Source of the DNA: Obrimoposthia wandeli | Taxonomy: Eukaryota | Direction: 5' to 3' | Length of the DNA stretch: 64,000 nt | Assembly (NCBI GenBank): GCA_977020255.1 | Contig: CDROCS010002814.1 | Location: forward strand, 124,001 to 188,000 | In this document: piece by piece, positions 1 through 64,000 of the stretch | Numbering within the stretch: position 1 is the stretch's first letter | How the letters are laid out: the number at the start of each line of letters is the position of its first letter | Translations under genes and position numbers: made by a program | The notes under the pieces: generated by a model | Databases searched by the model: none | What the model saw: the letters and a program-made list of their open reading frames with translations, nothing else | What the model was told of the DNA's origin: nothing

Positions 1-906
1 CACTGGATTGATGATCAATTTAGTAAAGCTTGCGCTGCGGGGGAGACAGAAGTGAGAAGGCTGTTTCACGGCAGAAGTGGCAACATAAGTGAGTTTACAC
101 AAGTAGTAATAGATTGGTTGCCAAGCATTGCAGTAATTCGTTTGTATGATGATTTAGCAGCAGATAAGCTTGCGGCCTTGGTTGATTTTTTAGCAGCGAA
201 AAGTGCCGTCAGTGGTGTGCTTATACAAGAGCGAGGCCGTAAACGCGAAACCAAATTCCATATCGCTTACGGTGATGTACCCCAGCAATTAATTGTGAAG
301 GAAGCGGGGCTTTGTTTTCAGATAGAGCCGCTACAGTTTCAAAATTTTGGTTTGTTTTTGGATATGCGTAATGGGCGTGCTTGGTTAAGAGAAAATACAC
401 AAGATTGCAAAGTGCTTAATTTGTTCTCTTATACTTGTGCATTTTCGGTAGCAGCTGTTGCAGGTGGTGCAAGTTTAGTGGTCAATGTTGATCTGAGTAA
501 ACGCGCATTAACCATTGGCCGTACTAATCATCAGTTAAATGATCATGTTAAAGATGCAGCGATGTTTATGCCTTACGATATGTTGAAATCTTGGTCGCGC
601 ATTAAAAAGCCAGGGCCTTATGATATCGTGGTGATTGATCCCCCTAGCTTTCAGCCGGGCTCTTTTATTGCACAAAACGATTATGTAAAAGTGCTAAGGC
701 GCTTAGGTCAGCTTACTTGTGATGGCGCTAAAGTGATGCTTTGTCATAATGATCCAGGGCAAAGTAGTGAGTTTATTCATGCTTTAATGGCCGTTGAATG
801 TGCTGAGTTTTGCTTTGTAGAGCGTTTGGCTGTGCCTGAAGATTTTGCAGAGTTAGATGTTGAGAAAAGCTGTAAAGTTCTTGTTTATAAAAAGTCAATA
901 ACTTAA
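1..906 (+). CDS. Class I SAM-dependent methyltransferase (RlmI/RlmK-like catalytic domain), probably 5'-truncated by the window edge
   Basis: Motifs VLNLFSYTCAFSVAA and DPPSF. The frame is open from base 1 (HWIDDQFSK...), so the true start probably lies upstream of the ORF-track start at 52. Confidence 0.8.
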   Translation, partial: HWIDDQFSKACAAGETEVRRLFHGRSGNISEFTQVVIDWLPSIAVIRLYDDLAADKLAALVDFLAAKSAVSGVLIQERGRKRETKFHIAYGDVPQQLIVKEAGLCFQIEPLQFQNFGLFLDMRNGRAWLRENTQDCKVLNLFSYTCAFSVAAVAGGASLVVNVDLSKRALTIGRTNHQLNDHVKDAAMFMPYDMLKSWSRIKKPGPYDIVVIDPPSFQPGSFIAQNDYVKVLRRLGQLTCDGAKVMLCHNDPGQSSEFIHALMAVECAEFCFVERLAVPEDFAELDVEKSCKVLVYKKSIT

Positions 907-927
907 GGGAAAATATTAAAGTATAAT

Positions 928-960
928 AGCGCTTAATATCAATTGTTAAAATTAAGCGCT
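928..960. terminator. Hairpin between convergent genes (probable terminator)
   Basis: Perfect 10-bp inverted repeat AGCGCTTAAT (928-937) / ATTAAGCGCT (951-960). Confidence 0.5.
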
Positions 961-992
961 GCGCAGTAAATCATAGCAACGTTGTGGTGGCT

Positions 993-2456
993 TTAAGCAA
1001 TGCGATATTGAGTTTGTTGTTTGGCTGTAAACAACGCCGTTGCTGTACGGTAGTCTTCAGCTAGCGTAATCGCTGTCACTACCGCGATCGAGCCCACGCC
1101 TGAATCTAGCACCGGATCAATATTGCCCAGCTTAATGCCTCCGATAGCGACGATAGGGAAGTGTTCAGTAAGGGTTTTACACCAATTTTTCAAATTATGT
1201 AAACCAATCAAAATAGCGGGTTTAGTTTGGGTGTTATACACCGTGCCCATGGCTATATAGCTAGGTTCAATTGATATAGCACGTAGCCATTCGTATTCAC
1301 TATGGGTACTAATACCTAAGCGTAAGCCTGCTTGTTGAATGGCTTGTAAATCAGTTTCATCTAAATCTTCTTGGCCTAAATGAACTCCATAGCAATGGTG
1401 TTTTATAGCTAGCTGCCAGTAATCATTAATAAAGAGGCGCGCTTGATACTTTTCACCAAGTTGTGCCGCTTGCGCTATCATTTTATCAAGCTGTTCTGGT
1501 GAAGTATCTTTAATGCGAATTTGAATGGTTTTAACGCCGAGTTCTAAAAGTTTTTGTAACCAAGCAACACTATCAACCACTGGATATAAACCAAGCGATA
1601 AAGTGTTTGTGCTTTTAAACGGCATGAGTTTCGTTTGGTTTTCCTGGTCACCTGCCACATAATTGAGTGCAGTGGTGAGCTGAGGAAAGTAGCTAAGATC
1701 ACAAGGCCACTGTGTGAGGCTTGTTTGTATGGCGATATCACTATTATGCAATTGCTCAAAGTATTGATTGAGGTGAGCAAAGCTCAGCACAATAGCATCA
1801 CAACTGCGTTTAGCACAGAGCATAAACGCCGCTATGCTTGCAGATAATGCGCCGCTGTGAGCTAAGAAACCAACATGCTGGTGAGAGTTGCTTAAGACAG
1901 CTTGTGTGAGGTGGTCAAGATAAAAGCATGCATCGTTTGTTGAGTTTATAATAGCAATGGCTTTACAGTCTATTGCTTTTACGTTACTTGAGTTCTGTGC
2001 AAAAGATTGCTCAATACCAATTTTTTGATCAGTGAAATACGCGATTAAATGCTCATTTGTAATTAGTAAATCACTTTTATAACAAAGCTTTATTAGGTTT
2101 TCTTTATGTAGAGTGTTGTTGTGTGTGGCTATTTGTGCAGATGTAAATTCCAATTCAACAATGCAAAAAACATCATTATCAGTATTGATTGTTGCTAATG
2201 AATTAAGCGCCGCTTCAATATCACAAAGCTGGGTTAAGACAAATCTGGCGATTTTATCATGATTTACAGAGCTGTTGTTAGGTGTACAACTAGATGCAAT
2301 GTTGTACTGCGCTGCAATTTCAGGGTTTTGTAACAGACCTTGTAGCAATGTATCGATTTTATAAAGGCTATCAGCCGGGAAATCACTATAGCAAATTCCC
2401 TGAGTTTCTTGGGGTATTACAGATAAATTTACAGGCATTATACTCTTCTCATACAT
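993..2456 (-). CDS. thiE: Thiamine-phosphate synthase with long N-terminal degenerate ThiD-like region
   Basis: C-terminal ThiE motifs ([38 protein letters not shown]); last gene of the thi operon. Confidence 0.9.
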
Positions 2457-3277
2457 TATTCTGATACGCTATTTTGATGCCAAAAAGGCTGGCCTAAAAT
2501 AGGAGTGCTTGGGGCAGCAGTTTGCCTGCGTTGCATCAAGCCAGCTAAATAACCCGCGCGTCCTGCGCTAATAGCCAGTGAAAAAGCTTTTGCCATCAAT
2601 ACTGGGTTATCGGCTTTTGCCACGGCTGTATTTAGTAAAACGGCATCGTAACCCATTTCAAGTGCAGCGGCGGCTTGTGATGGGCAGCCAAGACCTGCAT
2701 CGATGATTAAAGGAATGTCAGTAATGCGTTCGCGCAAGCTTTGTAAGTGATATTTATTTAATAAGCCTTGCCCAGTACCAATAGGAGCACCCCATGGCAT
2801 CAGTGCTTTGCAGCCTGCATCGCGCAGGCGCAAGCAAAGCACTAAGTCATCTGTGCAGTAAGGCAGTACTTTAAAGCCACGAGAGATAAGCTCTTTAGCG
2901 GCAATTACCAGCTCAAATGGATCTGGTTGTAAATTATAATCATCGCCAATTACTTCCAGTTTAATCCAAGAAGTATCGAACAGTTCTCTAGACATTTCAG
3001 CAAGATTAATAGCTTCTTTTGCCGATTTGCAGCCAGCAGTATTAGGTAGCAGCTTACAGCCGGTTTCTTTGATCATCTGCCAAAAGCTATCCCCTTTGTT
3101 TTCCTGAGGATTTTGACGGCGCAAGCTCAACGTGATGAATTCAGATTCAGATGCTTTAATAGCCTCACACATTTCGCTAGGCGAGCGGTACAGTGCGGTG
3201 CCCAATAAAAAGCGGCTGTTGAAGGTTTCATCATATAGTGTGAGTAAATCTGCGTTGTTATTTGCTAAATCTTGCAT
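2456..3277 (-). CDS. thiG: Thiazole synthase
   Basis: [39 protein letters not shown] motifs. Confidence 0.97.
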
Positions 3278-3480
3278 TAGCCGCCTCCAATAGGTTTAAC
3301 GATGTCGATCTGATCATCGGCTGATAAAATAGTATTTGAATATTGCGTTTTTGGTACGAATTCGCCGTTTACTGCTACCGCAATAATTTGCTCACTAAAT
3401 CCCGCAACGCTAATTAACTGCTGTAAGTTACTATGCTCTTCTATAAGCAAGGCATTATTATTGACTGATACGTTAAGCAC
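3277..3480 (-). CDS. thiS: Sulfur carrier protein
   Basis: 67 aa, [11 protein letters not shown]-terminal GG; coupled to thiO and thiG. Confidence 0.95.
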
Positions 3481-4591
3481 TTGTTTGCTCCGAAATAGAA
3501 AAAAGAGTGTGGTGATGTTCGCACTGGTTGCCTTCTAGCCACTGCATAACACTGTTAATAATGGCGGGAGCCACTAAGTAGCCGTGTCTAAAGAGACCGT
3601 TGATTGAAACGTGTTTGTCTTGTACTAATACTTGTGCTCGATTATCGGCTAGCGCTGGGCGCAAGTTAGTGCCTTGTTCGATGATTCGCGCTTCTGCAAA
3701 CGCGGGGTTTAAGCTGTACATGGCACTGCACAGCTCTAACATGGATTGCACTGAAACAGGAGAATCATCTTCGCTTTCAATTTGGGTCGCGCCGATAACA
3801 TATTGATCGTTTGGTTTAGGGCACATATACAATTGATAGCGCGGATGCATTAAACGCACAGGGCGGCTCAGTTTCACCTCTGGACAATGAACCCTTAATA
3901 CTTCGCCACGTACTCCTCTTAGGTTGCTTAGCTGTGCTTTAGCGCCCACACCACGACAATCAAATACCCAATCAAACGTTTCACTACCTTTCGCGTGATG
4001 CACTGTATTGTTTTGCACTTGCACAGAGGTGTTATCGATAAGCTTCACCCCTTGCTCAATACTTGCTTTTAATAGCATGGCCATTAAATGTCGATTATCG
4101 ATATTCGCTTCATCAGGTAGCAGCATGCCATCATTAAAGCCGTTACCTAAATTCGGTTCTAATTGCTGGATTTGAGCAGTGTTTAAATCTTGGTACTGCG
4201 CATTAGAGGTGGCGGCTAAATTTTTTACTCTGCGTCTAAAGTGAGTGAGTTCAGGGGTGTCTTGAGGATGGCAAATAATTAAGCTGCCATTATGTTGATA
4301 ATAAAGTTTTTCGTGGCAGGTGGCTTCAAGCTGCCCAATGATGTTAGGCCATAGTTGTAAAGATGTTTCGCCTAAATCAAAAGTATCTAGATCTGATTCT
4401 AGGGTTTCAGAAATAGGTGCAATCATACCGGCGGCGGTAAAAGCAGCGGCTGACAACGAAGCCACATCAAGTGTGTTATTAATTTGATTTGCTTCAAACA
4501 AGCTAACACAGTGCGAATGTCTACTAAGTTGGTGGGCTAGTAGCCTGCCTACTAAGCCTGCACCAATGATGGCAATATTTAGGGTAGTCAT
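3473..4591 (-). CDS. thiO: Glycine oxidase (FAD-dependent)
   Basis: GAGLVG FAD motif, AAGMIAP, LRGVRGE, GLFRHGYL; context with thiSG. Confidence 0.92.
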   Translation of the reverse strand: MTTLNIAIIGAGLVGRLLAHQLSRHSHCVSLFEANQINNTLDVASLSAAAFTAAGMIAPISETLESDLDTFDLGETSLQLWPNIIGQLEATCHEKLYYQHNGSLIICHPQDTPELTHFRRRVKNLAATSNAQYQDLNTAQIQQLEPNLGNGFNDGMLLPDEANIDNRHLMAMLLKASIEQGVKLIDNTSVQVQNNTVHHAKGSETFDWVFDCRGVGAKAQLSNLRGVRGEVLRVHCPEVKLSRPVRLMHPRYQLYMCPKPNDQYVIGATQIESEDDSPVSVQSMLELCSAMYSLNPAFAEARIIEQGTNLRPALADNRAQVLVQDKHVSINGLFRHGYLVAPAIINSVMQWLEGNQCEHHHTLFSISEQTSA

Positions 4592-4684
4592 AATGTGTTG
4601 TGCCCATTAAAAAATAAAAATGGGACAAGAAAAAAAACAGTACCCAGGTGCAAGGGGTAAATCTGCAAAGGGAAGGCTGCTAAT

Positions 4685-4793
4685 TCTTGTTCCCTACGCA
4701 GGTGTTAACCTGATCAGGTTCAACGGGATTTGGCATAGCCAATCTCAGCCTAAATACATCAAAAATGATGGATAATAAGGCACCCCGACAAGA
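4685..4793 (-). promoter_or_regulatory. TPP riboswitch aptamer
   Basis: Minus strand reads TCTTGTCGGGGTGCC...GGCTGAGA...CCCGTTGAACCTGATCAGGTTAACACCTGCGTAGGGAACAAGA, with canonical TPP motifs and a closing P1 stem, about 95 bp upstream of thiO. Confidence 0.95.
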
Positions 4794-4898
4794 TCAGAGG
4801 CAAGTCTAGTGGTTAGCGCAAAAACAGGCAAGTACATTTGGGGGTTTAGGTTATCTAACAGCCGTGTATATAGTTAAAGGCGCGCTAAAAACCTCTAG

Positions 4899-5624
4899 TT
4901 ATCTATTTAATAGGCAGGCTTCTTGGTTGAGTTTAGCGAATGCTTGCTGCATCTTCTGGTGGCATAAGCTCGCGAGTTGTTTTGCGTCGTCAGCACTGTG
5001 GCAATCTTTGGTTTCGATAGGGTCAAAAACTTGAGCAATGACATAACCGTTATTCCATTTATTAAGCTTTATATGGCTCGTTGAGCTCAATACAACCGGA
5101 ACTATCGCCACTTTAGCTTGAATGGCAGTATGAAATGCACCCATTTTAAATGGTAGCAGGCCTTTGCCGTTGCTACGAGTACCCTCTGGGAAAAGCCACA
5201 CACAAAGTTGCTGTGTGCTAAGGCGCAAAGCAACTTGGCTTATGGTATCGCGGGCACGGCTTTTATTTTGGCGATCAATAAGAATGTTCCCTGATAACCA
5301 AAAAAGTGGGCCAAAAAATGGAATCCAGCGAATGCTTTTTTTACCGACACATACCGTATTATTGCTGACCATGGCAGAAATAGTGGCTAAATCGTAAGTG
5401 TTTTGATGGTTGCCTATAAATACTTTGCTAGTGCTGTCTAGATTGGAGTTAAAGCGTTTAATCACTTTGATGCCTATTAAAGGCGCCATTAGCCTACTGA
5501 GGTTACGCGCCAAAATAGGGGTGTTGTTTTTGTGGAAAGGGCGGCACAAGCAAAATAGCAGACCTAAGATACAAAACGAAAAGAACGCAAAAGGAAGAAC
5601 CAAGCAGCGAATCAAAGCAACCAT
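4899..5624 (-). CDS. plsC: 1-acyl-sn-glycerol-3-phosphate acyltransferase
   Basis: NHQNTYD (HX4D) and FPEGTRS motifs. Confidence 0.93.
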   Translation of the reverse strand: MVALIRCLVLPFAFFSFCILGLLFCLCRPFHKNNTPILARNLSRLMAPLIGIKVIKRFNSNLDSTSKVFIGNHQNTYDLATISAMVSNNTVCVGKKSIRWIPFFGPLFWLSGNILIDRQNKSRARDTISQVALRLSTQQLCVWLFPEGTRSNGKGLLPFKMGAFHTAIQAKVAIVPVVLSSTSHIKLNKWNNGYVIAQVFDPIETKDCHSADDAKQLASLCHQKMQQAFAKLNQEACLLNR

Positions 5625-5769
5625 TGTATAAACTCGAGAAATGAAGATGTTAAATATTAACGTGAAGGCGTTATATTGGGATAGTAAAATAATTGATTTA
5701 GTTTAATGTTCTACTCATTTAATAGAGATTAATTAGGCAGAGCCTAAATCATCAGAGGGTTAATTTCCA

Positions 5770-5851
5770 GCCCCTTGGGGCGAATATTAGTAACAACGAT
5801 GCCCCGCTTCACACAGTGAAGCCGAACGAAGTGAGAGGGCTTGCCCCGGGG
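5770..5851. repeat. GC-rich palindrome cluster (REP-like or IS-end relic)
   Basis: GCCCC-TT-GGGGC (5770-5781), GCTTCAC-ACA-GTGAAGC (5806-5822) and CCCCGGGG (5844-5851) in an otherwise AT-rich intergenic region. Confidence 0.45.
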
Positions 5852-6031
5852 ATGTTTATTGCGTTTTAACTTCGATTTTATCTAACTGTTTTTTTAGTGT
5901 ATTAAATATCAAAAAATATGATGACACTGTCGTTATAAATATCTTTAATATAAGATGCTGGGCATGGTTTAAGTAACTTCACTGTTCGTGTAAAAAATCG
6001 TTCTTAATATTGTTTTATAGTAGGTATCAAC

Positions 6032-7027
6032 ATGATAGATTTTTCAGCCATTGCTAGAGTGGATATTACTCATGGTACTACTGCATTGGAATTTGCGCCG
6101 CGTTTGTCAGCTGAACTAGGCTGTAAATTATATTTTAAGCGCGACGATTGTACCGGCTTAGCAGGAGGAGGTAACAAAACACGTAAGTTAGAGTATTTGA
6201 TGGCGGATGCTTTGCAGCAAAAGGCTGACACGATTGTGACATTAGGTGGTTTGCAGTCTAATCATGCTCGCCAAAGCGCCGCTGCTGCTGCAAAGTTTGG
6301 TTTAGGCTGCGAATTAGTGCTAGAAGATGTGGCTGGTACACCTAAAGCTGATTTTTATAGTAATGGCAATTTGCTTTTAAATACTATTTTAGGTGCCAAT
6401 ATTCATAAGTTAGGGGTTGATGCAGATCTGCAAGGATATAGTGACCAGCTGCTAATTGATCTTAAAACGCAAGGTAAAAAGCCCTACTTTATTCCGATAG
6501 GAGGATCAAACGTGATTGGCTCTTTAGGCTATGTCCGTTGCGCACTGGAAATGGTAGAGCAATTAAAAGAGCAAAATATTCACATAGATCAGATTGTCAT
6601 TGCAAGTGGTAGCTCTGGCACACAAGCAGGCTTGTTAGCAGGTTTGATTATGGCAGGTAGTGATATTTCAGTATTGGGTATTAGCGTGAGTAAAACCACT
6701 GAGCATCAAGCACGTTTAGTGACCGAGCTTTTAATAGAGCTACTTAACTTTTTAGAGATCGATCCTGCTTTGGCTGAGGGAAAAGTACATACCAATGGTA
6801 ATTATTTTGGTACAGGCTATGGCGTGAGTACTAAAGCGATGGTTGATGCTGTTAAATTATGTGCCTCTAAAGAGGGGGTTTTGCTGGATCCAGTTTACAC
6901 CGGTAAAGCGATGGCAGGCATGATCGATTTGTTAAAGACGCAACAAATAGATAATAACGCGACTCAGCTTTTCTTACATACAGGTGGTAGTGCAGGGTTA
7001 TTTGCTTACCAAGAAGTTTTTAATTAA
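6032..7027 (+). CDS. dcyD: D-cysteine desulfhydrase (PLP-dependent)
   Basis: KRDDCTG...GGNKTRKLEY, QSNHAR, SGSSGT, LDPVYTGKA motifs. Confidence 0.9.
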   Translation: MIDFSAIARVDITHGTTALEFAPRLSAELGCKLYFKRDDCTGLAGGGNKTRKLEYLMADALQQKADTIVTLGGLQSNHARQSAAAAAKFGLGCELVLEDVAGTPKADFYSNGNLLLNTILGANIHKLGVDADLQGYSDQLLIDLKTQGKKPYFIPIGGSNVIGSLGYVRCALEMVEQLKEQNIHIDQIVIASGSSGTQAGLLAGLIMAGSDISVLGISVSKTTEHQARLVTELLIELLNFLEIDPALAEGKVHTNGNYFGTGYGVSTKAMVDAVKLCASKEGVLLDPVYTGKAMAGMIDLLKTQQIDNNATQLFLHTGGSAGLFAYQEVFN

Positions 7028-7057
7028 TGAATAGATATATGTAAACGTCATTCGCGC

Positions 7058-7246
7058 TTATTTTTTGGGAGTGCGGGTGTTGGCTTTTTTCTTAAATAAA
7101 TTTAATAGTGCATCTTTTGGGCTTTTATCGACTGGCATAGCTGTTTCAAAACGCTGTTTCATTTGATTAAAGCCCGCTTCCTTTTTTTCATGCATAACCC
7201 GATGTTGATGTTCTTTGAAATTGACAACATTGTCTTTATCTTTCAC
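7058..7246 (-). CDS. Small hypothetical protein
   Basis: 62-aa charged ORF alone in the intergenic space; protein-like composition. Confidence 0.55.
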   Translation of the reverse strand: MKDKDNVVNFKEHQHRVMHEKKEAGFNQMKQRFETAMPVDKSPKDALLNLFKKKANTRTPKK

Positions 7247-7511
7247 TTTAAATACCTAGTGTTCATTATCGATAAAAAATTACGCGTAAATCTTTTACAT
7301 AAATATACTAATTCAGCGCATTGATAGCAATATGTAGATTTTATAGAAAGTCAGTGGGGAGTTACTATCATAAAATCTGATGAAGCTTAATAGTACGGTG
7401 ATGTTTAGGATGGCTTATAATACTTGAATTGGAAAACAATAATTTTTAGCGACATTTTAGGAGTTAAACTCCAAAATGTCGCCAAACGGTCGTATTACGT
7501 TTTTTCGGGCA

Positions 7512-8705
7512 TTAGCTTTCTTCGCTAGCAACAGGGGTTGATGCGGGTAAAATAGCATCTACAGGCTGTTGCGAATCAGTTCTTGCGTTACGTAGCGTTT
7601 CAAGAATATCTTGAATTTTAGTTAAACTTGAATTAAATACTGATTGTTGCTCTTTATCAGCATCAATAAAGCGGCTATCTTGCTGTACTAAGCTATCTAG
7701 TAGGCGTTGGCTTACTTTTGAGATATCTTGTAAGAAGTCTAATTCAGGTCTTTGCGTCGCTTGATCAAGATTATTGAGTAAATGCCCTGATAGCTTTCCT
7801 ATGTCAGGTGTCGCATTGTTCTGCACAGTGCTATAACTTGAAGCCGCACTGTATTCCTGAGATTTGGTTAGCTGTAAATTCATCGATGCTAGTTCGGTTT
7901 TATCTAACGTAAACTCTGAAGCACTCTCAAACGCTTTTTGCACGTCGCCGTTAAAAAATTCATTTGATATTTCAGTAACATCAGTAATTAATTTTGAAAT
8001 GGCTTCTAGCTCAGCTGGGTCTAAATCGCCCTGTACTTGAAACTGAAAAGAGCTACTATGGCTTTGGGATAACTCAAAAGAAGCCGCTGAATTCCCCTTG
8101 CCATCACTGACCGCTGCAAAAGAGGCTTCTTGGCTGCTTTGATTGGCAAATAAAATTTTAACAGTATCGCCATCTTGAGTTTTTAGATCTAAAGAAAATG
8201 TTTCAGCGTTACTAAAGCGTTCAGCTGCTGCTACTTGTGTATGGTAAGCACCTATATTTGGCTGAGAGCTGCCAGATGGATTAATAGCATCTAATGCTTT
8301 GAAAGTTAAATCTTCTGTTTTTTCCACGTTGCTAGCAATATCGCCGTTGAGGAGATTGAGACTTTCTAAAATCTCTTTTGCCTCTTCAAAGCCTTTTTTG
8401 ACACCTGCAACTGCCGCATCAAATTTACTTTGAATATCAGCTTCGCTTCGGCCTTCGTTGCGAGCGTTCTGCAATCCTTGCGCTACAAATTTAGAAATTC
8501 TTTCGGCAATTTTGCCTGGGGTGAAATCACTAGTGGCTAAATCTGTTACGTCTTCTTTTTTAAGACCAGGAACATTTTGTGCTAAGCGTTCTAGCATTGC
8601 TTCATTAGCCGTCGCACCAGGATTACGGCTGGTTTCACTCTCGAAAGAGCTTATTTCAGTATGTTGGCGCACATAGGAAGTATTGGAGAAAGTTGTATTA
8701 ATCAT
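7512..8705 (-). CDS. DUF5610-family protein
   Basis: Segment F..AVAGVKKGFEEAKEILESLNLL.GDIAS and C-terminal FQFQVQGDLDPAELEAI resemble DUF5610 proteins (from memory). Confidence 0.7.
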   Translation of the reverse strand: MINTTFSNTSYVRQHTEISSFESETSRNPGATANEAMLERLAQNVPGLKKEDVTDLATSDFTPGKIAERISKFVAQGLQNARNEGRSEADIQSKFDAAVAGVKKGFEEAKEILESLNLLNGDIASNVEKTEDLTFKALDAINPSGSSQPNIGAYHTQVAAAERFSNAETFSLDLKTQDGDTVKILFANQSSQEASFAAVSDGKGNSAASFELSQSHSSSFQFQVQGDLDPAELEAISKLITDVTEISNEFFNGDVQKAFESASEFTLDKTELASMNLQLTKSQEYSAASSYSTVQNNATPDIGKLSGHLLNNLDQATQRPELDFLQDISKVSQRLLDSLVQQDSRFIDADKEQQSVFNSSLTKIQDILETLRNARTDSQQPVDAILPASTPVASEES

Positions 8706-8743
8706 ATCAGAGCCCTCTTAATTTAATTTAATACGATAATTAC

Positions 8744-8770
8744 CTATCGGCCTAGGATTGATAAAATTGA
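8744..8770 (-). promoter_or_regulatory. Sigma28 (FliA)-type promoter
   Basis: Minus strand TCAA-N15-GCCGATAG, ending 39 bp upstream of the DUF5610 start; matches T(A/C)AA-N15-GCCGATAA. Confidence 0.7.
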
Positions 8771-9106
8771 GTGTTTTAATGAAAAATTATATAAATAATT
8801 TAAAGTAGAGAAAAGCTATTACTCATTAATTATCAAATTGGCGTATTAGAATGATTTGTTCAATAAATAAACTATAGAAATTGCAATGAGTTACTTAAAA
8901 TCAGGTGGAAAAGTTACATTCATGAACTTATATTTAAAATTGAAAGTATCTTTACTGTTCTTAAACGGGAAAGAATATTAGACATAACAGTGGAGATTAT
9001 ATAAAATTTTTAGTTAAAGTGGCAAATAATTTGAGGCTTGTACAAAAAAATAGTATAAGTTTAAAGTCATAACATTAGTTAATCATCTTACTGTTAAAGG
9101 AATAGT

Positions 9107-9592
9107 ATGAGAGATATCCATAAAGGTAGCGTTTTATTATTGCTCGCGCTCATCGCCAGCTTAATAACGCTGTCTGTGGAAGATCGTCATTGGGAATTAC
9201 CTTTCGCGAAGTATTATGTAGATCCTAATAGTGATGTTGCAGAGATACAAGCACAGCTATTTGCAGGTTTAGACCCTACAGTAAATGCAGCGCCCACTGC
9301 AGCGGGTAAACCAAAAACTAAAGCGTTAGCCTCTGTTTGCTTTAAAGGTAAAATCGCTAGGGATAGGGCTTCAGATTTGTTCCACGATGCAGCTTACGTT
9401 TCAATAAAAGAAACCGATGATACCTTTATAGAAATTAATAAGAACGCTTACTTGATTAAAAGCGCGTTTGAAACCCTATCGGCTTCTACAGTGAGCGCTC
9501 TGCCAATGCCTATGCACAATAGAATGACGGCAGCTTTACAAGCAGGGCGCTGTACAAAACTAGATTTATATCTCTCTAAAATAAACAGTTAG
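9107..9592 (+). CDS. Hypothetical exported or membrane-anchored protein
   Basis: 161 aa, N-terminal hydrophobic stretch, AAGGA RBS upstream. Confidence 0.65.
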   Translation: MRDIHKGSVLLLLALIASLITLSVEDRHWELPFAKYYVDPNSDVAEIQAQLFAGLDPTVNAAPTAAGKPKTKALASVCFKGKIARDRASDLFHDAAYVSIKETDDTFIEINKNAYLIKSAFETLSASTVSALPMPMHNRMTAALQAGRCTKLDLYLSKINS

Positions 9593-9804
9593 TTAACACC
9601 TGCCTCTCAATACTGCTACGTGATTTGCCGCTTATACTTCAAAATTTATAATAAAACCTTTCAATTGATCGTTAATAGCGATATTAAATTAATCAAATAG
9701 CTATTAGCAATGCCTATTGAATAAACTTATTGCTATGATAAGTGCTTCTGCATTCTCGATATTTAGGTGAATTAGATGGGAAGAGAGCAATATAAGAGGT
9801 TGAT

Positions 9805-10122
9805 ATGACTAATAAGACTCGATCTGAACAAACAGCCAATGAAATCGTAAAAGATGAGCGCAACCCTTTGCTGAGTGCCAATGATATTAATCATATTTTG
9901 GTTCACGGAGCACAAATTTCTTACAGTAAGCTACGTCGTGCAGGTGGTCATAACGCTCGTATTTTTTATTTTGCCGAGATCGGGGTGTATTTGGAAGTAT
10001 CGCTTTCTTCAGGGTCAGGTATTACAGATGGTGCTCGAGAGAGATTATCGGAAATACATCAAAAAGCGTTGAGCACGTTAATGGCTGCAAATATTAAAGA
10101 TAATCATAGTAAGTCGCTATAA
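9805..10122 (+). CDS. Hypothetical protein directly upstream of uvrC
   Basis: 105 aa, GAGG RBS, 15 bp from the uvrC start. Confidence 0.75.
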   Translation: MTNKTRSEQTANEIVKDERNPLLSANDINHILVHGAQISYSKLRRAGGHNARIFYFAEIGVYLEVSLSSGSGITDGARERLSEIHQKALSTLMAANIKDNHSKSL

Positions 10123-10137
10123 GCATAAGGTTGAGCA

Positions 10138-11961
10138 TTGGAGCCATTTAATAGTAAAGAATTTTTAGCTATATTAACAACACGCCCCGGTGTTTATCAA
10201 ATGCTGGATGAGCAAGGGGAGCTGCTTTATATAGGAAAGGCAAAAAATTTAAAGAACAGGGTATCTAGTTACTTTAGAAAAACGGGCTTAACCGTTAAAA
10301 CACAGGCATTGGTGGCAAAAATAGCCAATATCGACATCACTATTACCCATGGTGAAACTGAAGCGCTACTGCTAGAGCAGAACTTAATAAAACAGTATCG
10401 TCCGCCTTATAATATTCTTCTTAGAGACGATAAGAGTTACCCCTTTATTTTTATTAACGACACTGAAAAATTTCCATCGGTCACTTTTCATCGTGGTGCC
10501 AAAAGGCGTAAAGGTCGTTATTTTGGGCCTTTTCCGAGCGGCACGGCTGTGCGTGAAACACTCAATATATTGCAAAAAATCTTTCAAATTAGGCAGTGCG
10601 ATGAAAGCTTTTTTAGCAACCGCTCTAGAGCCTGCTTACAACATCAAATTAAACGCTGCTCAGCCCCTTGTGTTGATTTGATAGACCCTGTTGAGTATGC
10701 ACGTGATATAAAGCATGCCATCATGTTCTTGGAAGGTAAAAGCACCAAGATAATGTCAGATTTAGCTGCGCAAATGGAGGCGTCAGCCAGTGCATTGGAT
10801 TTTGAAAGTGCAGCGGTGATAAGAGATCAAATACAATCATTGCAGCATACTCAAGAACAGCAATCAGTAATTGGTGGCGATGGTAATGCGGATATTATCG
10901 GTTGTGCTATCCAGCATGGCGCGGTTTGTATTTATCAAATGTTTGTACGCGGTGGGCGGGTAATTGGTTCAAAGGCGCTTTTTCCTAAAGTGTCAGTTGA
11001 AGAAAGCGAATCTGATATATTGTCTGCCTTTATTGCTCAGTGGTATTTAAGCGCGAGCAAAGAAATTCCGGAAAGTATCATTCTTAGTCATAATGTTGAA
11101 GATCAACAAATTTTGCAAGAAGTGCTATCAGCGCAGCGCAATGCCAAAGTAGAGCTCAGTTTCAACGTGCGCGGTGCAAGAGCTGGGTGGCAGCGTTTGA
11201 CGCAAACCAACGCCGAGCAACAGTTAATCAATCAACTGGCGAGTAAGAAAAACATCTTTAACCGCTTCCTTTCTTTGCAAGAAAGTTTGCAGCTAGATGA
11301 AATACCAAAGCGCTTAGAGTGTTTTGATATTTCCCATAGTTCAGGGGAGGCGACAGTGGCCTCTTGTGTGGTGTTTGATCACAACGGCCCGCTTAAAACA
11401 GATTATCGACGATTTAATATTGAAGGAATAACCGGAGGAGATGACTATGCAGCAATGCATCAAGCATTGACAAGGCGTTTCTCTAGATTAAAGAAAGGTG
11501 AGGGGAAAAAGCCTGATATTTTGTTTATAGATGGTGGTAAAGGCCAAGTGACACAAGCGGTAGACGTATTGAAGACACTAGAAATGCATGACATACAAGT
11601 GATCGGTATCGCAAAGGGAGAGACCCGCAAACCTGGTTTAGAGACGCTGATTAACCCAGATACAAATCAAGAAATTGTGATCGCGGCAGATTCACCCGGT
11701 TTGCACTTAGTGCAGCACATTAGAGATGAATCTCATAGGTTTGCCATTACTGGGCATAGAGCACGGCGTGGTAAAGCGAGAACTCGCTCAAAATTAGAAG
11801 ATATTGCAGGTGTTGGGCCTAAGCGGCGTAAAGAGTTACTAAAGCATTTCGGTGCTATTAGCTCAATTGAAAGCGCAAGTATTGAAGAAATTAAAAAAGT
11901 GTCTAGTATAAGCACGGCGCTTGCAGAAGATATCTATGCCGCTTTGCATCCAGATCAATAG
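10138..11961 (+). CDS. uvrC: Excinuclease ABC subunit C
   Basis: GIY-YIG N-terminus (PGVYQM...YIGKAKNLKNRV), RLECFDISH, DGGKGQ, C-terminal HhH. Confidence 0.98.
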   Translation: MEPFNSKEFLAILTTRPGVYQMLDEQGELLYIGKAKNLKNRVSSYFRKTGLTVKTQALVAKIANIDITITHGETEALLLEQNLIKQYRPPYNILLRDDKSYPFIFINDTEKFPSVTFHRGAKRRKGRYFGPFPSGTAVRETLNILQKIFQIRQCDESFFSNRSRACLQHQIKRCSAPCVDLIDPVEYARDIKHAIMFLEGKSTKIMSDLAAQMEASASALDFESAAVIRDQIQSLQHTQEQQSVIGGDGNADIIGCAIQHGAVCIYQMFVRGGRVIGSKALFPKVSVEESESDILSAFIAQWYLSASKEIPESIILSHNVEDQQILQEVLSAQRNAKVELSFNVRGARAGWQRLTQTNAEQQLINQLASKKNIFNRFLSLQESLQLDEIPKRLECFDISHSSGEATVASCVVFDHNGPLKTDYRRFNIEGITGGDDYAAMHQALTRRFSRLKKGEGKKPDILFIDGGKGQVTQAVDVLKTLEMHDIQVIGIAKGETRKPGLETLINPDTNQEIVIAADSPGLHLVQHIRDESHRFAITGHRARRGKARTRSKLEDIAGVGPKRRKELLKHFGAISSIESASIEEIKKVSSISTALAEDIYAALHPDQ

Positions 11962-12032
11962 ACAAATTTTAGGAGTAACACAGTTAAACGCTTTTTATTA
12001 TCAAAATACATAGTAAAGATAACTGTCAATTT

Positions 12033-12581
12033 ATGAATATACCGAATATTTTAACACTACTGCGCATAGCCTTAATTCCTATCCTCGTTGTTCTATACTA
12101 CTTGCCGTTTAACTGGGCTAACCTTGCGTGTGGGGCAGTATTTGGGCTCGCCTGTATAACGGATTGGCTAGATGGGTATTTAGCGCGCAAGCTTGATCAG
12201 AGTACTCGCTTAGGTGCTTTTCTAGACCCAGTCGCTGATAAGTTAATCGTTGCTGTGGCGCTTGTGTTACTTTGTGTTACCTATGCAACGCCTTGGGTCA
12301 CTATTCCTGCCGTTATAATTATATGCCGTGAGATCGTCATTTCTGCTTTGCGTGAATGGATGGCTGAATTGGGCAAGCGCTCCAATGTCAAAGTTTCATC
12401 GATAGGCAAAGTGAAAACGGCCATGCAAATGATCTCTATCTTAGTGATGTTATCTTTTGAGCCGCACAGCTGGTTGAGTTTGGCGGGGATAGTTGCTTTG
12501 TATGTTGCTGCTTTATTAACAATTTGGTCGATGTTTATTTATTTAAATGCTGCTTGGGGCGATTTGAAAAAGCATAGCTAG
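12033..12581 (+). CDS. pgsA: CDP-diacylglycerol--glycerol-3-phosphate 3-phosphatidyltransferase
   Basis: NIPNILT, TDWLDGYLAR...GAFLDPVADK; canonical position after uvrC. Confidence 0.97.
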   Translation: MNIPNILTLLRIALIPILVVLYYLPFNWANLACGAVFGLACITDWLDGYLARKLDQSTRLGAFLDPVADKLIVAVALVLLCVTYATPWVTIPAVIIICREIVISALREWMAELGKRSNVKVSSIGKVKTAMQMISILVMLSFEPHSWLSLAGIVALYVAALLTIWSMFIYLNAAWGDLKKHS

Positions 12582-12723
12582 GTTAATTGGATGTATGTTG
12601 AATAGATAAGTTGTTGAAATAGTTATAAAAGCTCTAAAAGAAGAGTGAAAAATATCCAGATTTTAGTCAAAAAACCATTATAAGTGGCTAATAAGTAAGC
12701 AAAAAATAATTAAATATTAGTTG

Positions 12724-12751
12724 TTGACAACCCCGCCAAGATCTCTATAAT
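12724..12751 (+). promoter_or_regulatory. Sigma70 promoter of the tRNA operon
   Basis: TTGACA-N16-TATAAT followed by a GC-rich discriminator (ACGCCCCAC), typical of stable-RNA promoters. Confidence 0.85.
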
Positions 12752-12782
12752 ACGCCCCACTTGTTACAGAGAACGCAGCGAT

Positions 12783-12858
12783 GCGGGAATAGCTCAGTTG
12801 GTAGAGCGCGACCTTGCCAAGGTCGAGGTCGCCGGTTCGAACCCGGTTTCCCGCTCCA
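12783..12858 (+). tRNA. tRNA-Gly (GCC)
   Basis: 76-nt cloverleaf, anticodon loop TTGCCAA, TTCGA loop, CCA end. Confidence 0.98.
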
Positions 12859-12884
12859 ATAATTCTCAAGTAACTAGTAAGAGG

Positions 12885-12958
12885 GGCGCGATGACAGAGT
12901 GGTCATGTAGCGGACTGCAACTCCGTCAACGCCGGTTCGATTCCGACTCGCGCCTCCA
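12885..12958 (+). tRNA. tRNA-Cys (GCA)
   Basis: 74 nt, acceptor stem GGCGCGA/TCGCGCC, anticodon loop CTGCAAC, CCA end. Confidence 0.96.
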
Positions 12959-12960
12959 TT
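12945..12960 (+). repeat. attL-like core repeat
   Basis: GACTCGCGCCTCCATT, the tRNA-Cys 3' end; 15/16 identical to 17742-17757. Confidence 0.8.
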
Positions 12961-13043
12961 AATTTTACTTTAGAATCAAAGCTCTTTGGTTCTTCAATAT
13001 AAAATTCTCATCTCTTTCCGAATATATTTCCGAATATACAGTA

Positions 13044-13478
13044 CTAATCATGGCTATCTACAATCGGTGTTTTTCGATTGTAATCTTCCATTTGTGCTTT
13101 AGTTTTATGGCCACTAAATTCTTGCTTATCACCTTTTTCGTAATCACTGATTGATTTAGCTTTTATGTCATGAAAAGTAAAATCAAATGTTAAACTCGGA
13201 TATGCTTTTGCTGCTTGTTCTTTTGCTTTTTTATACCAATGACGCAAAACACTTGCAGAAATTCTAGCGCCATCTTTATTTGTGAAAACATACTTAACAT
13301 TTTGAAGGCCTGTATTATTCCCAATAGCAATTGCTGATTCAAGCCTAGTTGTCCATCTTTTGATCTGCGCTTTTCCTGTTTTCCCTTGTCTTATAAAAAT
13401 ACCTTCTTGCTGCAGTTGTTGGTGTGTAATATTTAATACATCGCCTTGCCTGGCAGCACAACAAAAGCTAACTTCCAT
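13044..13478 (-). pseudogene. N-terminally truncated tyrosine recombinase (phage integrase)
   Basis: Catalytic-domain motifs ARQGD, QGKTG, FTFHDIKAK, SGHKT, DYNRK; only about 145-160 aa remain and the N-terminal domains are absent. Confidence 0.85.
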
Positions 13479-13706
13479 TATTCCTTTTAGTAAAGGGGCC
13501 GCAAATTCAATGACGGCATTATTGTTAATCCACTATTGGTGTGATTAAAAACCATACAGTCCTGTTAGTTGTATGTGTTTGTGCTTAGTTTTACCTTGCC
13601 TTCGCGTATAGTAGGGATATTAGTCGAATATTTGACTGGAATAGTGAAAAGACAACGCTTTCGTACAATTTTTATTTATTAGATAAGCCTAGAGCAGAGT
13701 ACCGCT

Positions 13707-15011
13707 ATGCTGAAACACTATTACAAGGTACGCATGGATGATGGAGTTTGTATGATTGATAGTGAGCTAGAAGATAAGATGTTAGGCGCTGTTCTCAAAG
13801 GGTTTGTTTCAGCCTTAGAAGATATTAATATAGCCAATGCTGTCGACATTAGGCTTTCAATACAAGATATCGATGAAACCGGTTGGTATCCTATTAGCAT
13901 AGTGAAAGATCTTTTAGTTAGTCTTCAGTCGAAAGGTGCTTTCAATGATTCTCAGTATTTTGAAGCTGGATCCCGCTTCATGAAGAGAAGGCATAAATAT
14001 GGTCTCGTTACAAAAACTTTTTATGAGTACATTGATATCCAAAGAGACTCGCAAGGTTATAAAATGGTCATGAAAAGTTCACGAAATACCAAATTTACTG
14101 ACGTGGTTTATCATGATAAAGAAAACTGCCAAGCTTTGCTTTCGATTGAATCTTTGTTCACCCCAAGTTTTGTTAAAGGTCTATATTACACAGGCTTAAT
14201 GCGTACTAAAGATATAAGCTGGGTAGAGGTTAATTTTGTTAATGTAGAAAAACCTGAAGATTCTTTATATTTTAAAGGTAATCTTCTAATTAAATACTAT
14301 TTAAGACCAGAGCAAGAGGTAGTAGATAATGTTGAGGCAAAAATAAATTCACTTAGCCCTCACGCTGTATTTGAATTTTCTGGCGAAGAGCTGAAGTACT
14401 TGCTTTATTCAAAAAAACGTACAGAAGCTGAGTTTTTACATAAAATGGAATATTGGGACGCCATTAATCAAAATCTTATTAAAACAGCAGAAGAGTTATA
14501 TTATTCTAGAAAAATGTATAAAGAGCTTTCAAGTAAAGATTATCTGACAGGGATACTTAATAGAAGAAAATTTGATCAGATAATGGATGATGAGTTATTA
14601 CAGAGTCATGAAACTTCTTCAGGCATATGTGTAATTATGTTTGATATAGATAATTTTAAATGGATAAATGATAATCTGGGCCATGAAGCAGGAGATGAGG
14701 CTTTAATAAATGTAGCTAAGTTAATTACACGCAGAATACGAAAAACAGACTATTTCTCTAGGTTAGGTGGTGATGAGTTTGTGATTCTGCTGCCACATAC
14801 AGGGTTGAAAGAAGCTGTAGAGGTTGCTAAAGATATCCATGAAGAAGTTAGAGCGTATGGAAAAGAAAACACTAAAAATAAAGTAGGGTTAACTTTGAGT
14901 ATTGGAGTGGCTGAGGCTTTAAAAAGTGATCATCGTGATTCATTAATGAGGAGAGCGGATGAGGCAATGTATAACTCAAAGAACTGCGGCAAAGATAGGG
15001 TTAGTCATTGA
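13707..15011 (+). CDS. Diguanylate cyclase with unassigned N-terminal sensor domain
   Basis: DYLTGILNRR, FDIDNFKWINDNLGH, RKTD I-site, RLGGDEF. Confidence 0.9.
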   Translation: MLKHYYKVRMDDGVCMIDSELEDKMLGAVLKGFVSALEDINIANAVDIRLSIQDIDETGWYPISIVKDLLVSLQSKGAFNDSQYFEAGSRFMKRRHKYGLVTKTFYEYIDIQRDSQGYKMVMKSSRNTKFTDVVYHDKENCQALLSIESLFTPSFVKGLYYTGLMRTKDISWVEVNFVNVEKPEDSLYFKGNLLIKYYLRPEQEVVDNVEAKINSLSPHAVFEFSGEELKYLLYSKKRTEAEFLHKMEYWDAINQNLIKTAEELYYSRKMYKELSSKDYLTGILNRRKFDQIMDDELLQSHETSSGICVIMFDIDNFKWINDNLGHEAGDEALINVAKLITRRIRKTDYFSRLGGDEFVILLPHTGLKEAVEVAKDIHEEVRAYGKENTKNKVGLTLSIGVAEALKSDHRDSLMRRADEAMYNSKNCGKDRVSH

Positions 15012-15165
15012 TCAGTAGTCGCTATTAAAATGACCGATTATTAACATCCTCGATGCTACTTTTCGTTAAAGAACAAATAACCGTGCTAGTATACATTTGC
15101 AGACTTTATAGTTGATGCCAGTTAAGTATCTTTAATTCATTTGCATGTAGAAGCACGCTAAGATT

Positions 15166-15235
15166 AAGCCCCTTCAATAAACAGGGGCTTTTTTGTGCCT
15201 GTTATTTGAGCCTAGCCTTCGAGTTGGGCTTTTTT
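15166..15235 (+). terminator. Two tandem rho-independent terminators
   Basis: AAGCCCC-N11-GGGGCTT+TTTT (15166-15194) and AGCCTAGC-N6-GTTGGGCT+TTTTT (15209-15235). Confidence 0.75.
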
Positions 15236-15260
15236 ATGCCCAAGATTCGAAGATCAAACC

Positions 15261-15430
15261 ATGTCTAAAATATCTAAACACTTCACTAGAGTAGAAGTGG
15301 CTGGTAAGTGTGGCTGCGGTTTTGACTCTATGGTTATAGAAACACTTAAGGTTGTAGATGAAGCAAGAGACTTTGCGGTCGTAGCGGTTAGCCCCTAAGC
15401 GTTTGTCGCTGGAAAAACACAGCACAAAGG
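15261..15430 (+). pseudogene. Relic of phage peptidase M15A (D-Ala-D-Ala peptidase) endolysin
   Basis: MSKISKHFTRVEVAGKCGCGFDSMV...VVDEARD resembles the M15A N-terminus (HF...EF.CKCGCG). Stops at 15398; a shifted frame continues with an S.CR motif. Confidence 0.65.
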
Positions 15431-15761
15431 TAACCAAGATGCCTAGATCTAAGTATCAGCACTAAAAGCCTCGAACAATAGGTTTACCTGTAATCAATCC
15501 AAAGGCTTTGCACTATTATCTCTACTCAAAATGCCCTAATCAATACGGCTTTGATTTGCATAACAGCTCTGTATATATCAATACTCGCTAAGGGTCCTGC
15601 TAGATGGGATAAAAGCACAAGATGAGTACTGAGGAGTATCATGGCGAAGAATGCCGAGCTCACCAAGGATGGTACGTGAATAAAACAGTATCAATCTAGA
15701 ATTAATAGAAGTTTTGATGATATTCATTGCAAGCTAGACAAGCTCGACGGCCTCTTTATGC

Positions 15762-16344
15762 TCAAAAATCCCTAACCAAAGGAACTAAAAAGACGAGTTT
15801 AATTGTCGTAGACATAGCGTTGTCTGCACTAATGGGTTGTGTTTTGCTCGGCCTATTCCACAAAATAACACCGGCACTGATTCCGCTATTGGCATCACAG
15901 TCCTGGAAAAGTTGCACATTCTTAAAGCTCAGACTTGTACTGTTTTTAAATGATGCTATTAACAATGGCAAATCATCAGAAGTGGGGCTTGTAGAAGCTG
16001 AAATTAAATTCTTTAAATATTCAAAATAGCAAGTGTGCGTAAGTAAGAACGAGGCCAAGCAAAATAGCTTGCCTCGAGAATAGCTATCCATTATTAAGTT
16101 TACAGCCGAATGTGTAACCGGTTCGGTTTGCATCATTGTTACATGTTAGCTCTGATGCGACCGGTGACGTTTGGGTAGTATGCTTGTTGTCGGTTGCGAT
16201 ATTAGAAAAAACAATAGCAAGCAACAAAAGCGTAAAAAACATTGTAAATATTTTACTATCAAACGGTTTTAATTTAGCTTTATTATGTTGCGTTAGCTTA
16301 TGCGAGGTATTATATATTGTAGAATTTGTTTCTGATAAGTTCAT
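15762..16344 (-). other. Two overlapping short ORFs, possibly one frameshifted exported-protein gene
   Basis: 16084-16344 has a hydrophobic segment (MFFTLLLLAIVFS) and overlaps 15762-16136 in another frame; no family recognised. Confidence 0.25.
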
Positions 16345-16793
16345 GTTTGAGGCCTTGTTTTATATAATTAGGAGGCTTTATTTTTAACTATTGTCTAATT
16401 GCTGACAAATGATAAAAACATTAAATCACATAAGTAAAAGTTAATTGAAAGCATTGGCCGTAAATTTAAAGTACAGAAAAATTATGAAAGAGCAAAGTAA
16501 TACTGAAACCTCGCAACTGTGGGTTTGGTTGTATATAGACACAATTAATTGAGAGCAGTCAAGGAAGCTGACCCTATCGTAGCAGGCCAGCTGACCACAT
16601 AATCAAATAGCGGATGAGCAGTTAAGCAGGCAGCATTCTTAGGGAGCTGGAGCTCCTTATTTGGTCGTCATAATGCCAGCAGTTTGCATCTAGAGGCTAT
16701 GGTTGTCGCAAAGAGAGCGGTAAGTATTCTTAATACTTCTCATATTGAAGCTATAATAAAATTTAGTTGTGCCGTAAACTTTACATATAATCC

Positions 16794-16946
16794 CATTGCT
16801 GTCCGGTTAAAAAGTGTAAGCTCTCCAACTCGTTGATTTGTGGTTTTCTAGCATAGTAAATTGGATTTTTTTCAGCCAAATAACACTTGTCGTTAACGTA
16901 AAATCAATGAGTTAAAGAGCAACAAAAATTAAACCTGACACTAATG
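16794..16946. mobile_element. MITE copy 1 (153 bp)
   Basis: Imperfect 18-bp TIRs CATTGCTGTCCGGTTAAA / CATTAGTGTCAGGTTTAA (rc); exact 9-bp target duplication ATATAATCC at 16785-16793 and 16947-16955; second copy at 56820-56969. Confidence 0.88.
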
Positions 16947-17741
16947 ATATAATCCAAACTCTAGTGCTTAATCTACACAACAACAGTAAATAGAATGCAT
17001 GAAAATAACTGCTGCTATAAAGGGTGTATAGCTATTTTCAGAGGTCAGGAAGTGGTCCTTCATGGATCAATATTAAATTGCGAAATTTGTAAAAGGTTAA
17101 GCCTCTCCAATAAAAGCGGGGCTTTTTTCGGCTCAACAAACGATTTGGCAGCAGGTGGAATTGTTAAAAACGACATTATAAACAAAACTTATCATTTAAC
17201 TTAGCACCTTTCAATGAAAGGTCTGCAGTCTCACTGTGGTCAAGTAGGAGTTGATAAAGTTCGAATAATTGCTGTGCAATAATGGGGTTGTTTGTAAAGC
17301 GGTAATACCTAATTAGCTCATCACGTCTTGTTTTTTGATTGTGATTAGTAGCTTAGCTGAAAGATTTATGTGTTTTCAAGTTCGCAAAGGTAAGGCTCCA
17401 AGTTATAAATAATAAGATGATTAATAGAATTATATACATTCGCTATTACGTATTGGAATTTTGATATCGCAATACCGTATATTGAATGGGTATAAGCTCA
17501 AAATTTTCGCGCGTCAGTGAGGTAGTTGGAATTAATTTTGTGCGCTTTATTTGACAGCTATAGAACCCTAATACACCTCTTGATAATTTAATTGCCGTTT
17601 CGGAATATACAGTAGTTGCTATTTTACAACTTGCTGATATAATACGCCCAAGTTTGAGAGACATATTCTTAATATAGCATGTAAGCTTATGTTTCTAATG
17701 GATATTTAACGAGATACACTTCGTTAACGCAGGTGGTTTTT

Positions 17742-17757
17742 GACTCGCGCTTCCATT
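17742..17757 (+). repeat. attR-like core repeat
   Basis: GACTCGCGCTTCCATT, a copy of the tRNA-Cys 3' end, 34 bp before tRNA-Leu. Confidence 0.8.
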
Positions 17758-17791
17758 TATTCCTTTCAGCTTTTTGTAGCTGACACTCGAA

Positions 17792-17878
17792 GCCCGGGTG
17801 GTGGAATTGGTAGACACAGGAGACTTAAAATCTCCCGATCGCAAGATTGTACCGGTTCAAGTCCGGTCCCGGGCACCA
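17792..17878 (+). tRNA. tRNA-Leu (TAA)
   Basis: 87 nt with long variable arm, anticodon arm GGAGA-CTTAAAA-TCTCC, CCA end. Confidence 0.97.
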
Positions 17879-18509
17879 GTTTGAATTGACTATTTACACT
17901 CATAATTTTTTAAATTTCATATTTAAAATATACTAATATTACTTCTTCGAATATCCTGCGCTTTTTGGTTGCCAGCTAATATCAGTTTTATGGTATTCAG
18001 CAATATACTACTTTTCATTATCGTTTTATGTATCGATTGTGCTAATGCCTTTGTCTTGCGCAATAGCATCGTAATTGCTATTTCATGCGTTGTCAGTATT
18101 GTTTAACCTGCTCATATACTTGCCATAAATTATTAGTGCTTAGTTTCGCATTTTTCTTTGCTTTTCTTCTATTTAAGCTCAGCGTGCTCGTTTGTTTCAA
18201 GCCGGGCATTCGTGTCTATTTTTGTCAGAATTTTATCTTTAAAGTGATACATAAATTCGGCTATATTTAAATAATTGTAGTGTATATATATAAACAACTG
18301 TACTGATACTAAAAAATAAAATACAATCAAATTAATGTATCACTATGAAAGTTAGTACTAGATTACTAATAACTGTCGATATTAATAATTAGAAATAGAA
18401 GTGACGATATAAAAATAATATCCATCGTCCTTAATCACCTAGAAATATTAGCGACGTATTGCAGATGCGTTCGTGAATTTATTTTGAAAATCAAGAAGAG
18501 GTTACTTCA

Positions 18510-19445
18510 ATGTCAGAATCCGGACAGGCTACTTTTAATCACCGCATTGAAAACGAGCAAAAAATTGAGCCAAAAGACTGGATGCCAGCTGATTACCGTA
18601 AAAACCTAATTCGTCAAATGTCACAGCATGCACACTCTGAAATAATCGGTATGCAACCTGAAGGTAACTGGATTAGCCGTGCGCCTACATTAAAACGAAA
18701 AATGGTGTTATTAGCTAAAGTTCAGGATGAAGGTGGGCATGGGCTGTATTTATATAGTGCAACCGAAACATTGAACATTACACGCGATGAAATGAATAAT
18801 GCTTTACACACTGGTCAGGCGAAATACGCCTCAATTTTTAACTACCCCGCTCTAAGTTGGGCAGATGTTGGTGCAATAGGCTGGCTAGTTGATGGTGCGG
18901 CTATTGTCAATCAGATTTCATTGCAGAGTACATCATATGGGCCTTATTCAAGAGCCATGATTCGCATATGTAAAGAAGAGAGCTTTCACCAGCGCCAAGG
19001 CTACGAGATGATGATAGTGTTGGCTAAAGGCACTGAAGAGCAGAAAGCCATGGCGCAAGATGCACTTAACAGAACTTGGTGGCCTTCATTAATGATGTTC
19101 GGGCCTCATGACTCTGATTCAGCACATTCTGGTCGTTCAATGCAGTGGAAAATTAAACGTCGTACCAATGATGAATTACGCCAAAGTTTCGTTGATCAAA
19201 CCGTACCTCAAATAAAGTACCTGGGTTTAGAAATGCCAGATCCTGAAATTAAGTGGAATGAAGAGCGCGGGCATTATGACTTTGGTGAAATTGATTGGGG
19301 TGAGTTCAAACGTGTTATCTCAGGCGACGGGCCTTGTAATCGCGATCGTATTCGACACCATAAAAAGGCATTGTCGCAGGGCCAGTGGGTTAAAGATGCC
19401 CTTGATGCATATCATAATAAAAAAGCGGCTGATTGCGCGGCGTAA
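18510..19445 (+). CDS. paaA: 1,2-phenylacetyl-CoA epoxidase subunit A
   Basis: [43 protein letters not shown]. Confidence 0.97.
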
Positions 19446-19564
19446 AAGCTTATATAAATAAGGCTAAAACTGAAGAACCTTAACCACATAATAATAACGA
19501 GCGCTGCATTCACATTAATAGTTAACACAGCAGCGATTAAAAATAGTTAATTGCGAGTAAAAAC

Positions 19565-19849
19565 ATGAAAAAAAATAACGATCTTTATGAAGTATTTCTT
19601 CGCTCTATACGCGGTGTTGATCATCGCCATGTAGGTTCTTTGCATGCAGATACGCCAGAACAAGCACTTACCTATGCAAGAGACTGTTATACAAGACGCT
19701 CAGAAGGCGTCAGCATTTGGGTAGTTAAATCAGTTGATATCATAGCTTCCCAAGAAGAAGACACTGAAAGCTTCTATGACCCAATGGATGATAAGCCTTA
19801 CCGACATGCTTCGTTCTATGTTCTACCAGAAGAAATTGACAATATGTAA
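19565..19849 (+). CDS. paaB: Phenylacetyl-CoA epoxidase subunit B
   Basis: YEVF, HVGSLHA, ARDCYTRRSEGVSIWVV. Confidence 0.96.
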   Translation: MKKNNDLYEVFLRSIRGVDHRHVGSLHADTPEQALTYARDCYTRRSEGVSIWVVKSVDIIASQEEDTESFYDPMDDKPYRHASFYVLPEEIDNM

Positions 19850-19861
19850 GGGTAGATTAAT

Positions 19862-20626
19862 ATGAAAAATTTAAATGATACAGCCCTTTATAATTATGTG
19901 TTGGGTTTGGCAGATGATGCTTTAATTTTAGGGCAGCGCACCAGTGAATGGTGCTCAAGAGGTCCTTTTCTAGAAGAAGATATCGCGTTGAGCAATTTGG
20001 CGCTAGATTATATTGGTCGTGCTCGCATGTTTTACCAATATGCGGCGCAAATTGAAGGCGAGGGCAGAAGCGAAGATGATTTAGCTTACTTTCGCGATGA
20101 GCGTGAATACACCAATTTATTGATAAACGAGCTGCCTAATTTTGATTTTGGCTTCTCGATTGTACGTCAATACTTTATCGATACACATGCTTGCTTATAC
20201 TTAGAGCAATTGCAACATAGTAGCGATCAACGGTTAGCTCAAATTGCGGCTAAGGCAATTAAAGAGAGCCGTTACCATCTTAAGCGCAGCGAAACTTGGG
20301 TACTACAGTTAGGCCAAGGTACCATTGAGAGTCACGAGCGCATGCAAAATGCGATAGATGAGTTATGGGGCTACACACCAGAGATGTTTATCAGCACGCC
20401 ATTTGAAACGCAATTGTTAGAAACTAATGTTGCCGTGGCAAGAGAGGGTTTAAAAGATAAATGGACAGCCCAAGTAACAGCGCATATAAAAGCTTCAGCA
20501 CTACAAGTCCCTGAGCAGCAATGGCAAGTGGTTGGCGGTAGAAAAGGTGATCACTCAGAGCACTTAGGGCATTTATTAGCGAATATGCAAATTATCCAGC
20601 GCAGCTATCCAGGCCTCGAGTGGTAA
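19862..20626 (+). CDS. paaC: Phenylacetyl-CoA epoxidase subunit C
   Basis: DDALILGQR.SEWC, EEDIALSN.ALD, KESRYH. Confidence 0.96.
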   Translation: MKNLNDTALYNYVLGLADDALILGQRTSEWCSRGPFLEEDIALSNLALDYIGRARMFYQYAAQIEGEGRSEDDLAYFRDEREYTNLLINELPNFDFGFSIVRQYFIDTHACLYLEQLQHSSDQRLAQIAAKAIKESRYHLKRSETWVLQLGQGTIESHERMQNAIDELWGYTPEMFISTPFETQLLETNVAVAREGLKDKWTAQVTAHIKASALQVPEQQWQVVGGRKGDHSEHLGHLLANMQIIQRSYPGLEW

Positions 20627-21135
20627 CTATGCAAAATATATCACTAGTGACTCCAGAATACGCCGATAGACGTGCAATACGCGCTAACTCCGATTGCCCG
20701 CAGCTGTGGGCGATATTAGATAAGGTTTTTGATCCAGAGCTACCCGCAGTGACTATTTGGGATTTGGGTATTTTGGTGGATGTGCAAGCGCTGGATGAGA
20801 AAAATTGCACGGTCGTCGTCAGCCCAACTTATAGCGGCTGTCCCGCAATCGGCGTGATAAGTGATGATATTAAAATCGCATTACAACATGCAGGGTACAG
20901 TTGCGTAGATGTACAAGTGTCTCTAGCGCCTGCTTGGTGCACTGATTTAATTTCGCCAGCGGGTAAAGCTGCGATGTTACAGCAAGGTATCGCACCACCT
21001 GCAGAAAAGGTAGTTTGCCCGCAGTGCCAAAGTGAAAGCGTTGCATTAATTAGTCAATTTGGCTCTACAGCCTGTAAAGCACTTTATCGTTGTAAAAGCT
21101 GCTTAGAGCCATTTGATTATTTTAAAGATTTTTAG
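20620..21135 (+). CDS. paaD: Phenylacetyl-CoA epoxidase subunit D
   Basis: DPELP...DLGI, PTYSGCPA, CPQC.S, FGSTACKALYRC..CLEPFDYFK. Confidence 0.95.
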   Translation: MVTMQNISLVTPEYADRRAIRANSDCPQLWAILDKVFDPELPAVTIWDLGILVDVQALDEKNCTVVVSPTYSGCPAIGVISDDIKIALQHAGYSCVDVQVSLAPAWCTDLISPAGKAAMLQQGIAPPAEKVVCPQCQSESVALISQFGSTACKALYRCKSCLEPFDYFKDF

Positions 21136-21144
21136 GGAATAGTT

Positions 21145-22205
21145 ATGAATGTCGAATTTTATCCATTAAAAGTTAGTAATATCAACAGATTATGTCCTGA
21201 TGCGGTCGCTATAGACTTTGCCGTAGATAGCCATTTAACAGAAGTGTTTAAGTTCTACCATGGTCAACATCTAATTATTGAAGCTGAAATTAAAGGCGAA
21301 AAAGTACGTCGCTCATATTCAATTAGTGTCGGTAGCAATAGCGATGCTCTACAAGTGGGTATTAAAAAAATCAACCAAGGTGTGTTCTCAAGCTTTGCCA
21401 ATGAACAGTTACAAGTAGGTGATACATTACAAGTTATGCCGCCTCAAGGGCACTTTTACACACCGCTAGATAAAAGCCAGCATAAGCACTACGCTCTTAT
21501 TGCAGCAGGTAGTGGTATTACACCAATGTTATCTATCGCTGAATCTGTATTAGCGACAGAGCCAAATGCGCAAGTCACATTATTATTTGGTAATAAAACG
21601 CTACGTGCCGTTTCATGATGCCATGGGTTAGTTTCTTTAAAAACCGCCGGCATGCAGCGTTTTTCAGCACAAGAGAAGAGCAAGAAGCAGAAGTATTGCA
21701 CGGCAGATTAAGTGGTGAAAAGCTGATTGCGCTGGAGCAAAACCACCTTATAAATATGAGCAGCTTTGATGAGTGCTTTTTATGTGGCCCTCAGAAGATG
21801 GTTAAGTCTGTTAAAACTGCGTTATTAAATGCAGGTGTAGGCGCGCAAAATATTCACTACGAGTTATTTTACGCAGGTGATGAAGTGCTACCTGAATTAA
21901 CCGCAGCGCAAAAATCAGATCACAGTATTAAAGAAGTTATTGTTAAATCAGGCGGGCGCAAGCTAACGTTAGAGTTAACAGCAACCGGCACTAATATATT
22001 AGATTCAGCTATGGAGCACGGCTTGGACTTGCCTTTTAGTTGTAAAGGAGGCGTGTGTGCAACCTGTAAGGCTAAAGTAGTGAGTGGCGAAGTACGTATG
22101 GATAGAAACCACAGTTTAACGGATGAAGAGGTGGCTCAAGGGATGATTTTAACATGCCAATCGCATCCTGTTTCTGCGCGTGTTGAAGTTGACTACGATG
22201 TGTAA
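21145..22205 (+). pseudogene. paaE: Phenylacetyl-CoA epoxidase reductase subunit E, frame-disrupted near 21600-21660
   Basis: N-part has RRSYSI and AAGSGITP; C-part has FLCGP and the 2Fe-2S motif CKGGVCATC...C. The halves are in different frames; this may be an assembly error. Confidence 0.85.
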
Positions 22206-22254
22206 AGATTAACTGATAAACTCAGTTGTTTTCAAACTGTTTTAAGCTTAAAAT

Positions 22255-22292
22255 AAAGCCTGATAGAGAACTCTTTATCAGGCTTTTGTTTT
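22255..22292 (+). terminator. Rho-independent terminator after paaE
   Basis: AAAGCCTGATA...TATCAGGCTTT followed by a T-run. Confidence 0.7.
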
Positions 22293-22386
22293 TTAAAATT
22301 ATAATTAGCGCCTTGATGCCGTCAGCTTAAACGATATTAAACAGTAGTAAGGCTCTGTTACCCACCAACCCACTTTGGAGTACGCA

Positions 22387-24429
22387 ATGTCCCTCGTGAA
22401 TATCCGCATTATTGAACAAACAGCACTGATCGAAATTAACTCACCTCCTGTAAATGCGCTCAGTGCGCAATTGCGTTCAGAGTTAATCGCAGCGGTCTTA
22501 AAAGCACCAACAATGCAAGGTGTTAGTTCAATTGTGCTGCATTGTTTGGGAAGTACTTTTATTTGCGGCGCTGATATTCGTGAATTTGATGGTGCGCCAT
22601 TGGCGCCACACCTACCTGAACTCATAGCGTTACTAGAAGCTTGTCCATTGCCAGTCATTGCTTTGTTGCATGGGCATGTACTGGGAGGTGGGCTAGAAGT
22701 AGCAGCAGCTTGTCATTATCGAATAGCGTTAGATAATACTAATATTGGATTGCCAGAAGTAGGCTTGGGCGTAGTACCTGGAGCGGGCGGTTGTCAGCGA
22801 ATGATGCGTCTTGTCGGCATTGAGAATACTGTAAAGCTGGCGACATCAGGTAGAGCGGTTAAAGTTACCAATCAAAACTATAGCGGAGCTTGTGATTATC
22901 TTATTGATAGTAAGCAAGATTTATTAACAGCAGGTCTTGCTTGGGTGCAAGCGCAAATAGCCGCTGAGCAATTGCCCGTAAAAATAACGAGCGAACAGCC
23001 ATTAAGTGAGATTGATATCGATGTTGATTGGCAAAGCTTAGTTAAATCAGTGACCCGCAGCGCCAAAAGTAATCCTGCTCCTTTGCGCCTGCTAACACAA
23101 TTGCAAGCAGATTGGCAGTTGCCTGTCATAGAAGGTGAGAGCAATACAAGAGAGTTGTTTTTAGAATTGCGCCAATCTGTGGCTGCAAAAGCATTACGGC
23201 ATGCTTTTTTTGTAGAGAAAAAAATGCAGGCAGGGCGCAGCAACCAACCTTTCTCAATACAACAAGTAGCAGTGATTGGTGCAGGCACTATGGGCAGTGC
23301 TATCGCCATTTGTTTTGCAGATGCAGGTTTTGAAGTACTGTTGTTAGAGCAATCCACAGAAGCCTTAGACAGAGGGCTTGCCAGAATTAAAGATGAATAT
23401 AATCGCAGCTGTCAAAAGGGGCGTATTAATGCACAGCAATGTGAAACGCGCATTAATTTGATAGTAGGTGGGTGTGATTATGCCGCGCTAGCAAATGCTG
23501 ATTTAGTCATAGAAGCTGCGTTTGAAAGCTTAGAAGTTAAACAAAGTATTTTTAAAGCGCTGGATGCAGTGTGTAAAGATAGTGCTATTTTAGCCACAAA
23601 CACTTCTTACCTTGATATTGATGTAATAGCGCAATCAACTAGTCGAGCTGAATCAGTAGTGGGGCTGCATTTTTTCAGCCCAGCTAATATTATGAAATTG
23701 TTAGAAATTGTAAAAGCAGAAAAAACAGATGACGCTGTGATCACCCAAATGCAGCAACTGGCTAAAAAACTGCGCAAGCAAGCGGTAACCGTGGGTGTTT
23801 GTTTCGGCTTTGCCGCTAACAGAATTTATACGCGCTATGGGCGCGAAGTACAGCAAATGTTGTTAGAAGGTGCTTCTATTGATTTAGTCGATAAGGCGAT
23901 GCGAGACTTTGGTATGGCGATGGGGCCATTGGCAGTGCAAGATTTATCAGGCATTGATATTGGTCATAATGCGCGATCTCAGTACCCACAACCAGAGCAT
24001 GATGTAGGCTATTTTAAAGTGTCTGCCGCCTTGGTAAAAGCTGGGCGGTTGGGTCGTAAAACAAGCTCTGGCTTTTATAATTATGCAACGGATAAGCCAG
24101 AAATAGATCAAGAAGTTATTGATATCATTGCGCAATTGGCTAAAGATTTAAACATACCACAAACCACTTTTGATTTATCAACGATTCAACAGCGCGCCAT
24201 TTTGGCGATGATCAGTGAAGCGATGAAAGTCATAAAAGAGGGAATTGTGAGCGATAAAGAGGCAATTGATTTGATTTGGTTACACGGCTATGGGTTCCCA
24301 AGAGCAAAAGGCGGCCCAATGTTTCAAGCGGCTCAATGGGGCGCTGCTGAGCTAACCTCTAAAATGGCGGTATTAAGTGATGCATATGGCGATAAAATAT
24401 GGCCTAAATTAAATTTTGAGAATGTGTAG
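22387..24429 (+). CDS. Bifunctional enoyl-CoA hydratase / 3-hydroxyacyl-CoA dehydrogenase (FadB/FadJ-like)
   Basis: FICGADI, LGGGLE...LPEVGLG, GAGTMG, ATNTS, GLHFFSPA; ATG at 22387 follows a GGAG RBS. Confidence 0.9.
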   Translation: MSLVNIRIIEQTALIEINSPPVNALSAQLRSELIAAVLKAPTMQGVSSIVLHCLGSTFICGADIREFDGAPLAPHLPELIALLEACPLPVIALLHGHVLGGGLEVAAACHYRIALDNTNIGLPEVGLGVVPGAGGCQRMMRLVGIENTVKLATSGRAVKVTNQNYSGACDYLIDSKQDLLTAGLAWVQAQIAAEQLPVKITSEQPLSEIDIDVDWQSLVKSVTRSAKSNPAPLRLLTQLQADWQLPVIEGESNTRELFLELRQSVAAKALRHAFFVEKKMQAGRSNQPFSIQQVAVIGAGTMGSAIAICFADAGFEVLLLEQSTEALDRGLARIKDEYNRSCQKGRINAQQCETRINLIVGGCDYAALANADLVIEAAFESLEVKQSIFKALDAVCKDSAILATNTSYLDIDVIAQSTSRAESVVGLHFFSPANIMKLLEIVKAEKTDDAVITQMQQLAKKLRKQAVTVGVCFGFAANRIYTRYGREVQQMLLEGASIDLVDKAMRDFGMAMGPLAVQDLSGIDIGHNARSQYPQPEHDVGYFKVSAALVKAGRLGRKTSSGFYNYATDKPEIDQEVIDIIAQLAKDLNIPQTTFDLSTIQQRAILAMISEAMKVIKEGIVSDKEAIDLIWLHGYGFPRAKGGPMFQAAQWGAAELTSKMAVLSDAYGDKIWPKLNFENV

Positions 24430-24631
24430 TATAAGTTAGATTACAATCGGTATAATTAGTTGTCTTCGCTATTGTGCTACTATGAATTTAGTAACAGGAT
24501 AGCGTAAAGACAGTTTTTTTACGTATTTTATAATCCCTAAATATGCATTAGTTTCAGTTTCTCTGCAGGTAGCTTTCACTATTAAACTGAAATTTATCTT
24601 TGACTAAAATTAACGAAAAACTTATGTTAAT

Positions 24632-24687
24632 AGTATTAAGTATTAAGTATTAAGTATTAAGTATTAAGTATTAAGTATTAAGTATTA
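24632..24687. repeat. Tandem heptamer (AGTATTA)x8
   Basis: Eight perfect units counted directly. Confidence 0.97.
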
Positions 24688-25251
24688 AAAATATACACCA
24701 GTTTAATAAATTGATGTTGTGAATTTTTAACGCGTCGATATAACACTTTCAGTAAACTTTAGCGTTACTTAAAATTTACTACGATAGTTTAGTGGGAAGT
24801 TAATGTATTTAGCTATGATTTATCCAACAATTTTTCATAAGTCTATAAAGAGCAAAATGTATTAAGTTTTAGTTAATTTATGACTAATGCTATTTATTCT
24901 AGATAGCTCTTATGCATCTAAACTTATTGTGAATAATGGAATGTTTATAAAGTTTAAGCTTTTTCACGTTTTCAAAGAGATAAATGATATTAAGCTCCAA
25001 TTAACCATAAAACACACGTTTTAAATTAAACTAGTGACTTCACGTGAATAATTAAATGTCAATTGACATTAGTATACATATATCATCTAATTCCAATAAA
25101 TTAAATGCCACATTCTATTTACTTTTTTATTATAAATAATTTATTTTATAAGGTTAAATTTTATGCGCAGGCATTATAAATAAGCAAATCTAAATGCTAA
25201 ACACGGCATATAAAAATACAAAATTATTTACTGGGAAAGCTATTAATTATT

Positions 25252-26958
25252 ATGCGACTACTTAATTCATTTAAAATAAAGAATTTATTAATTCTACTTT
25301 GCTCTATTTCATTAATATCCTTACTTTTGATTATTTTTAGCACCGTTTTTCAATTATTATCAATCAAAAAAGAATTAATCAATGTCGCTGAGAAGGACAT
25401 ACCACTGACTTCAATAGTGACTGAAATAGCGCTGAAGCAACTAGAGCAATCAATTGAATTTGAAAGAATACTGCATTATGGGGTTTTAAGGCAAATAGAT
25501 AAGGAATCTGGCCATGCTAACAGTAAATACGAAGATGCTAAGCAGCGCTTTTCTCAATTATCCGAGCAAGTTAATAATAACTTTAATCAGTCTGAAACTT
25601 TAATACATGAGATAAATAAATCATATTCAAATGCTAAAGATCAGCAAAAGCTGCTTGCATTTGAAGAAGAACTTGAAACGCTAGATAAATTGCATACTAG
25701 TTATGAGAAGCACGCTCAAAGTGTTATTTCAGTATTAAATGAGAATAAAATAAACCAAGCCGAGGCGCTTGCTACTGCTGTTGAAGAGGAAGAGGAGAGT
25801 CTCAATCATTCCATTGAAGATTTACTGAGGCAATTAGAAGCATTTACTCAAACTGCAGCGTTACGCGCAGAAGAACATGAAAAATCGGCTATTAAAGTTG
25901 TGGTCGTCATTGGTAGTTTAGCCGCTTTTTTAATTATCCTGTTTAGTCTCTTTATTTCAAAAACCATTATCAATCAAATTTCTATTACTCGTAGAGCTAT
26001 TTCGCAGATCGTACAAGATTTTGATTTAACATTGCGTTTAAATGATGTGGGTGACAATGAATTTACCCATCTATCTCGCGACCTTAATTCATTATTTCAA
26101 ACACTCAATGAATCTATTGGTAGTGTCATTGTTAGCTCAAACCAATTAGCATCTGCTTCAGAAGAGTTGTCAGCTATTTCCGTACAAAATGCAGCGGCAG
26201 TGATTGAGCAATATAAAGAAATAGATCAAGTGAGTGTTTCTATTGACGAGCTTTCGGCTACAGCCAATGATGTTGCCACAGTTACCAACAATGCTGCTGT
26301 TCTGGTTACCGATACTGAAATTGTCGTTGGTGAAGGGACACACGTCGTGACACAAAACCTTGCTTCTATGCGTGATCTTGAAGAGAACATCAATACTACA
26401 AACAGTGTTGTAGAGCAGTTGAACGCCTATTCAAATGGGATATCAATCGTACTGGACACCATCCAATCAGTTGCAGAGCAAACCAACTTACTCGCTTTAA
26501 ACGCCGCGATAGAAGCTGCGCGCGCAGGTGAAGCAGGAAGAGGCTTTGCAGTAGTGGCCGATGAAGTACGAAACCTCGCGAATAGTACTCAGGCATTAAC
26601 AGATAAAATTAGGGAACAAATTAACAATCTACAAAACGGGTCACATCAAGCAATTAGCATGATGCGAAGTAGCCAACAAAGTGCGAACTTAGTGCTTAAC
26701 ATGACAAAAGATGCAGATAGTGCACTGCAAAAAATATCTCTGGCGATTCAAACGATTAGCGATTCAAATACTCAAATATCATCAGCAGCTGAGCAGCAAA
26801 ATGCTGTGACACAAGGTATAAGCCAGAATATGGCAAATATTCGAAATATAGCACAAGAAAACTCTGTTTCGTCAGAGCAAACGACTCAGTCCAGTGAAGA
26901 ACTAGCAACCTTAGCATCAATGCTTTATAGGAATTGCATGCAATTCAAAGTCAACTAA
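25252..26958 (+). CDS. Methyl-accepting chemotaxis protein
   Basis: Two TM segments, periplasmic helical bundle, [41 protein letters not shown]. Confidence 0.95.
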
Positions 26959-27250
26959 GCTCAAAGCTAGTCAGTGTTGATGATGCTTTTCATAAAGTAT
27001 AGAAGCAGTATAGGGCAGCTAATGAGCATGCAACAGCTTTAGCTGTGAGTAGAGTTTTAATCAAAATAGGCCAAAAAGTAGAATCAATAGCCACTGTTTA
27101 TAGATATTACCGGTGTAAATAAGTTTTCAGTGTGTCTCATTTTTTGGTTATTGATTTGGTATTGCTAACAGTAAATGTGTGCAATTAAGTACTGCTGTTT
27201 TTAAATTGAAAAGATCTGCTTGAAAAATGTATAAAATTACGCATTAAGTA

Positions 27251-27892
27251 TTAAACGTAGCTTTCATCAATCACTAAGCTAGAAAAATCTTTCCGTGCTT
27301 GCCACTTTTTTTGCTCAAGTTCAGGCGATGCGTAAAATTGATCGACATAGCCTAAGCATAAATATGCCACTAGCTGGTTTTCCGCGGGGGCATTTACAAT
27401 CTCTTTTACTTTTTCAGGATCTAAAATACTTACCCAGCCTAAACCGATATTTAACGCTCTAGCCATTAGCCACATATTTTGCACAGCGCAAACCACGCTG
27501 TAAGGGCCCACTTCAGGCATGTTAGTTTGCCCTAATACCGGTTGTTTGCTCGGCGTATAAAAAACAGCAATGTTGAGGGGAGCTTCATGAATGCCTTCTA
27601 ATTTAAGCGCTGCATATTGTGACTGTTTTGCATCACCGAATTGTTGTTTCTCATTGATGTTTGCCGTTACAAAGGTTTCTTTTATGGCTTGTTTGCGTTC
27701 TTTATCCTTAATAATTACAAATTCCCAAGGTTGAGAAAATCCAACAGATGGGGCGTTGATGGCGGCGAATAAAATTTTATCGAGTGCGCTTTGTGGTATT
27801 TCTTTCGCTAAAAATCGATTGCCGCGAACATCTCTACGATGCAGCATGATTTGCTCTAAAGTTTCGCAATCTTGGTGGTTAAATTTTTTCAT
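27251..27892 (-). CDS. bluB: 5,6-dimethylbenzimidazole synthase (flavin destructase)
   Basis: RRDVRG, APSVGFSQPW, KLEGI.EAP, CAVQNMWL.ARA..IGLGWVS. Confidence 0.88.
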   Translation of the reverse strand: MKKFNHQDCETLEQIMLHRRDVRGNRFLAKEIPQSALDKILFAAINAPSVGFSQPWEFVIIKDKERKQAIKETFVTANINEKQQFGDAKQSQYAALKLEGIHEAPLNIAVFYTPSKQPVLGQTNMPEVGPYSVVCAVQNMWLMARALNIGLGWVSILDPEKVKEIVNAPAENQLVAYLCLGYVDQFYASPELEQKKWQARKDFSSLVIDESYV

Positions 27893-28048
27893 AAGCTACT
27901 TGCTGACCACTAAATTCAAAGTGGCATAATCTCTTAGTTATTTAAATTACGCAATGAATTTTACGCTACAGCATTAACAAAAAGCTTGCCTTCACTGGCT
28001 AGCACTACGATTCACTAATTGAATTTTTAATAATAGCGGATTTTGAAA

Positions 28049-29113
28049 TTAATGATGGTAGATGAAACCACCATACATATACTTGGTAGCTTCAGCGCCT
28101 AGTATTAATACTTTATCACCTAAGGATAATTTACCAGAGTGTATCAAGCCGGTTAAGCTAGCCCAAATCGCAGCAGAGCCTAAATTACCCCAATGTTTGG
28201 CATCGTTAACAACTTGTTCTTTTGTTATGTTTAGATGCTGGCTAATTAGGCTGTCAATATGACCATTGGCTTGATGGGGAATGATGTATTTAAAATCGGC
28301 TAATTTATAACCTTGCTGCTCAATAACGTCAATGCCTTTTAGAAATAGCTCAGCTCCTTGTGCTTTAACGTGCGTTGCATTGTGTTCAAAAAAGGGTAAG
28401 CCTTTTTCGCATTTAGCCTGCCCAGATCCGCCCCCTATTAATTGAAAGCCAGGTGGCTTGCCAATGCCAATATGGCCGCTAAAACTATGGCTTATATAGC
28501 TTTGATCAACATCATCCATAGCACTTAAAATAACAGCACTGGCACAGTCTCCCATTTGCACATAATTAATAAGCTGCTGCAAATCGATAAATTCATCATT
28601 GATATCAAAAAACACAGAACCCGTTTCAGATCCAACAATACAAATAGAGCCCATGCTGGGGTTGTGACAAAGCATAGGTACTGCAATTTGCAAGGCACTG
28701 GCAAAACCAGTGCAAGCTTGCCTTAACTCCATATAGGGGCTGCTAGAAGCTAAGCTGTCGCTGATCCATGCAGCGTTTGATGGAAGTAATGTGTGCGGTG
28801 TTGCAGTGTGTGATAGTAAATAACCAAATTGACCAACATCAGCCTTAGCGTTTTTCCTCGCTTGTTTAATCGCATTCACTGACAACTCGATAGCGCTAGG
28901 CGAGGGAGCGGATAAGGCGCTATCCAAACTGCGGCAAAGATAACGGCTTTCTATGCCTAAGCGCTTAGCAATAAACCGCGCTTGTCTAACTGAATTTTTT
29001 GAGCAGAGTAAGCCTAGTTTTTCTAATAAATGGTCATTCTTGATTAACTGATTTGGAAATGCGTTAGCGCAGCTTACTAGTTTTACTTTGCCTGTATTTA
29101 TTATCGCCGTCAT
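28049..29113 (-). CDS. Ketoacyl synthase III (FabH-like) family condensing enzyme
   Basis: Cys-His-Asn triad in RQACTGF, IIPHQAN and HWGNLGSA. Confidence 0.88.
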   Translation of the reverse strand: MTAIINTGKVKLVSCANAFPNQLIKNDHLLEKLGLLCSKNSVRQARFIAKRLGIESRYLCRSLDSALSAPSPSAIELSVNAIKQARKNAKADVGQFGYLLSHTATPHTLLPSNAAWISDSLASSSPYMELRQACTGFASALQIAVPMLCHNPSMGSICIVGSETGSVFFDINDEFIDLQQLINYVQMGDCASAVILSAMDDVDQSYISHSFSGHIGIGKPPGFQLIGGGSGQAKCEKGLPFFEHNATHVKAQGAELFLKGIDVIEQQGYKLADFKYIIPHQANGHIDSLISQHLNITKEQVVNDAKHWGNLGSAAIWASLTGLIHSGKLSLGDKVLILGAEATKYMYGGFIYHH

Positions 29114-29895
29114 TTTATTACTCTACTGGAGTCTGCTGTTTTTAATATGCGTTTAAACAAAATATGGCTATTAATTTGTAAATTTTGCAAGGCGGGTAAC
29201 TGAGTGTTGAGCATATTAACGAGTTGTTGCTGTATTTTTAAATCAATAAAGGTAGGTGTTTTTATAGCGTTTTTAAGCAGCATCGCACTGTGTTTTTTGG
29301 CTATATTTACATGTCGCGCTTCATCTTTTTTGATCAATCGAAAAAGCTCAGCTAGCGGGCTTTGATCAATACTGCTTTTAGCAACAGCGTCCATAAGTAG
29401 GCAAACACAAGTATCAAGCTGCGCGATTACTTGGAAATGCTGTGTAACAGTATTGGTTTGTTGTGCTATAGACGCATAAAAGCGCTGCGCTATGCGTTTT
29501 ATTTTGTGCTGCTCGCTAGCGGCGGGTAATTTATCAAGAATAAACTGCAATGCTTGTTCGTGGATGCGTTCATCTGCTTCAATTTGTTGCAAATAAAGCA
29601 TCGCTTTTTGCTGCTCTAATTCGTTGATAGCTGGGTGATTATCACTCGCTTGGTTTATTCTGCTGCTTTCAGTATTAAAAACGTGTATGGCAGATTGCTC
29701 GCCACACAAGAGTAATGGAATTAAATTTGCCAAAGCGAGTTGCTGTACTTTTGATAGTTCAAACACATCGTTTTTGTGTGTTATTAACCATTGTGCTATT
29801 GGGTGTTGAGCTTTAATAACACAATTGCCGTGACGATTATTTAGGTTGTTTTCACTGTTTGTATGTGATTCAGGCAGAGCAAAGCAGCGCATCAA
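29110..29895 (-). CDS. Ferritin-like diiron-carboxylate protein
   Basis: Helical pattern with E66, E109xxH112, D161, E192xxH195. Confidence 0.75.
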   Translation of the reverse strand: MMRCFALPESHTNSENNLNNRHGNCVIKAQHPIAQWLITHKNDVFELSKVQQLALANLIPLLLCGEQSAIHVFNTESSRINQASDNHPAINELEQQKAMLYLQQIEADERIHEQALQFILDKLPAASEQHKIKRIAQRFYASIAQQTNTVTQHFQVIAQLDTCVCLLMDAVAKSSIDQSPLAELFRLIKKDEARHVNIAKKHSAMLLKNAIKTPTFIDLKIQQQLVNMLNTQLPALQNLQINSHILFKRILKTADSSRVIK

Positions 29896-32069
29896 GAACT
29901 CTTTGCCACAATGGGTGATTTAGTGCTATTGCGCAGTTTTAACAACACAGGCAATAGTAAAATATCGGTCAACAGTGCTAATAAAATAACGATAATGCTA
30001 AAGAGACTAATCTCGAAGGTGGGTTTGAAATCAGAGGTTAAGCCAATAGATAGCGCTAAAATGATAATAAAACTACTGATAATTACGGCGGGAAAAACCT
30101 TTTGTTGTAATTTAGAAAGCGCTTTCATTAGCGTCAGTTTTTTTTGATAGTTATTGAATTTAAAAAGTAAGTGCAATGTATCGTCCACAATAATGCCAAT
30201 AATCATGCCGATCACAACAGTGCTACCTAAGGATAAATACCCTCCTGCTAAACCAAGCGCTCCGTAAGCGATAATAATGGGTAAAAAATTACAGATAAAG
30301 ACCAGTGCACACAGCCACCAAGAGCGTAGTAATAAGCCGCTCACAATGCTGATAATAGTAAGGGCTAATAGCAGAGATGAAAACATGCTGTTCGCGTTGT
30401 TATAACCCACATTGGCAAACAGTAAATCGGGGCTAGTGCCTTTAGAAATACTGAGCCTATCAAGGTTGTTAGCTTCCGCCCAACGGGTAATATCTTTATC
30501 TATTGCAAGTAACTGTCTTGAAGACATTTCTTTAAACCTAAGTTGTATACGTATGCTGTTATCCTGTTTATTTAGATACGTATACAAGCCTGACTTGGAT
30601 GTGTTTTGCTGTAGATAAAAGTTATTTAAATTATTCACATTTAACAAATTGGCACTTGGGAAAACGCTGTTCACATCCTTTAGTTTATTCACATATTCCA
30701 AGAATTGATAAATTTGGCTTAAATCTTCTGCTAACCAAGGAGATGCAGAATCCGTAGCCTCAGGCTGTTTTTGGCGTTCAATAACATAATCGATACTCAC
30801 CACACCATTAAATTTTTCGTTGAGCAAAGTGATTGATTGTCGAAAGTTGTAATCTTTAGGAAAGTACTGATAAACATTATCATTGATGGTTAATTGGCTT
30901 AGCCCAATCAAGCCCATGAGTGCTAAAGCACCGCTTGTTATGATAACTTTTGCGCTATATTTCTTAAAAAAAGCAATGCTAGGGTAATTCCAATTTCTTA
31001 ACACCAAAGATTTTTGATTGATTGCATAAGGTGCGTATCTATACAGCATTGCCTGGAATACACTTAAACTCAGCATCAATGAAAAAATGATGCCTAATGC
31101 AGAAGAAATACCGGTAACCACAATAGGCGGTGATGGGCTGCTTAACAAAAACAAGAAACCTAAAGCAGTTGTAATACAACTCATGCTTAAGGGAATTAAA
31201 TTATCTTTAAAGCTGGTGCGTAACGCAGATTCTCTTGGTTTTCCCGCCGCTAATCGTTGGTAAAACGCGATAGTGCCATGCATGTTTGTGACAAGGCTTA
31301 AGCCTATAATCATAATCGGGGTAAAGGCATTAATAGAGGCTAACGGATACCCTAGCCAACTGATAATGCCAAAGGATGCCATTGTAGCTATTATCCCCAC
31401 GCTTAGCATGGCAAGTGCTACTTTAATGCTGTGAAAAAGCCACGCTAACGCACCGAACATCGTCAACAATAAGAAGGGGACAAATAAGCTAAGATCATGG
31501 CGCACGCTCTCTATGTACGCATTGTTTAATCCCAGCTCACCACTGAGATACAACTTTATATTGTCGTCAGGATAATGACTGCGAGCGGCTTGCAAAACTT
31601 GTTGGTTAAACTTAATGATTTGCTGTGCACTGGTATGATCATCTAATTTTACATCTAACGAGATTAGCGCGGTACTCGCATCAGTGGAGAGTAACCGTGT
31701 TGTGTTTTTATTATTAGTGGCGAATAGATTATTACGCCATCGAAGTTCTGTTAGAAAGCTGTCTATTTTTTGTATTTGTGCAAGCTGTTGTAAATATTGT
31801 AGTAAATTTTTGGAATTTTTATAAAAATTTGCACTCTTAGCTAAAGTGCTATGTTCATTGTGCAATACTAAAATCAGGCTGCTGTGTTCGTTAAAGCTAT
31901 GCTGTTTACTGAGGTAGCTTTTAACCAGTTGATCGCTTTTATCAAAATACACTAAGTAACTGGCGTTTGTTTTGATATTAGCCAAACCAGCTATCGCGCT
32001 CAATATCACGAGCGTGAGTAACACAGATAGTTTTTTGAACGCGGGATAAAGTGGCACAGCTAGCTCCAA
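29892..32069 (-). CDS. MMPL/RND-superfamily transporter
   Basis: Duplicated pattern of TM, periplasmic loop and five TMs; GIIVDDTLH motif; 725 aa. Confidence 0.88.
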   Translation of the reverse strand: MELAVPLYPAFKKLSVLLTLVILSAIAGLANIKTNASYLVYFDKSDQLVKSYLSKQHSFNEHSSLILVLHNEHSTLAKSANFYKNSKNLLQYLQQLAQIQKIDSFLTELRWRNNLFATNNKNTTRLLSTDASTALISLDVKLDDHTSAQQIIKFNQQVLQAARSHYPDDNIKLYLSGELGLNNAYIESVRHDLSLFVPFLLLTMFGALAWLFHSIKVALAMLSVGIIATMASFGIISWLGYPLASINAFTPIMIIGLSLVTNMHGTIAFYQRLAAGKPRESALRTSFKDNLIPLSMSCITTALGFLFLLSSPSPPIVVTGISSALGIIFSLMLSLSVFQAMLYRYAPYAINQKSLVLRNWNYPSIAFFKKYSAKVIITSGALALMGLIGLSQLTINDNVYQYFPKDYNFRQSITLLNEKFNGVVSIDYVIERQKQPEATDSASPWLAEDLSQIYQFLEYVNKLKDVNSVFPSANLLNVNNLNNFYLQQNTSKSGLYTYLNKQDNSIRIQLRFKEMSSRQLLAIDKDITRWAEANNLDRLSISKGTSPDLLFANVGYNNANSMFSSLLLALTIISIVSGLLLRSWWLCALVFICNFLPIIIAYGALGLAGGYLSLGSTVVIGMIIGIIVDDTLHLLFKFNNYQKKLTLMKALSKLQQKVFPAVIISSFIIILALSIGLTSDFKPTFEISLFSIIVILLALLTDILLLPVLLKLRNSTKSPIVAKSS

Positions 32070-32138
32070 AAATAAATATATTCAGTGATTATAAACAATT
32101 GGTTAGATTAATCCACGTGGCATATAATAGAGGCAACT

Positions 32139-32591
32139 ATGCAGGGTAAAGCAATATTATTTTTAAAAGCCAATATCATTATTGGTTTAGTGTTGGCTGT
32201 TTTAGGCTGCTCTTTAAATGACAAAAAAATATATCAAGACGAGAACGGCTTACTTGAAGGTTATGACCCTGTTGCCTATTTTTTAGAAAACCAGGCAGTA
32301 TTGGGAAACAAGCAGTTTAGTCTATTGAGTAAAGAGGGCACTTGGTATTTTTCATCAGCCGATAATAAACAATTATTTGCACAAAACCCCGATAAATATA
32401 AGCCACAGTATGGCGGATACTGCGCATACGCGATGACTTACGGTTTAGTAGTCTCTTCAGATCCGCACGCGTTTTCTATCATAAATGATAAATTGTATTT
32501 AAATTACAGTTTAAGTGTACGTGAAAAATGGCTCAAAAAAATGGAGCAATATATAGTAGAAGCTGATAATAATTGGAAGAAAAAACAATAG
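32139..32591 (+). CDS. YHS-domain family putative lipoprotein
   Basis: GYDPVAYF, PQYGGYCAYA, KLYLNY; lipobox-like VLGC. Confidence 0.85.
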   Translation: MQGKAILFLKANIIIGLVLAVLGCSLNDKKIYQDENGLLEGYDPVAYFLENQAVLGNKQFSLLSKEGTWYFSSADNKQLFAQNPDKYKPQYGGYCAYAMTYGLVVSSDPHAFSIINDKLYLNYSLSVREKWLKKMEQYIVEADNNWKKKQ

Positions 32592-32655
32592 ATTAATTAC
32601 TTTAGTTAAGAGTGTTTCTTAATATCAAGTGCTAATAAGAAACTTAGTAGAAAAT

Positions 32656-32687
32656 AAAAAAAGCCTTATATGATAAGGCCTTTTTTT
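32656..32687. terminator. Bidirectional terminator
   Basis: A-run, GCCTTAT-ATG-ATAAGGC, T-run, between convergent genes. Confidence 0.75.
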
Positions 32688-32746
32688 AGTCACTATTTAT
32701 GCGTTTGTAAATGGCTAGTAGACATCCGTTTCTGGATGGGCACTAG

Positions 32747-33924
32747 CTAGTCAGTCGTCACTTGTGAAAGCGTTTCTGCAAAGGTAGCAACAGCACTATC
32801 TACATCATACAATTTATCTAAGCCGAATAAGCCAATCCTAAAGGTTCTAAAATCATCGCCTTCATCGCATTGTAGAGGAACACCCGCTGCAATTTGCATA
32901 CCTAAAGCCGCAAATTTCTTACCGTTTTGTACTTCACCATCAGTGGTATAGCTTACTACAACACCTGGTGCTTCAAACCCTTTTGCAGCCACACTGTTAA
33001 TGCCTTTACTGGCAAGTAACGCACGAGTTTTATCGCCCAATTGCTGCTGCGCTGTTTTGAGTTTCTCAAAGCCATAAGCTTGCGTTTCTTTCATCACTTG
33101 GGAAAATTTAACTAAGCTATCTGTTGGCATAGTAGCGTGATAGGCGTGTCCACCTTTGCTTCTCATCAATAGCTTCCATGCTTTTGTAATGCCTTGTAAC
33201 GCACGAGTTTTATCTTTTCGCAAAGCCATAGAAACAAAACTGCTACTTTGCCATTTTTAGGTCCTTGCTCTATACGTTCACGTGCTAATTCGTTTAGCAT
33301 CACTAGTGCGCAACAAGGGGAGCCACTCCAGCCTTTTTGTGGAGCACTTATTAATACATCAATGCCCACTTTTTGCATATCAACCCAGATAGTACCTGAG
33401 GCAATACAATCTAACACGAATATCCCGCCAACACTGTGCACGGCCTCTGCTACGCTTTTTAGATAATCATCTGGCAGTATAATGCCAGACGATGTTTCAA
33501 CATGGGGTGCAAAAACGATTGCAGGTTGCTCTTTTTTAATCGCTGCAACCACTTCTTCAATCGGCGCTGGAGTAAATGGCGATTGTGCGCTGCTATCAAT
33601 TGTGCGAGCTTTTAGCACTGTTGTTGAAGCGGCAATGTTGCCCATTTCAAGAATTTGTGTCCAACGAAAACTAAACCAGCCATTGCGTAAGATAAGGCAT
33701 TTTTGTTGATTGGCAAATTGCCTTGCAACTGCTTCCATACCAAACGTGCCGCTGCCCGGTACGATAATAGTGGACTGTGCGTTATATACACTTTTCAAAG
33801 TGCTAGAAATGTCTCTCATTACCGTTTGAAATGAATGGGACATGTGATTGAGTGATCGATCTGTATAAACAACAGAGTATTCGCGTAATCCTTCAGGGTC
33901 AATATTTGGAAAAGATTGATTCAT
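32747..33924 (-). pseudogene. Class V PLP aminotransferase (alanine-glyoxylate/serine-pyruvate type), frame-disrupted near 33155-33265
   Basis: PHVETSSG, VLDCIASG, SAPQKGWS (PLP Lys), GGHAYHATMPTD, FRIGLFGLDKL; split over two frames by a garbled segment. Confidence 0.85.
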
Positions 33925-34351
33925 AGTAATACTCCATGAAAATTATGTTATTTTTTTCACTCAGCTGATCTGTTGGTTATTTAAACGATCATTTAATACA
34001 GCAGAATAAAAAAACAAATAAATAAAATCTAAACAATCATACTTATATTCAAAATTTAATCAAAGTAAGTTTAAAAATATACTTAATTATCAGTATTTTA
34101 ACTTAAAGCTTTATGGTTTTTTATAATCAATAAAGCTATTTTTAGCATTATTTATTGAATCTGGATTCTAGCAATTATACAAAACATAAGCCAGCGATGG
34201 CTTTAAGTACACTCGTTAACTGGAGCCATTATTTGAGTGTAATTGTATAAAAATCCATTTAAATGAAATTATTTTAATAAATTTCATTTACAAAGCGATG
34301 GAACTGCTTTATTTTATACTTTCATTATTGCAACCACTAGCCGAGGATAAG

Positions 34352-35101
34352 ATGAAAATACTGGTAGCGATTAAACGTGTTGTTGATGCAAACGTGAAAG
34401 TCCGAATTAAAGCAGATCAAAGTGATGTAGAACTGACTAACATTAAAATGGCGATAAACCCTTTTGATGAAATAGCCGTTGAAGAAGCTGTACGCTTAAA
34501 AGAGAGTGGCATCGCATCACATGTTTTAGTCGTAAGTGTTGGATCTAATGCCTGCCAAGAGCAATTGCGTACCGCGTTGGCTTTAGGTGCTGATAGTGCG
34601 TTGCAAATTGAAGCACCTGATAACCTTGAGCCATTAGCGATCGCTAAACTCCTTGCAAAATTGGTGATACAAGAGCAGCCAAAGCTAGTTATTTTAGGTA
34701 AGCAATCTATTGATGCTGACAATAATCAAACCGGGCAAATGCTGGCTGCATTAACTAATATGGCGCAAGGTACTTTTGCTTCTAAGCTTGAAATAGCAGG
34801 TGACAGCATTAAAGTAACACGTGAAATAGATGGTGGATTACAACAGCTTGAATTGGCACTGCCTGCAATTATTACCGCTGACTTACGCTTAAATGAACCT
34901 AGATATGCATCATTACCTAATATCATGAAAGCCAAAAGAAAGCCTTTAACCACCGTCAGCTATGAATCTTTAGGCGTTGATATAGCGACAGGTTTAACCA
35001 CCTTGCAAGTGTTTGCACCACCTGAACGTGCCGCGGGTATCAAAGTGGCATCAGTTAGTGAGTTGGTAGAAAAATTACAACATGAAGCGGGAGTTATTTG
35101 A
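34352..35101 (+). CDS. etfB: Electron transfer flavoprotein beta subunit
   Basis: [36 protein letters not shown]; ATG at 34352 follows a GAGGA RBS. Confidence 0.96.
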
Positions 35102-36111
35102 TGTCTATATTAGTAATTGCAGAGCACGATAATAATACGCTAAATTCAGCAACCTATAGTGCTTTACAAGCGGCATTAGAGATAAAAGCAGCGCTACAGC
35201 AAAAGAATGCAGTACAAGGTATAGCTAATAATGCTGCTATCACTTTGTTGATTGCAGGATTACAAGGCGATGATTCTGAAGTTGTAACTCAAGCAAAAAA
35301 CTGTGGCGTTATCGACAAGGTACTGTTGATCGAAACAGCTGCACTAGCACAGCAACTTGTTGAAGATATGACACAAGTAGTACTAAAGCTGCATGAAAAT
35401 GCCAAATATAGTCATATTTTGGCACCAGCCACTGCCAATGGTAAAAACATTTTGCCAAGAGTGGCCGCTTTGTTAAATGTTTCACAGTTATCAGAAGTGA
35501 TTGAAGTGGTGAGCGATGATACGTTTATTCGCCCTATTTATGCAGGCAATGCGTTAGCAAAAGTGCAAAGTGCAGATGTTGTTAAAGTGATGAGTATTCG
35601 TAGCGCTTCTTTTAATTTAGTAACTGATGGCACACAAGCCACCGTTGTTGAAACAATAGATACAAACACATTAGCACTGGCTGAAAACCTACATAGCCGT
35701 TGGATTGAAAACCAGCTTAGTATTTCAGAACGCCCAGAGCTGGCCTCTGCACGTATTGTTATATCTGGCGGACGTGGTATGCAAAGTGGCGAGAACTTCC
35801 CATTACTAGAAGCCGTTGCAGATAATTTAGGTGCAGCTGTAGGCGCATCTAGAGCAGCTGTAGATGCAGGCTTTGTGAGCAATGATATGCAAGTAGGCCA
35901 AACCGGTAAAATTGTAGCACCAGATCTTTATATCGCGGTGGGTATTTCAGGGGCTATTCAGCATTTAGCCGGCATGAAAGATTCGAAAGTAATTGTGGCT
36001 ATTAATAAAGATGAAGAAGCGCCCATTTTTGGAGTGGCAGACTACGGCTTAACAGCCGATTTGTTTGAAGCTTTACCCGAATTACATCAGCAGTTAGCAG
36101 CACGTGATTAA
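35101..36111 (+). CDS. etfA: Electron transfer flavoprotein alpha subunit
   Basis: [29 protein letters not shown]; TGATG overlap with etfB. Confidence 0.96.
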
Positions 36112-37018
36112 GGAAATGAACCCCTCAATGAATGATCAAAAAGATGCTAGTGTGCCGACTTCTGCAAAATCGCGCTACCGCATAGTGCTCGATTGTCCGG
36201 ATCGTATTGGTATCGTCACAAAAGTAGGTGAAATCATTGCGCGCAATGGTGGTTGGATTAGTGAAGCTGCTCAGCATTCGGATGAAGATAATTGCTGGTT
36301 TTTTGCACGTTTTGAAATTCAAGCAACTTCACTTTCTATTAGCAAAGAAGCACTGTATGCGCAATTTTTACCGATTATAGCAGAATTTAAGCTTAATTTA
36401 CGTATTGAAGATAGCCGCCAAAAGAAGCAAGTGGTACTCATGGCCAGTAAAGGCAGCCATTGCCTTTCGGACTTGCTCGATAGATGGAAAAGTGGCGATC
36501 TTGAGTGTGATATCGCCTGTGTTATATCCAACCATGATGATCTGCGTGGGTTAGTGGAATATTATCAAATTCCCTATCACAAAGTGGTTATCGAAAAAGA
36601 TAATAAAACACCAGGTTTTATCGAAGTAGAAACCTTAGTAGAACAATACAATGCTGATTGTGTGGTGCTAGCACGCTACATGCAAATTTTACCTGAATCA
36701 CTTTGCGAAAAATTAAAGTACCAAGTGATTAATATACATCATAGCTTTTTGCCCGCGTTTATTGGTGCAAAGCCTTATCATCAAGCTAGTAATCGAGGGG
36801 TGAAGTTAATTGGCGCTACGTGCCATTATGTGACAGCAGATTTGGATGAAGGCCCTATTATTGAGCAAGATGTGGTGCGTGTAACCCATAATGAGCAAGT
36901 GACAGATTTGGTGCGTTTAGGTAAAGATGTTGAAAAAACAGTGCTAGCAAGAGGATTACGCGCGCACTTAGAAGATCGAATTTTGGTGCAGGGTAATAAA
37001 ACCGTCGTGTTTAATTAA
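36104..37018 (+). CDS. purU: Formyltetrahydrofolate deformylase
   Basis: ACT domain (CPDRIGIV), LARYMQIL, INIHHSFLPAF.GAKPY, GPIIEQDV. Confidence 0.95.
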   Translation: MIKEMNPSMNDQKDASVPTSAKSRYRIVLDCPDRIGIVTKVGEIIARNGGWISEAAQHSDEDNCWFFARFEIQATSLSISKEALYAQFLPIIAEFKLNLRIEDSRQKKQVVLMASKGSHCLSDLLDRWKSGDLECDIACVISNHDDLRGLVEYYQIPYHKVVIEKDNKTPGFIEVETLVEQYNADCVVLARYMQILPESLCEKLKYQVINIHHSFLPAFIGAKPYHQASNRGVKLIGATCHYVTADLDEGPIIEQDVVRVTHNEQVTDLVRLGKDVEKTVLARGLRAHLEDRILVQGNKTVVFN

Positions 37019-37092
37019 GGCGCGAGCTAAATGCATACTAAAAATACATATTATAATAATTTTGCCATGTGCAAAATTGAGAGGAAAGAATC

Positions 37093-39543
37093 ATGAGCAA
37101 ACAACTTCCATCTTCGGCTCAGGTCGTTATTGTAGGCGGCGGAGTCATTGGCTGCAGCATCGCCTATCATTTAACAAAATTAGGCTTCACCGATGTAGTG
37201 CTACTAGAGCGTCGCCAGCTCACTTGTGGCACAACGTGGCATGCTGCGGGCTTAGTACCTACATTACGTGCCAATTATAATATGTCAATGCTGGCAAAAT
37301 ACAGCGCTAACTTATATGAGCAACTAGAAGCTGAAACAGGCCAAGCGACCGGCTTTACGCGCAACGGTTCTTTAACCATCGCGACTAACAAAGAGCGGTT
37401 AGCTGAAATAAAGCGTGGCGCATCAATGGCAAAAGTCGCAGGCTTTCCCTGTGATGTTATTAATCCACAACAAGCGCGTGATCTTTGGCCGCTACTTAAC
37501 ATTGATGATGTTTTAGGTGCTATACATTTGCCAATGGATGGCACAGTCAATCCAGTAGACGTTACCCAAGCATTAGCAAAAGGTGCGCGTTTAGGCGGTG
37601 CTCAAATTTTTGAGGACGTTAAAGTTCTTGATATGAAAATTAAAGATGGCAAAGTGGCAGGCGTTATTACCGAGCAAGGTGATATAGCGGCAGAATACGT
37701 GGTTAACTGTGCCGGCATGTGGGCACGAGAATTTGGTAAAAAAGCGGGAGTTAACGTGCCTTTGCACGCGGCTGAGCACTTTTATGTGGTTACCGAAAGC
37801 ATGCCTAATTTGCAGGCAGGGTTACCTACGCTACGTGATATGGATGGCTTTTGTTATTACAAAGAAGATGCAGGTAAGCTGTTAGTAGGCATGTTTGAGC
37901 CAGGCGCGAAACCTTGGGGCATGGATGGCATTCCTGAAGACTTCTTCTTCGATGAGCTCCCAGAAGATTTCGATCATTTAGAACCTTATTTAGAAGCGGC
38001 GATGCATCGTGTGCCCGAGTTAGAGCGCACGGGCTTACAAGTGTTTTTCAACGGTCCAGAATCATTTACCCCAGATGACCGCTATCACTTGGGTGAATCA
38101 CCAGAACTGGGTAATTACTTTGTAGCCGCTGGTTTTAACTCAGTGGGCATTCAATCAGCTGGCGGTGCAGGTAAAATGCTGGCCGAATGGATCAAAAAAG
38201 GCCATGCACCACAAGATTTATGGGATGTAGATATTCGTCGTAACATGCCATATCAAGGTACCCAAGCCTTCTTGCAAGAGCGTACGACTGAAACACTGGG
38301 CTTATTGTATGAAACGCATTATCCATTTAAACAGTATAATACTGCGCGTGGTGTGCGCCGCTCAGTACTGCATGATCAGTTAAAGCAACAAGGTGCTGTT
38401 TTTGGCTCAGAAAATGGCTGGGAGCGCGCTAACTGGTTTGCCAACGAAGGGCAAGAAAGAGAGTATAAGTACTCTTTTGGCAGACAAAACTGGTTTGATA
38501 ATAATGCTCAAGAGCACGCAGCGGTGCGTAATGCCGTGGGTGTTATTGATCAAAGCTCGTTTTCAAAATATCAGCTAGAAGGGCCCGATGCCGAGCAGTT
38601 CCTCAATCGTGTTTGCTCTAACAACATCTCAGTCGCGATCGATAAAATGGTTTATACACAGTGGTTAAATGATCGCGGTGGCATTGAGGCGGATGTCACT
38701 GTTACTCGCTTAAGTGAAGATCGTTTTCTGGTTGTATCAGGTGCCGCTTGTCAAAATCGCGATATTGACTGGCTAAAACGTAATAAAGCGGCCACAGAAA
38801 CAGTCATTATTACTGATGTGACTTCCGCTTACGCAGTTATTACGGTGATGGGCCCACGCTCAAGAGAAACGCTTGCAAAACTAACTGCTGCTGATATGAG
38901 CAATGAAGCATTTCCTTTTGCTACTTCAAAAGAAATCGATATGCATTATGCAATGGTGCGCGCATCGCGCATTACCTATGTTGGTGAATTAGGCTGGGAG
39001 CTGTATGTTGCAACTGAGTACGCTCCAAGTGTATACGATGCCGTAATGCAGGCAGGTGAAGAGTTTGGTATCCGCCCTTATGGCTATCACACCATGAATT
39101 CACTGCGCATGGAAAAATGTTATCGCCATTGGGGCCACGATATTACCGATGCCGACACTGCATTAGAAGCAGGCCTTGGTTTTGCCTCTGATTTTAATAA
39201 AGAGTCTGGGTTTACAGGTCGTGAAGCGTTACTTGAGCAAAAAGCAGCGGGGCCACTTAAACGCCGCTTTGTCGCCTTTTTATTCGAAGATCCGGAGCCT
39301 CTTTGCTACCACGAAGAGCCTATTTACGCTAACGGTGTAATAGTCGGGCGCACCACCGCGGGTATGTTTGCTCACACCTTAGGTGCGACCATTGCGATGG
39401 GTTATGTTGAGTTTGACCAAGGAGTCACTAAAGATTGGCTAGACAGTAGTGTTTTTGAAATTGAAGTGGAGTGTCAGCGTTATAAAGTCACACCTTCATT
39501 GCGTTCTTTCTATGATCCAAAGATGGAAAAAATAAAGTGCTAA
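37093..39543 (+). CDS. Sarcosine/dimethylglycine-dehydrogenase-like DAO-GcvT fusion flavoprotein
   Basis: GGGVIG, GTTWHAAG, NGPESFTPD, C-terminal GcvT folate-binding domain. Confidence 0.92.
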   Translation: MSKQLPSSAQVVIVGGGVIGCSIAYHLTKLGFTDVVLLERRQLTCGTTWHAAGLVPTLRANYNMSMLAKYSANLYEQLEAETGQATGFTRNGSLTIATNKERLAEIKRGASMAKVAGFPCDVINPQQARDLWPLLNIDDVLGAIHLPMDGTVNPVDVTQALAKGARLGGAQIFEDVKVLDMKIKDGKVAGVITEQGDIAAEYVVNCAGMWAREFGKKAGVNVPLHAAEHFYVVTESMPNLQAGLPTLRDMDGFCYYKEDAGKLLVGMFEPGAKPWGMDGIPEDFFFDELPEDFDHLEPYLEAAMHRVPELERTGLQVFFNGPESFTPDDRYHLGESPELGNYFVAAGFNSVGIQSAGGAGKMLAEWIKKGHAPQDLWDVDIRRNMPYQGTQAFLQERTTETLGLLYETHYPFKQYNTARGVRRSVLHDQLKQQGAVFGSENGWERANWFANEGQEREYKYSFGRQNWFDNNAQEHAAVRNAVGVIDQSSFSKYQLEGPDAEQFLNRVCSNNISVAIDKMVYTQWLNDRGGIEADVTVTRLSEDRFLVVSGAACQNRDIDWLKRNKAATETVIITDVTSAYAVITVMGPRSRETLAKLTAADMSNEAFPFATSKEIDMHYAMVRASRITYVGELGWELYVATEYAPSVYDAVMQAGEEFGIRPYGYHTMNSLRMEKCYRHWGHDITDADTALEAGLGFASDFNKESGFTGREALLEQKAAGPLKRRFVAFLFEDPEPLCYHEEPIYANGVIVGRTTAGMFAHTLGATIAMGYVEFDQGVTKDWLDSSVFEIEVECQRYKVTPSLRSFYDPKMEKIKC

Positions 39544-39566
39544 AAACGCTTTAGTTTGAAAATCGA

Positions 39567-39605
39567 TAGAGCAAGATAAATGAATATTTTTATCTTGCTC
39601 TACTT
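39567..39605 (+). terminator. Terminator hairpin
   Basis: 14-bp inverted repeat TAGAGCAAGATAAA / TTTATCTTGCTCTA. Confidence 0.65.
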
Positions 39606-39633
39606 TAACAGCGAAAAATACCCGTTAACTGTA

Positions 39634-39680
39634 CCCTTTCCCTTTCCCTTTCCCTTTCCCTTTTTCATCCCCATATCCCC
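39634..39680. repeat. (CCCTTT)x5 plus two C4 tracts
   Basis: Five perfect hexamers at 39634-39663, then CCCC at 39669-39672 and 39677-39680. Confidence 0.9.
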
Positions 39681-39845
39681 TTAATAACAGTTTCTTAAAT
39701 AGCTTATTTAATTCAAATCCTCTAATAGTTCAGGTATAAATACGCGTTTATTCAAATCAGTGCGAATAAAATATAAGCTAGACTAGCTTGTGTATCAAAA
39801 CTAGTTCAAGCTGTGCGAAATTGAATTTAAAGAGCTTTTAGAAAA

Positions 39846-40808
39846 ATGAATAACAATGATTTTAATTTCAAACTCGGCTTAACCTTTGCCCTGACCGCAG
39901 TGCTTTTTTGGGGCATGCTACCGATAGCATTAAAGTTATCTGCAGATTTCATTGATCCTGTGACCCTTACTTGGTTTAGGTTTTTTATTGCCTTCCTAGT
40001 GAGTATTGTTTTGCAGAAGCTATCGGGAAAACTCGCTCAATTCAAAACGTTAGTCAAGCGAGATTGGTTCAAGCTGACCTTGGCTGCCGCTTGCTCTTTA
40101 GCAAACTATATTTCATTTGTTTACTGTCTCGATTATTTAAAGCCGGGTCCTGCACAGCTTAATTTTCAAACAGCTCCTTTCTTTTTGGCCTTTGGTGGCG
40201 TGATATTCTTTAAAGAGCGTTTAAGTGTGCTACAAATGACCTGTTTTGCGACTTTAGCGCTTGGTATGTTGTTATTTTTTCATCCCTATTTAGCATTACC
40301 TGAAGCGGAGGGGAACCAGGTTTGGATTGGTATTTTATTAGTGCAGTTTTCGGCGCTTTCTTGGGTTTGTTATGCTCTGATTCAAAAGGCATTAATTAGT
40401 AAGCTGAGCCCCGGTAATGTGCTGTTATATATTTATGGTTCGGGCCTAGTTATGATGGCACCTTTTAGTGATTTTGAATATTTGATGCAAATGCACGGCA
40501 CACAATGGGCGGTTGCTCTATTTTGTGCTTTTAATACCATCGTTGCCTATGGCTGTTTTGGGCAGGCAATGAAGTATTGGCCAACGGCGCAGGTTGGCGC
40601 TATGGTTGCTTTAGCACCTGTTTTTAGCTTTGCATTTACCGCTTTAGTAGTGTCTTTAGGTTGGTGGAGCGAGTTAATCACCGCTAATGAAATTACTTTT
40701 TATGCCGCTTTAGGCATATTCTTAATCGTGGCGTCAGTGTTTGCAGTGCAGTTGTTTCCACTTTTAAAAAGAAAAGCGAATCAGTTGAAAATGAGAACTA
40801 AATCTTAA
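39846..40808 (+). CDS. EamA/DMT family transporter
   Basis: Ten TM segments in two repeats; FWGMLPIALK. Confidence 0.9.
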   Translation: MNNNDFNFKLGLTFALTAVLFWGMLPIALKLSADFIDPVTLTWFRFFIAFLVSIVLQKLSGKLAQFKTLVKRDWFKLTLAAACSLANYISFVYCLDYLKPGPAQLNFQTAPFFLAFGGVIFFKERLSVLQMTCFATLALGMLLFFHPYLALPEAEGNQVWIGILLVQFSALSWVCYALIQKALISKLSPGNVLLYIYGSGLVMMAPFSDFEYLMQMHGTQWAVALFCAFNTIVAYGCFGQAMKYWPTAQVGAMVALAPVFSFAFTALVVSLGWWSELITANEITFYAALGIFLIVASVFAVQLFPLLKRKANQLKMRTKS

Positions 40809-41218
40809 CCGTTTAACTGCTTTCATTTTTCCACTAAGTTTGTTTTTTATCGGTAGCTTATTATTTGCCTGCCTAAAAAAAGCTGAGCCACTTCTGGATT
40901 TAAACAAAAGTGTCCATCAAGGCGGGATGGTTTAGCGCAGTATGTAACAGTATCGGAAAGTGGCAGTAGTTTGGTAATATTATTAGCGTAATTAGCAGAT
41001 AACAGCACCACTACTTGATAGTGCGTCACCTAATCAATTCATGTGGTATGGCGTACTTTATTGAATACTATCAACCTAATGAGGTAATGAGGTAATGGCG
41101 CTATATATGATAATGAAGGTCAATTTATAAACATGCGAGTCAGCTACGTAGAGCTTAAATTCAATTGAATAACTATCAGCTACTAGAATTAAGTTTAGCT
41201 TGAAAATCAATCAATAAA

Positions 41219-41911
41219 ATGGAAAAGGAGATTACTATATATACCTTATATTGGGATAAAGGTGGCGCTAATATGGCTACTCATGCAGTACTTGAAGCCT
41301 TAGGTATAGAATATAAGTTGGTTGAAATAGACTTAAGTAAAGGTGAACAAAAATCCGCTGACTATTTGAAGATTAACCCAAATGGAAAGGTGCCCACGTT
41401 AGTGCATGATCAGCATGTGATTTATGAATCGGCGGCGATTTTACTTTACCTGTTAGATCAATATCCAAAATCCAGTCTAGCGCCTGCTATCCATAACGCT
41501 AAACGTGGCCATTATTATCAATATATGTTTTGGATGTCGAGCACTCTACAGGAGGCAGCGAATCGTTGGGCACATCCTGAATTTTATCTTGCTGAGGTAT
41601 TCGCTGAGCACCAGCAAGATCATGCAGGGGACATACAATCGAGCCTTGATTTAATTGTTGAAAAAGCAACTCAAGAGCTAATGCGTTGCTGGGAAATTTT
41701 AGAGGCAGGCCTAGCTAAAAATGGACCTTGGCTTTTGGGTGATCTATTAAGTGGTGCGGATTATCATCTATTTATGCTGACCTATTGGAGTCGACAATAC
41801 GGCAGCCGAGCCCAAGATTTTCCTCATTTAAACGCGCATATCAAGGCTATGCTAAGTCTCGAATCAATCCAAACTATGATGCAACAAGAAGAACTTACGT
41901 TTGATCTTTAA
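41219..41911 (+). CDS. Glutathione S-transferase family protein
   Basis: INPNGKVPTL, IYESAAILLYL, WLLGD..SGAD. Confidence 0.92.
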   Translation: MEKEITIYTLYWDKGGANMATHAVLEALGIEYKLVEIDLSKGEQKSADYLKINPNGKVPTLVHDQHVIYESAAILLYLLDQYPKSSLAPAIHNAKRGHYYQYMFWMSSTLQEAANRWAHPEFYLAEVFAEHQQDHAGDIQSSLDLIVEKATQELMRCWEILEAGLAKNGPWLLGDLLSGADYHLFMLTYWSRQYGSRAQDFPHLNAHIKAMLSLESIQTMMQQEELTFDL

Positions 41912-41919
41912 AGGGTTGC

Positions 41920-43068
41920 TCACCAAGTACTTTTGTATTTCTCAACAAACCTAATCAGCGCATCTAGCCTAGTCGGCATGACTTTTTCACCAAAGCCTAT
42001 GCGAAAATAGTTTTCATACTCTTGCACATCATCGGTAAAGCAGTAAGTTGGTTTTATCGAAATACCTTCTTTCATCAGCTTGTCGCCAAGCGCTAGTGAG
42101 GTGAGGGGGCCCTTGAATTTTACAAATGCAACAGTGCCGGCAGTCGGTCGCACCCATTCAAATAGATCGCTGTATCGCCCGATAAACTGATTAAGTAGCT
42201 GAATATTCGTTTGAATAATTTCTAAATTTCGCTTTAAAATAATATCACTGGCTCGCAGAGTCATTATTGCTTGTATTTCACTCGCTCTGCTTGGGCATGC
42301 CGTTCCAAAATATTGCACATCAACAAGTTTTTGTTTGAGTTCTAAATTTTGTATTGCAAGCCAACCGATTGAGATACCACAGCCGCCCCAAGGTTTCGAA
42401 ATGGCACCTGCACTGATACCGTTTTCATATAATTCAGCCATTGCAGGCAGTGTATCGTCTTTGCTGTGTTCTAGTAATCGATAAGCTTCATCAGATAATA
42501 TTGTGATGTTGTGTTTGCGCGCTATTGCTACTAATGCTCGCTGGACGCTAGATTTCATTACCGTGCCAGCAGGACTGTAAGGTTCGTTGAGTACGATATA
42601 GCAGGTATTCCCCTTGATTGCTTGTTCAACTTCAAGCGGGTCAATTTGCCATTGGTTTTTGGCATACAGTTTGATTTTGGTTATTTCGCTAAGCGCGTGT
42701 TCTGGCGCTTGCTGCACAGATTGATAACCGGGCGTAAAAACGATGCTATGGCTATCACTATCAAGTACTGCATAAGCCGCTGTTTGCAAAGCAGCTTGGC
42801 AGCCGGCAAATATCAGTATGTTCTCAGCGCTTATGCGAGTGCCATAAAGGCTAGCCACTGCTTCACGAAGATCTAAGCTGCCACCGTTGGGTGTGTAATC
42901 CAGCGCGTGGTTATAGTATTCATCAATTATCTGCTCATCACCCCTTGCCAATGCATAGCCGATTAACTCTTTGGTGGTGAGAGGTTCGGTAAAGGAGTTG
43001 GAGAAACTGTATCGCACACTATGCATGTCTTTCTTGTGTTTCTTCGACCACGGCTCTTTATACATCAT
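41920..43068 (-). CDS. Class I/II PLP-dependent aminotransferase-fold enzyme
   Basis: Y...GG..DLREA, NEPYSPAG, SDEAYR, SKPWG (PLP Lys), FRIGFG. Confidence 0.85.
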   Translation of the reverse strand: MMYKEPWSKKHKKDMHSVRYSFSNSFTEPLTTKELIGYALARGDEQIIDEYYNHALDYTPNGGSLDLREAVASLYGTRISAENILIFAGCQAALQTAAYAVLDSDSHSIVFTPGYQSVQQAPEHALSEITKIKLYAKNQWQIDPLEVEQAIKGNTCYIVLNEPYSPAGTVMKSSVQRALVAIARKHNITILSDEAYRLLEHSKDDTLPAMAELYENGISAGAISKPWGGCGISIGWLAIQNLELKQKLVDVQYFGTACPSRASEIQAIMTLRASDIILKRNLEIIQTNIQLLNQFIGRYSDLFEWVRPTAGTVAFVKFKGPLTSLALGDKLMKEGISIKPTYCFTDDVQEYENYFRIGFGEKVMPTRLDALIRFVEKYKSTW

Positions 43069-43399
43069 TTAAGTGTTACTCGCTGTTAAGTATTTAGCCT
43101 CGGTGCTTATGAGGGGGAAATTGGGTTTACCTAATCCTTGTCATATCAATACAGATGGGCGTTAGTAGCATCCAATAACGAAACTTACCATCAGCTGGAA
43201 AATCTTAGTTTTTGGCCATTAACAAAGTCGTTTCATGCCTACTTATCTATTTATAAAATAACGTTTTATCGCTGATACTGTCAACTCAATAGGCTTGGGT
43301 TTACTGCGCTATTTATGGTTTAGCGCTCAAAGTGTTAATCAATAAATTTAATAGTTAGGACCATTGCTGTTCAGTTTAATTCTTATTGCTCAGTAAATC

Positions 43400-44158
43400 A
43401 TGAATGTAGCTAACACAGAGCCTAAAACCGTTATTAGTTTGCAAGATGTTGACAAGTATTTCGGTGAATTTCACGCCTTGAGAAAAATCAATCTAACGGT
43501 GGCTAAAGGTGAGCGTATTGTTATTTGTGGGCCTTCAGTTTCCGGAAAATCAACGCTGATCCGCTGTATCAACCGTTTTTAAGAGCATAACCGTGGCAAA
43601 ACTATCGTTGATGGGCACGGGCTAACGAATTAAGTTAAAAATATTGATGCGGTGCGCCGCGAAGTGGGCATGGTCTTCCAGAACTTCAGCTTGTTTCCTC
43701 ATTTAACCATTGTTGAAAACTTGATGCTAGCGCCTAGGTTAGTGCGAGAAACCGCCAAAGCTGACGCGCGTAAACACGCGATGACATTATTGGAGCGGGT
43801 ACGAATTCCTGAGCAAGCTGATAAATACCCAAGCCAATTATCGGGTGGGCAGCAGCAGTGAGTGGCGATCGCACGAGCACTGTACATGAACCCCGCCATC
43901 ATGTTATTTGATGAGCCCACTTCAGCACTAGATCCAGAGATGATTAATGAAGTATTAGAGGTGATGACCGATTTAGCCAAAGAGGGCATGACGATGATCT
44001 GTGTTACTCATGAGATGGGCTTTGCTCGCTCTGTGGCAGATACTGTGGTGTTTATGGATGCCGGTGAAATAGTGGAGCGCAATACTCCGCAAGAGCTCTT
44101 TAAGAATCCGCAGGAAGAGCGCACTCAAAAGTTTCTTAAGCAAATCTTGTCTCATTAA
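43400..44158 (+). pseudogene. Polar amino-acid ABC transporter ATPase (AapP/GlnQ-like) pseudogene
   Basis: Full length in one frame but with stops at 43580-82 (TAA), 43631-33 (TAA) and 43859-61 (TGA); Walker A altered to GPSVSGKS; LSGGQQQ and [10 protein letters not shown] retained. Confidence 0.92.
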
Positions 44159-44219
44159 TGTTGCCACAACCGTTAACTGGTTTGATCAATAAAGAACATA
44201 TTACATAAGCTGTTTTAGC

Positions 44220-44241
44220 GCGGCATACTAGAGTATGCCGC
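44220..44241. terminator. Hairpin between convergent genes
   Basis: GCGGCATAC-TAGA-GTATGCCGC. Confidence 0.55.
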
Positions 44242-44264
44242 TTATCGGTATAATGGAAATATAA

Positions 44265-45278
44265 CTATGTCATGCTAACCACAATACGACCGGTAATTTC
44301 ACCTTGCTGCATATCGCTAAAGATCTCGTTAATCTCTTGTAGTGATTTTAGTTCTACCGTTGCTTGTACTTTTCCGGTTGCCGCAAATTCAAGGCATTCG
44401 ATTAAATCTTTGCGGGTGCCAACAATAGAGCCAACTAACTTAACACCGTTAAGTACCGTATCGAAGATAGGTAATGGCATGTCTTCTGGAGGTAACCCAA
44501 CTAAGGCAAATGTACCGCCTCTTCGTAATGAATAATAAGCTTCTGTAAAAGCTTGTTTTGAAACAGCAGTACAAATCACTCCATGGGTACCTCCCACCAG
44601 TGCTTGAATCTTTGTTGAAGGTTTATCTTTTAAATAATCAACGCAGTACTCAGCACCGAGTGCTTTGGCTAAGGCCATTTTCTTAGCGCCGGTATCAACC
44701 GCGATCACTCGCATACCCATGGCAATTGCATATTGAATCGCTAAATGACCTAAACCGCCTACGCCTACAATGGTGACCCATTGGCCAGGTTTAACTTCAC
44801 TTACTTTGAGTGCTTTATAAGTGGTGACACCTGCACAAAATAATGGTGCTGCATCTACATAGCTTATTGAATCGGGGATTTTTACCACATACTCCCCATG
44901 TGCTAGGCAATACTCAGCAAACGAACCATCCATTGAATAGCCGGTATTTTGTTGTTCAAGGCATAATGTTTCCTGTCCATCCAGGCAATACTCACATTGG
45001 CCACAAGCAGAGTACAGCCAAGGGATGCCCACTCTATCGCCAATCGCTAAATGATGGATTTCGGAACCCAAGCTAACAATTTCACCGACGCCTTCATGGC
45101 CAGGTACAAGGGGTAGTTTAGGTTTTACAGGCCAGTCTCCATGACAAGCATGTAAATCGGTATGGCATACGCCACAGGCATGAATCTTGACGAGTACATC
45201 TTTTGGGCCAACTTTAGGTATCGGTAACTCTTGTATGGTTAGTTCGCTTTTGAATTCATTGACCACTGCTGCTTTCAT
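44265..45278 (-). CDS. adhP: Zn-dependent alcohol dehydrogenase (AdhP type)
   Basis: CGVCHTD, GHEGVG, CGQCEYC...C, GVGGLG. Confidence 0.92.
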
Positions 45279-45339
45279 TTTTCATCTCCAATTTACGTGT
45301 TTTCTAAGTTAATAATGCGCTTATTCGGTTACTAAGATA

Positions 45340-45353
45340 TTGCGTTAAATCAA
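45340..45353 (-). promoter_or_regulatory. Possible FNR box upstream of adhP
   Basis: Minus strand TTGAT-TTAA-CGCAA, 8/10 match to TTGAT-N4-ATCAA, 62-75 bp upstream of the start. Confidence 0.45.
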
Positions 45354-45785
45354 ATAATTGAATGTTTGGAAGGATGATATTGAAGGTTTTTTGGCAGCTT
45401 TTACAAAGCTATTTATAAATGCTCTCTAGTGATAAGTACACAATATAAGGCTGAAAATAAAATAGAAATAATGATGGTGTTATCGGTAATTAACAGCTAA
45501 TAAATGAAAAGAGGTTTACAAAAGAGATAAAAGGTGTGGCTATGAACACTGGGAGCTAGTTTGGCTCATCATCTATTACCGCATAAACATCAGTGCTATA
45601 CTTCGCCTCATTTTTTATCAACTAGAGAGATCATCATAACGACTGCGCTCAATAATACGGCATTAAAAATAGGCTAAATATCCAATAAGCGGAGCGTACT
45701 GATTCCGCTATTTCAACATTTTGATCCTTGTCTTATTATCGTTTGCTACGTTATACAGAGATCTCAACTAATTATCTGAGCTTTT

Positions 45786-47009
45786 ATGTCACTGTCAAGC
45801 ATGTCATTTTCAAAATTAGGATTGTCTGATCCTATTTTACAAGCCATTGAAGAACAAGGTTATTCTGAACCTTCCGCGATTCAAAAACAAGCTATTCCGA
45901 TTGTTCTTGCTGGTAAAGACTTGATTGCTACCGCGCAAACAGGCACTGGTAAAACCGCAGCTTTTGTGTTGCCTATTTTGGAAAAATTTAATAAAGATCG
46001 CAAGCTTCGCGGTAAGCGCATACGCGCACTCATTATCACGCCAACGCGAGAGTTAGCGGTGCAAATTGCCACGAACGTGGCTGCATTAAGTAAACATTTA
46101 AACTTAAGTTCTATGGCGGTTTATGGCGGTGTTGATACGCAAGAACAAAAGCAGCGCTTAATTGATGGTGCCGATATTTTAGTGGCCACCCCCGGCAGAT
46201 TGCTAGATTTGGCACATCAACGTGCATTGCATTTTGATGAACTTGAAGTGCTGGTATTAGATGAAGCTGACAGAATGGTCGATATGGGCTTTATTGAAGA
46301 TGTTGATAATATTATTGATCGTTTACCCAAGGCGCGGCAGAACCTATTGTTCTCGGCAACCATGAGTGATTATGTGCGTGTGCTGGCTGATCGTTTTGCT
46401 GAGAGCAAAATGGGTGATGCACCTACTGAGATAGCAATTTCGGTAGATGCAAAGAAAGCACCAGCCATTAAACAATGGTTAATTACGGTCGATAAAGACA
46501 CTAAATCTGCGCTGCTAAGCCACTTAATTAATGAGCAAAAATGGGATCAGGCGCTGATCTTTATCGAAAAGAAACACGGTGCAGCCAAGCTTGTTAGTCA
46601 ATTAGAAAAGCGCGGTATTAAAGCAGATTGTATTCATGGCGATAGAAGCCAAGCAATGCGCGATAAAGCACTGGCCGATTTTAAGTCGGGTGAGCTTAAG
46701 TTTTTAGTCGCCACCGGCGTCGCGGCGCGCGGTATCGATATTGGTAAGCTGAGTCGTGTCGTTAATTACGATTTACCTTTTAAGCCTGAAGAGTATATCC
46801 ATCGTATTGGCCGAACAGGGCGAGCAGGGGAAACAGGTGAGGCTATTTCTTTTGTGGCAATGGGGGATTTTAAAAACTTATGTGCGATTGAAAGCCGCTT
46901 AAACAAGTTAATTGATCGACAAGAGATTGACGGTTTTCCGGTTAGAAAAACAGTGCCTATTTCAATTTTGAATTTTGTGCCTAAAAGCAAAACCAGAACA
47001 GAACGCTAA
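45786..47009 (+). CDS. DEAD-box RNA helicase (RhlE-like)
   Basis: Q motif, AQTGTGKT, PTRELA, DEAD, SAT, HRIGRTGRAG. Confidence 0.95.
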   Translation: MSLSSMSFSKLGLSDPILQAIEEQGYSEPSAIQKQAIPIVLAGKDLIATAQTGTGKTAAFVLPILEKFNKDRKLRGKRIRALIITPTRELAVQIATNVAALSKHLNLSSMAVYGGVDTQEQKQRLIDGADILVATPGRLLDLAHQRALHFDELEVLVLDEADRMVDMGFIEDVDNIIDRLPKARQNLLFSATMSDYVRVLADRFAESKMGDAPTEIAISVDAKKAPAIKQWLITVDKDTKSALLSHLINEQKWDQALIFIEKKHGAAKLVSQLEKRGIKADCIHGDRSQAMRDKALADFKSGELKFLVATGVAARGIDIGKLSRVVNYDLPFKPEEYIHRIGRTGRAGETGEAISFVAMGDFKNLCAIESRLNKLIDRQEIDGFPVRKTVPISILNFVPKSKTRTER

Positions 47010-47181
47010 TAAAATTAAGCAGGTTAGCTTAAGTTGACCTGCTACACTTCCTATCTGTAAATATTTCCTCGTATGACAATTCCAATTACAGCATAAATTA
47101 ATTGTTAAGCTGATTAAATACCAACTTATCATCTCTAACATGCTTTCTAACGGCATTAACAGCGCCAGTAATACTTTTACG

Positions 47182-47772
47182 AAATACAATATATACGGCC
47201 CGTGCTATGTTGCTTGAAACTCAACTATTAATTCTTTATCTGCCCTTAAAACCTTGGTGTTTGATCAGCAAGAAGCAGTGGCTACTTTACCAGAGTTATT
47301 AGAATTATTGTGCTGTGATTGGAGTCATAAAATGTCAGAGGTGACTCCAATATTGATGCCTTTGGTAATAATATCATTACAAAAATGGCTGCTTTATCCA
47401 ATAGGATTTTTGCGGGCTTTTGGCACAAACAAAAGCAACAATGCAAAGACTGGCCAATTAAATGGGCTGTTGAGAATTCTCCTTTGGTATTCCAATACAA
47501 TCGTGTATAGGTATCTTTGAAAACGACCTTGAAAAGAGTAGCTAAAATGGTGCTAGCGCTGATGGATGAAGCTGAGACGAATTATCACCAGTGATTTAGG
47601 CTCAATACGAGCGCATATGACAAACCAGTAGTACAATTAATTTTCTGAGCTTAAAACAGTGTTAGCAGAGTTTGAAGGTACAGGCACGGATGCCATGTGT
47701 GATAAACCGCTTACAGATTTTAATATCAGTGAAGGTTTTCTGCTTGATGTTCTAACACAAGTGCTTGCGTAA
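47182..47772 (+). pseudogene. Eroded fragment of a glycyl-radical enzyme (PFL-like family)
   Basis: In-frame KYNIYGPCYVA*NSTINSLSALKTLVFD...TLPELLELLCCDW matches the GRE segment YN..GP....T..DSL.AIK.LVFD; later frames give DAFGN and PLTDFNISEGF; multiple stops and frameshifts. Confidence 0.6.
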
Positions 47773-48405
47773 CTCTCACTTGGCTATTTATCTAATGCAG
47801 TGTGTTTCAGAATTAGTGAATTTATAGTAGCTTTTTATTATCAAGTAGTTAAGAGCATAGGAAAAATCAATGAGTAACCAAGTATTGCCTATAGATGTTT
47901 TAAAAAAATCTAAAGATACAATAATTGATGTAGTTTCAAATTTAGAGCTGCAGCAATTGGTTAACAAAGGCTAATTGGATAGGTGACAGACTGCCTGTTT
48001 GAAGCAGGCGAATATCCCAGCTTAGGCAATTTCCATTCATCAGGCGCAACTCTATGTTCAGCGGGTATGTTGTTGTTTTTGTTTTTGTTTTTTGTTTTCG
48101 GCGATAATGTTAGCCCTATCCCAGCGATAATAGCCGCTTGAATGCTCATAAGTCTTTGCGTTGAAAAGATGATGCGATAAAGGGTTCTTGCTAACCTTTA
48201 GGCGCTAATTGCCAAACCATAACGTATTGCTACTGTGGTTATAGTGCTTATTCAAACTGAGTTATATGAGAGTATTTTACTGCAAAACGCAGTTAATAGT
48301 TTCAGGTACAGCACATTATTATGCTGTCTATCAAGAAGCCTAGGCATTGATAGCCGTATAGGTATGCTTTGAAATGTATAAACAGTAGGCAAGCGGTGGC
48401 TAGTA

Positions 48406-48960
48406 ATGAGGTTTTTATATAGTAAATACTGGAGTGAAGTTTTTGATCCGGCAATGATTGTAAAAACCACGTTGCAAACAATTATTGGTTCAGTATTGAT
48501 AGGCACGTTTTTCATGGTCAGTGCTGATTATATCTTTTCGCCAATCGACATGAATGGCCGTTGGAATTTAACGCTAAAACCCAAAGAGGCTAGCAGTAAA
48601 AATAATCGTTGCGTAAATATTACTTACAGTGTGCTAATAGTACAACATGGTTTAAAGATAGTGGGTGGTGGGGAGAAATCTCGTGACGCCAAATCGCTTG
48701 ATTCTGCTTGTAAGGATCATGACATATATGAAAGAACAATAGCGCCGGGAAAGGGCGAAAGAATCAATATTTCTGGCTTTGTTAAAAATAATTATATAGC
48801 CAAAGATTTGCTTTCTATTTCTTACCAAGAAAGTAAAAACAGCAATTTGAGGTTTACCATGGGTGTTTTAAGCGTAACAGATAATGACGAGATACATGGC
48901 TGGTATAAATCTAATATTAGCCGGGCCAAAGGCGATATTCTGCTGTCTAGGCAGCCATGA
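48406..48960 (+). CDS. Hypothetical single-TM protein with predicted beta-barrel domain
   Basis: TM segment followed by DMNGRW and about eight amphipathic strands. Confidence 0.7.
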   Translation: MRFLYSKYWSEVFDPAMIVKTTLQTIIGSVLIGTFFMVSADYIFSPIDMNGRWNLTLKPKEASSKNNRCVNITYSVLIVQHGLKIVGGGEKSRDAKSLDSACKDHDIYERTIAPGKGERINISGFVKNNYIAKDLLSISYQESKNSNLRFTMGVLSVTDNDEIHGWYKSNISRAKGDILLSRQP

Positions 48961-49043
48961 CTATTGATTTTATGAAGCGTTAGCAAAATCTTAGTGTTTT
49001 GTTCAGCCATTATTAAATGAGCTGCTAGCAATGATATCGTAAG

Positions 49044-49113
49044 ACCTATTACCTATTACCTATTACCTATTACCTATTACCTATTACCTATTACCTATTA
49101 CCTATTACCTACT
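49044..49113. repeat. Tandem heptamer (ACCTATT)x9 plus one variant unit
   Basis: Nine perfect units at 49044-49106, then ACCTACT. Confidence 0.97.
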
Positions 49114-49307
49114 CTATCCACGCTTTAACATAACGATTTAAGGTTTCAGCTTATCGCTATACTTACTATGAAAGCCATTTTAAATTAACACACTGAATAA
49201 GTGCTGAATCACTTTACACTGAATTCATCTATTTATTTTGTACAAATCCGCTTAATATTGGTGATTATTAACAGTGGTAAATAAAATTTTTTATGCAAAG
49301 GTAGCTT

Positions 49308-49913
49308 ATGTCGATCGAGTTTAGTCAGTTTCTGGGAATACTCCAACAGCAATTACAACAGAGCAACGGTCTTTGTGACAAAGGACGCAGTGCTGCTTTA
49401 GATATAAGTGCCAAGCTCGATACACTCCCAATGATGTCTTCTAGTTTTCAAGAACCGAACTTAACTGTAACTAACCTAGCAAAAAAACTGATTAAGGGTG
49501 CAATTTTCGAAGCAAACTCTGTCAGTGACTACCCTTGTTCTCGGCGAATTCTCGCCAACTATGTCTTACAACTTGCCGATCAATTAAATTGGTATCAAAG
49601 ATGCGATGAAAAAAATCTAGCGTTTAACCAAGGCCATGCTAATGCGCAAATCATTGGCCCAGCGGGTATTTTTTACGATTCAAAGGTAATGGTGGGAGTC
49701 ACGGTTATGCAACCCAAACTGCGCTATCCTAATCATAACCATCCGCCTGAGGAAGTGTATGTTATTTTAAGTGAAGGCATGTGGTGGCAAGAAGGGGGTA
49801 ATTGGTTATCACCGGGAGTGCAAGGTTATTTTTATAACCCAGCCGGGATATCGCATGCGATGCAAGCGTCGCAAAAGCCTTTACTCGCACTGTGGTGTTT
49901 GAACTTACAATGA
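49308..49913 (+). CDS. DMSP-lyase-family cupin (DddL/DddQ-like)
   Basis: GHANAQIIGP, GVTVMQP..RYPNHNHPPEEVY, YNPAGISHAM, PLLALW. Confidence 0.75.
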   Translation: MSIEFSQFLGILQQQLQQSNGLCDKGRSAALDISAKLDTLPMMSSSFQEPNLTVTNLAKKLIKGAIFEANSVSDYPCSRRILANYVLQLADQLNWYQRCDEKNLAFNQGHANAQIIGPAGIFYDSKVMVGVTVMQPKLRYPNHNHPPEEVYVILSEGMWWQEGGNWLSPGVQGYFYNPAGISHAMQASQKPLLALWCLNLQ

Positions 49914-49978
49914 AAAGCGCTCTTTACTTGCCAATAAAGTTTTGTAAGAGCATTGCAGATCGGACTATGTTTGAACTT

Positions 49979-50917
49979 TCATACCCTATTAGAGCTCGAA
50001 GGGGCGCAGTTGGCGCCCTGTGTATCTTTTATAAACACCTCTTTTAGCAAGCTAATTACCCATTTATGAATCGCACTATGATTAGAACGGCTGTGCCAAG
50101 CTGCGATCACATCAAAACTGGGCAGTGTGATGTTTAGCCCTAAGGGCGTTACTTTATCGTTTGGTAATAGCCTTGAGGGGAGAAACGCAATAATACCTGC
50201 GGCCGCGATAATATCAGGCGCAGCAGAGAAACTCGGCACTGACATTACAATATTTCTTTTTAGACCTTGTTCGGCAAACCAGGTGTCGTGGGAACCTCTT
50301 AAATTGGCCTGAGAGGGAGTGATGACCAATTGCGGCAATGCCGCTATTTCGGTAATACTTAACGAGCGTTGGAGTAAGGGTGAATCGATGGCGGCGACAC
50401 ATACATGATGCTCATGAAAGAGTAGTAGTGAAGGGTATGTTTTTGGGATAAAAGAGGGGAAAGTTAAGGCTAAATCTAACTCACCCGATTCCATCAATTG
50501 CTGAAACTTTTCCGTTTCAAAGTGGTGAATAATAAGTTTCAAATCAGGCGCTAGCACCCGGATTTTCTTTAGTAAGGAAGGCAGTATCGCTTTAATAGCA
50601 TAGTCAGTCGCGCTAATGTTAAAAACGCCTTTGTATCTCGCTGGGTCAAAACTGGGCTCAACTAATAAGCCTTCAATATCACGTAATATCTGCTCAATTT
50701 TATCCCCCATGGCTAGCGCTAACGGGGTTGGAATAACACCATTATTACTGCGCACAAATAAAGGATCATCAAATAAGTCACGCAGTTTTCGTAATTGTTC
50801 ACTAACCGCTTGCTGTGTAATACCCATTTTGTTGGCCACACGTGATAGGTTTCTTTCTACTAACAAGTCACGTAACACTCGAAGCTGCTTAATATCTAGA
50901 CGGTTGATTTTATTCAT
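49979..50917 (-). CDS. LysR-family transcriptional regulator
   Basis: N-terminal HTH (NLSRVANKMGITQQAVSEQLRKLR, DDPLFVR). Confidence 0.95.
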   Translation of the reverse strand: MNKINRLDIKQLRVLRDLLVERNLSRVANKMGITQQAVSEQLRKLRDLFDDPLFVRSNNGVIPTPLALAMGDKIEQILRDIEGLLVEPSFDPARYKGVFNISATDYAIKAILPSLLKKIRVLAPDLKLIIHHFETEKFQQLMESGELDLALTFPSFIPKTYPSLLLFHEHHVCVAAIDSPLLQRSLSITEIAALPQLVITPSQANLRGSHDTWFAEQGLKRNIVMSVPSFSAAPDIIAAAGIIAFLPSRLLPNDKVTPLGLNITLPSFDVIAAWHSRSNHSAIHKWVISLLKEVFIKDTQGANCAPSSSNRV

Positions 50918-50947
50918 ATTTAGCCATATATAGTTTGCTTCATAACC

Positions 50948-50970
50948 GGTAACAATTAAAAATTGTAACC
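50948..50970. promoter_or_regulatory. Probable LysR recognition site
   Basis: Imperfect inverted repeat GGTAACAATT-AAA-AATTGTAACC in the divergent lysR/ALDH promoter region. Confidence 0.5.
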
Positions 50971-51058
50971 GTTACATAATCTATTTGTTTTTAATTGTAA
51001 CAAGTGCTCTTTATAATAACTATCATTCAATTTAGCCATTTAGTTATGAGTCAGCAAT

Positions 51059-52402
51059 ATGATAGAAACATTAAAATCTTATGATCCAAGTAATAATCAA
51101 CTTCTCGGTGCGGTATCCGTTACAACACCAAAGCAACTAGCAACAATGGTAAGACAGGCAAAAGTAGCAACCAAGCAATGGCGTAAGCTAAATCTAGCAG
51201 ACAGAAAGCAGCAGATTGAGTTGGCTTTTGCTAGCATTGAACCACACCAACGTGAGTTAGCGCGTTTGCTAAGCCAGGAAATGGGTAAGGATTTACGAAG
51301 ATCAATGGGAGAGGTCAGTGGTGCTATCTATAGTGCAAGTTATATTGGCCACCATGCCCAAGCTGCGCTGAGTAACGAAAATCTAGGTAATGGGAGTGAG
51401 CTTCAATATAAGCCGCTAGGAGTTGCCGCGGTTATCTCTCCTTGGAATTATCCACTTGCGATGGCGTGTAATTTGATAGTGCCCGCGTTGATGGCTGGTA
51501 ATAGTGTTATTTTTAAGCCCTCTGAAGAAACGCCTTTGATCGCTCAAGCGTTTGTTGAGTTATTAAATAAAATATTACCTGAGCATGTTCTGCAAATAGC
51601 GCAGGGTGATAGTGAAGTCGGCAAAGCCTTAGTGGCTTCTGCAGTGGATCTTATTGCCTTCACAGGATCGCGTGCAGCAGGCAAGGATATAATGCGCCGT
51701 GCAGCCAGTGGCTTAAAACGTTTAGTTATGGAATTGGGCGGTAATGACCCAATGATAGTGATGAGTAATGCACATCTTGAATCAGCCGCACAATTTGCCG
51801 TTGCTAGCAGTTTAGAAAATGCTGGGCAAATGTGCACTTCAACAGAGCGAATTTATGTTGATGCGTGCATTGCTGACAAATTTGAAGCACGTGTGATCGA
51901 GCTCGCCTCAAGTTATAGTGTAGGTGCCTGGGATGTGCCGAGTGTGCAAATAGGGCCAATAATAAATGCCAAGCAGCATCAGCAGATAAACGTACATATT
52001 AACGATGCGCTGAGTAAAGGTGCTACCTTACGCTATGGACAAAAAAACCAAGCGCCACCTTATATCTATCCCACCGTTATTAGCGGCATAACGCCAGATA
52101 TGCAGATGGAACAAGATGAAACTTTTGGGCCTGTTATTGCAATGAGCCGTTTTGATAAGATAGAAGAGGCAATAGCGCGTGCAAATGATTCGCAGCTTGG
52201 TTTAGGCGCAGTGGTGTTTGGTAACCAAGGTGCTAAGCAAGTAGCTGATCAGCTTGAAGCAGGTATGGTCGCTATTAATCAAAGTGTGGGAGGCAATGGA
52301 GACAGCCCTTGGATTGGTGCTAAACAAAGCGGCTTTGGTTTTCACGGATCAGCAGCAGGGCATCGACAGTTTGCACAAGCTAAGCTATTGAGTAGTCATT
52401 AG
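51059..52402 (+). CDS. Aldehyde dehydrogenase family protein
   Basis: PWNYP, KPSEETP, FTGS, MELGGND, AGQMCTS, ETFGPV. Confidence 0.95.
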   Translation: MIETLKSYDPSNNQLLGAVSVTTPKQLATMVRQAKVATKQWRKLNLADRKQQIELAFASIEPHQRELARLLSQEMGKDLRRSMGEVSGAIYSASYIGHHAQAALSNENLGNGSELQYKPLGVAAVISPWNYPLAMACNLIVPALMAGNSVIFKPSEETPLIAQAFVELLNKILPEHVLQIAQGDSEVGKALVASAVDLIAFTGSRAAGKDIMRRAASGLKRLVMELGGNDPMIVMSNAHLESAAQFAVASSLENAGQMCTSTERIYVDACIADKFEARVIELASSYSVGAWDVPSVQIGPIINAKQHQQINVHINDALSKGATLRYGQKNQAPPYIYPTVISGITPDMQMEQDETFGPVIAMSRFDKIEEAIARANDSQLGLGAVVFGNQGAKQVADQLEAGMVAINQSVGGNGDSPWIGAKQSGFGFHGSAAGHRQFAQAKLLSSH

Positions 52403-52415
52403 CAGGAGAATATCA

Positions 52416-53192
52416 GTGAACGAATTACCAAGTGAAGATTTTTATGTTGTTGCCAGAGAAGCAGGTGCACAAAACCCTTCTTTGCCAACGTGGGCAAATG
52501 CTAAACCTAATCCTGTTGACTTATCTAAAGTACATGAAAGTGATGTGCGACGTGTTGATATACCAGAAGTGCCAGGCGCGTTTCAGCTTTTAAATGTGCT
52601 AACAAAAGAAGAATGTGAGCGTTTTATAAAGCTGACAGAAAAGCTAGGTTATCTTGAAGATGCACCTGTGTCACTACCTCGCAGAGTAAGACACAATGAT
52701 AATGTCACTTGGGTGGTTGATAACACTATTAGTGATTTAATATGGCAGCGGTCTCGCGCTTCATTGAAGGGTATTGAAAGCCTATACAACGCTAAAAAGC
52801 CTGTCGGGATAAATGGACGGTTTCGCTTCTATCGCTACCAAAAAGATGATTTTTTTAAACCGCATACTGATGGGGATTGGCCTGGAAGTAGTGTGATTGA
52901 TAAAACTCTGGTACATAATGCTTACCCTGATCGCTGGAGTAAAATGACTTTTTTAATATTGCTAAGTGATGAGTTTTCGGGCGGAAGTACGCAGTTTTGG
53001 GTAGACAAAGATAACCCGGCTTTACCTGCACGGACTGATTCTCAAGTAAAGAAGGTAAATGTTCGCACGCCTGTCGGAGGGGTGCTATGTTTTCCTCACG
53101 GGCAGCATCCAATGCATTGTTTACATAGCTCACAAAACATCACTCAAGGTATAAAGTATATTATTCGTACAGATTTACTGTTTGAACTATAA
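52416..53192 (+). CDS. 2-oxoglutarate/Fe(II) dioxygenase (prolyl-4-hydroxylase-like fold)
   Basis: RFRFYRY, HxD in KPHTDG, FSGGSTQF, distal His in CLHSS, KYIIRTD. Confidence 0.88.
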   Translation: MNELPSEDFYVVAREAGAQNPSLPTWANAKPNPVDLSKVHESDVRRVDIPEVPGAFQLLNVLTKEECERFIKLTEKLGYLEDAPVSLPRRVRHNDNVTWVVDNTISDLIWQRSRASLKGIESLYNAKKPVGINGRFRFYRYQKDDFFKPHTDGDWPGSSVIDKTLVHNAYPDRWSKMTFLILLSDEFSGGSTQFWVDKDNPALPARTDSQVKKVNVRTPVGGVLCFPHGQHPMHCLHSSQNITQGIKYIIRTDLLFEL

Positions 53193-53516
53193 AAATAACC
53201 AAAGCGGCTGCTATCGTTTTGATTGTGGACAGTGCCACATAACTCCCCCTTAAAATAACAGGTAAATAGATAGCTACCTCATAATAGGTAGGTTGTAAGC
53301 TACTACTTAACTGCAGGCCCTAATGGACTAATTCTCATTAGGAGCCTATTTTCAAAAAAACTTAAAAATGCATTAAATAAGGGTTACAGTAGTTAAAAAC
53401 ACCTAATTGTATGCACAATAACAAAGCCTTGGCAAGTGAGAGTAAAAGGAGAATACCTTCAGAAGCATCCGTGAATTTTGATGTATTATTTGGAATTTTT
53501 TTTCAGCGCGCTATTT

Positions 53517-55850
53517 TTACGAAAGTGAAAAAGCAACTGACTCAGAGGGAGTTGGAGTGATTACTGATACTTTGTCTCGGCCTGTTTGTTTAGAGGTATA
53601 GAGGGCTTTATCTACCTGTATCAAGGTTTTATTAATACTCAATGGAGCAAGCATGCTTGAAACTCCGGCACTGGCAGTTAGTTTGTCTATTTTCTGGAAA
53701 GAATGCGTACGCACTAAATTAAGCAATTTTTCAGCTAGATTGGCCGCCTCGGTTATTGAGGTGTGAGGGCAGATGAGAATGAATTCTTCGCCACCCCAAC
53801 GGCCTACGTAGTCTACATCGCGGGAATTATTTTGGAGAATACCAGCAAACTCGACCAACACAGCATCGCCGACGATATGCCCGTAGGTGTCGTTCACTTT
53901 TTTAAAAAAGTCGATATCTAATAATACGATAGCGACATCTGTATTATAACGATTATTTTCTGCTTTCTTATCGGCGAGCACCTCGTCAATTTTAACGCGG
54001 TTATATAGGCCTGTTAATTTATCGGTTATTGAAAGCGTAGTGAGGTATCGGTTTAATTTTCGAAGGTGATAATAGTGGTAAATAAAACCGATAGATAACA
54101 GGGAGAGCCCACCAGCTAATTGCCACATTAAAGTATAATTAAAAGCGGTATCATGTTTGACTGATACCCATTGATTGTAAACAGCTTGCTTATCCTCGAG
54201 AGTGATGCTTTGTACTAACTTATCAAATACTTCCTGTAGTAGCGGTTCATCATTACGTGTTGCTATAGATAAGTGCAGGTCATCGTCTAATCGCGAAGAT
54301 ATTTTTAAAGTGCCATTGAAATCCTTTTGTATAGAGCTGCCAATCGACATCAAATTGTCAATATAGCCATATAAAAGGCCGTTCTCTACCTGCTTTAAGC
54401 CATCGCCGATAGAGTCTACTTCAACAATTTTAATTCCTGGTATCGTCTTACGTAGATTTTCCACTTTTGCGTAGCCTTTTACGACGCCAAACTTTTGATC
54501 TAGGATACGTGATAAACCACTGATAAAACCTTTGTCATTTGTCGTCGCCATGACGATAGGTACTGTCAGGTATGGGGTGGTGAAATCCATATAAATTGCT
54601 CGTTTTGGTGCGCTGGCCACTAATGATAAAATATCACATTGGCGTTGTTCAGCTTTTTCCATTGATTCATGCCAGCTTTTTGTTTCGACTAGCTGTATGG
54701 GAATAGGTAGTAGTGTACCGAACGTTGCAATAATATCTGCAGCAATACCTATATGCTTACCGTTGTGAAGACTTTCTAATGGCATCCAGTTAGGATCAAT
54801 ACACATTTTTATCGCTTTCTTCTTTTTCAAATAGTCTTTCTGCTCTTCACTAAAAGTAACAATATGATCATTTTTATGTAGAAATTCGTTAAAAGTGAAT
54901 GTTTTTAGCTCTTGATGTTCTGGTAATAAGCCATTGTATTGTAGTTGCTTAACCACACGTGAGGTTAAATCTTGGTTGATGGCGCCTATCTCGAAAAGAT
55001 CTAATAGCATCATCTTTTTGGTTACGGCAGCTTCATGTGTTAGTGCTGCGATGGATTTTCTTTTAGAGTATTTGCTATATATAACAGCAATGGTTTCTTG
55101 CGGATTAGCTAATGCATAGTGCCAGCCCTGGTTAGACGCCTCAATAAATTTTTGAGTTCTAGTGGGGTGCTGTGACGCTTCATTTTGCGAGGTAAAGAGA
55201 TTAACAGCACTCATCAAAAAACCAAAATTGGTAGGGTCAATAATATTATAGTCAATATTAAGCCGGTCAAGTTCAAAAAGTTGGTTAGTTCTAAAAGCGC
55301 TCATCACATCAACTTTACGCTGTATGAAATCATTTATACTATAGGTGTGTTCAACAAATTTAGTGTTTTCAGAAGACGCATTAAATCGGTCTAACAAAAA
55401 AGCTAATGAGCTGTATTTAAGCTCATTTTTTGTTCCCATAATCGTTTTTCCAACTAGGTCATTTGGCGTATTGATCGCCTTAGTAGTGACAAACACAAGT
55501 GGTGATTGTTGCAAGTAGGTCGCCATTAGAACAATAGGTGTAAACTTTCCTTCATCAATAATCACACTCGAGTTATGAATGCCGTAGTTGCTAGTTTGGG
55601 CGAGGACTTTTTGTACGACATTAGTCCCCGGTTGATATTCTATTAAGTCAACATCTAAACCAGATTTGTTATAAAAACCTTTTTCTTTTGCCATAATGAA
55701 GCCGGCAAATTCGAATTGATATTTCCAGTCGAGTTGTAATGATACTTTTTCTAACACAGAAGCTCTAACCGCTAAAGGCGAGTAGAGAAGAAGAGAAGTA
55801 ATGCAAATGAAAAGGAAGCGCTTTACATGACCTGAAAGGTAAGTGCACAT
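53517..55850 (-). CDS. Diguanylate cyclase with NMT1/THI5-like and SBP family 3 periplasmic domains
   Basis: VSLQLDWKYQFEFAGF..AKEKGFY, CIDPNWMP, a TM segment, RDVD I-site and RWGGEEF. Confidence 0.9.
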   Translation of the reverse strand: MCTYLSGHVKRFLFICITSLLLYSPLAVRASVLEKVSLQLDWKYQFEFAGFIMAKEKGFYNKSGLDVDLIEYQPGTNVVQKVLAQTSNYGIHNSSVIIDEGKFTPIVLMATYLQQSPLVFVTTKAINTPNDLVGKTIMGTKNELKYSSLAFLLDRFNASSENTKFVEHTYSINDFIQRKVDVMSAFRTNQLFELDRLNIDYNIIDPTNFGFLMSAVNLFTSQNEASQHPTRTQKFIEASNQGWHYALANPQETIAVIYSKYSKRKSIAALTHEAAVTKKMMLLDLFEIGAINQDLTSRVVKQLQYNGLLPEHQELKTFTFNEFLHKNDHIVTFSEEQKDYLKKKKAIKMCIDPNWMPLESLHNGKHIGIAADIIATFGTLLPIPIQLVETKSWHESMEKAEQRQCDILSLVASAPKRAIYMDFTTPYLTVPIVMATTNDKGFISGLSRILDQKFGVVKGYAKVENLRKTIPGIKIVEVDSIGDGLKQVENGLLYGYIDNLMSIGSSIQKDFNGTLKISSRLDDDLHLSIATRNDEPLLQEVFDKLVQSITLEDKQAVYNQWVSVKHDTAFNYTLMWQLAGGLSLLSIGFIYHYYHLRKLNRYLTTLSITDKLTGLYNRVKIDEVLADKKAENNRYNTDVAIVLLDIDFFKKVNDTYGHIVGDAVLVEFAGILQNNSRDVDYVGRWGGEEFILICPHTSITEAANLAEKLLNLVRTHSFQKIDKLTASAGVSSMLAPLSINKTLIQVDKALYTSKQTGRDKVSVITPTPSESVAFSLS

Positions 55851-56493
55851 AAGTCGATTATATCCAAAATTTGAAGTTCAACAAAGTTACTTTAATCAGA
55901 ATATGTCTATGATTCATATAATAATAGCCTAGAGTAGCATTTATGTCCATGTGCATAACCCAAAGCTTTACGCTGAAAAAATACTAAAATTGATTAAGCA
56001 GTTGTGAGTAATATTACAATTGCTAATAGGGTATGGGCACGTTGTATAACTAACAGGGAAAATATTCGCTGTGTAAAGCCTTTTAAAATATTAAGGCTGA
56101 GACTAAGGTGATAAGGATTTTTTGGTGACAATTTTATAAGTATGCCGATTAAGCCCGTTAAAGAAGGAGTGATTTTTATTTGAGTTCATAAATTAATATT
56201 AGCCTTCCTGTTACTCATACTAATACTCATACTCATCCGAATGTCACTTGCAGACATTATGCTAGCAATACATATAGTCTTGAGCTAGATCACACTCAAG
56301 CTGTAAAAAACGATGGTGTGTTAGATCGTTTCAATCTTTTAAGTAATCAGCTCGTGATTGAAGGATTTAGCTTAGGCTAGCACGCTATATTCAACAATGG
56401 TTAAATCATCGGCCTCATATAACATATCTCGTACAACAACTATGATCCGTCTTAATCGTGCTGCTTTAATTAACCAGTCATGCTTTTAATTTT

Positions 56494-56731
56494 AATAACA
56501 AGATTATCCCAGTGCATATCAGCATCTGCAAAATCTCTGTAACCAAAACGGTTTAATAGCTCTTAAATCAAGTGCTGATGATTTCACAGATTTCATTACT
56601 TCGAGATACCACTGCTTTTAACGGTATACATAGGCCATGAGCCTTCAATAGTACTTTTCAGCTAAATGACGTGTCATTCGTTTAGAAATTTGCCAACCAA
56701 CTACATACAAAGGAGGTAAGTCGATAACTTT
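56494..56731 (-). pseudogene. IS3-family transposase (rve core) relic
   Basis: KVIDLPPLYVVGWQISKRMTRHLA and HWDNLV correspond to the IS3 motifs V.DL..R.VVGW..S.RM and CWDNA. Confidence 0.65.
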
Positions 56732-56819
56732 ATAACCAGCCATTGCGGTTTTAAGATGGTTAAGATTCTAGCTTTACACATGACTGAGTGTAATTGCATT
56801 GACATTAAGTATATTGGAT

Positions 56820-56969
56820 CATTAGTGTCCGGTTTAATTTTTGTTGTTCTTTAACTCATTGATTTCAAGTAACTACAAGGGTTATTTGGCTAAAAAATCT
56901 AATGATCTATGCTAGAAAACCACAAATCAATGAATTAAAGAGTTCACACTTTTTAACGGGACAGCAATG
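56820..56969. mobile_element. MITE copy 2 (150 bp, inverted relative to copy 1)
   Basis: Aligns by eye to the reverse complement of 16794-16946 with about 20 differences; flanks ATATTGGAT / ATGTTGGAT (8/9 target duplication). Confidence 0.85.
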
Positions 56970-57113
56970 ATGTTGGATACAGTATGAGTGTTTGGATGCT
57001 TTTAAAGAGGAAAAATCATCTCCTGTATGCCAGATGCTTAAAGATAGAACACAAGCTTATAAAATAGATAGACTTAATGTTTTGTTCATGTGATTATAAG
57101 TCAAGTAAATATA

Positions 57114-57127
57114 TTGATGTAAATCAA
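57114..57127. promoter_or_regulatory. FNR box
   Basis: Perfect TTGAT-GTAA-ATCAA, 64 bp upstream of fnr. Confidence 0.8.
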
Positions 57128-57190
57128 TTATAACAAATTTAACTCGCAATGTGTTATTGAGCATAAGCTTCTCAGGAAGAGGGCATTATT

Positions 57191-57937
57191 TTGAATAAAA
57201 AAATAGATTATTACAGCTATGCATCATCGATTGAACAACATTGCTCGAACTGTAACCTTAGTTCTTTGTGCATAGCAGGCATTTTAGATAATGCAGAGAT
57301 GGCGCAACTTGATTCCATTATCACTCATAGTAAAGCTTTATCAAAAGGTAAAATTTTAAGTTCACAAGGTGATAGCTTTCAATTTGTTTTCGTCGTTAAA
57401 ACAGGTAGTGTCAAAACTTATACAACTAATATTGCTGGCCAAGAGCAAATCACCGGTTTTTATTTTCCTGGAGATCTAATAGGTTTAAATGCTATTAATT
57501 CAGGTGCCTACCCTGACACAATGGAAGCTTTAGAAACAAGCACTATTTGCCAAGCTTCTTTTGAACAGCTTGATAAACTCTCTTCTGAACTCCCAGTGTT
57601 ACGTCGAAAAATTCTTAAAATTATGAGTAAGGATATTTGCAGCGAACAACAAATGCTGCTTACATTAGCTAAAAAGGATGCTGACCAGCGCTTAGCAACC
57701 TTTTTATTGGGTTTATCCTATCGCTTCAAGGCACGTGGTTTTTCTGAATCTCGTTTTTGCCTTTCAATGTCGCGTAGAGAAATAGGCAGTTATTTAGGGT
57801 TAACTGTTGAAACAGTAAGTAGAGCGATGACTCGATTACATAAAAATAAATTTTTAATCGTTAACCAAAAAGAAGTAGTCATTACAGACTTTGAAGCATT
57901 AATTGCTTTAAGAGATGGCTTCAATATAGAGTCATAA
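57191..57937 (+). CDS. fnr: FNR/Anr oxygen-sensing regulator
   Basis: Cys cluster CSNCNLSSLC plus TICQ, ITGFYFPGDLIG, HTH SRREIGSYLGLTVETVSR. Confidence 0.92.
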   Translation: MNKKIDYYSYASSIEQHCSNCNLSSLCIAGILDNAEMAQLDSIITHSKALSKGKILSSQGDSFQFVFVVKTGSVKTYTTNIAGQEQITGFYFPGDLIGLNAINSGAYPDTMEALETSTICQASFEQLDKLSSELPVLRRKILKIMSKDICSEQQMLLTLAKKDADQRLATFLLGLSYRFKARGFSESRFCLSMSRREIGSYLGLTVETVSRAMTRLHKNKFLIVNQKEVVITDFEALIALRDGFNIES

Positions 57938-58147
57938 TCAAGGTCTGTTTTGCAATTAAGGTCTACTCGGCATAATATTTGGTATTACACATGCGACATC
58001 GACACTCTAAAACTAGCAGGGAGGAAGAAAGTTTAAATGAGCAAGTAACGGAAGTGAGCAACACGAGTCTTTATCACTGAGTTTAATATAATGTGTAGTT
58101 ATTAAAATGGTCATCCCTTTGTAGTGCTAGCTCATTTATAATAACCT

Positions 58148-58726
58148 TTAAAGAAGAAGTTGCTCGTAAGCTTGGCGGATCTCGATAAAAGTTGCTGGAT
58201 TGCCCCCAGTATCTGGATGGTGTTTTTGCACCAGCTTACGGTACTGTTGTTTAATTTCAAGTTTACTAGGGGAGGACGTCTTTATTTGAAGGATTTTAAG
58301 TGCACTTTGTTTATCGCTGTCTAAATCCATTCTTTGATAAAAACTGCTGATCAAACGTAATACTTCTGACTCGTCCGTTTTTTCGTATTCACTCCAATCC
58401 AAATAATAATCAGCCAATTTAGCATCTACGTTATTACTCAGTTCGAAGCCATTAGTTTGTTTTAATTGGTCTTTAGGCATAATACTAATTTGCAAAGGGC
58501 TGATCGACAAAACTAAATTTTCATCTTGCCAAAGACTAGACTGTAGCTGATAAAGAGCATTCATTATCAGGAAATGCTGCCGAAAAAGTTGCAAATTATT
58601 ATCTTCAGCCAAATGATTAAACTCTGGGAACTGATCTTTTAAAGTATTCAATATATCAAATTCGCTAATGCCATTAACATTCCTTTTTAACAGGGTAAGA
58701 ATGGCGGCGACTAAAGGGTTTCTCAT
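58148..58726 (-). CDS. DnaJ-related protein (N-terminal DNA-J-related domain plus J domain)
   Basis: LFRQHFLIMNALYQL, LADYYLDW, HHPDTGG. Confidence 0.88.
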   Translation of the reverse strand: MRNPLVAAILTLLKRNVNGISEFDILNTLKDQFPEFNHLAEDNNLQLFRQHFLIMNALYQLQSSLWQDENLVLSISPLQISIMPKDQLKQTNGFELSNNVDAKLADYYLDWSEYEKTDESEVLRLISSFYQRMDLDSDKQSALKILQIKTSSPSKLEIKQQYRKLVQKHHPDTGGNPATFIEIRQAYEQLLL

Positions 58727-59202
58727 GGCTCTCCTAACGCTAAAGCACTGACTAAAAGTTGATGGTCAAGTAATGTTCAGTAGCAAGTTAAATTGTGTGT
58801 TCTTGTATTAAGTAGCTATTATTTCTAAACAATACAACTACCTATCTCTGCTGGCGCTTAGAGATGAATTAACGCTAGTTTTACATTTATTCACATCGGT
58901 TGGCGACTCTTTGCATCATTAATAACCTACCTTTGTTTTTGCATACTGGATTCTACAAAGAGATAATTCAAGAGATTTTTATCGCGAAATAGAATAATAG
59001 GTGCGTCTAGCCTTACCTAAATGAATGCCGCTTACTTTTTACACTCATGTAATGCCATTGAAGTAGCGGTACATTGAGGTAGCGGTATATAGTTGGGCAA
59101 TTGCCACCTACGTTAGATTAGCGATAATTGTTTAACCGCATATAATCTCGGGGCTTGCCCAGTGGGCACAATGACAAGTCATATTAATGTTTTTCAGTTT
59201 AG

Positions 59203-59454
59203 ATTCCGAAATATCGCCATAAAGTATTTGTTGAGCCATTTAGAGCTGATCATAGCTTGAAGCTTGATCATATTCATATGGTAGTACGAACAGATCAAAA
59301 ATAGCACCATCTCATGTGATGCAAGTCATTAAAAAGTATTTCGGCTCGGGAGTTTTTCTGATTACACCCCGCTATAAAAAAGTATTTCTTGGGAGGAAGC
59401 TGTGGACTCAAAGTTATTTCGTAAACAATTGGAAATGCTAGCGAAGAAGTAATA
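59203..59454 (+). pseudogene. IS200/IS605 TnpA (Y1 HUH transposase) relic
   Basis: IPKYRHKVF, DHIHMVV (HUH), APSHVMQVIK, SISAREFF, KLWTQSYFV and TIGNASEEVI across several frames. Confidence 0.85.
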
Positions 59455-59465
59455 TGAAAATATGT

Positions 59466-60485
59466 TCAAGACCAAATATGTTCAAGGTTGGTTTCACCAA
59501 TATTAATAGGTTTAAATTTAGTAACACCAATCTTGGCACTATTCAGTGCTTTTACGAGTAGTTGAGCTGGCTCTAGGAAAGGTTCCTGGGTTAATTGAAA
59601 AGTGGCCCAGTGCATAGGTATTGAAAACCTTGAATTAATATCTTGATGGATTTGTACCGCTTGTTGTGGGTCAACGTGCTGTCTTTTCATAAAATACCTA
59701 GGTGCATACGCACCTATCGGGATAAACGCCATATCAAACGGGCCTAAGCGTTTACCGATATCGCGAAACATCTTTTTATCATATCCAGTATCCCCGCTAA
59801 ACCAGCTATTAAATTGCCCAATCTTAACTGCCCAAGATCCCCAGTGGCTTACATTAGTATCCCAAGGAGAACGTTTTGACCAGTGGATATTTGGCGTAAA
59901 CGTAAGTACGACTTCTGCGTTGTAATTAACGCTTTGCCACCATTCAAGCTCAACCACCTTATCTGATTTGATCCCTCTGTCGAGAAACCATTGTTTTAAA
60001 CCCATCGGTACATACCACATAACCGAGTTAGCATACATATCTACAGTGCGGTGGTCTAAGTGGTCGAAATGATTATGTGAAATAACAATGAAATTTATTT
60101 TGGGTAATTGAGTAAAGTTGAGAGCGGGGGGTGTTAGTCGTTTATCAACCAAAAAATCAATCGGAGCGGCTCTATCAGTTAAGTGTGGATCGGTTAGAAA
60201 ATTAATGCCATTGTATTGAACGAGCATTGATGCATGACCTATCCAGGTCGCTCTCGGTTGGTCACTAGGGGAATTAATTAGCATTAGATCTGCTTTTTGC
60301 TGAACTGATTTAATATCTTTAGCGTCAATTTTAGGAAATGCCCCTTCTTTAAATCGCATGCTCAACCATTCATAAACACTGGCTCCGCCAATGCTGGTAT
60401 ACCTTACACCGGTGTTAAGTACAAAGTTATAGTAAAGAATTGCACTAATAATGACGATGAAAAATATTAAATACAAACGCTTCAT
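59466..60485 (-). CDS. MBL-fold metallo-hydrolase (NAPE-PLD-like)
   Basis: TWIGHAS, ISHNHFDHLD, HWSKR, FSGDTGY, PIGAYAPR, PMHWATF. Confidence 0.9.
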   Translation of the reverse strand: MKRLYLIFFIVIISAILYYNFVLNTGVRYTSIGGASVYEWLSMRFKEGAFPKIDAKDIKSVQQKADLMLINSPSDQPRATWIGHASMLVQYNGINFLTDPHLTDRAAPIDFLVDKRLTPPALNFTQLPKINFIVISHNHFDHLDHRTVDMYANSVMWYVPMGLKQWFLDRGIKSDKVVELEWWQSVNYNAEVVLTFTPNIHWSKRSPWDTNVSHWGSWAVKIGQFNSWFSGDTGYDKKMFRDIGKRLGPFDMAFIPIGAYAPRYFMKRQHVDPQQAVQIHQDINSRFSIPMHWATFQLTQEPFLEPAQLLVKALNSAKIGVTKFKPINIGETNLEHIWS

Positions 60486-60992
60486 TTATTGATCCCTAAG
60501 TAGTTTATATATCATAAAAAAATTGGCAGAAAAATAGTAGCCTAAAAACATAGCTAATATTATTAAAAACTATAGCCATAAATTCTAGTGCTAATTGATT
60601 GTTTCGTAATGTATTCAAAGGATTGGCTTAAAATTTAGGGTTGAAGGTGCAGTTGCAAGCAGAGGTTAACAACAAGTGTTGTCATACAATTATTATAGAT
60701 GCATGGATTGCTCTAGTAATCGAACTTAGTGAGTCAGTGCAAATGAAGATGATATATCACTAAACGCATGCACCGCACTATGCTAAGAAGCACCAGCGTC
60801 GCAAACATCTTTCTCAGTTCTTCGTAGCCAAGGGGGCATGATTTTTCGCATTGACAGTGTCTTTTATGTCCATCATTTCTAGTAAGCGGCATGCTTAGAA
60901 GGTTATTGTAGTGGAGTCTTAATCAGCAGCCGTTTATAAATTTAAGTTGATACTAGTACCACTATAACGAGATAAGAGTTGATCTGAGGCAA

Positions 60993-62030
60993 TTGATATT
61001 GGGAATTATGTCTTCTATAATTCATGCACTTATTGAGGATTATTTAGTGGAAGATATACCAGGTTTTGACTCCGATAATTGGTTATTAGATAACCCTAAT
61101 GAATTAATTTCTATTGATAAATGGCAGCAAACGGTCAATTTACTGGCTAAACTGTTTGACGCCCCCGCAGGTTTTTTAGTGCAGCATACTCTTGATGGAT
61201 TTCAAGTCACTATTGCAAGTGAGCAACCCTCAAATCCATATCCGGCTGGCACTTTGATAGAGCCTGAGGCAAACATATTTTGCCGAAAAATAATAGCAAC
61301 AAGAGAACCACTGTATGTCGCAAATGCAGCTATAGATCCCTATTGGGATACAAACCCCGAAGTACAAAATGATGGTTTCGTATCTTATCTAGGTGTTCCA
61401 GTGTTTTGGCCGAATGGAAAACCCTTCGGAACATTTTGTGTAATGGATTATAAGGTGACTCATTACGAGCAAACATATGTTGAGCTTATTCATCAATTGA
61501 AAGATATTTTAGAGTCGGATTTATCACTCATTGAAATGTACCAGCAAGTACAAAAGCTCGCGGTTACTGATCCATTGACCAACATTCTTAATCGTAGGGG
61601 GTTTGAAACTCTCGCACAACAACGAATGCGTTTAGCTAAGCGTATAGATAATAAATTAAGTTTATTTTATTTCGATGTCGACCAATTTAAGCGTATTAAT
61701 GATCAGTATGGGCACACTATAGGCGATGATGTATTGAAAATTGTCGCTCAAGCGCTAGGAGAATCAACTTGTAAAGCTGATATTATTGGCCGTATGGGCG
61801 GAGATGAGTTTGTAGCATTGGTTAGTGCTAAAAATACTGATGAGTCCGATCAAATACTTGGCCGCTTTAATCAAAATATCATCAACCAACAAAAAGGCAT
61901 TAATCTTCCTTTCTTTAGTGTTTCTGCTGGGCATACAACCGTTGACTTAACTTTGGATATAAAAGATATCATTCAAACCGCTGATGAAGCGATGTTAGCT
62001 AACAAAAAACTTGGCCGATATACGTTTTAA
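60993..62030 (+). CDS. GAF-domain diguanylate cyclase
   Basis: GAF (YLGVPVFWPNGKPFGTFCVMD) plus GRMGGDEF; no RxxD I-site; the start may be ATG 61008. Confidence 0.9.
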   Translation: MILGIMSSIIHALIEDYLVEDIPGFDSDNWLLDNPNELISIDKWQQTVNLLAKLFDAPAGFLVQHTLDGFQVTIASEQPSNPYPAGTLIEPEANIFCRKIIATREPLYVANAAIDPYWDTNPEVQNDGFVSYLGVPVFWPNGKPFGTFCVMDYKVTHYEQTYVELIHQLKDILESDLSLIEMYQQVQKLAVTDPLTNILNRRGFETLAQQRMRLAKRIDNKLSLFYFDVDQFKRINDQYGHTIGDDVLKIVAQALGESTCKADIIGRMGGDEFVALVSAKNTDESDQILGRFNQNIINQQKGINLPFFSVSAGHTTVDLTLDIKDIIQTADEAMLANKKLGRYTF

Positions 62031-62358
62031 TTAATAGTTTACATTTGTTAGGCGACAAAGAAGCTAAGATTTTTACGGTGTTTTAGAGCACACAAAAAGG
62101 CACACTCACTAAAATTATTATATGAAAAACGACTAGTGTCTGGTTTAACATTTAGCAACTCAAATTTAATGGATAGTATGCTAGTCATCCTAGGCTTTCG
62201 CTGCCTAGCTTTCAGTATTGCTTGTATAATGCTGTTGCCTTGGCAGCTGCATGTAATTAACAGCTAATAAAAGTGCTGATTGAAGAATTTCATATCAATT
62301 TAAGCGACGGGGCGGTTAACCAGTTTGAAATTAAAATAGTGAACAAGAAGAGCGATCA

Positions 62359-63147
62359 ATGTTTGAGCGATTTCGCAATTGGTTAGAAGATAAACGTGTT
62401 AAAAAAATGGCTTTTACGGCGCAGCAGTGGGAATCCGCTATTGCTGATTGGCCAGTGATGAAGCGTTATCAAGGTGCTGAGCGTGATGCGCTGCGAGATA
62501 TGAGCTTTCGTTTCATTGTACGTAAAACTTTTGCAGCAGGTGGCGATTTTCAATTCACTAATGAAATGTGTCTGAAAATAGCGACTATGGCTTGTGTACC
62601 TATCTTACACCTCGGCTTGGATTGGTATGACCATTGGCAGACCATTATTATTTATGAAGGGGACTTTGTTACTAACCGGCCATATCGTAGTAACGATGGG
62701 GTGGTGCATGTAAAAAGCCCAGGCTTGAGCGGCGAAGCTTGGCTTAGAGGGCCAGTGATTTTTTCTTGGAAATCCGTCTGCGAAAGCGGCGCTCATGTCC
62801 GTCGGGCTATGGCTAGTAATGTAGTGATTCATGAGTTAGCGCATAAACTTGATATGTTGCGTGACGGTGCCAATGGTGCACCACCCATGCATCCTGGAAT
62901 GCGTTCGGGTGAATGGCATGATATTTTTAGTGCTGCGTGGGAACGATTACAGCATGACTTAGATAAGCACCGTCTGTTACCTCTGGATGGTTATGCGTTA
63001 ACTAATCCTGCAGAATTCTTTGCGGTGTGCAGTGAAACGTTTTTTGAAGACCCACAAAAAATGGAAAAACACCTGCCAGAGGTGTATCGGCTACTGTGTC
63101 AGTTCTATCGTCAACAACCACTTACTTCATCCATAGAGGCAAATTAA
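62359..63147 (+). CDS. mtfA: MtfA-family zinc metallopeptidase (M90)
   Basis: NVVIHELAHKLD, YALTNPAEFFAV.SE.FFE.P. Confidence 0.88.
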   Translation: MFERFRNWLEDKRVKKMAFTAQQWESAIADWPVMKRYQGAERDALRDMSFRFIVRKTFAAGGDFQFTNEMCLKIATMACVPILHLGLDWYDHWQTIIIYEGDFVTNRPYRSNDGVVHVKSPGLSGEAWLRGPVIFSWKSVCESGAHVRRAMASNVVIHELAHKLDMLRDGANGAPPMHPGMRSGEWHDIFSAAWERLQHDLDKHRLLPLDGYALTNPAEFFAVCSETFFEDPQKMEKHLPEVYRLLCQFYRQQPLTSSIEAN

Positions 63148-63239
63148 GAGTAAGTTTGCAGTGAAGCAGAATAATTTACATTTAGTTATAAAAATGAAGT
63201 CCTGCTTTGTCACATCGAGTTATATACCGCATGGCAGTG

Positions 63240-64000
63240 TTGCCAATTAGCCAGCCAAAGCGGAAATTCATCCTTCGGCATTGCTTGCAATGCCGAGATA
63301 TGATAATAATAGCTCACCATGAGCGATACAATGACTAACTGAAGTCATCATCAGAATCGTGGGGTGAAAGATTCTATTTTTAAGCCGTCGGTAAGCGCTT
63401 GCCAAAATCATCAATTGAAAACTTAACACCTAAGTCGTGGCATTGACTTATTACCTTTGAAACTTGTTTTTATTTCAGTGCACCATGTTTCAATCAGAAT
63501 TTTTGAAAATGTATCATTGAATGCTGTTTGTAGAGGGCTTATTAACCAATAGGTATATCGCCATTTCTGAAAGACGAAAGCTGATCTAATGCGCTTTTGA
63601 TTACCCATTCGCCAACTTTAGAGTCTTGTTCAATAATAGATCTTAAAGCAACCAATGACTTGATTGGTTTTTATGTTGATCTTGGGTTGGTAGTAGAGTA
63701 CAAATTCATTGTTTTTTAAAGCGCTGCGAATGCTTTCGAGTTCTTCGTGTTGGTTCTTTAGTGCATTATCTTTAGCTACATCAAAAAGATGAAAACAATT
63801 TTTTCCCGATTGTTTCGCTATGTACATAGCTTGGTCAGCATGTCGTATTAGTTGATCTGAGTTACTATTATCTTGAGGATAAATGGTTACCCCAATACTT
63901 GCTGATACTTGAATCGCTTTATTCTCAAGCATATGGGATGCACTCAGTAATTCATCGAACACGAACTCATCGCCACCAAATGTCAGCACCATCTCAAACT
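63240..64000 (-). pseudogene. Degraded GGDEF-EAL gene (runs off the window)
   Basis: GGDEF, ASIGVTIYP, ADQAMY.AK and LYYQPK are present; the EAL motif is missing; downstream frames give SIDDFG and MPKDEFPLWLANWQ amid stops. Confidence 0.8.

What the first reader, a model, noticed from the sequence alone, without database searches (positions are those of the whole stretch)
28049..32069. Coupled MMPL exporter / ferritin-like diiron enzyme / KAS III operon: candidate undescribed lipid or natural-product module
Seen: three minus-strand genes, each overlapping the next by 4 nt (29892-29895 and 29110-29113), which implies translational coupling. The KAS III keeps a Cys-His-Asn triad. The middle 261-aa protein has the four-helix diiron ligand pattern E66, E109xxH112, D161, E192xxH195. 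Known: stand-alone KAS III enzymes (OleA, DarB, PqsD, CerJ types) make specialised acyl condensation products; ferritin-like diiron enzymes act as desaturases, N-oxygenases (AurF), halogenases (CylC) or deformylases (ADO); MMPL/RND proteins export lipids. Inference: a condense-oxidise-export pathway. No ACP, acyl-AMP ligase or PKS is adjacent, so the substrates may be CoA thioesters or FAS intermediates. I do not recognise this trio as a characterised cluster.
Basis: partly seen in the sequence, partly recalled or inferred. Interest (0 to 1): 0.82.

Follow-up and report, generated by a model that had tools for sequence, protein, structure and literature searches.

The report
Uncharacterised KAS III–diiron oxidase lipid export module
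A specialised condensing enzyme and a previously unnamed two-iron oxidase are encoded as a coupled gene pair, here with a lipid-type exporter and a periplasmic cysteine protein; the set recurs across many aerobic bacteria and probably makes and exports an unknown oxidised lipid.

Summary
Three minus-strand genes, an MMPL/HAE3-type RND transporter, a 260-aa ferritin-like protein (FER) and a KAS III, lie at 28049-32069 with overlapping stop and start codons.

- **FER:** it has no Pfam or NCBIfam family. Its E, ExxH, D, ExxH residues are invariant in 52 homologues. Its AlphaFold model (pLDDT 90) matches aldehyde-deformylating oxygenase (ADO) and R2lox at Z about 18.
- **KAS III:** it keeps the Cys-His-Asn triad and scores far below every FabH cut-off. 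Its structure is nearest to AbyA1, StlD and PqsD.
- **Synteny:** in 80 genomes FER and KAS III are adjacent in 78, and the other two are cut by contig ends. The stop and start overlap by 4 nt in 46.
- **Exporter:** it varies by clade. It is MMPL in marine Gammaproteobacteria, Shewanella and Nitrospira, and an ABC-2 transporter in Sphingomonadales and Burkholderiales. Vibrio has none next to the pair.
a periplasmic YHS-domain protein with an invariant Cys (window 32139-32591). In Sphingomonadales and Paraburkholderia a periplasmic thioredoxin plus CcdA takes its place.

No paper describing the pair was found in the searched library. The product is unknown. My best reading is a two-enzyme pathway from primary acyl thioesters to an oxidised, possibly redox-active, lipid that is exported to the envelope. 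I rate it a new variant of a known kind, with moderately high interest.

The parts
28049..29113 (-). Specialised KAS III (354 aa). The Cys134-His280-Asn310 triad is present. FabH R36 corresponds to the invariant R57. The ACP-docking residue FabH R249 is H285 here and varies across the family.
   Evidence: Pfam ACP_syn_III_C and ACP_syn_III. Every NCBIfam FabH or DarB model scores far below its cut-off. Alignments A2 and A3. AF2 pLDDT 94. VIA-align Z 39.2 to AbyA1, 38.5 to StlD, 38.2 to PqsD and 37.3 to E. coli FabH.
29110..29892 (-). FER: a new ferritin-like diiron-carboxylate family protein (260 aa from the ATG at 29892; an alternative TTG start lies at 29895). Its ligands are E65, E108xxH111, D160 and E191xxH194, and it carries a conserved LLCGEQSA motif.
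   Evidence: No Pfam or NCBIfam hit. 119 homologues, nearly all named 'hypothetical'. Invariant ligand columns. AF2 pLDDT 90.2. Z 18.5 to ADO and 18.4 to R2lox. 368 clusters at 50% identity among 1.84 billion proteins. Only faint hits to ferritin-clan Pfam families.
29892..32069 (-). RND-superfamily transporter of the MMPL/HAE3 type (725 aa; start TTG 32069 or GTG 32057). It is the presumed exporter.
   Evidence: Pfam MMPL at 54.7 bits, above its cut-off, plus Patched and Sterol-sensing hits. HAE3 TIGR00921 at 111.7 bits and HpnN at 69 bits, both below their cut-offs. The nearest solved chains are MmpL4 and MmpL5 at E about 1e-9. It lies upstream of FER in 37 of the 80 scanned genomes, 34 of them with KAS III scored adjacent; these form one starred clade.
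32139..32591 (+). Divergently transcribed YHS-domain protein (150 aa). It is predicted to be a periplasmic lipoprotein (lipobox VLGC at residues 21-24) and carries the invariant Cys of the GGYCA motif.
   Evidence: NCBIfam NF041384 at 143 bits against a cut-off of 70. It is adjacent to the module in 40 of the 80 scanned genomes, with either type of exporter. The Cys is kept in 42 of 44 copies and none is Sec. A lipobox or Sec signal peptide is present in most copies.
32070..32138 (.). A 69-bp divergent intergenic region between the YHS gene and the MMPL operon, presumably carrying both promoters.
   Evidence: Seen from the geometry alone. The consensus scan found no sigma-70-like site here, so this is inferred and not shown.

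Best explanation
The locus encodes a conserved, uncharacterised small-lipid or secondary-metabolite module. Its core is two cytoplasmic enzymes made in fixed ratio from translationally coupled genes. One is a specialised KAS III, and the other is a new ferritin-like diiron oxidase with an ADO/R2lox-type fold.

The proposed mechanism is inferred, not shown. The KAS III loads an acyl thioester from fatty-acid metabolism onto Cys134 and carries out a Claisen-type condensation, and possibly a cyclisation as in StlD/DarB, AbyA1 or PqsD. No dedicated ACP, ligase or PKS is needed. The diiron enzyme then uses O2 and reducing equivalents to oxidise the hydrophobic product, by hydroxylation, desaturation/aromatisation or oxidative C-C cleavage. 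The order of the two steps could be the reverse, as with CylC/BrtJ, which act on acyl-ACP before the condensation.

The product would be moved out of the cytoplasmic membrane by the MMPL/HAE3 RND pump, or by an ABC-2 transporter in other clades. In the periplasm it would meet a Cys-containing YHS lipoprotein, or a thioredoxin/CcdA pair in other clades. That pairing suggests the exported molecule is redox-active, or reactive towards thiols or metals, for example a phenolic or quinone-type lipid.
For: What is shown:
- FER and KAS III are adjacent in 78 of 80 genomes across Gamma-, Beta- and Alphaproteobacteria and Nitrospira. The other two loci are cut by contig ends.
- The FER stop and KAS III start overlap by 4 nt in 46 of 78 loci.
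- The exporter type follows the clade: MMPL in one starred clade and ABC-2 in the others, with one change on the KAS III tree.
- Nitrospira copies nest inside the gammaproteobacterial clade and carry the whole YHS-MMPL-FER-KAS set, which points to transfer as a unit.
- YHS is linked to both exporter types. A periplasmic thioredoxin (CxxC) plus CcdA appears in 15 loci, in two different gene orders. None of these has a module-type YHS copy; L082's nearby YHS-like ORF is an unrelated copy.
- The FER diiron ligands are invariant. The fold matches ADO and R2lox at Z about 18 over 196-224 residues.
- The KAS III triad is invariant. Its nearest structures are condensing and cyclising enzymes of secondary metabolism. 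All FabH models score far below their cut-offs.
- In four Vibrio loci an FNR/Fre-type flavin reductase gene lies divergently next to FER, which is a plausible electron donor.
- No ACP, ligase or PKS is conserved nearby.
- There are precedents for ferritin-like enzymes acting on acyl thioesters or sitting beside DarB or type III PKS genes: BioE (PMC12915131) and CylC/BrtJ (PMC8406957).
Against: - No product, substrate or phenotype is known, and the chemistry is entirely inferred.
- The structural preference for AbyA1, StlD and PqsD over FabH is small (Z 39.2 against 37.3).
- The exporter swap is a single event on the tree, so it is only one independent observation.
- Vibrio and two Endozoicomonas-type loci have no adjacent exporter.
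- YHS is missing next to the module in half of the scanned loci.
- The third carboxylate ligand is Asp rather than the usual Glu, and metal content is untested, so the site could be Mn/Fe or could have a non-oxygenase role.
- No RNA data were available to show co-transcription, and no consensus promoter was found.
Confidence: 0.6

Rival explanations
1. Envelope-lipid remodelling. The KAS III acts as an alternative initiator of fatty-acid synthesis and FER as a soluble acyl-ACP desaturase or hydroxylase. Together they make an unusual fatty acid or membrane lipid, and the HpnN-like RND pump carries it to the outer membrane.
For: The MMPL protein gives sub-threshold hits to HAE3 and HpnN. Acyl-ACP desaturases appear among the ferritin-fold matches. 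FabH R36, the CoA-adenine contact, corresponds to the invariant R57. Several loci come from cold habitats, including an ice metagenome, Shewanella gelidimarina, Sphingomonas psychrolutea and an Antarctic Sphingomonas.
Against: The ACP-docking residue R249 is not conserved. Scores lie far below the FabH cut-offs and the branch from FabH is very long. Desaturases rank well below ADO and R2lox. This reading does not explain the periplasmic Cys or thioredoxin partners.
Confidence: 0.17
2. A hydrocarbon or ketone pathway. The KAS III makes a beta-keto or head-to-head condensed acid, as OleA does, and FER, like ADO, removes a one-carbon unit oxidatively to give an alkane, alkene or ketone that is then exported.
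For: ADO is the top structural match (Z 18.5, about 196 of 218 residues). ADO works in a complex with the enzyme that hands it its substrate (6jzu). OleA is a close structural relative of the KAS III (Z 37).
Against: There is no sequence-level match to the ADO family. No acyl-ACP reductase or OleBCD genes are nearby. Shewanella already carries a separate Ole pathway (from general knowledge, not tested here). A neutral hydrocarbon would not explain the periplasmic thiol proteins.
Confidence: 0.1
3. A lipidic metallophore or metal-handling system. The pair makes a small lipophilic chelator for Cu or Fe, which is exported as MmpL4/5 export mycobactins and handled in the periplasm by a metal-binding YHS protein or by a ScsC/TlpA-like thioredoxin with CcdA.
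For: YHS is described in Pfam as a presumed metal-binding (possibly copper) domain (and from general knowledge). The nearest solved relatives of the transporter are the siderophore exporters MmpL4 and MmpL5. A TonB-dependent receptor lies upstream in Shewanella gelidimarina. Thioredoxin/CcdA pairs take part in periplasmic copper handling in other systems (from general knowledge).
Against: The TonB receptor occurs in only one locus. No metal-responsive regulator or uptake system is conserved nearby. The MmpL4/5 match is weak and confined to the membrane domain.
Confidence: 0.08
4. There is no functional link. The KAS III is housekeeping FabH and the neighbouring genes are coincidental.
For: Sources annotate the KAS III generically as '3-oxoacyl-ACP synthase III'.
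Against: The pair is adjacent in 78 of 80 genomes from four bacterial classes or phyla, with conserved 4-nt overlaps. FabH models score well under half of their cut-offs. The locus is not in a plsX-fabH-fabD-fabG-acpP context such as the one in E. coli.
Confidence: 0.02

Closest known systems
DarAB(C) / StlCDE dialkylresorcinol-cyclohexanedione pathway
   Same: A stand-alone KAS III (DarB/StlD) condenses fatty-acyl-derived thioesters, and one partner enzyme (DarA/StlC) oxidises the product. Both are very small clusters fed from primary metabolism. StlD is the second-best structural match of the KAS III (Z 38.5).
   Different: The KAS III scores 68 bits against the 450-bit cut-off of the StlD/DarB model. 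FER matches no NCBIfam model at all. No ACP gene is present. The oxidase here is a diiron protein, and the module adds an exporter and a periplasmic thiol protein.
Cyanobacterial aldehyde-deformylating oxygenase (ADO, with AAR)
   Same: ADO is the best structural match of FER (Z 18.5, rmsd 3.0 Å, about 196 residues). Both have diiron ligands on helices 1, 2, 4 and 5 and a partner enzyme that supplies a fatty-acyl-derived substrate.
   Different: There is no detectable sequence-family membership. The third ligand is Asp rather than Glu. The partner is a KAS III rather than an acyl-ACP reductase. The host range is proteobacteria and Nitrospira.
CylC/BrtJ dimetal-carboxylate halogenases in DarAB or type III PKS clusters
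   Same: A ferritin-like dimetal enzyme modifies an acyl chain in a cluster that also holds a KAS III-type or type III PKS condensing enzyme (PMC8406957).
   Different: Those enzymes are mostly cyanobacterial and sit in larger clusters with acyl-activating enzymes and an ACP. Homology of FER to CylC could not be tested here.
BioE diiron oxygenase (biotin precursor pathway)
   Same: It is a ferritin-like, ADO-like diiron enzyme that acts on long-chain acyl-ACP or acyl-CoA and needs O2 and a reductant (PMC12915131).
   Different: The ligand spacing differs: E41/E68xxH71/E140/E170xxH173 in CpBioE against E65/E108xxH111/D160/E191xxH194 here. BioE has a biotin context and the regulator BioL. There are no biotin genes at this locus.
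HpnN / MmpL lipid exporters of the RND superfamily
   Same: The transporter belongs to the Pfam MMPL family, and in both cases a lipid-type cargo is made by neighbouring genes.
   Different: Scores lie far below the HpnN and HAE3 cut-offs, and the match to MmpL4/5 is only E about 1e-9. No hopanoid or mycobactin genes are present.

Membership tests
Housekeeping FabH (KAS III, TIGR00747 / NF006829) | Score above the curated model cut-off | tested here: not met
   99.0 bits against 292.1, and 108.6 bits against 249.
Housekeeping FabH (KAS III, TIGR00747 / NF006829) | Cys-His-Asn catalytic triad | tested here: met
   C134, H280 and N310 align with E. coli C112, H244 and N274 and are invariant in 45 sequences.
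Housekeeping FabH (KAS III, TIGR00747 / NF006829) | ACP-docking Arg249 and a fab-cluster context | tested here: not met
   Position 249 is H285 here and is H, R, Y or A across the family. No plsX, fabD, fabG or acpP gene is nearby, unlike the E. coli locus.
StlD/DarB ketosynthase family (NF005293, NF053539) | Score above the cut-off, with DarA and ACP partners | tested here: not met
   68 bits against 450, and 67.6 bits against 550. The partner protein matches no NCBIfam model. No ACP gene is present.
Ferritin-like diiron-carboxylate superfamily | Two E...ExxH half-sites on a four-helix core | tested here: met
   E65, E108xxH111, D160 and E191xxH194 are invariant. They lie on the long model helices 48-82, 91-121, 149-171 and 179-208. 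Z 17-18.5 to ADO, R2lox, R2 and MMOH. The third carboxylate is Asp, not Glu.
ADO family (aldehyde-deformylating oxygenase) | Sequence-family membership and an AAR partner | tested here: not met
   No Pfam family reaches its threshold. The family profile finds no ADO chain in the PDB at E up to 10. No reductase partner is conserved.
Diiron oxygenase activity (bound Fe2, O2 activation) | Metal content and O2-dependent turnover | not testable with these tools
   This needs ICP-MS, spectroscopy and enzyme assays.
RND superfamily, MMPL family (PF03176) | Pfam gathering score | tested here: met
   54.7 bits against 20.5.
HpnN / HAE3 (TIGR03480, TIGR00921) | Curated cut-off | tested here: not met
   69.4 bits against 751.85, and 111.7 bits against 351.9.
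YHS domain-containing (seleno)protein (NF041384) | Curated cut-off and the conserved Cys/Sec position | tested here: met
   143.3 bits against 70. The GGYCA Cys is kept in 42 of 44 module-linked copies, always as Cys.
CylC/BrtJ dimetal-carboxylate halogenases | Sequence homology to CylC | not tested
Only the literature context was used.

The most novel reading that the evidence does not exclude
The FER-KAS III pair makes a so far unknown class of redox-active lipid, for example an alkyl-quinol or phenolic lipid. The lipid is exported and then cycled or bound in the periplasm by a dedicated Cys (elsewhere Sec) YHS protein, or by a thioredoxin/CcdA relay. If so, this is a new envelope redox, antioxidant or metal-handling system shared by marine Gammaproteobacteria, Nitrospira, Sphingomonadales and Burkholderiales. 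It would also give the large orphan family of YHS (seleno)proteins its first function.
Probability: 0.2. Interest if true: 0.85.

Novelty: new variant of a known kind. Interest (0 to 1): 0.62.

Why it matters
- A two-enzyme pathway with no ACP, ligase or PKS is small enough to test directly by heterologous expression. It is also conserved in hundreds of sequence clusters from ecologically important aerobes, including Shewanella, Vibrio, Endozoicomonas, Woeseiaceae, Nitrospira, Sphingomonas and Undibacterium.
- It defines a new family of ferritin-like diiron enzymes. That superfamily keeps yielding unusual C-H and C-C chemistry, as in ADO, CylC, BioE and AurF.
- It links this family to a periplasmic YHS Cys protein whose wider family has no known function.
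- Identifying the product would add a new bacterial lipid or signal and probably a new diiron reaction.

Tried and rejected
- **FER sequence searches:** single-sequence and profile searches of FER against the PDB found only de novo designed diiron bundles and a marginal R2lox hit. These support the motif but give no functional lead.
- **Foldseek:** E-values against the PDB and Swiss-Prot models were weak (0.02-0.1). VIA-align was needed to show the fold clearly. The ESM Atlas and AFDB cluster searches returned only unnamed relatives.
- **Literature:** searches for the gene combination found nothing specific.
- **Expression data:** no RNA-seq run holds the locus, so read laying was not used and co-transcription is untested.
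- **BluB:** the downstream gene (27251-27892) was considered as a fourth member and rejected, because it is conserved only in the closest relative, L006.
- **FNR-like reductase:** this is confined to one Vibrio clade, so it is only weak support for an electron donor.
- **Other neighbours:** clustering of neighbour genes found no further conserved partner beyond YHS, MMPL, ABC-2 and thioredoxin/CcdA.
- **Promoter scan:** it found fewer sites than the shuffled controls and none in the divergent intergenic region.


Full report
**1. The observation**

The window carries three consecutive minus-strand ORFs at 29892-32069, 29110-29895 and 28049-29113.
- The KAS III start ATG (29113-29111) overlaps the stop TGA of the middle gene (29112-29110) as ATGA.
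- At the upstream junction the sequence reads cTTGATGc.
- Homologues begin M-R-C-F, so the ATG at 29892 is the likelier start, and this overlaps the MMPL stop by one base.
- G+C content (0.38-0.40) matches the flanks, so there is no sign of a recent island.
- The neighbouring genes are a 2Fe-2S protein, a FadB-like enzyme, a chemoreceptor, BluB, an aminotransferase, ETF alpha and beta, PurU and a dimethylglycine-dehydrogenase-like protein. None is an ACP, an acyl-AMP ligase or a PKS.

**2. The three proteins**

The 725-aa protein is an RND transporter of the MMPL family (Pfam 54.7 bits against a cut-off of 20.5).
- It gives sub-threshold hits to HAE3 and HpnN.
- Its nearest solved relatives are the mycobacterial MmpL4 and MmpL5, at only E about 1e-9.

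The 354-aa protein is a KAS III by Pfam, but it is not housekeeping FabH.
- Every curated FabH, DarB or related model scores far below its cut-off. The best is 108.6 bits against 249.
- Aligned with E. coli FabH (fetched), it is 24% identical.
- The triad C112/H244/N274 corresponds to C134/H280/N310. The CoA-contact residue R36 corresponds to R57. All four are invariant in 45 family members.
- The ACP-docking residue R249 is H285 here and varies across the family.
- The AF2 model (pLDDT 94.4) is nearest to AbyA1, the tetronate-forming enzyme (Z 39.2), then StlD (38.5) and PqsD (38.2). E. coli FabH (37.3), BioZ, OleA and type III PKSs follow. The margin over FabH is small, but the sequence search agrees, giving AbyA1 (5by7) as its second-best hit with the only full-length alignment.

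The 260-aa protein (FER) matches no Pfam or NCBIfam model and no PDB sequence.
- Its 119 word-index homologues are almost all named 'hypothetical protein'.
- An exhaustive profile search found only 368 clusters at 50% identity among 1.84 billion proteins, 302 of them below E = 1e-10. This is a discrete, fairly small family.
- In a 52-sequence alignment E65, E108, H111, D160, E191 and H194 are invariant, as is an LLCGEQSA motif around E65.
- The AF2 model (pLDDT 90.2, pTM 0.88) places the ligands on four long helices.
- Foldseek E-values were weak. VIA-align gives Z 18.5 to cyanobacterial ADO, 18.4 to R2lox, and about 17 to RNR R2 and the methane and toluene monooxygenase hydroxylases.
- Individual family members give faint, sub-threshold hits to Rubrerythrin, DUF455, R2, AurF, COQ7 and PaaA.
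- FER is therefore a new family within the ferritin-like diiron-carboxylate clan. Its fold is closest to the two members that bind long alkyl chains.

**3. Conservation of the gene set**

Contig look-ups showed the same MMPL-FER-KAS III order in Aliamphritea hakodatensis, Shewanella gelidimarina, Shewanella woodyi and two metagenome-assembled genomes. I then scanned one genome per species and obtained 80 loci, which I scored by tblastn.
- KAS III lies directly downstream of FER in 78 of 80 loci. The two exceptions end at contig edges.
- The FER stop and KAS III start overlap by 4 nt in 46 of 78 loci.
- Clustering of all neighbouring ORFs gave, after FER and KAS III, only four recurrent partners: YHS, MMPL, an ABC ATPase and an ABC-2 permease. 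A thioredoxin/CcdA pair was found later.

**4. Architectures of the module**

| Type | Organisms | Gene set |
|---|---|---|
| A | Marine Gammaproteobacteria, Shewanella, Woeseiaceae, Nitrospira | YHS + MMPL-FER-KAS |
| B | Burkholderiales (Undibacterium, Rhizobacter), Nevskia | YHS + FER-KAS-ABC ATPase-ABC-2 permease |
| C | Sphingomonadales, one Paraburkholderia | FER-KAS-ABC-ABC2-periplasmic thioredoxin (CxxC)-CcdA, or thioredoxin-CcdA-FER-KAS |
| D | Vibrio | FER-KAS only; in four loci a divergent FNR/Fre-like flavin reductase |

- In type C a module-type YHS copy is never present nearby. L082 carries only an unrelated, degenerate YHS-like ORF far upstream.
- On a KAS III tree rooted with E. 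coli FabH, the family sits on a very long branch.
- The MMPL-type loci form one clade with full support. The exporter type changes once on the tree and the periplasmic partner changes twice.
- The Nitrospira copies nest within the gammaproteobacterial clade with the whole four-gene set, which indicates transfer as a unit.
- Because the exporter swap is a single event, I count it as one independent observation, not many.

**5. The fourth partner**

The divergently transcribed gene at 32139-32591 encodes a member of the NCBIfam 'YHS domain-containing (seleno)protein' family (143 bits against a cut-off of 70).
- It has a lipoprotein signal (VLGC).
- Module-linked copies keep the Cys of the GGYCA motif in 42 of 44 cases, and none has Sec at that position.
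- The copies carry a lipobox in the MMPL clade and a Sec-type signal peptide in Burkholderiales.
- No solved or characterised relative was found.
- In another clade this partner is replaced by a secreted thioredoxin plus the membrane electron conduit CcdA. That points to thiol chemistry in the periplasm as part of the system. This is an inference from gene context only.

**6. Interpretation**

What is shown is a tightly coupled pair of cytoplasmic enzymes, a variable exporter, a periplasmic thiol protein, and the absence of a dedicated carrier protein or activating enzyme.

From this I infer that the KAS III takes acyl thioesters from primary metabolism and condenses, and perhaps cyclises, them. 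I infer that FER uses O2 to oxidise the hydrophobic product or the acyl substrate, and that the product is exported. Precedents exist for each step:
- DarB/StlD with the oxidising partner DarA/StlC.
- ADO working with AAR (6jzu).
- BioE acting on acyl-ACP or acyl-CoA (PMC12915131).
- CylC/BrtJ sitting in DarAB or type III PKS clusters (PMC8406957).

The periplasmic Cys or thioredoxin partners fit best with a redox-active product, or one reactive towards thiols or metals. I give the general model a probability of 0.6 and the specific redox-lipid version about 0.2. The rivals are membrane fatty-acid remodelling, a hydrocarbon or ketone pathway, and a lipidic metallophore. They are listed with their evidence in the Rival explanations section. 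The 'housekeeping FabH and coincidence' reading is excluded.

**7. Novelty**

Four literature searches for the gene combination found nothing, and the databases name FER only as hypothetical. The components belong to known superfamilies, and the logic of condensing enzyme, oxidase and exporter is familiar. What is new is the FER family, the fixed FER-KAS III pairing and the periplasmic thiol partner. I therefore rate the locus a new variant of a known kind.

**8. Limits**

- No RNA data were available.
- No promoter was detected.
- The models were predicted as monomers only.
- No coordinates were available for pocket analysis.
- CylC and BioE sequences were not at hand for a direct comparison.

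Noticed in passing
window 32747-33924 (-): A class-V aminotransferase (PhnW/AepZ-like, sub-threshold) appears split into two overlapping ORFs in different frames, 33166-33924 (252 aa, N-terminal part) and 32747-33229 (160 aa, no Pfam hit). This is probably a frameshift, from either a pseudogene or a sequencing error.
   Followed up: partly
window 27251-27892 (-): A BluB gene (5,6-dimethylbenzimidazole synthase; TIGR02476, 229 bits against a cut-off of 150) lies 156 nt downstream of the KAS III. It is conserved in that position only in the closest relative (L006), so it is not part of the module.
   Followed up: yes
L031, L036, L037, L046, L047 (Nitrospira loci): The Nitrospira copies of the whole YHS-MMPL-FER-KAS set nest inside the gammaproteobacterial clade of the KAS III tree, next to Woeseiaceae. 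This suggests horizontal transfer of the module as a unit.
   Followed up: partly
L013 about 4179-4583 (Endozoicomonas numazuensis); L064 and L065 about 7001-8726 (Vibrio ishigakensis and Vibrio sp. JCM 19236): The YHS copy in L013 contains in-frame stops. The FER hit in L064 and L065 and the KAS III hit in L065 cover only part of the query. These may be decayed copies or draft-assembly frameshifts.
   Followed up: no
L030, L033, L040, L087 (Vibrio), about 5335-6774: An FNR/Fre-type flavin reductase gene (FAD_binding_6 plus NAD_binding_1) is transcribed divergently from FER. It is a candidate electron donor for the diiron site and might be useful for in vitro assays.
   Followed up: partly
L003 1414-3264 (Shewanella gelidimarina): A TonB-dependent receptor gene lies just upstream of the MMPL gene in this one locus.
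   Followed up: no
Loci: Many holders of the module come from cold habitats, including an ice metagenome, Shewanella gelidimarina, Sphingomonas psychrolutea, Sphingomonas sp. Ant H11 and a palsa MAG. This may simply reflect sampling bias.
   Followed up: no
L005 8027-11243: In one Cellvibrionales MAG the module is followed by DUF35/ChsH2-type OB-fold, thiolase-like and AMP-binding genes. This is not conserved in other loci.
   Followed up: no
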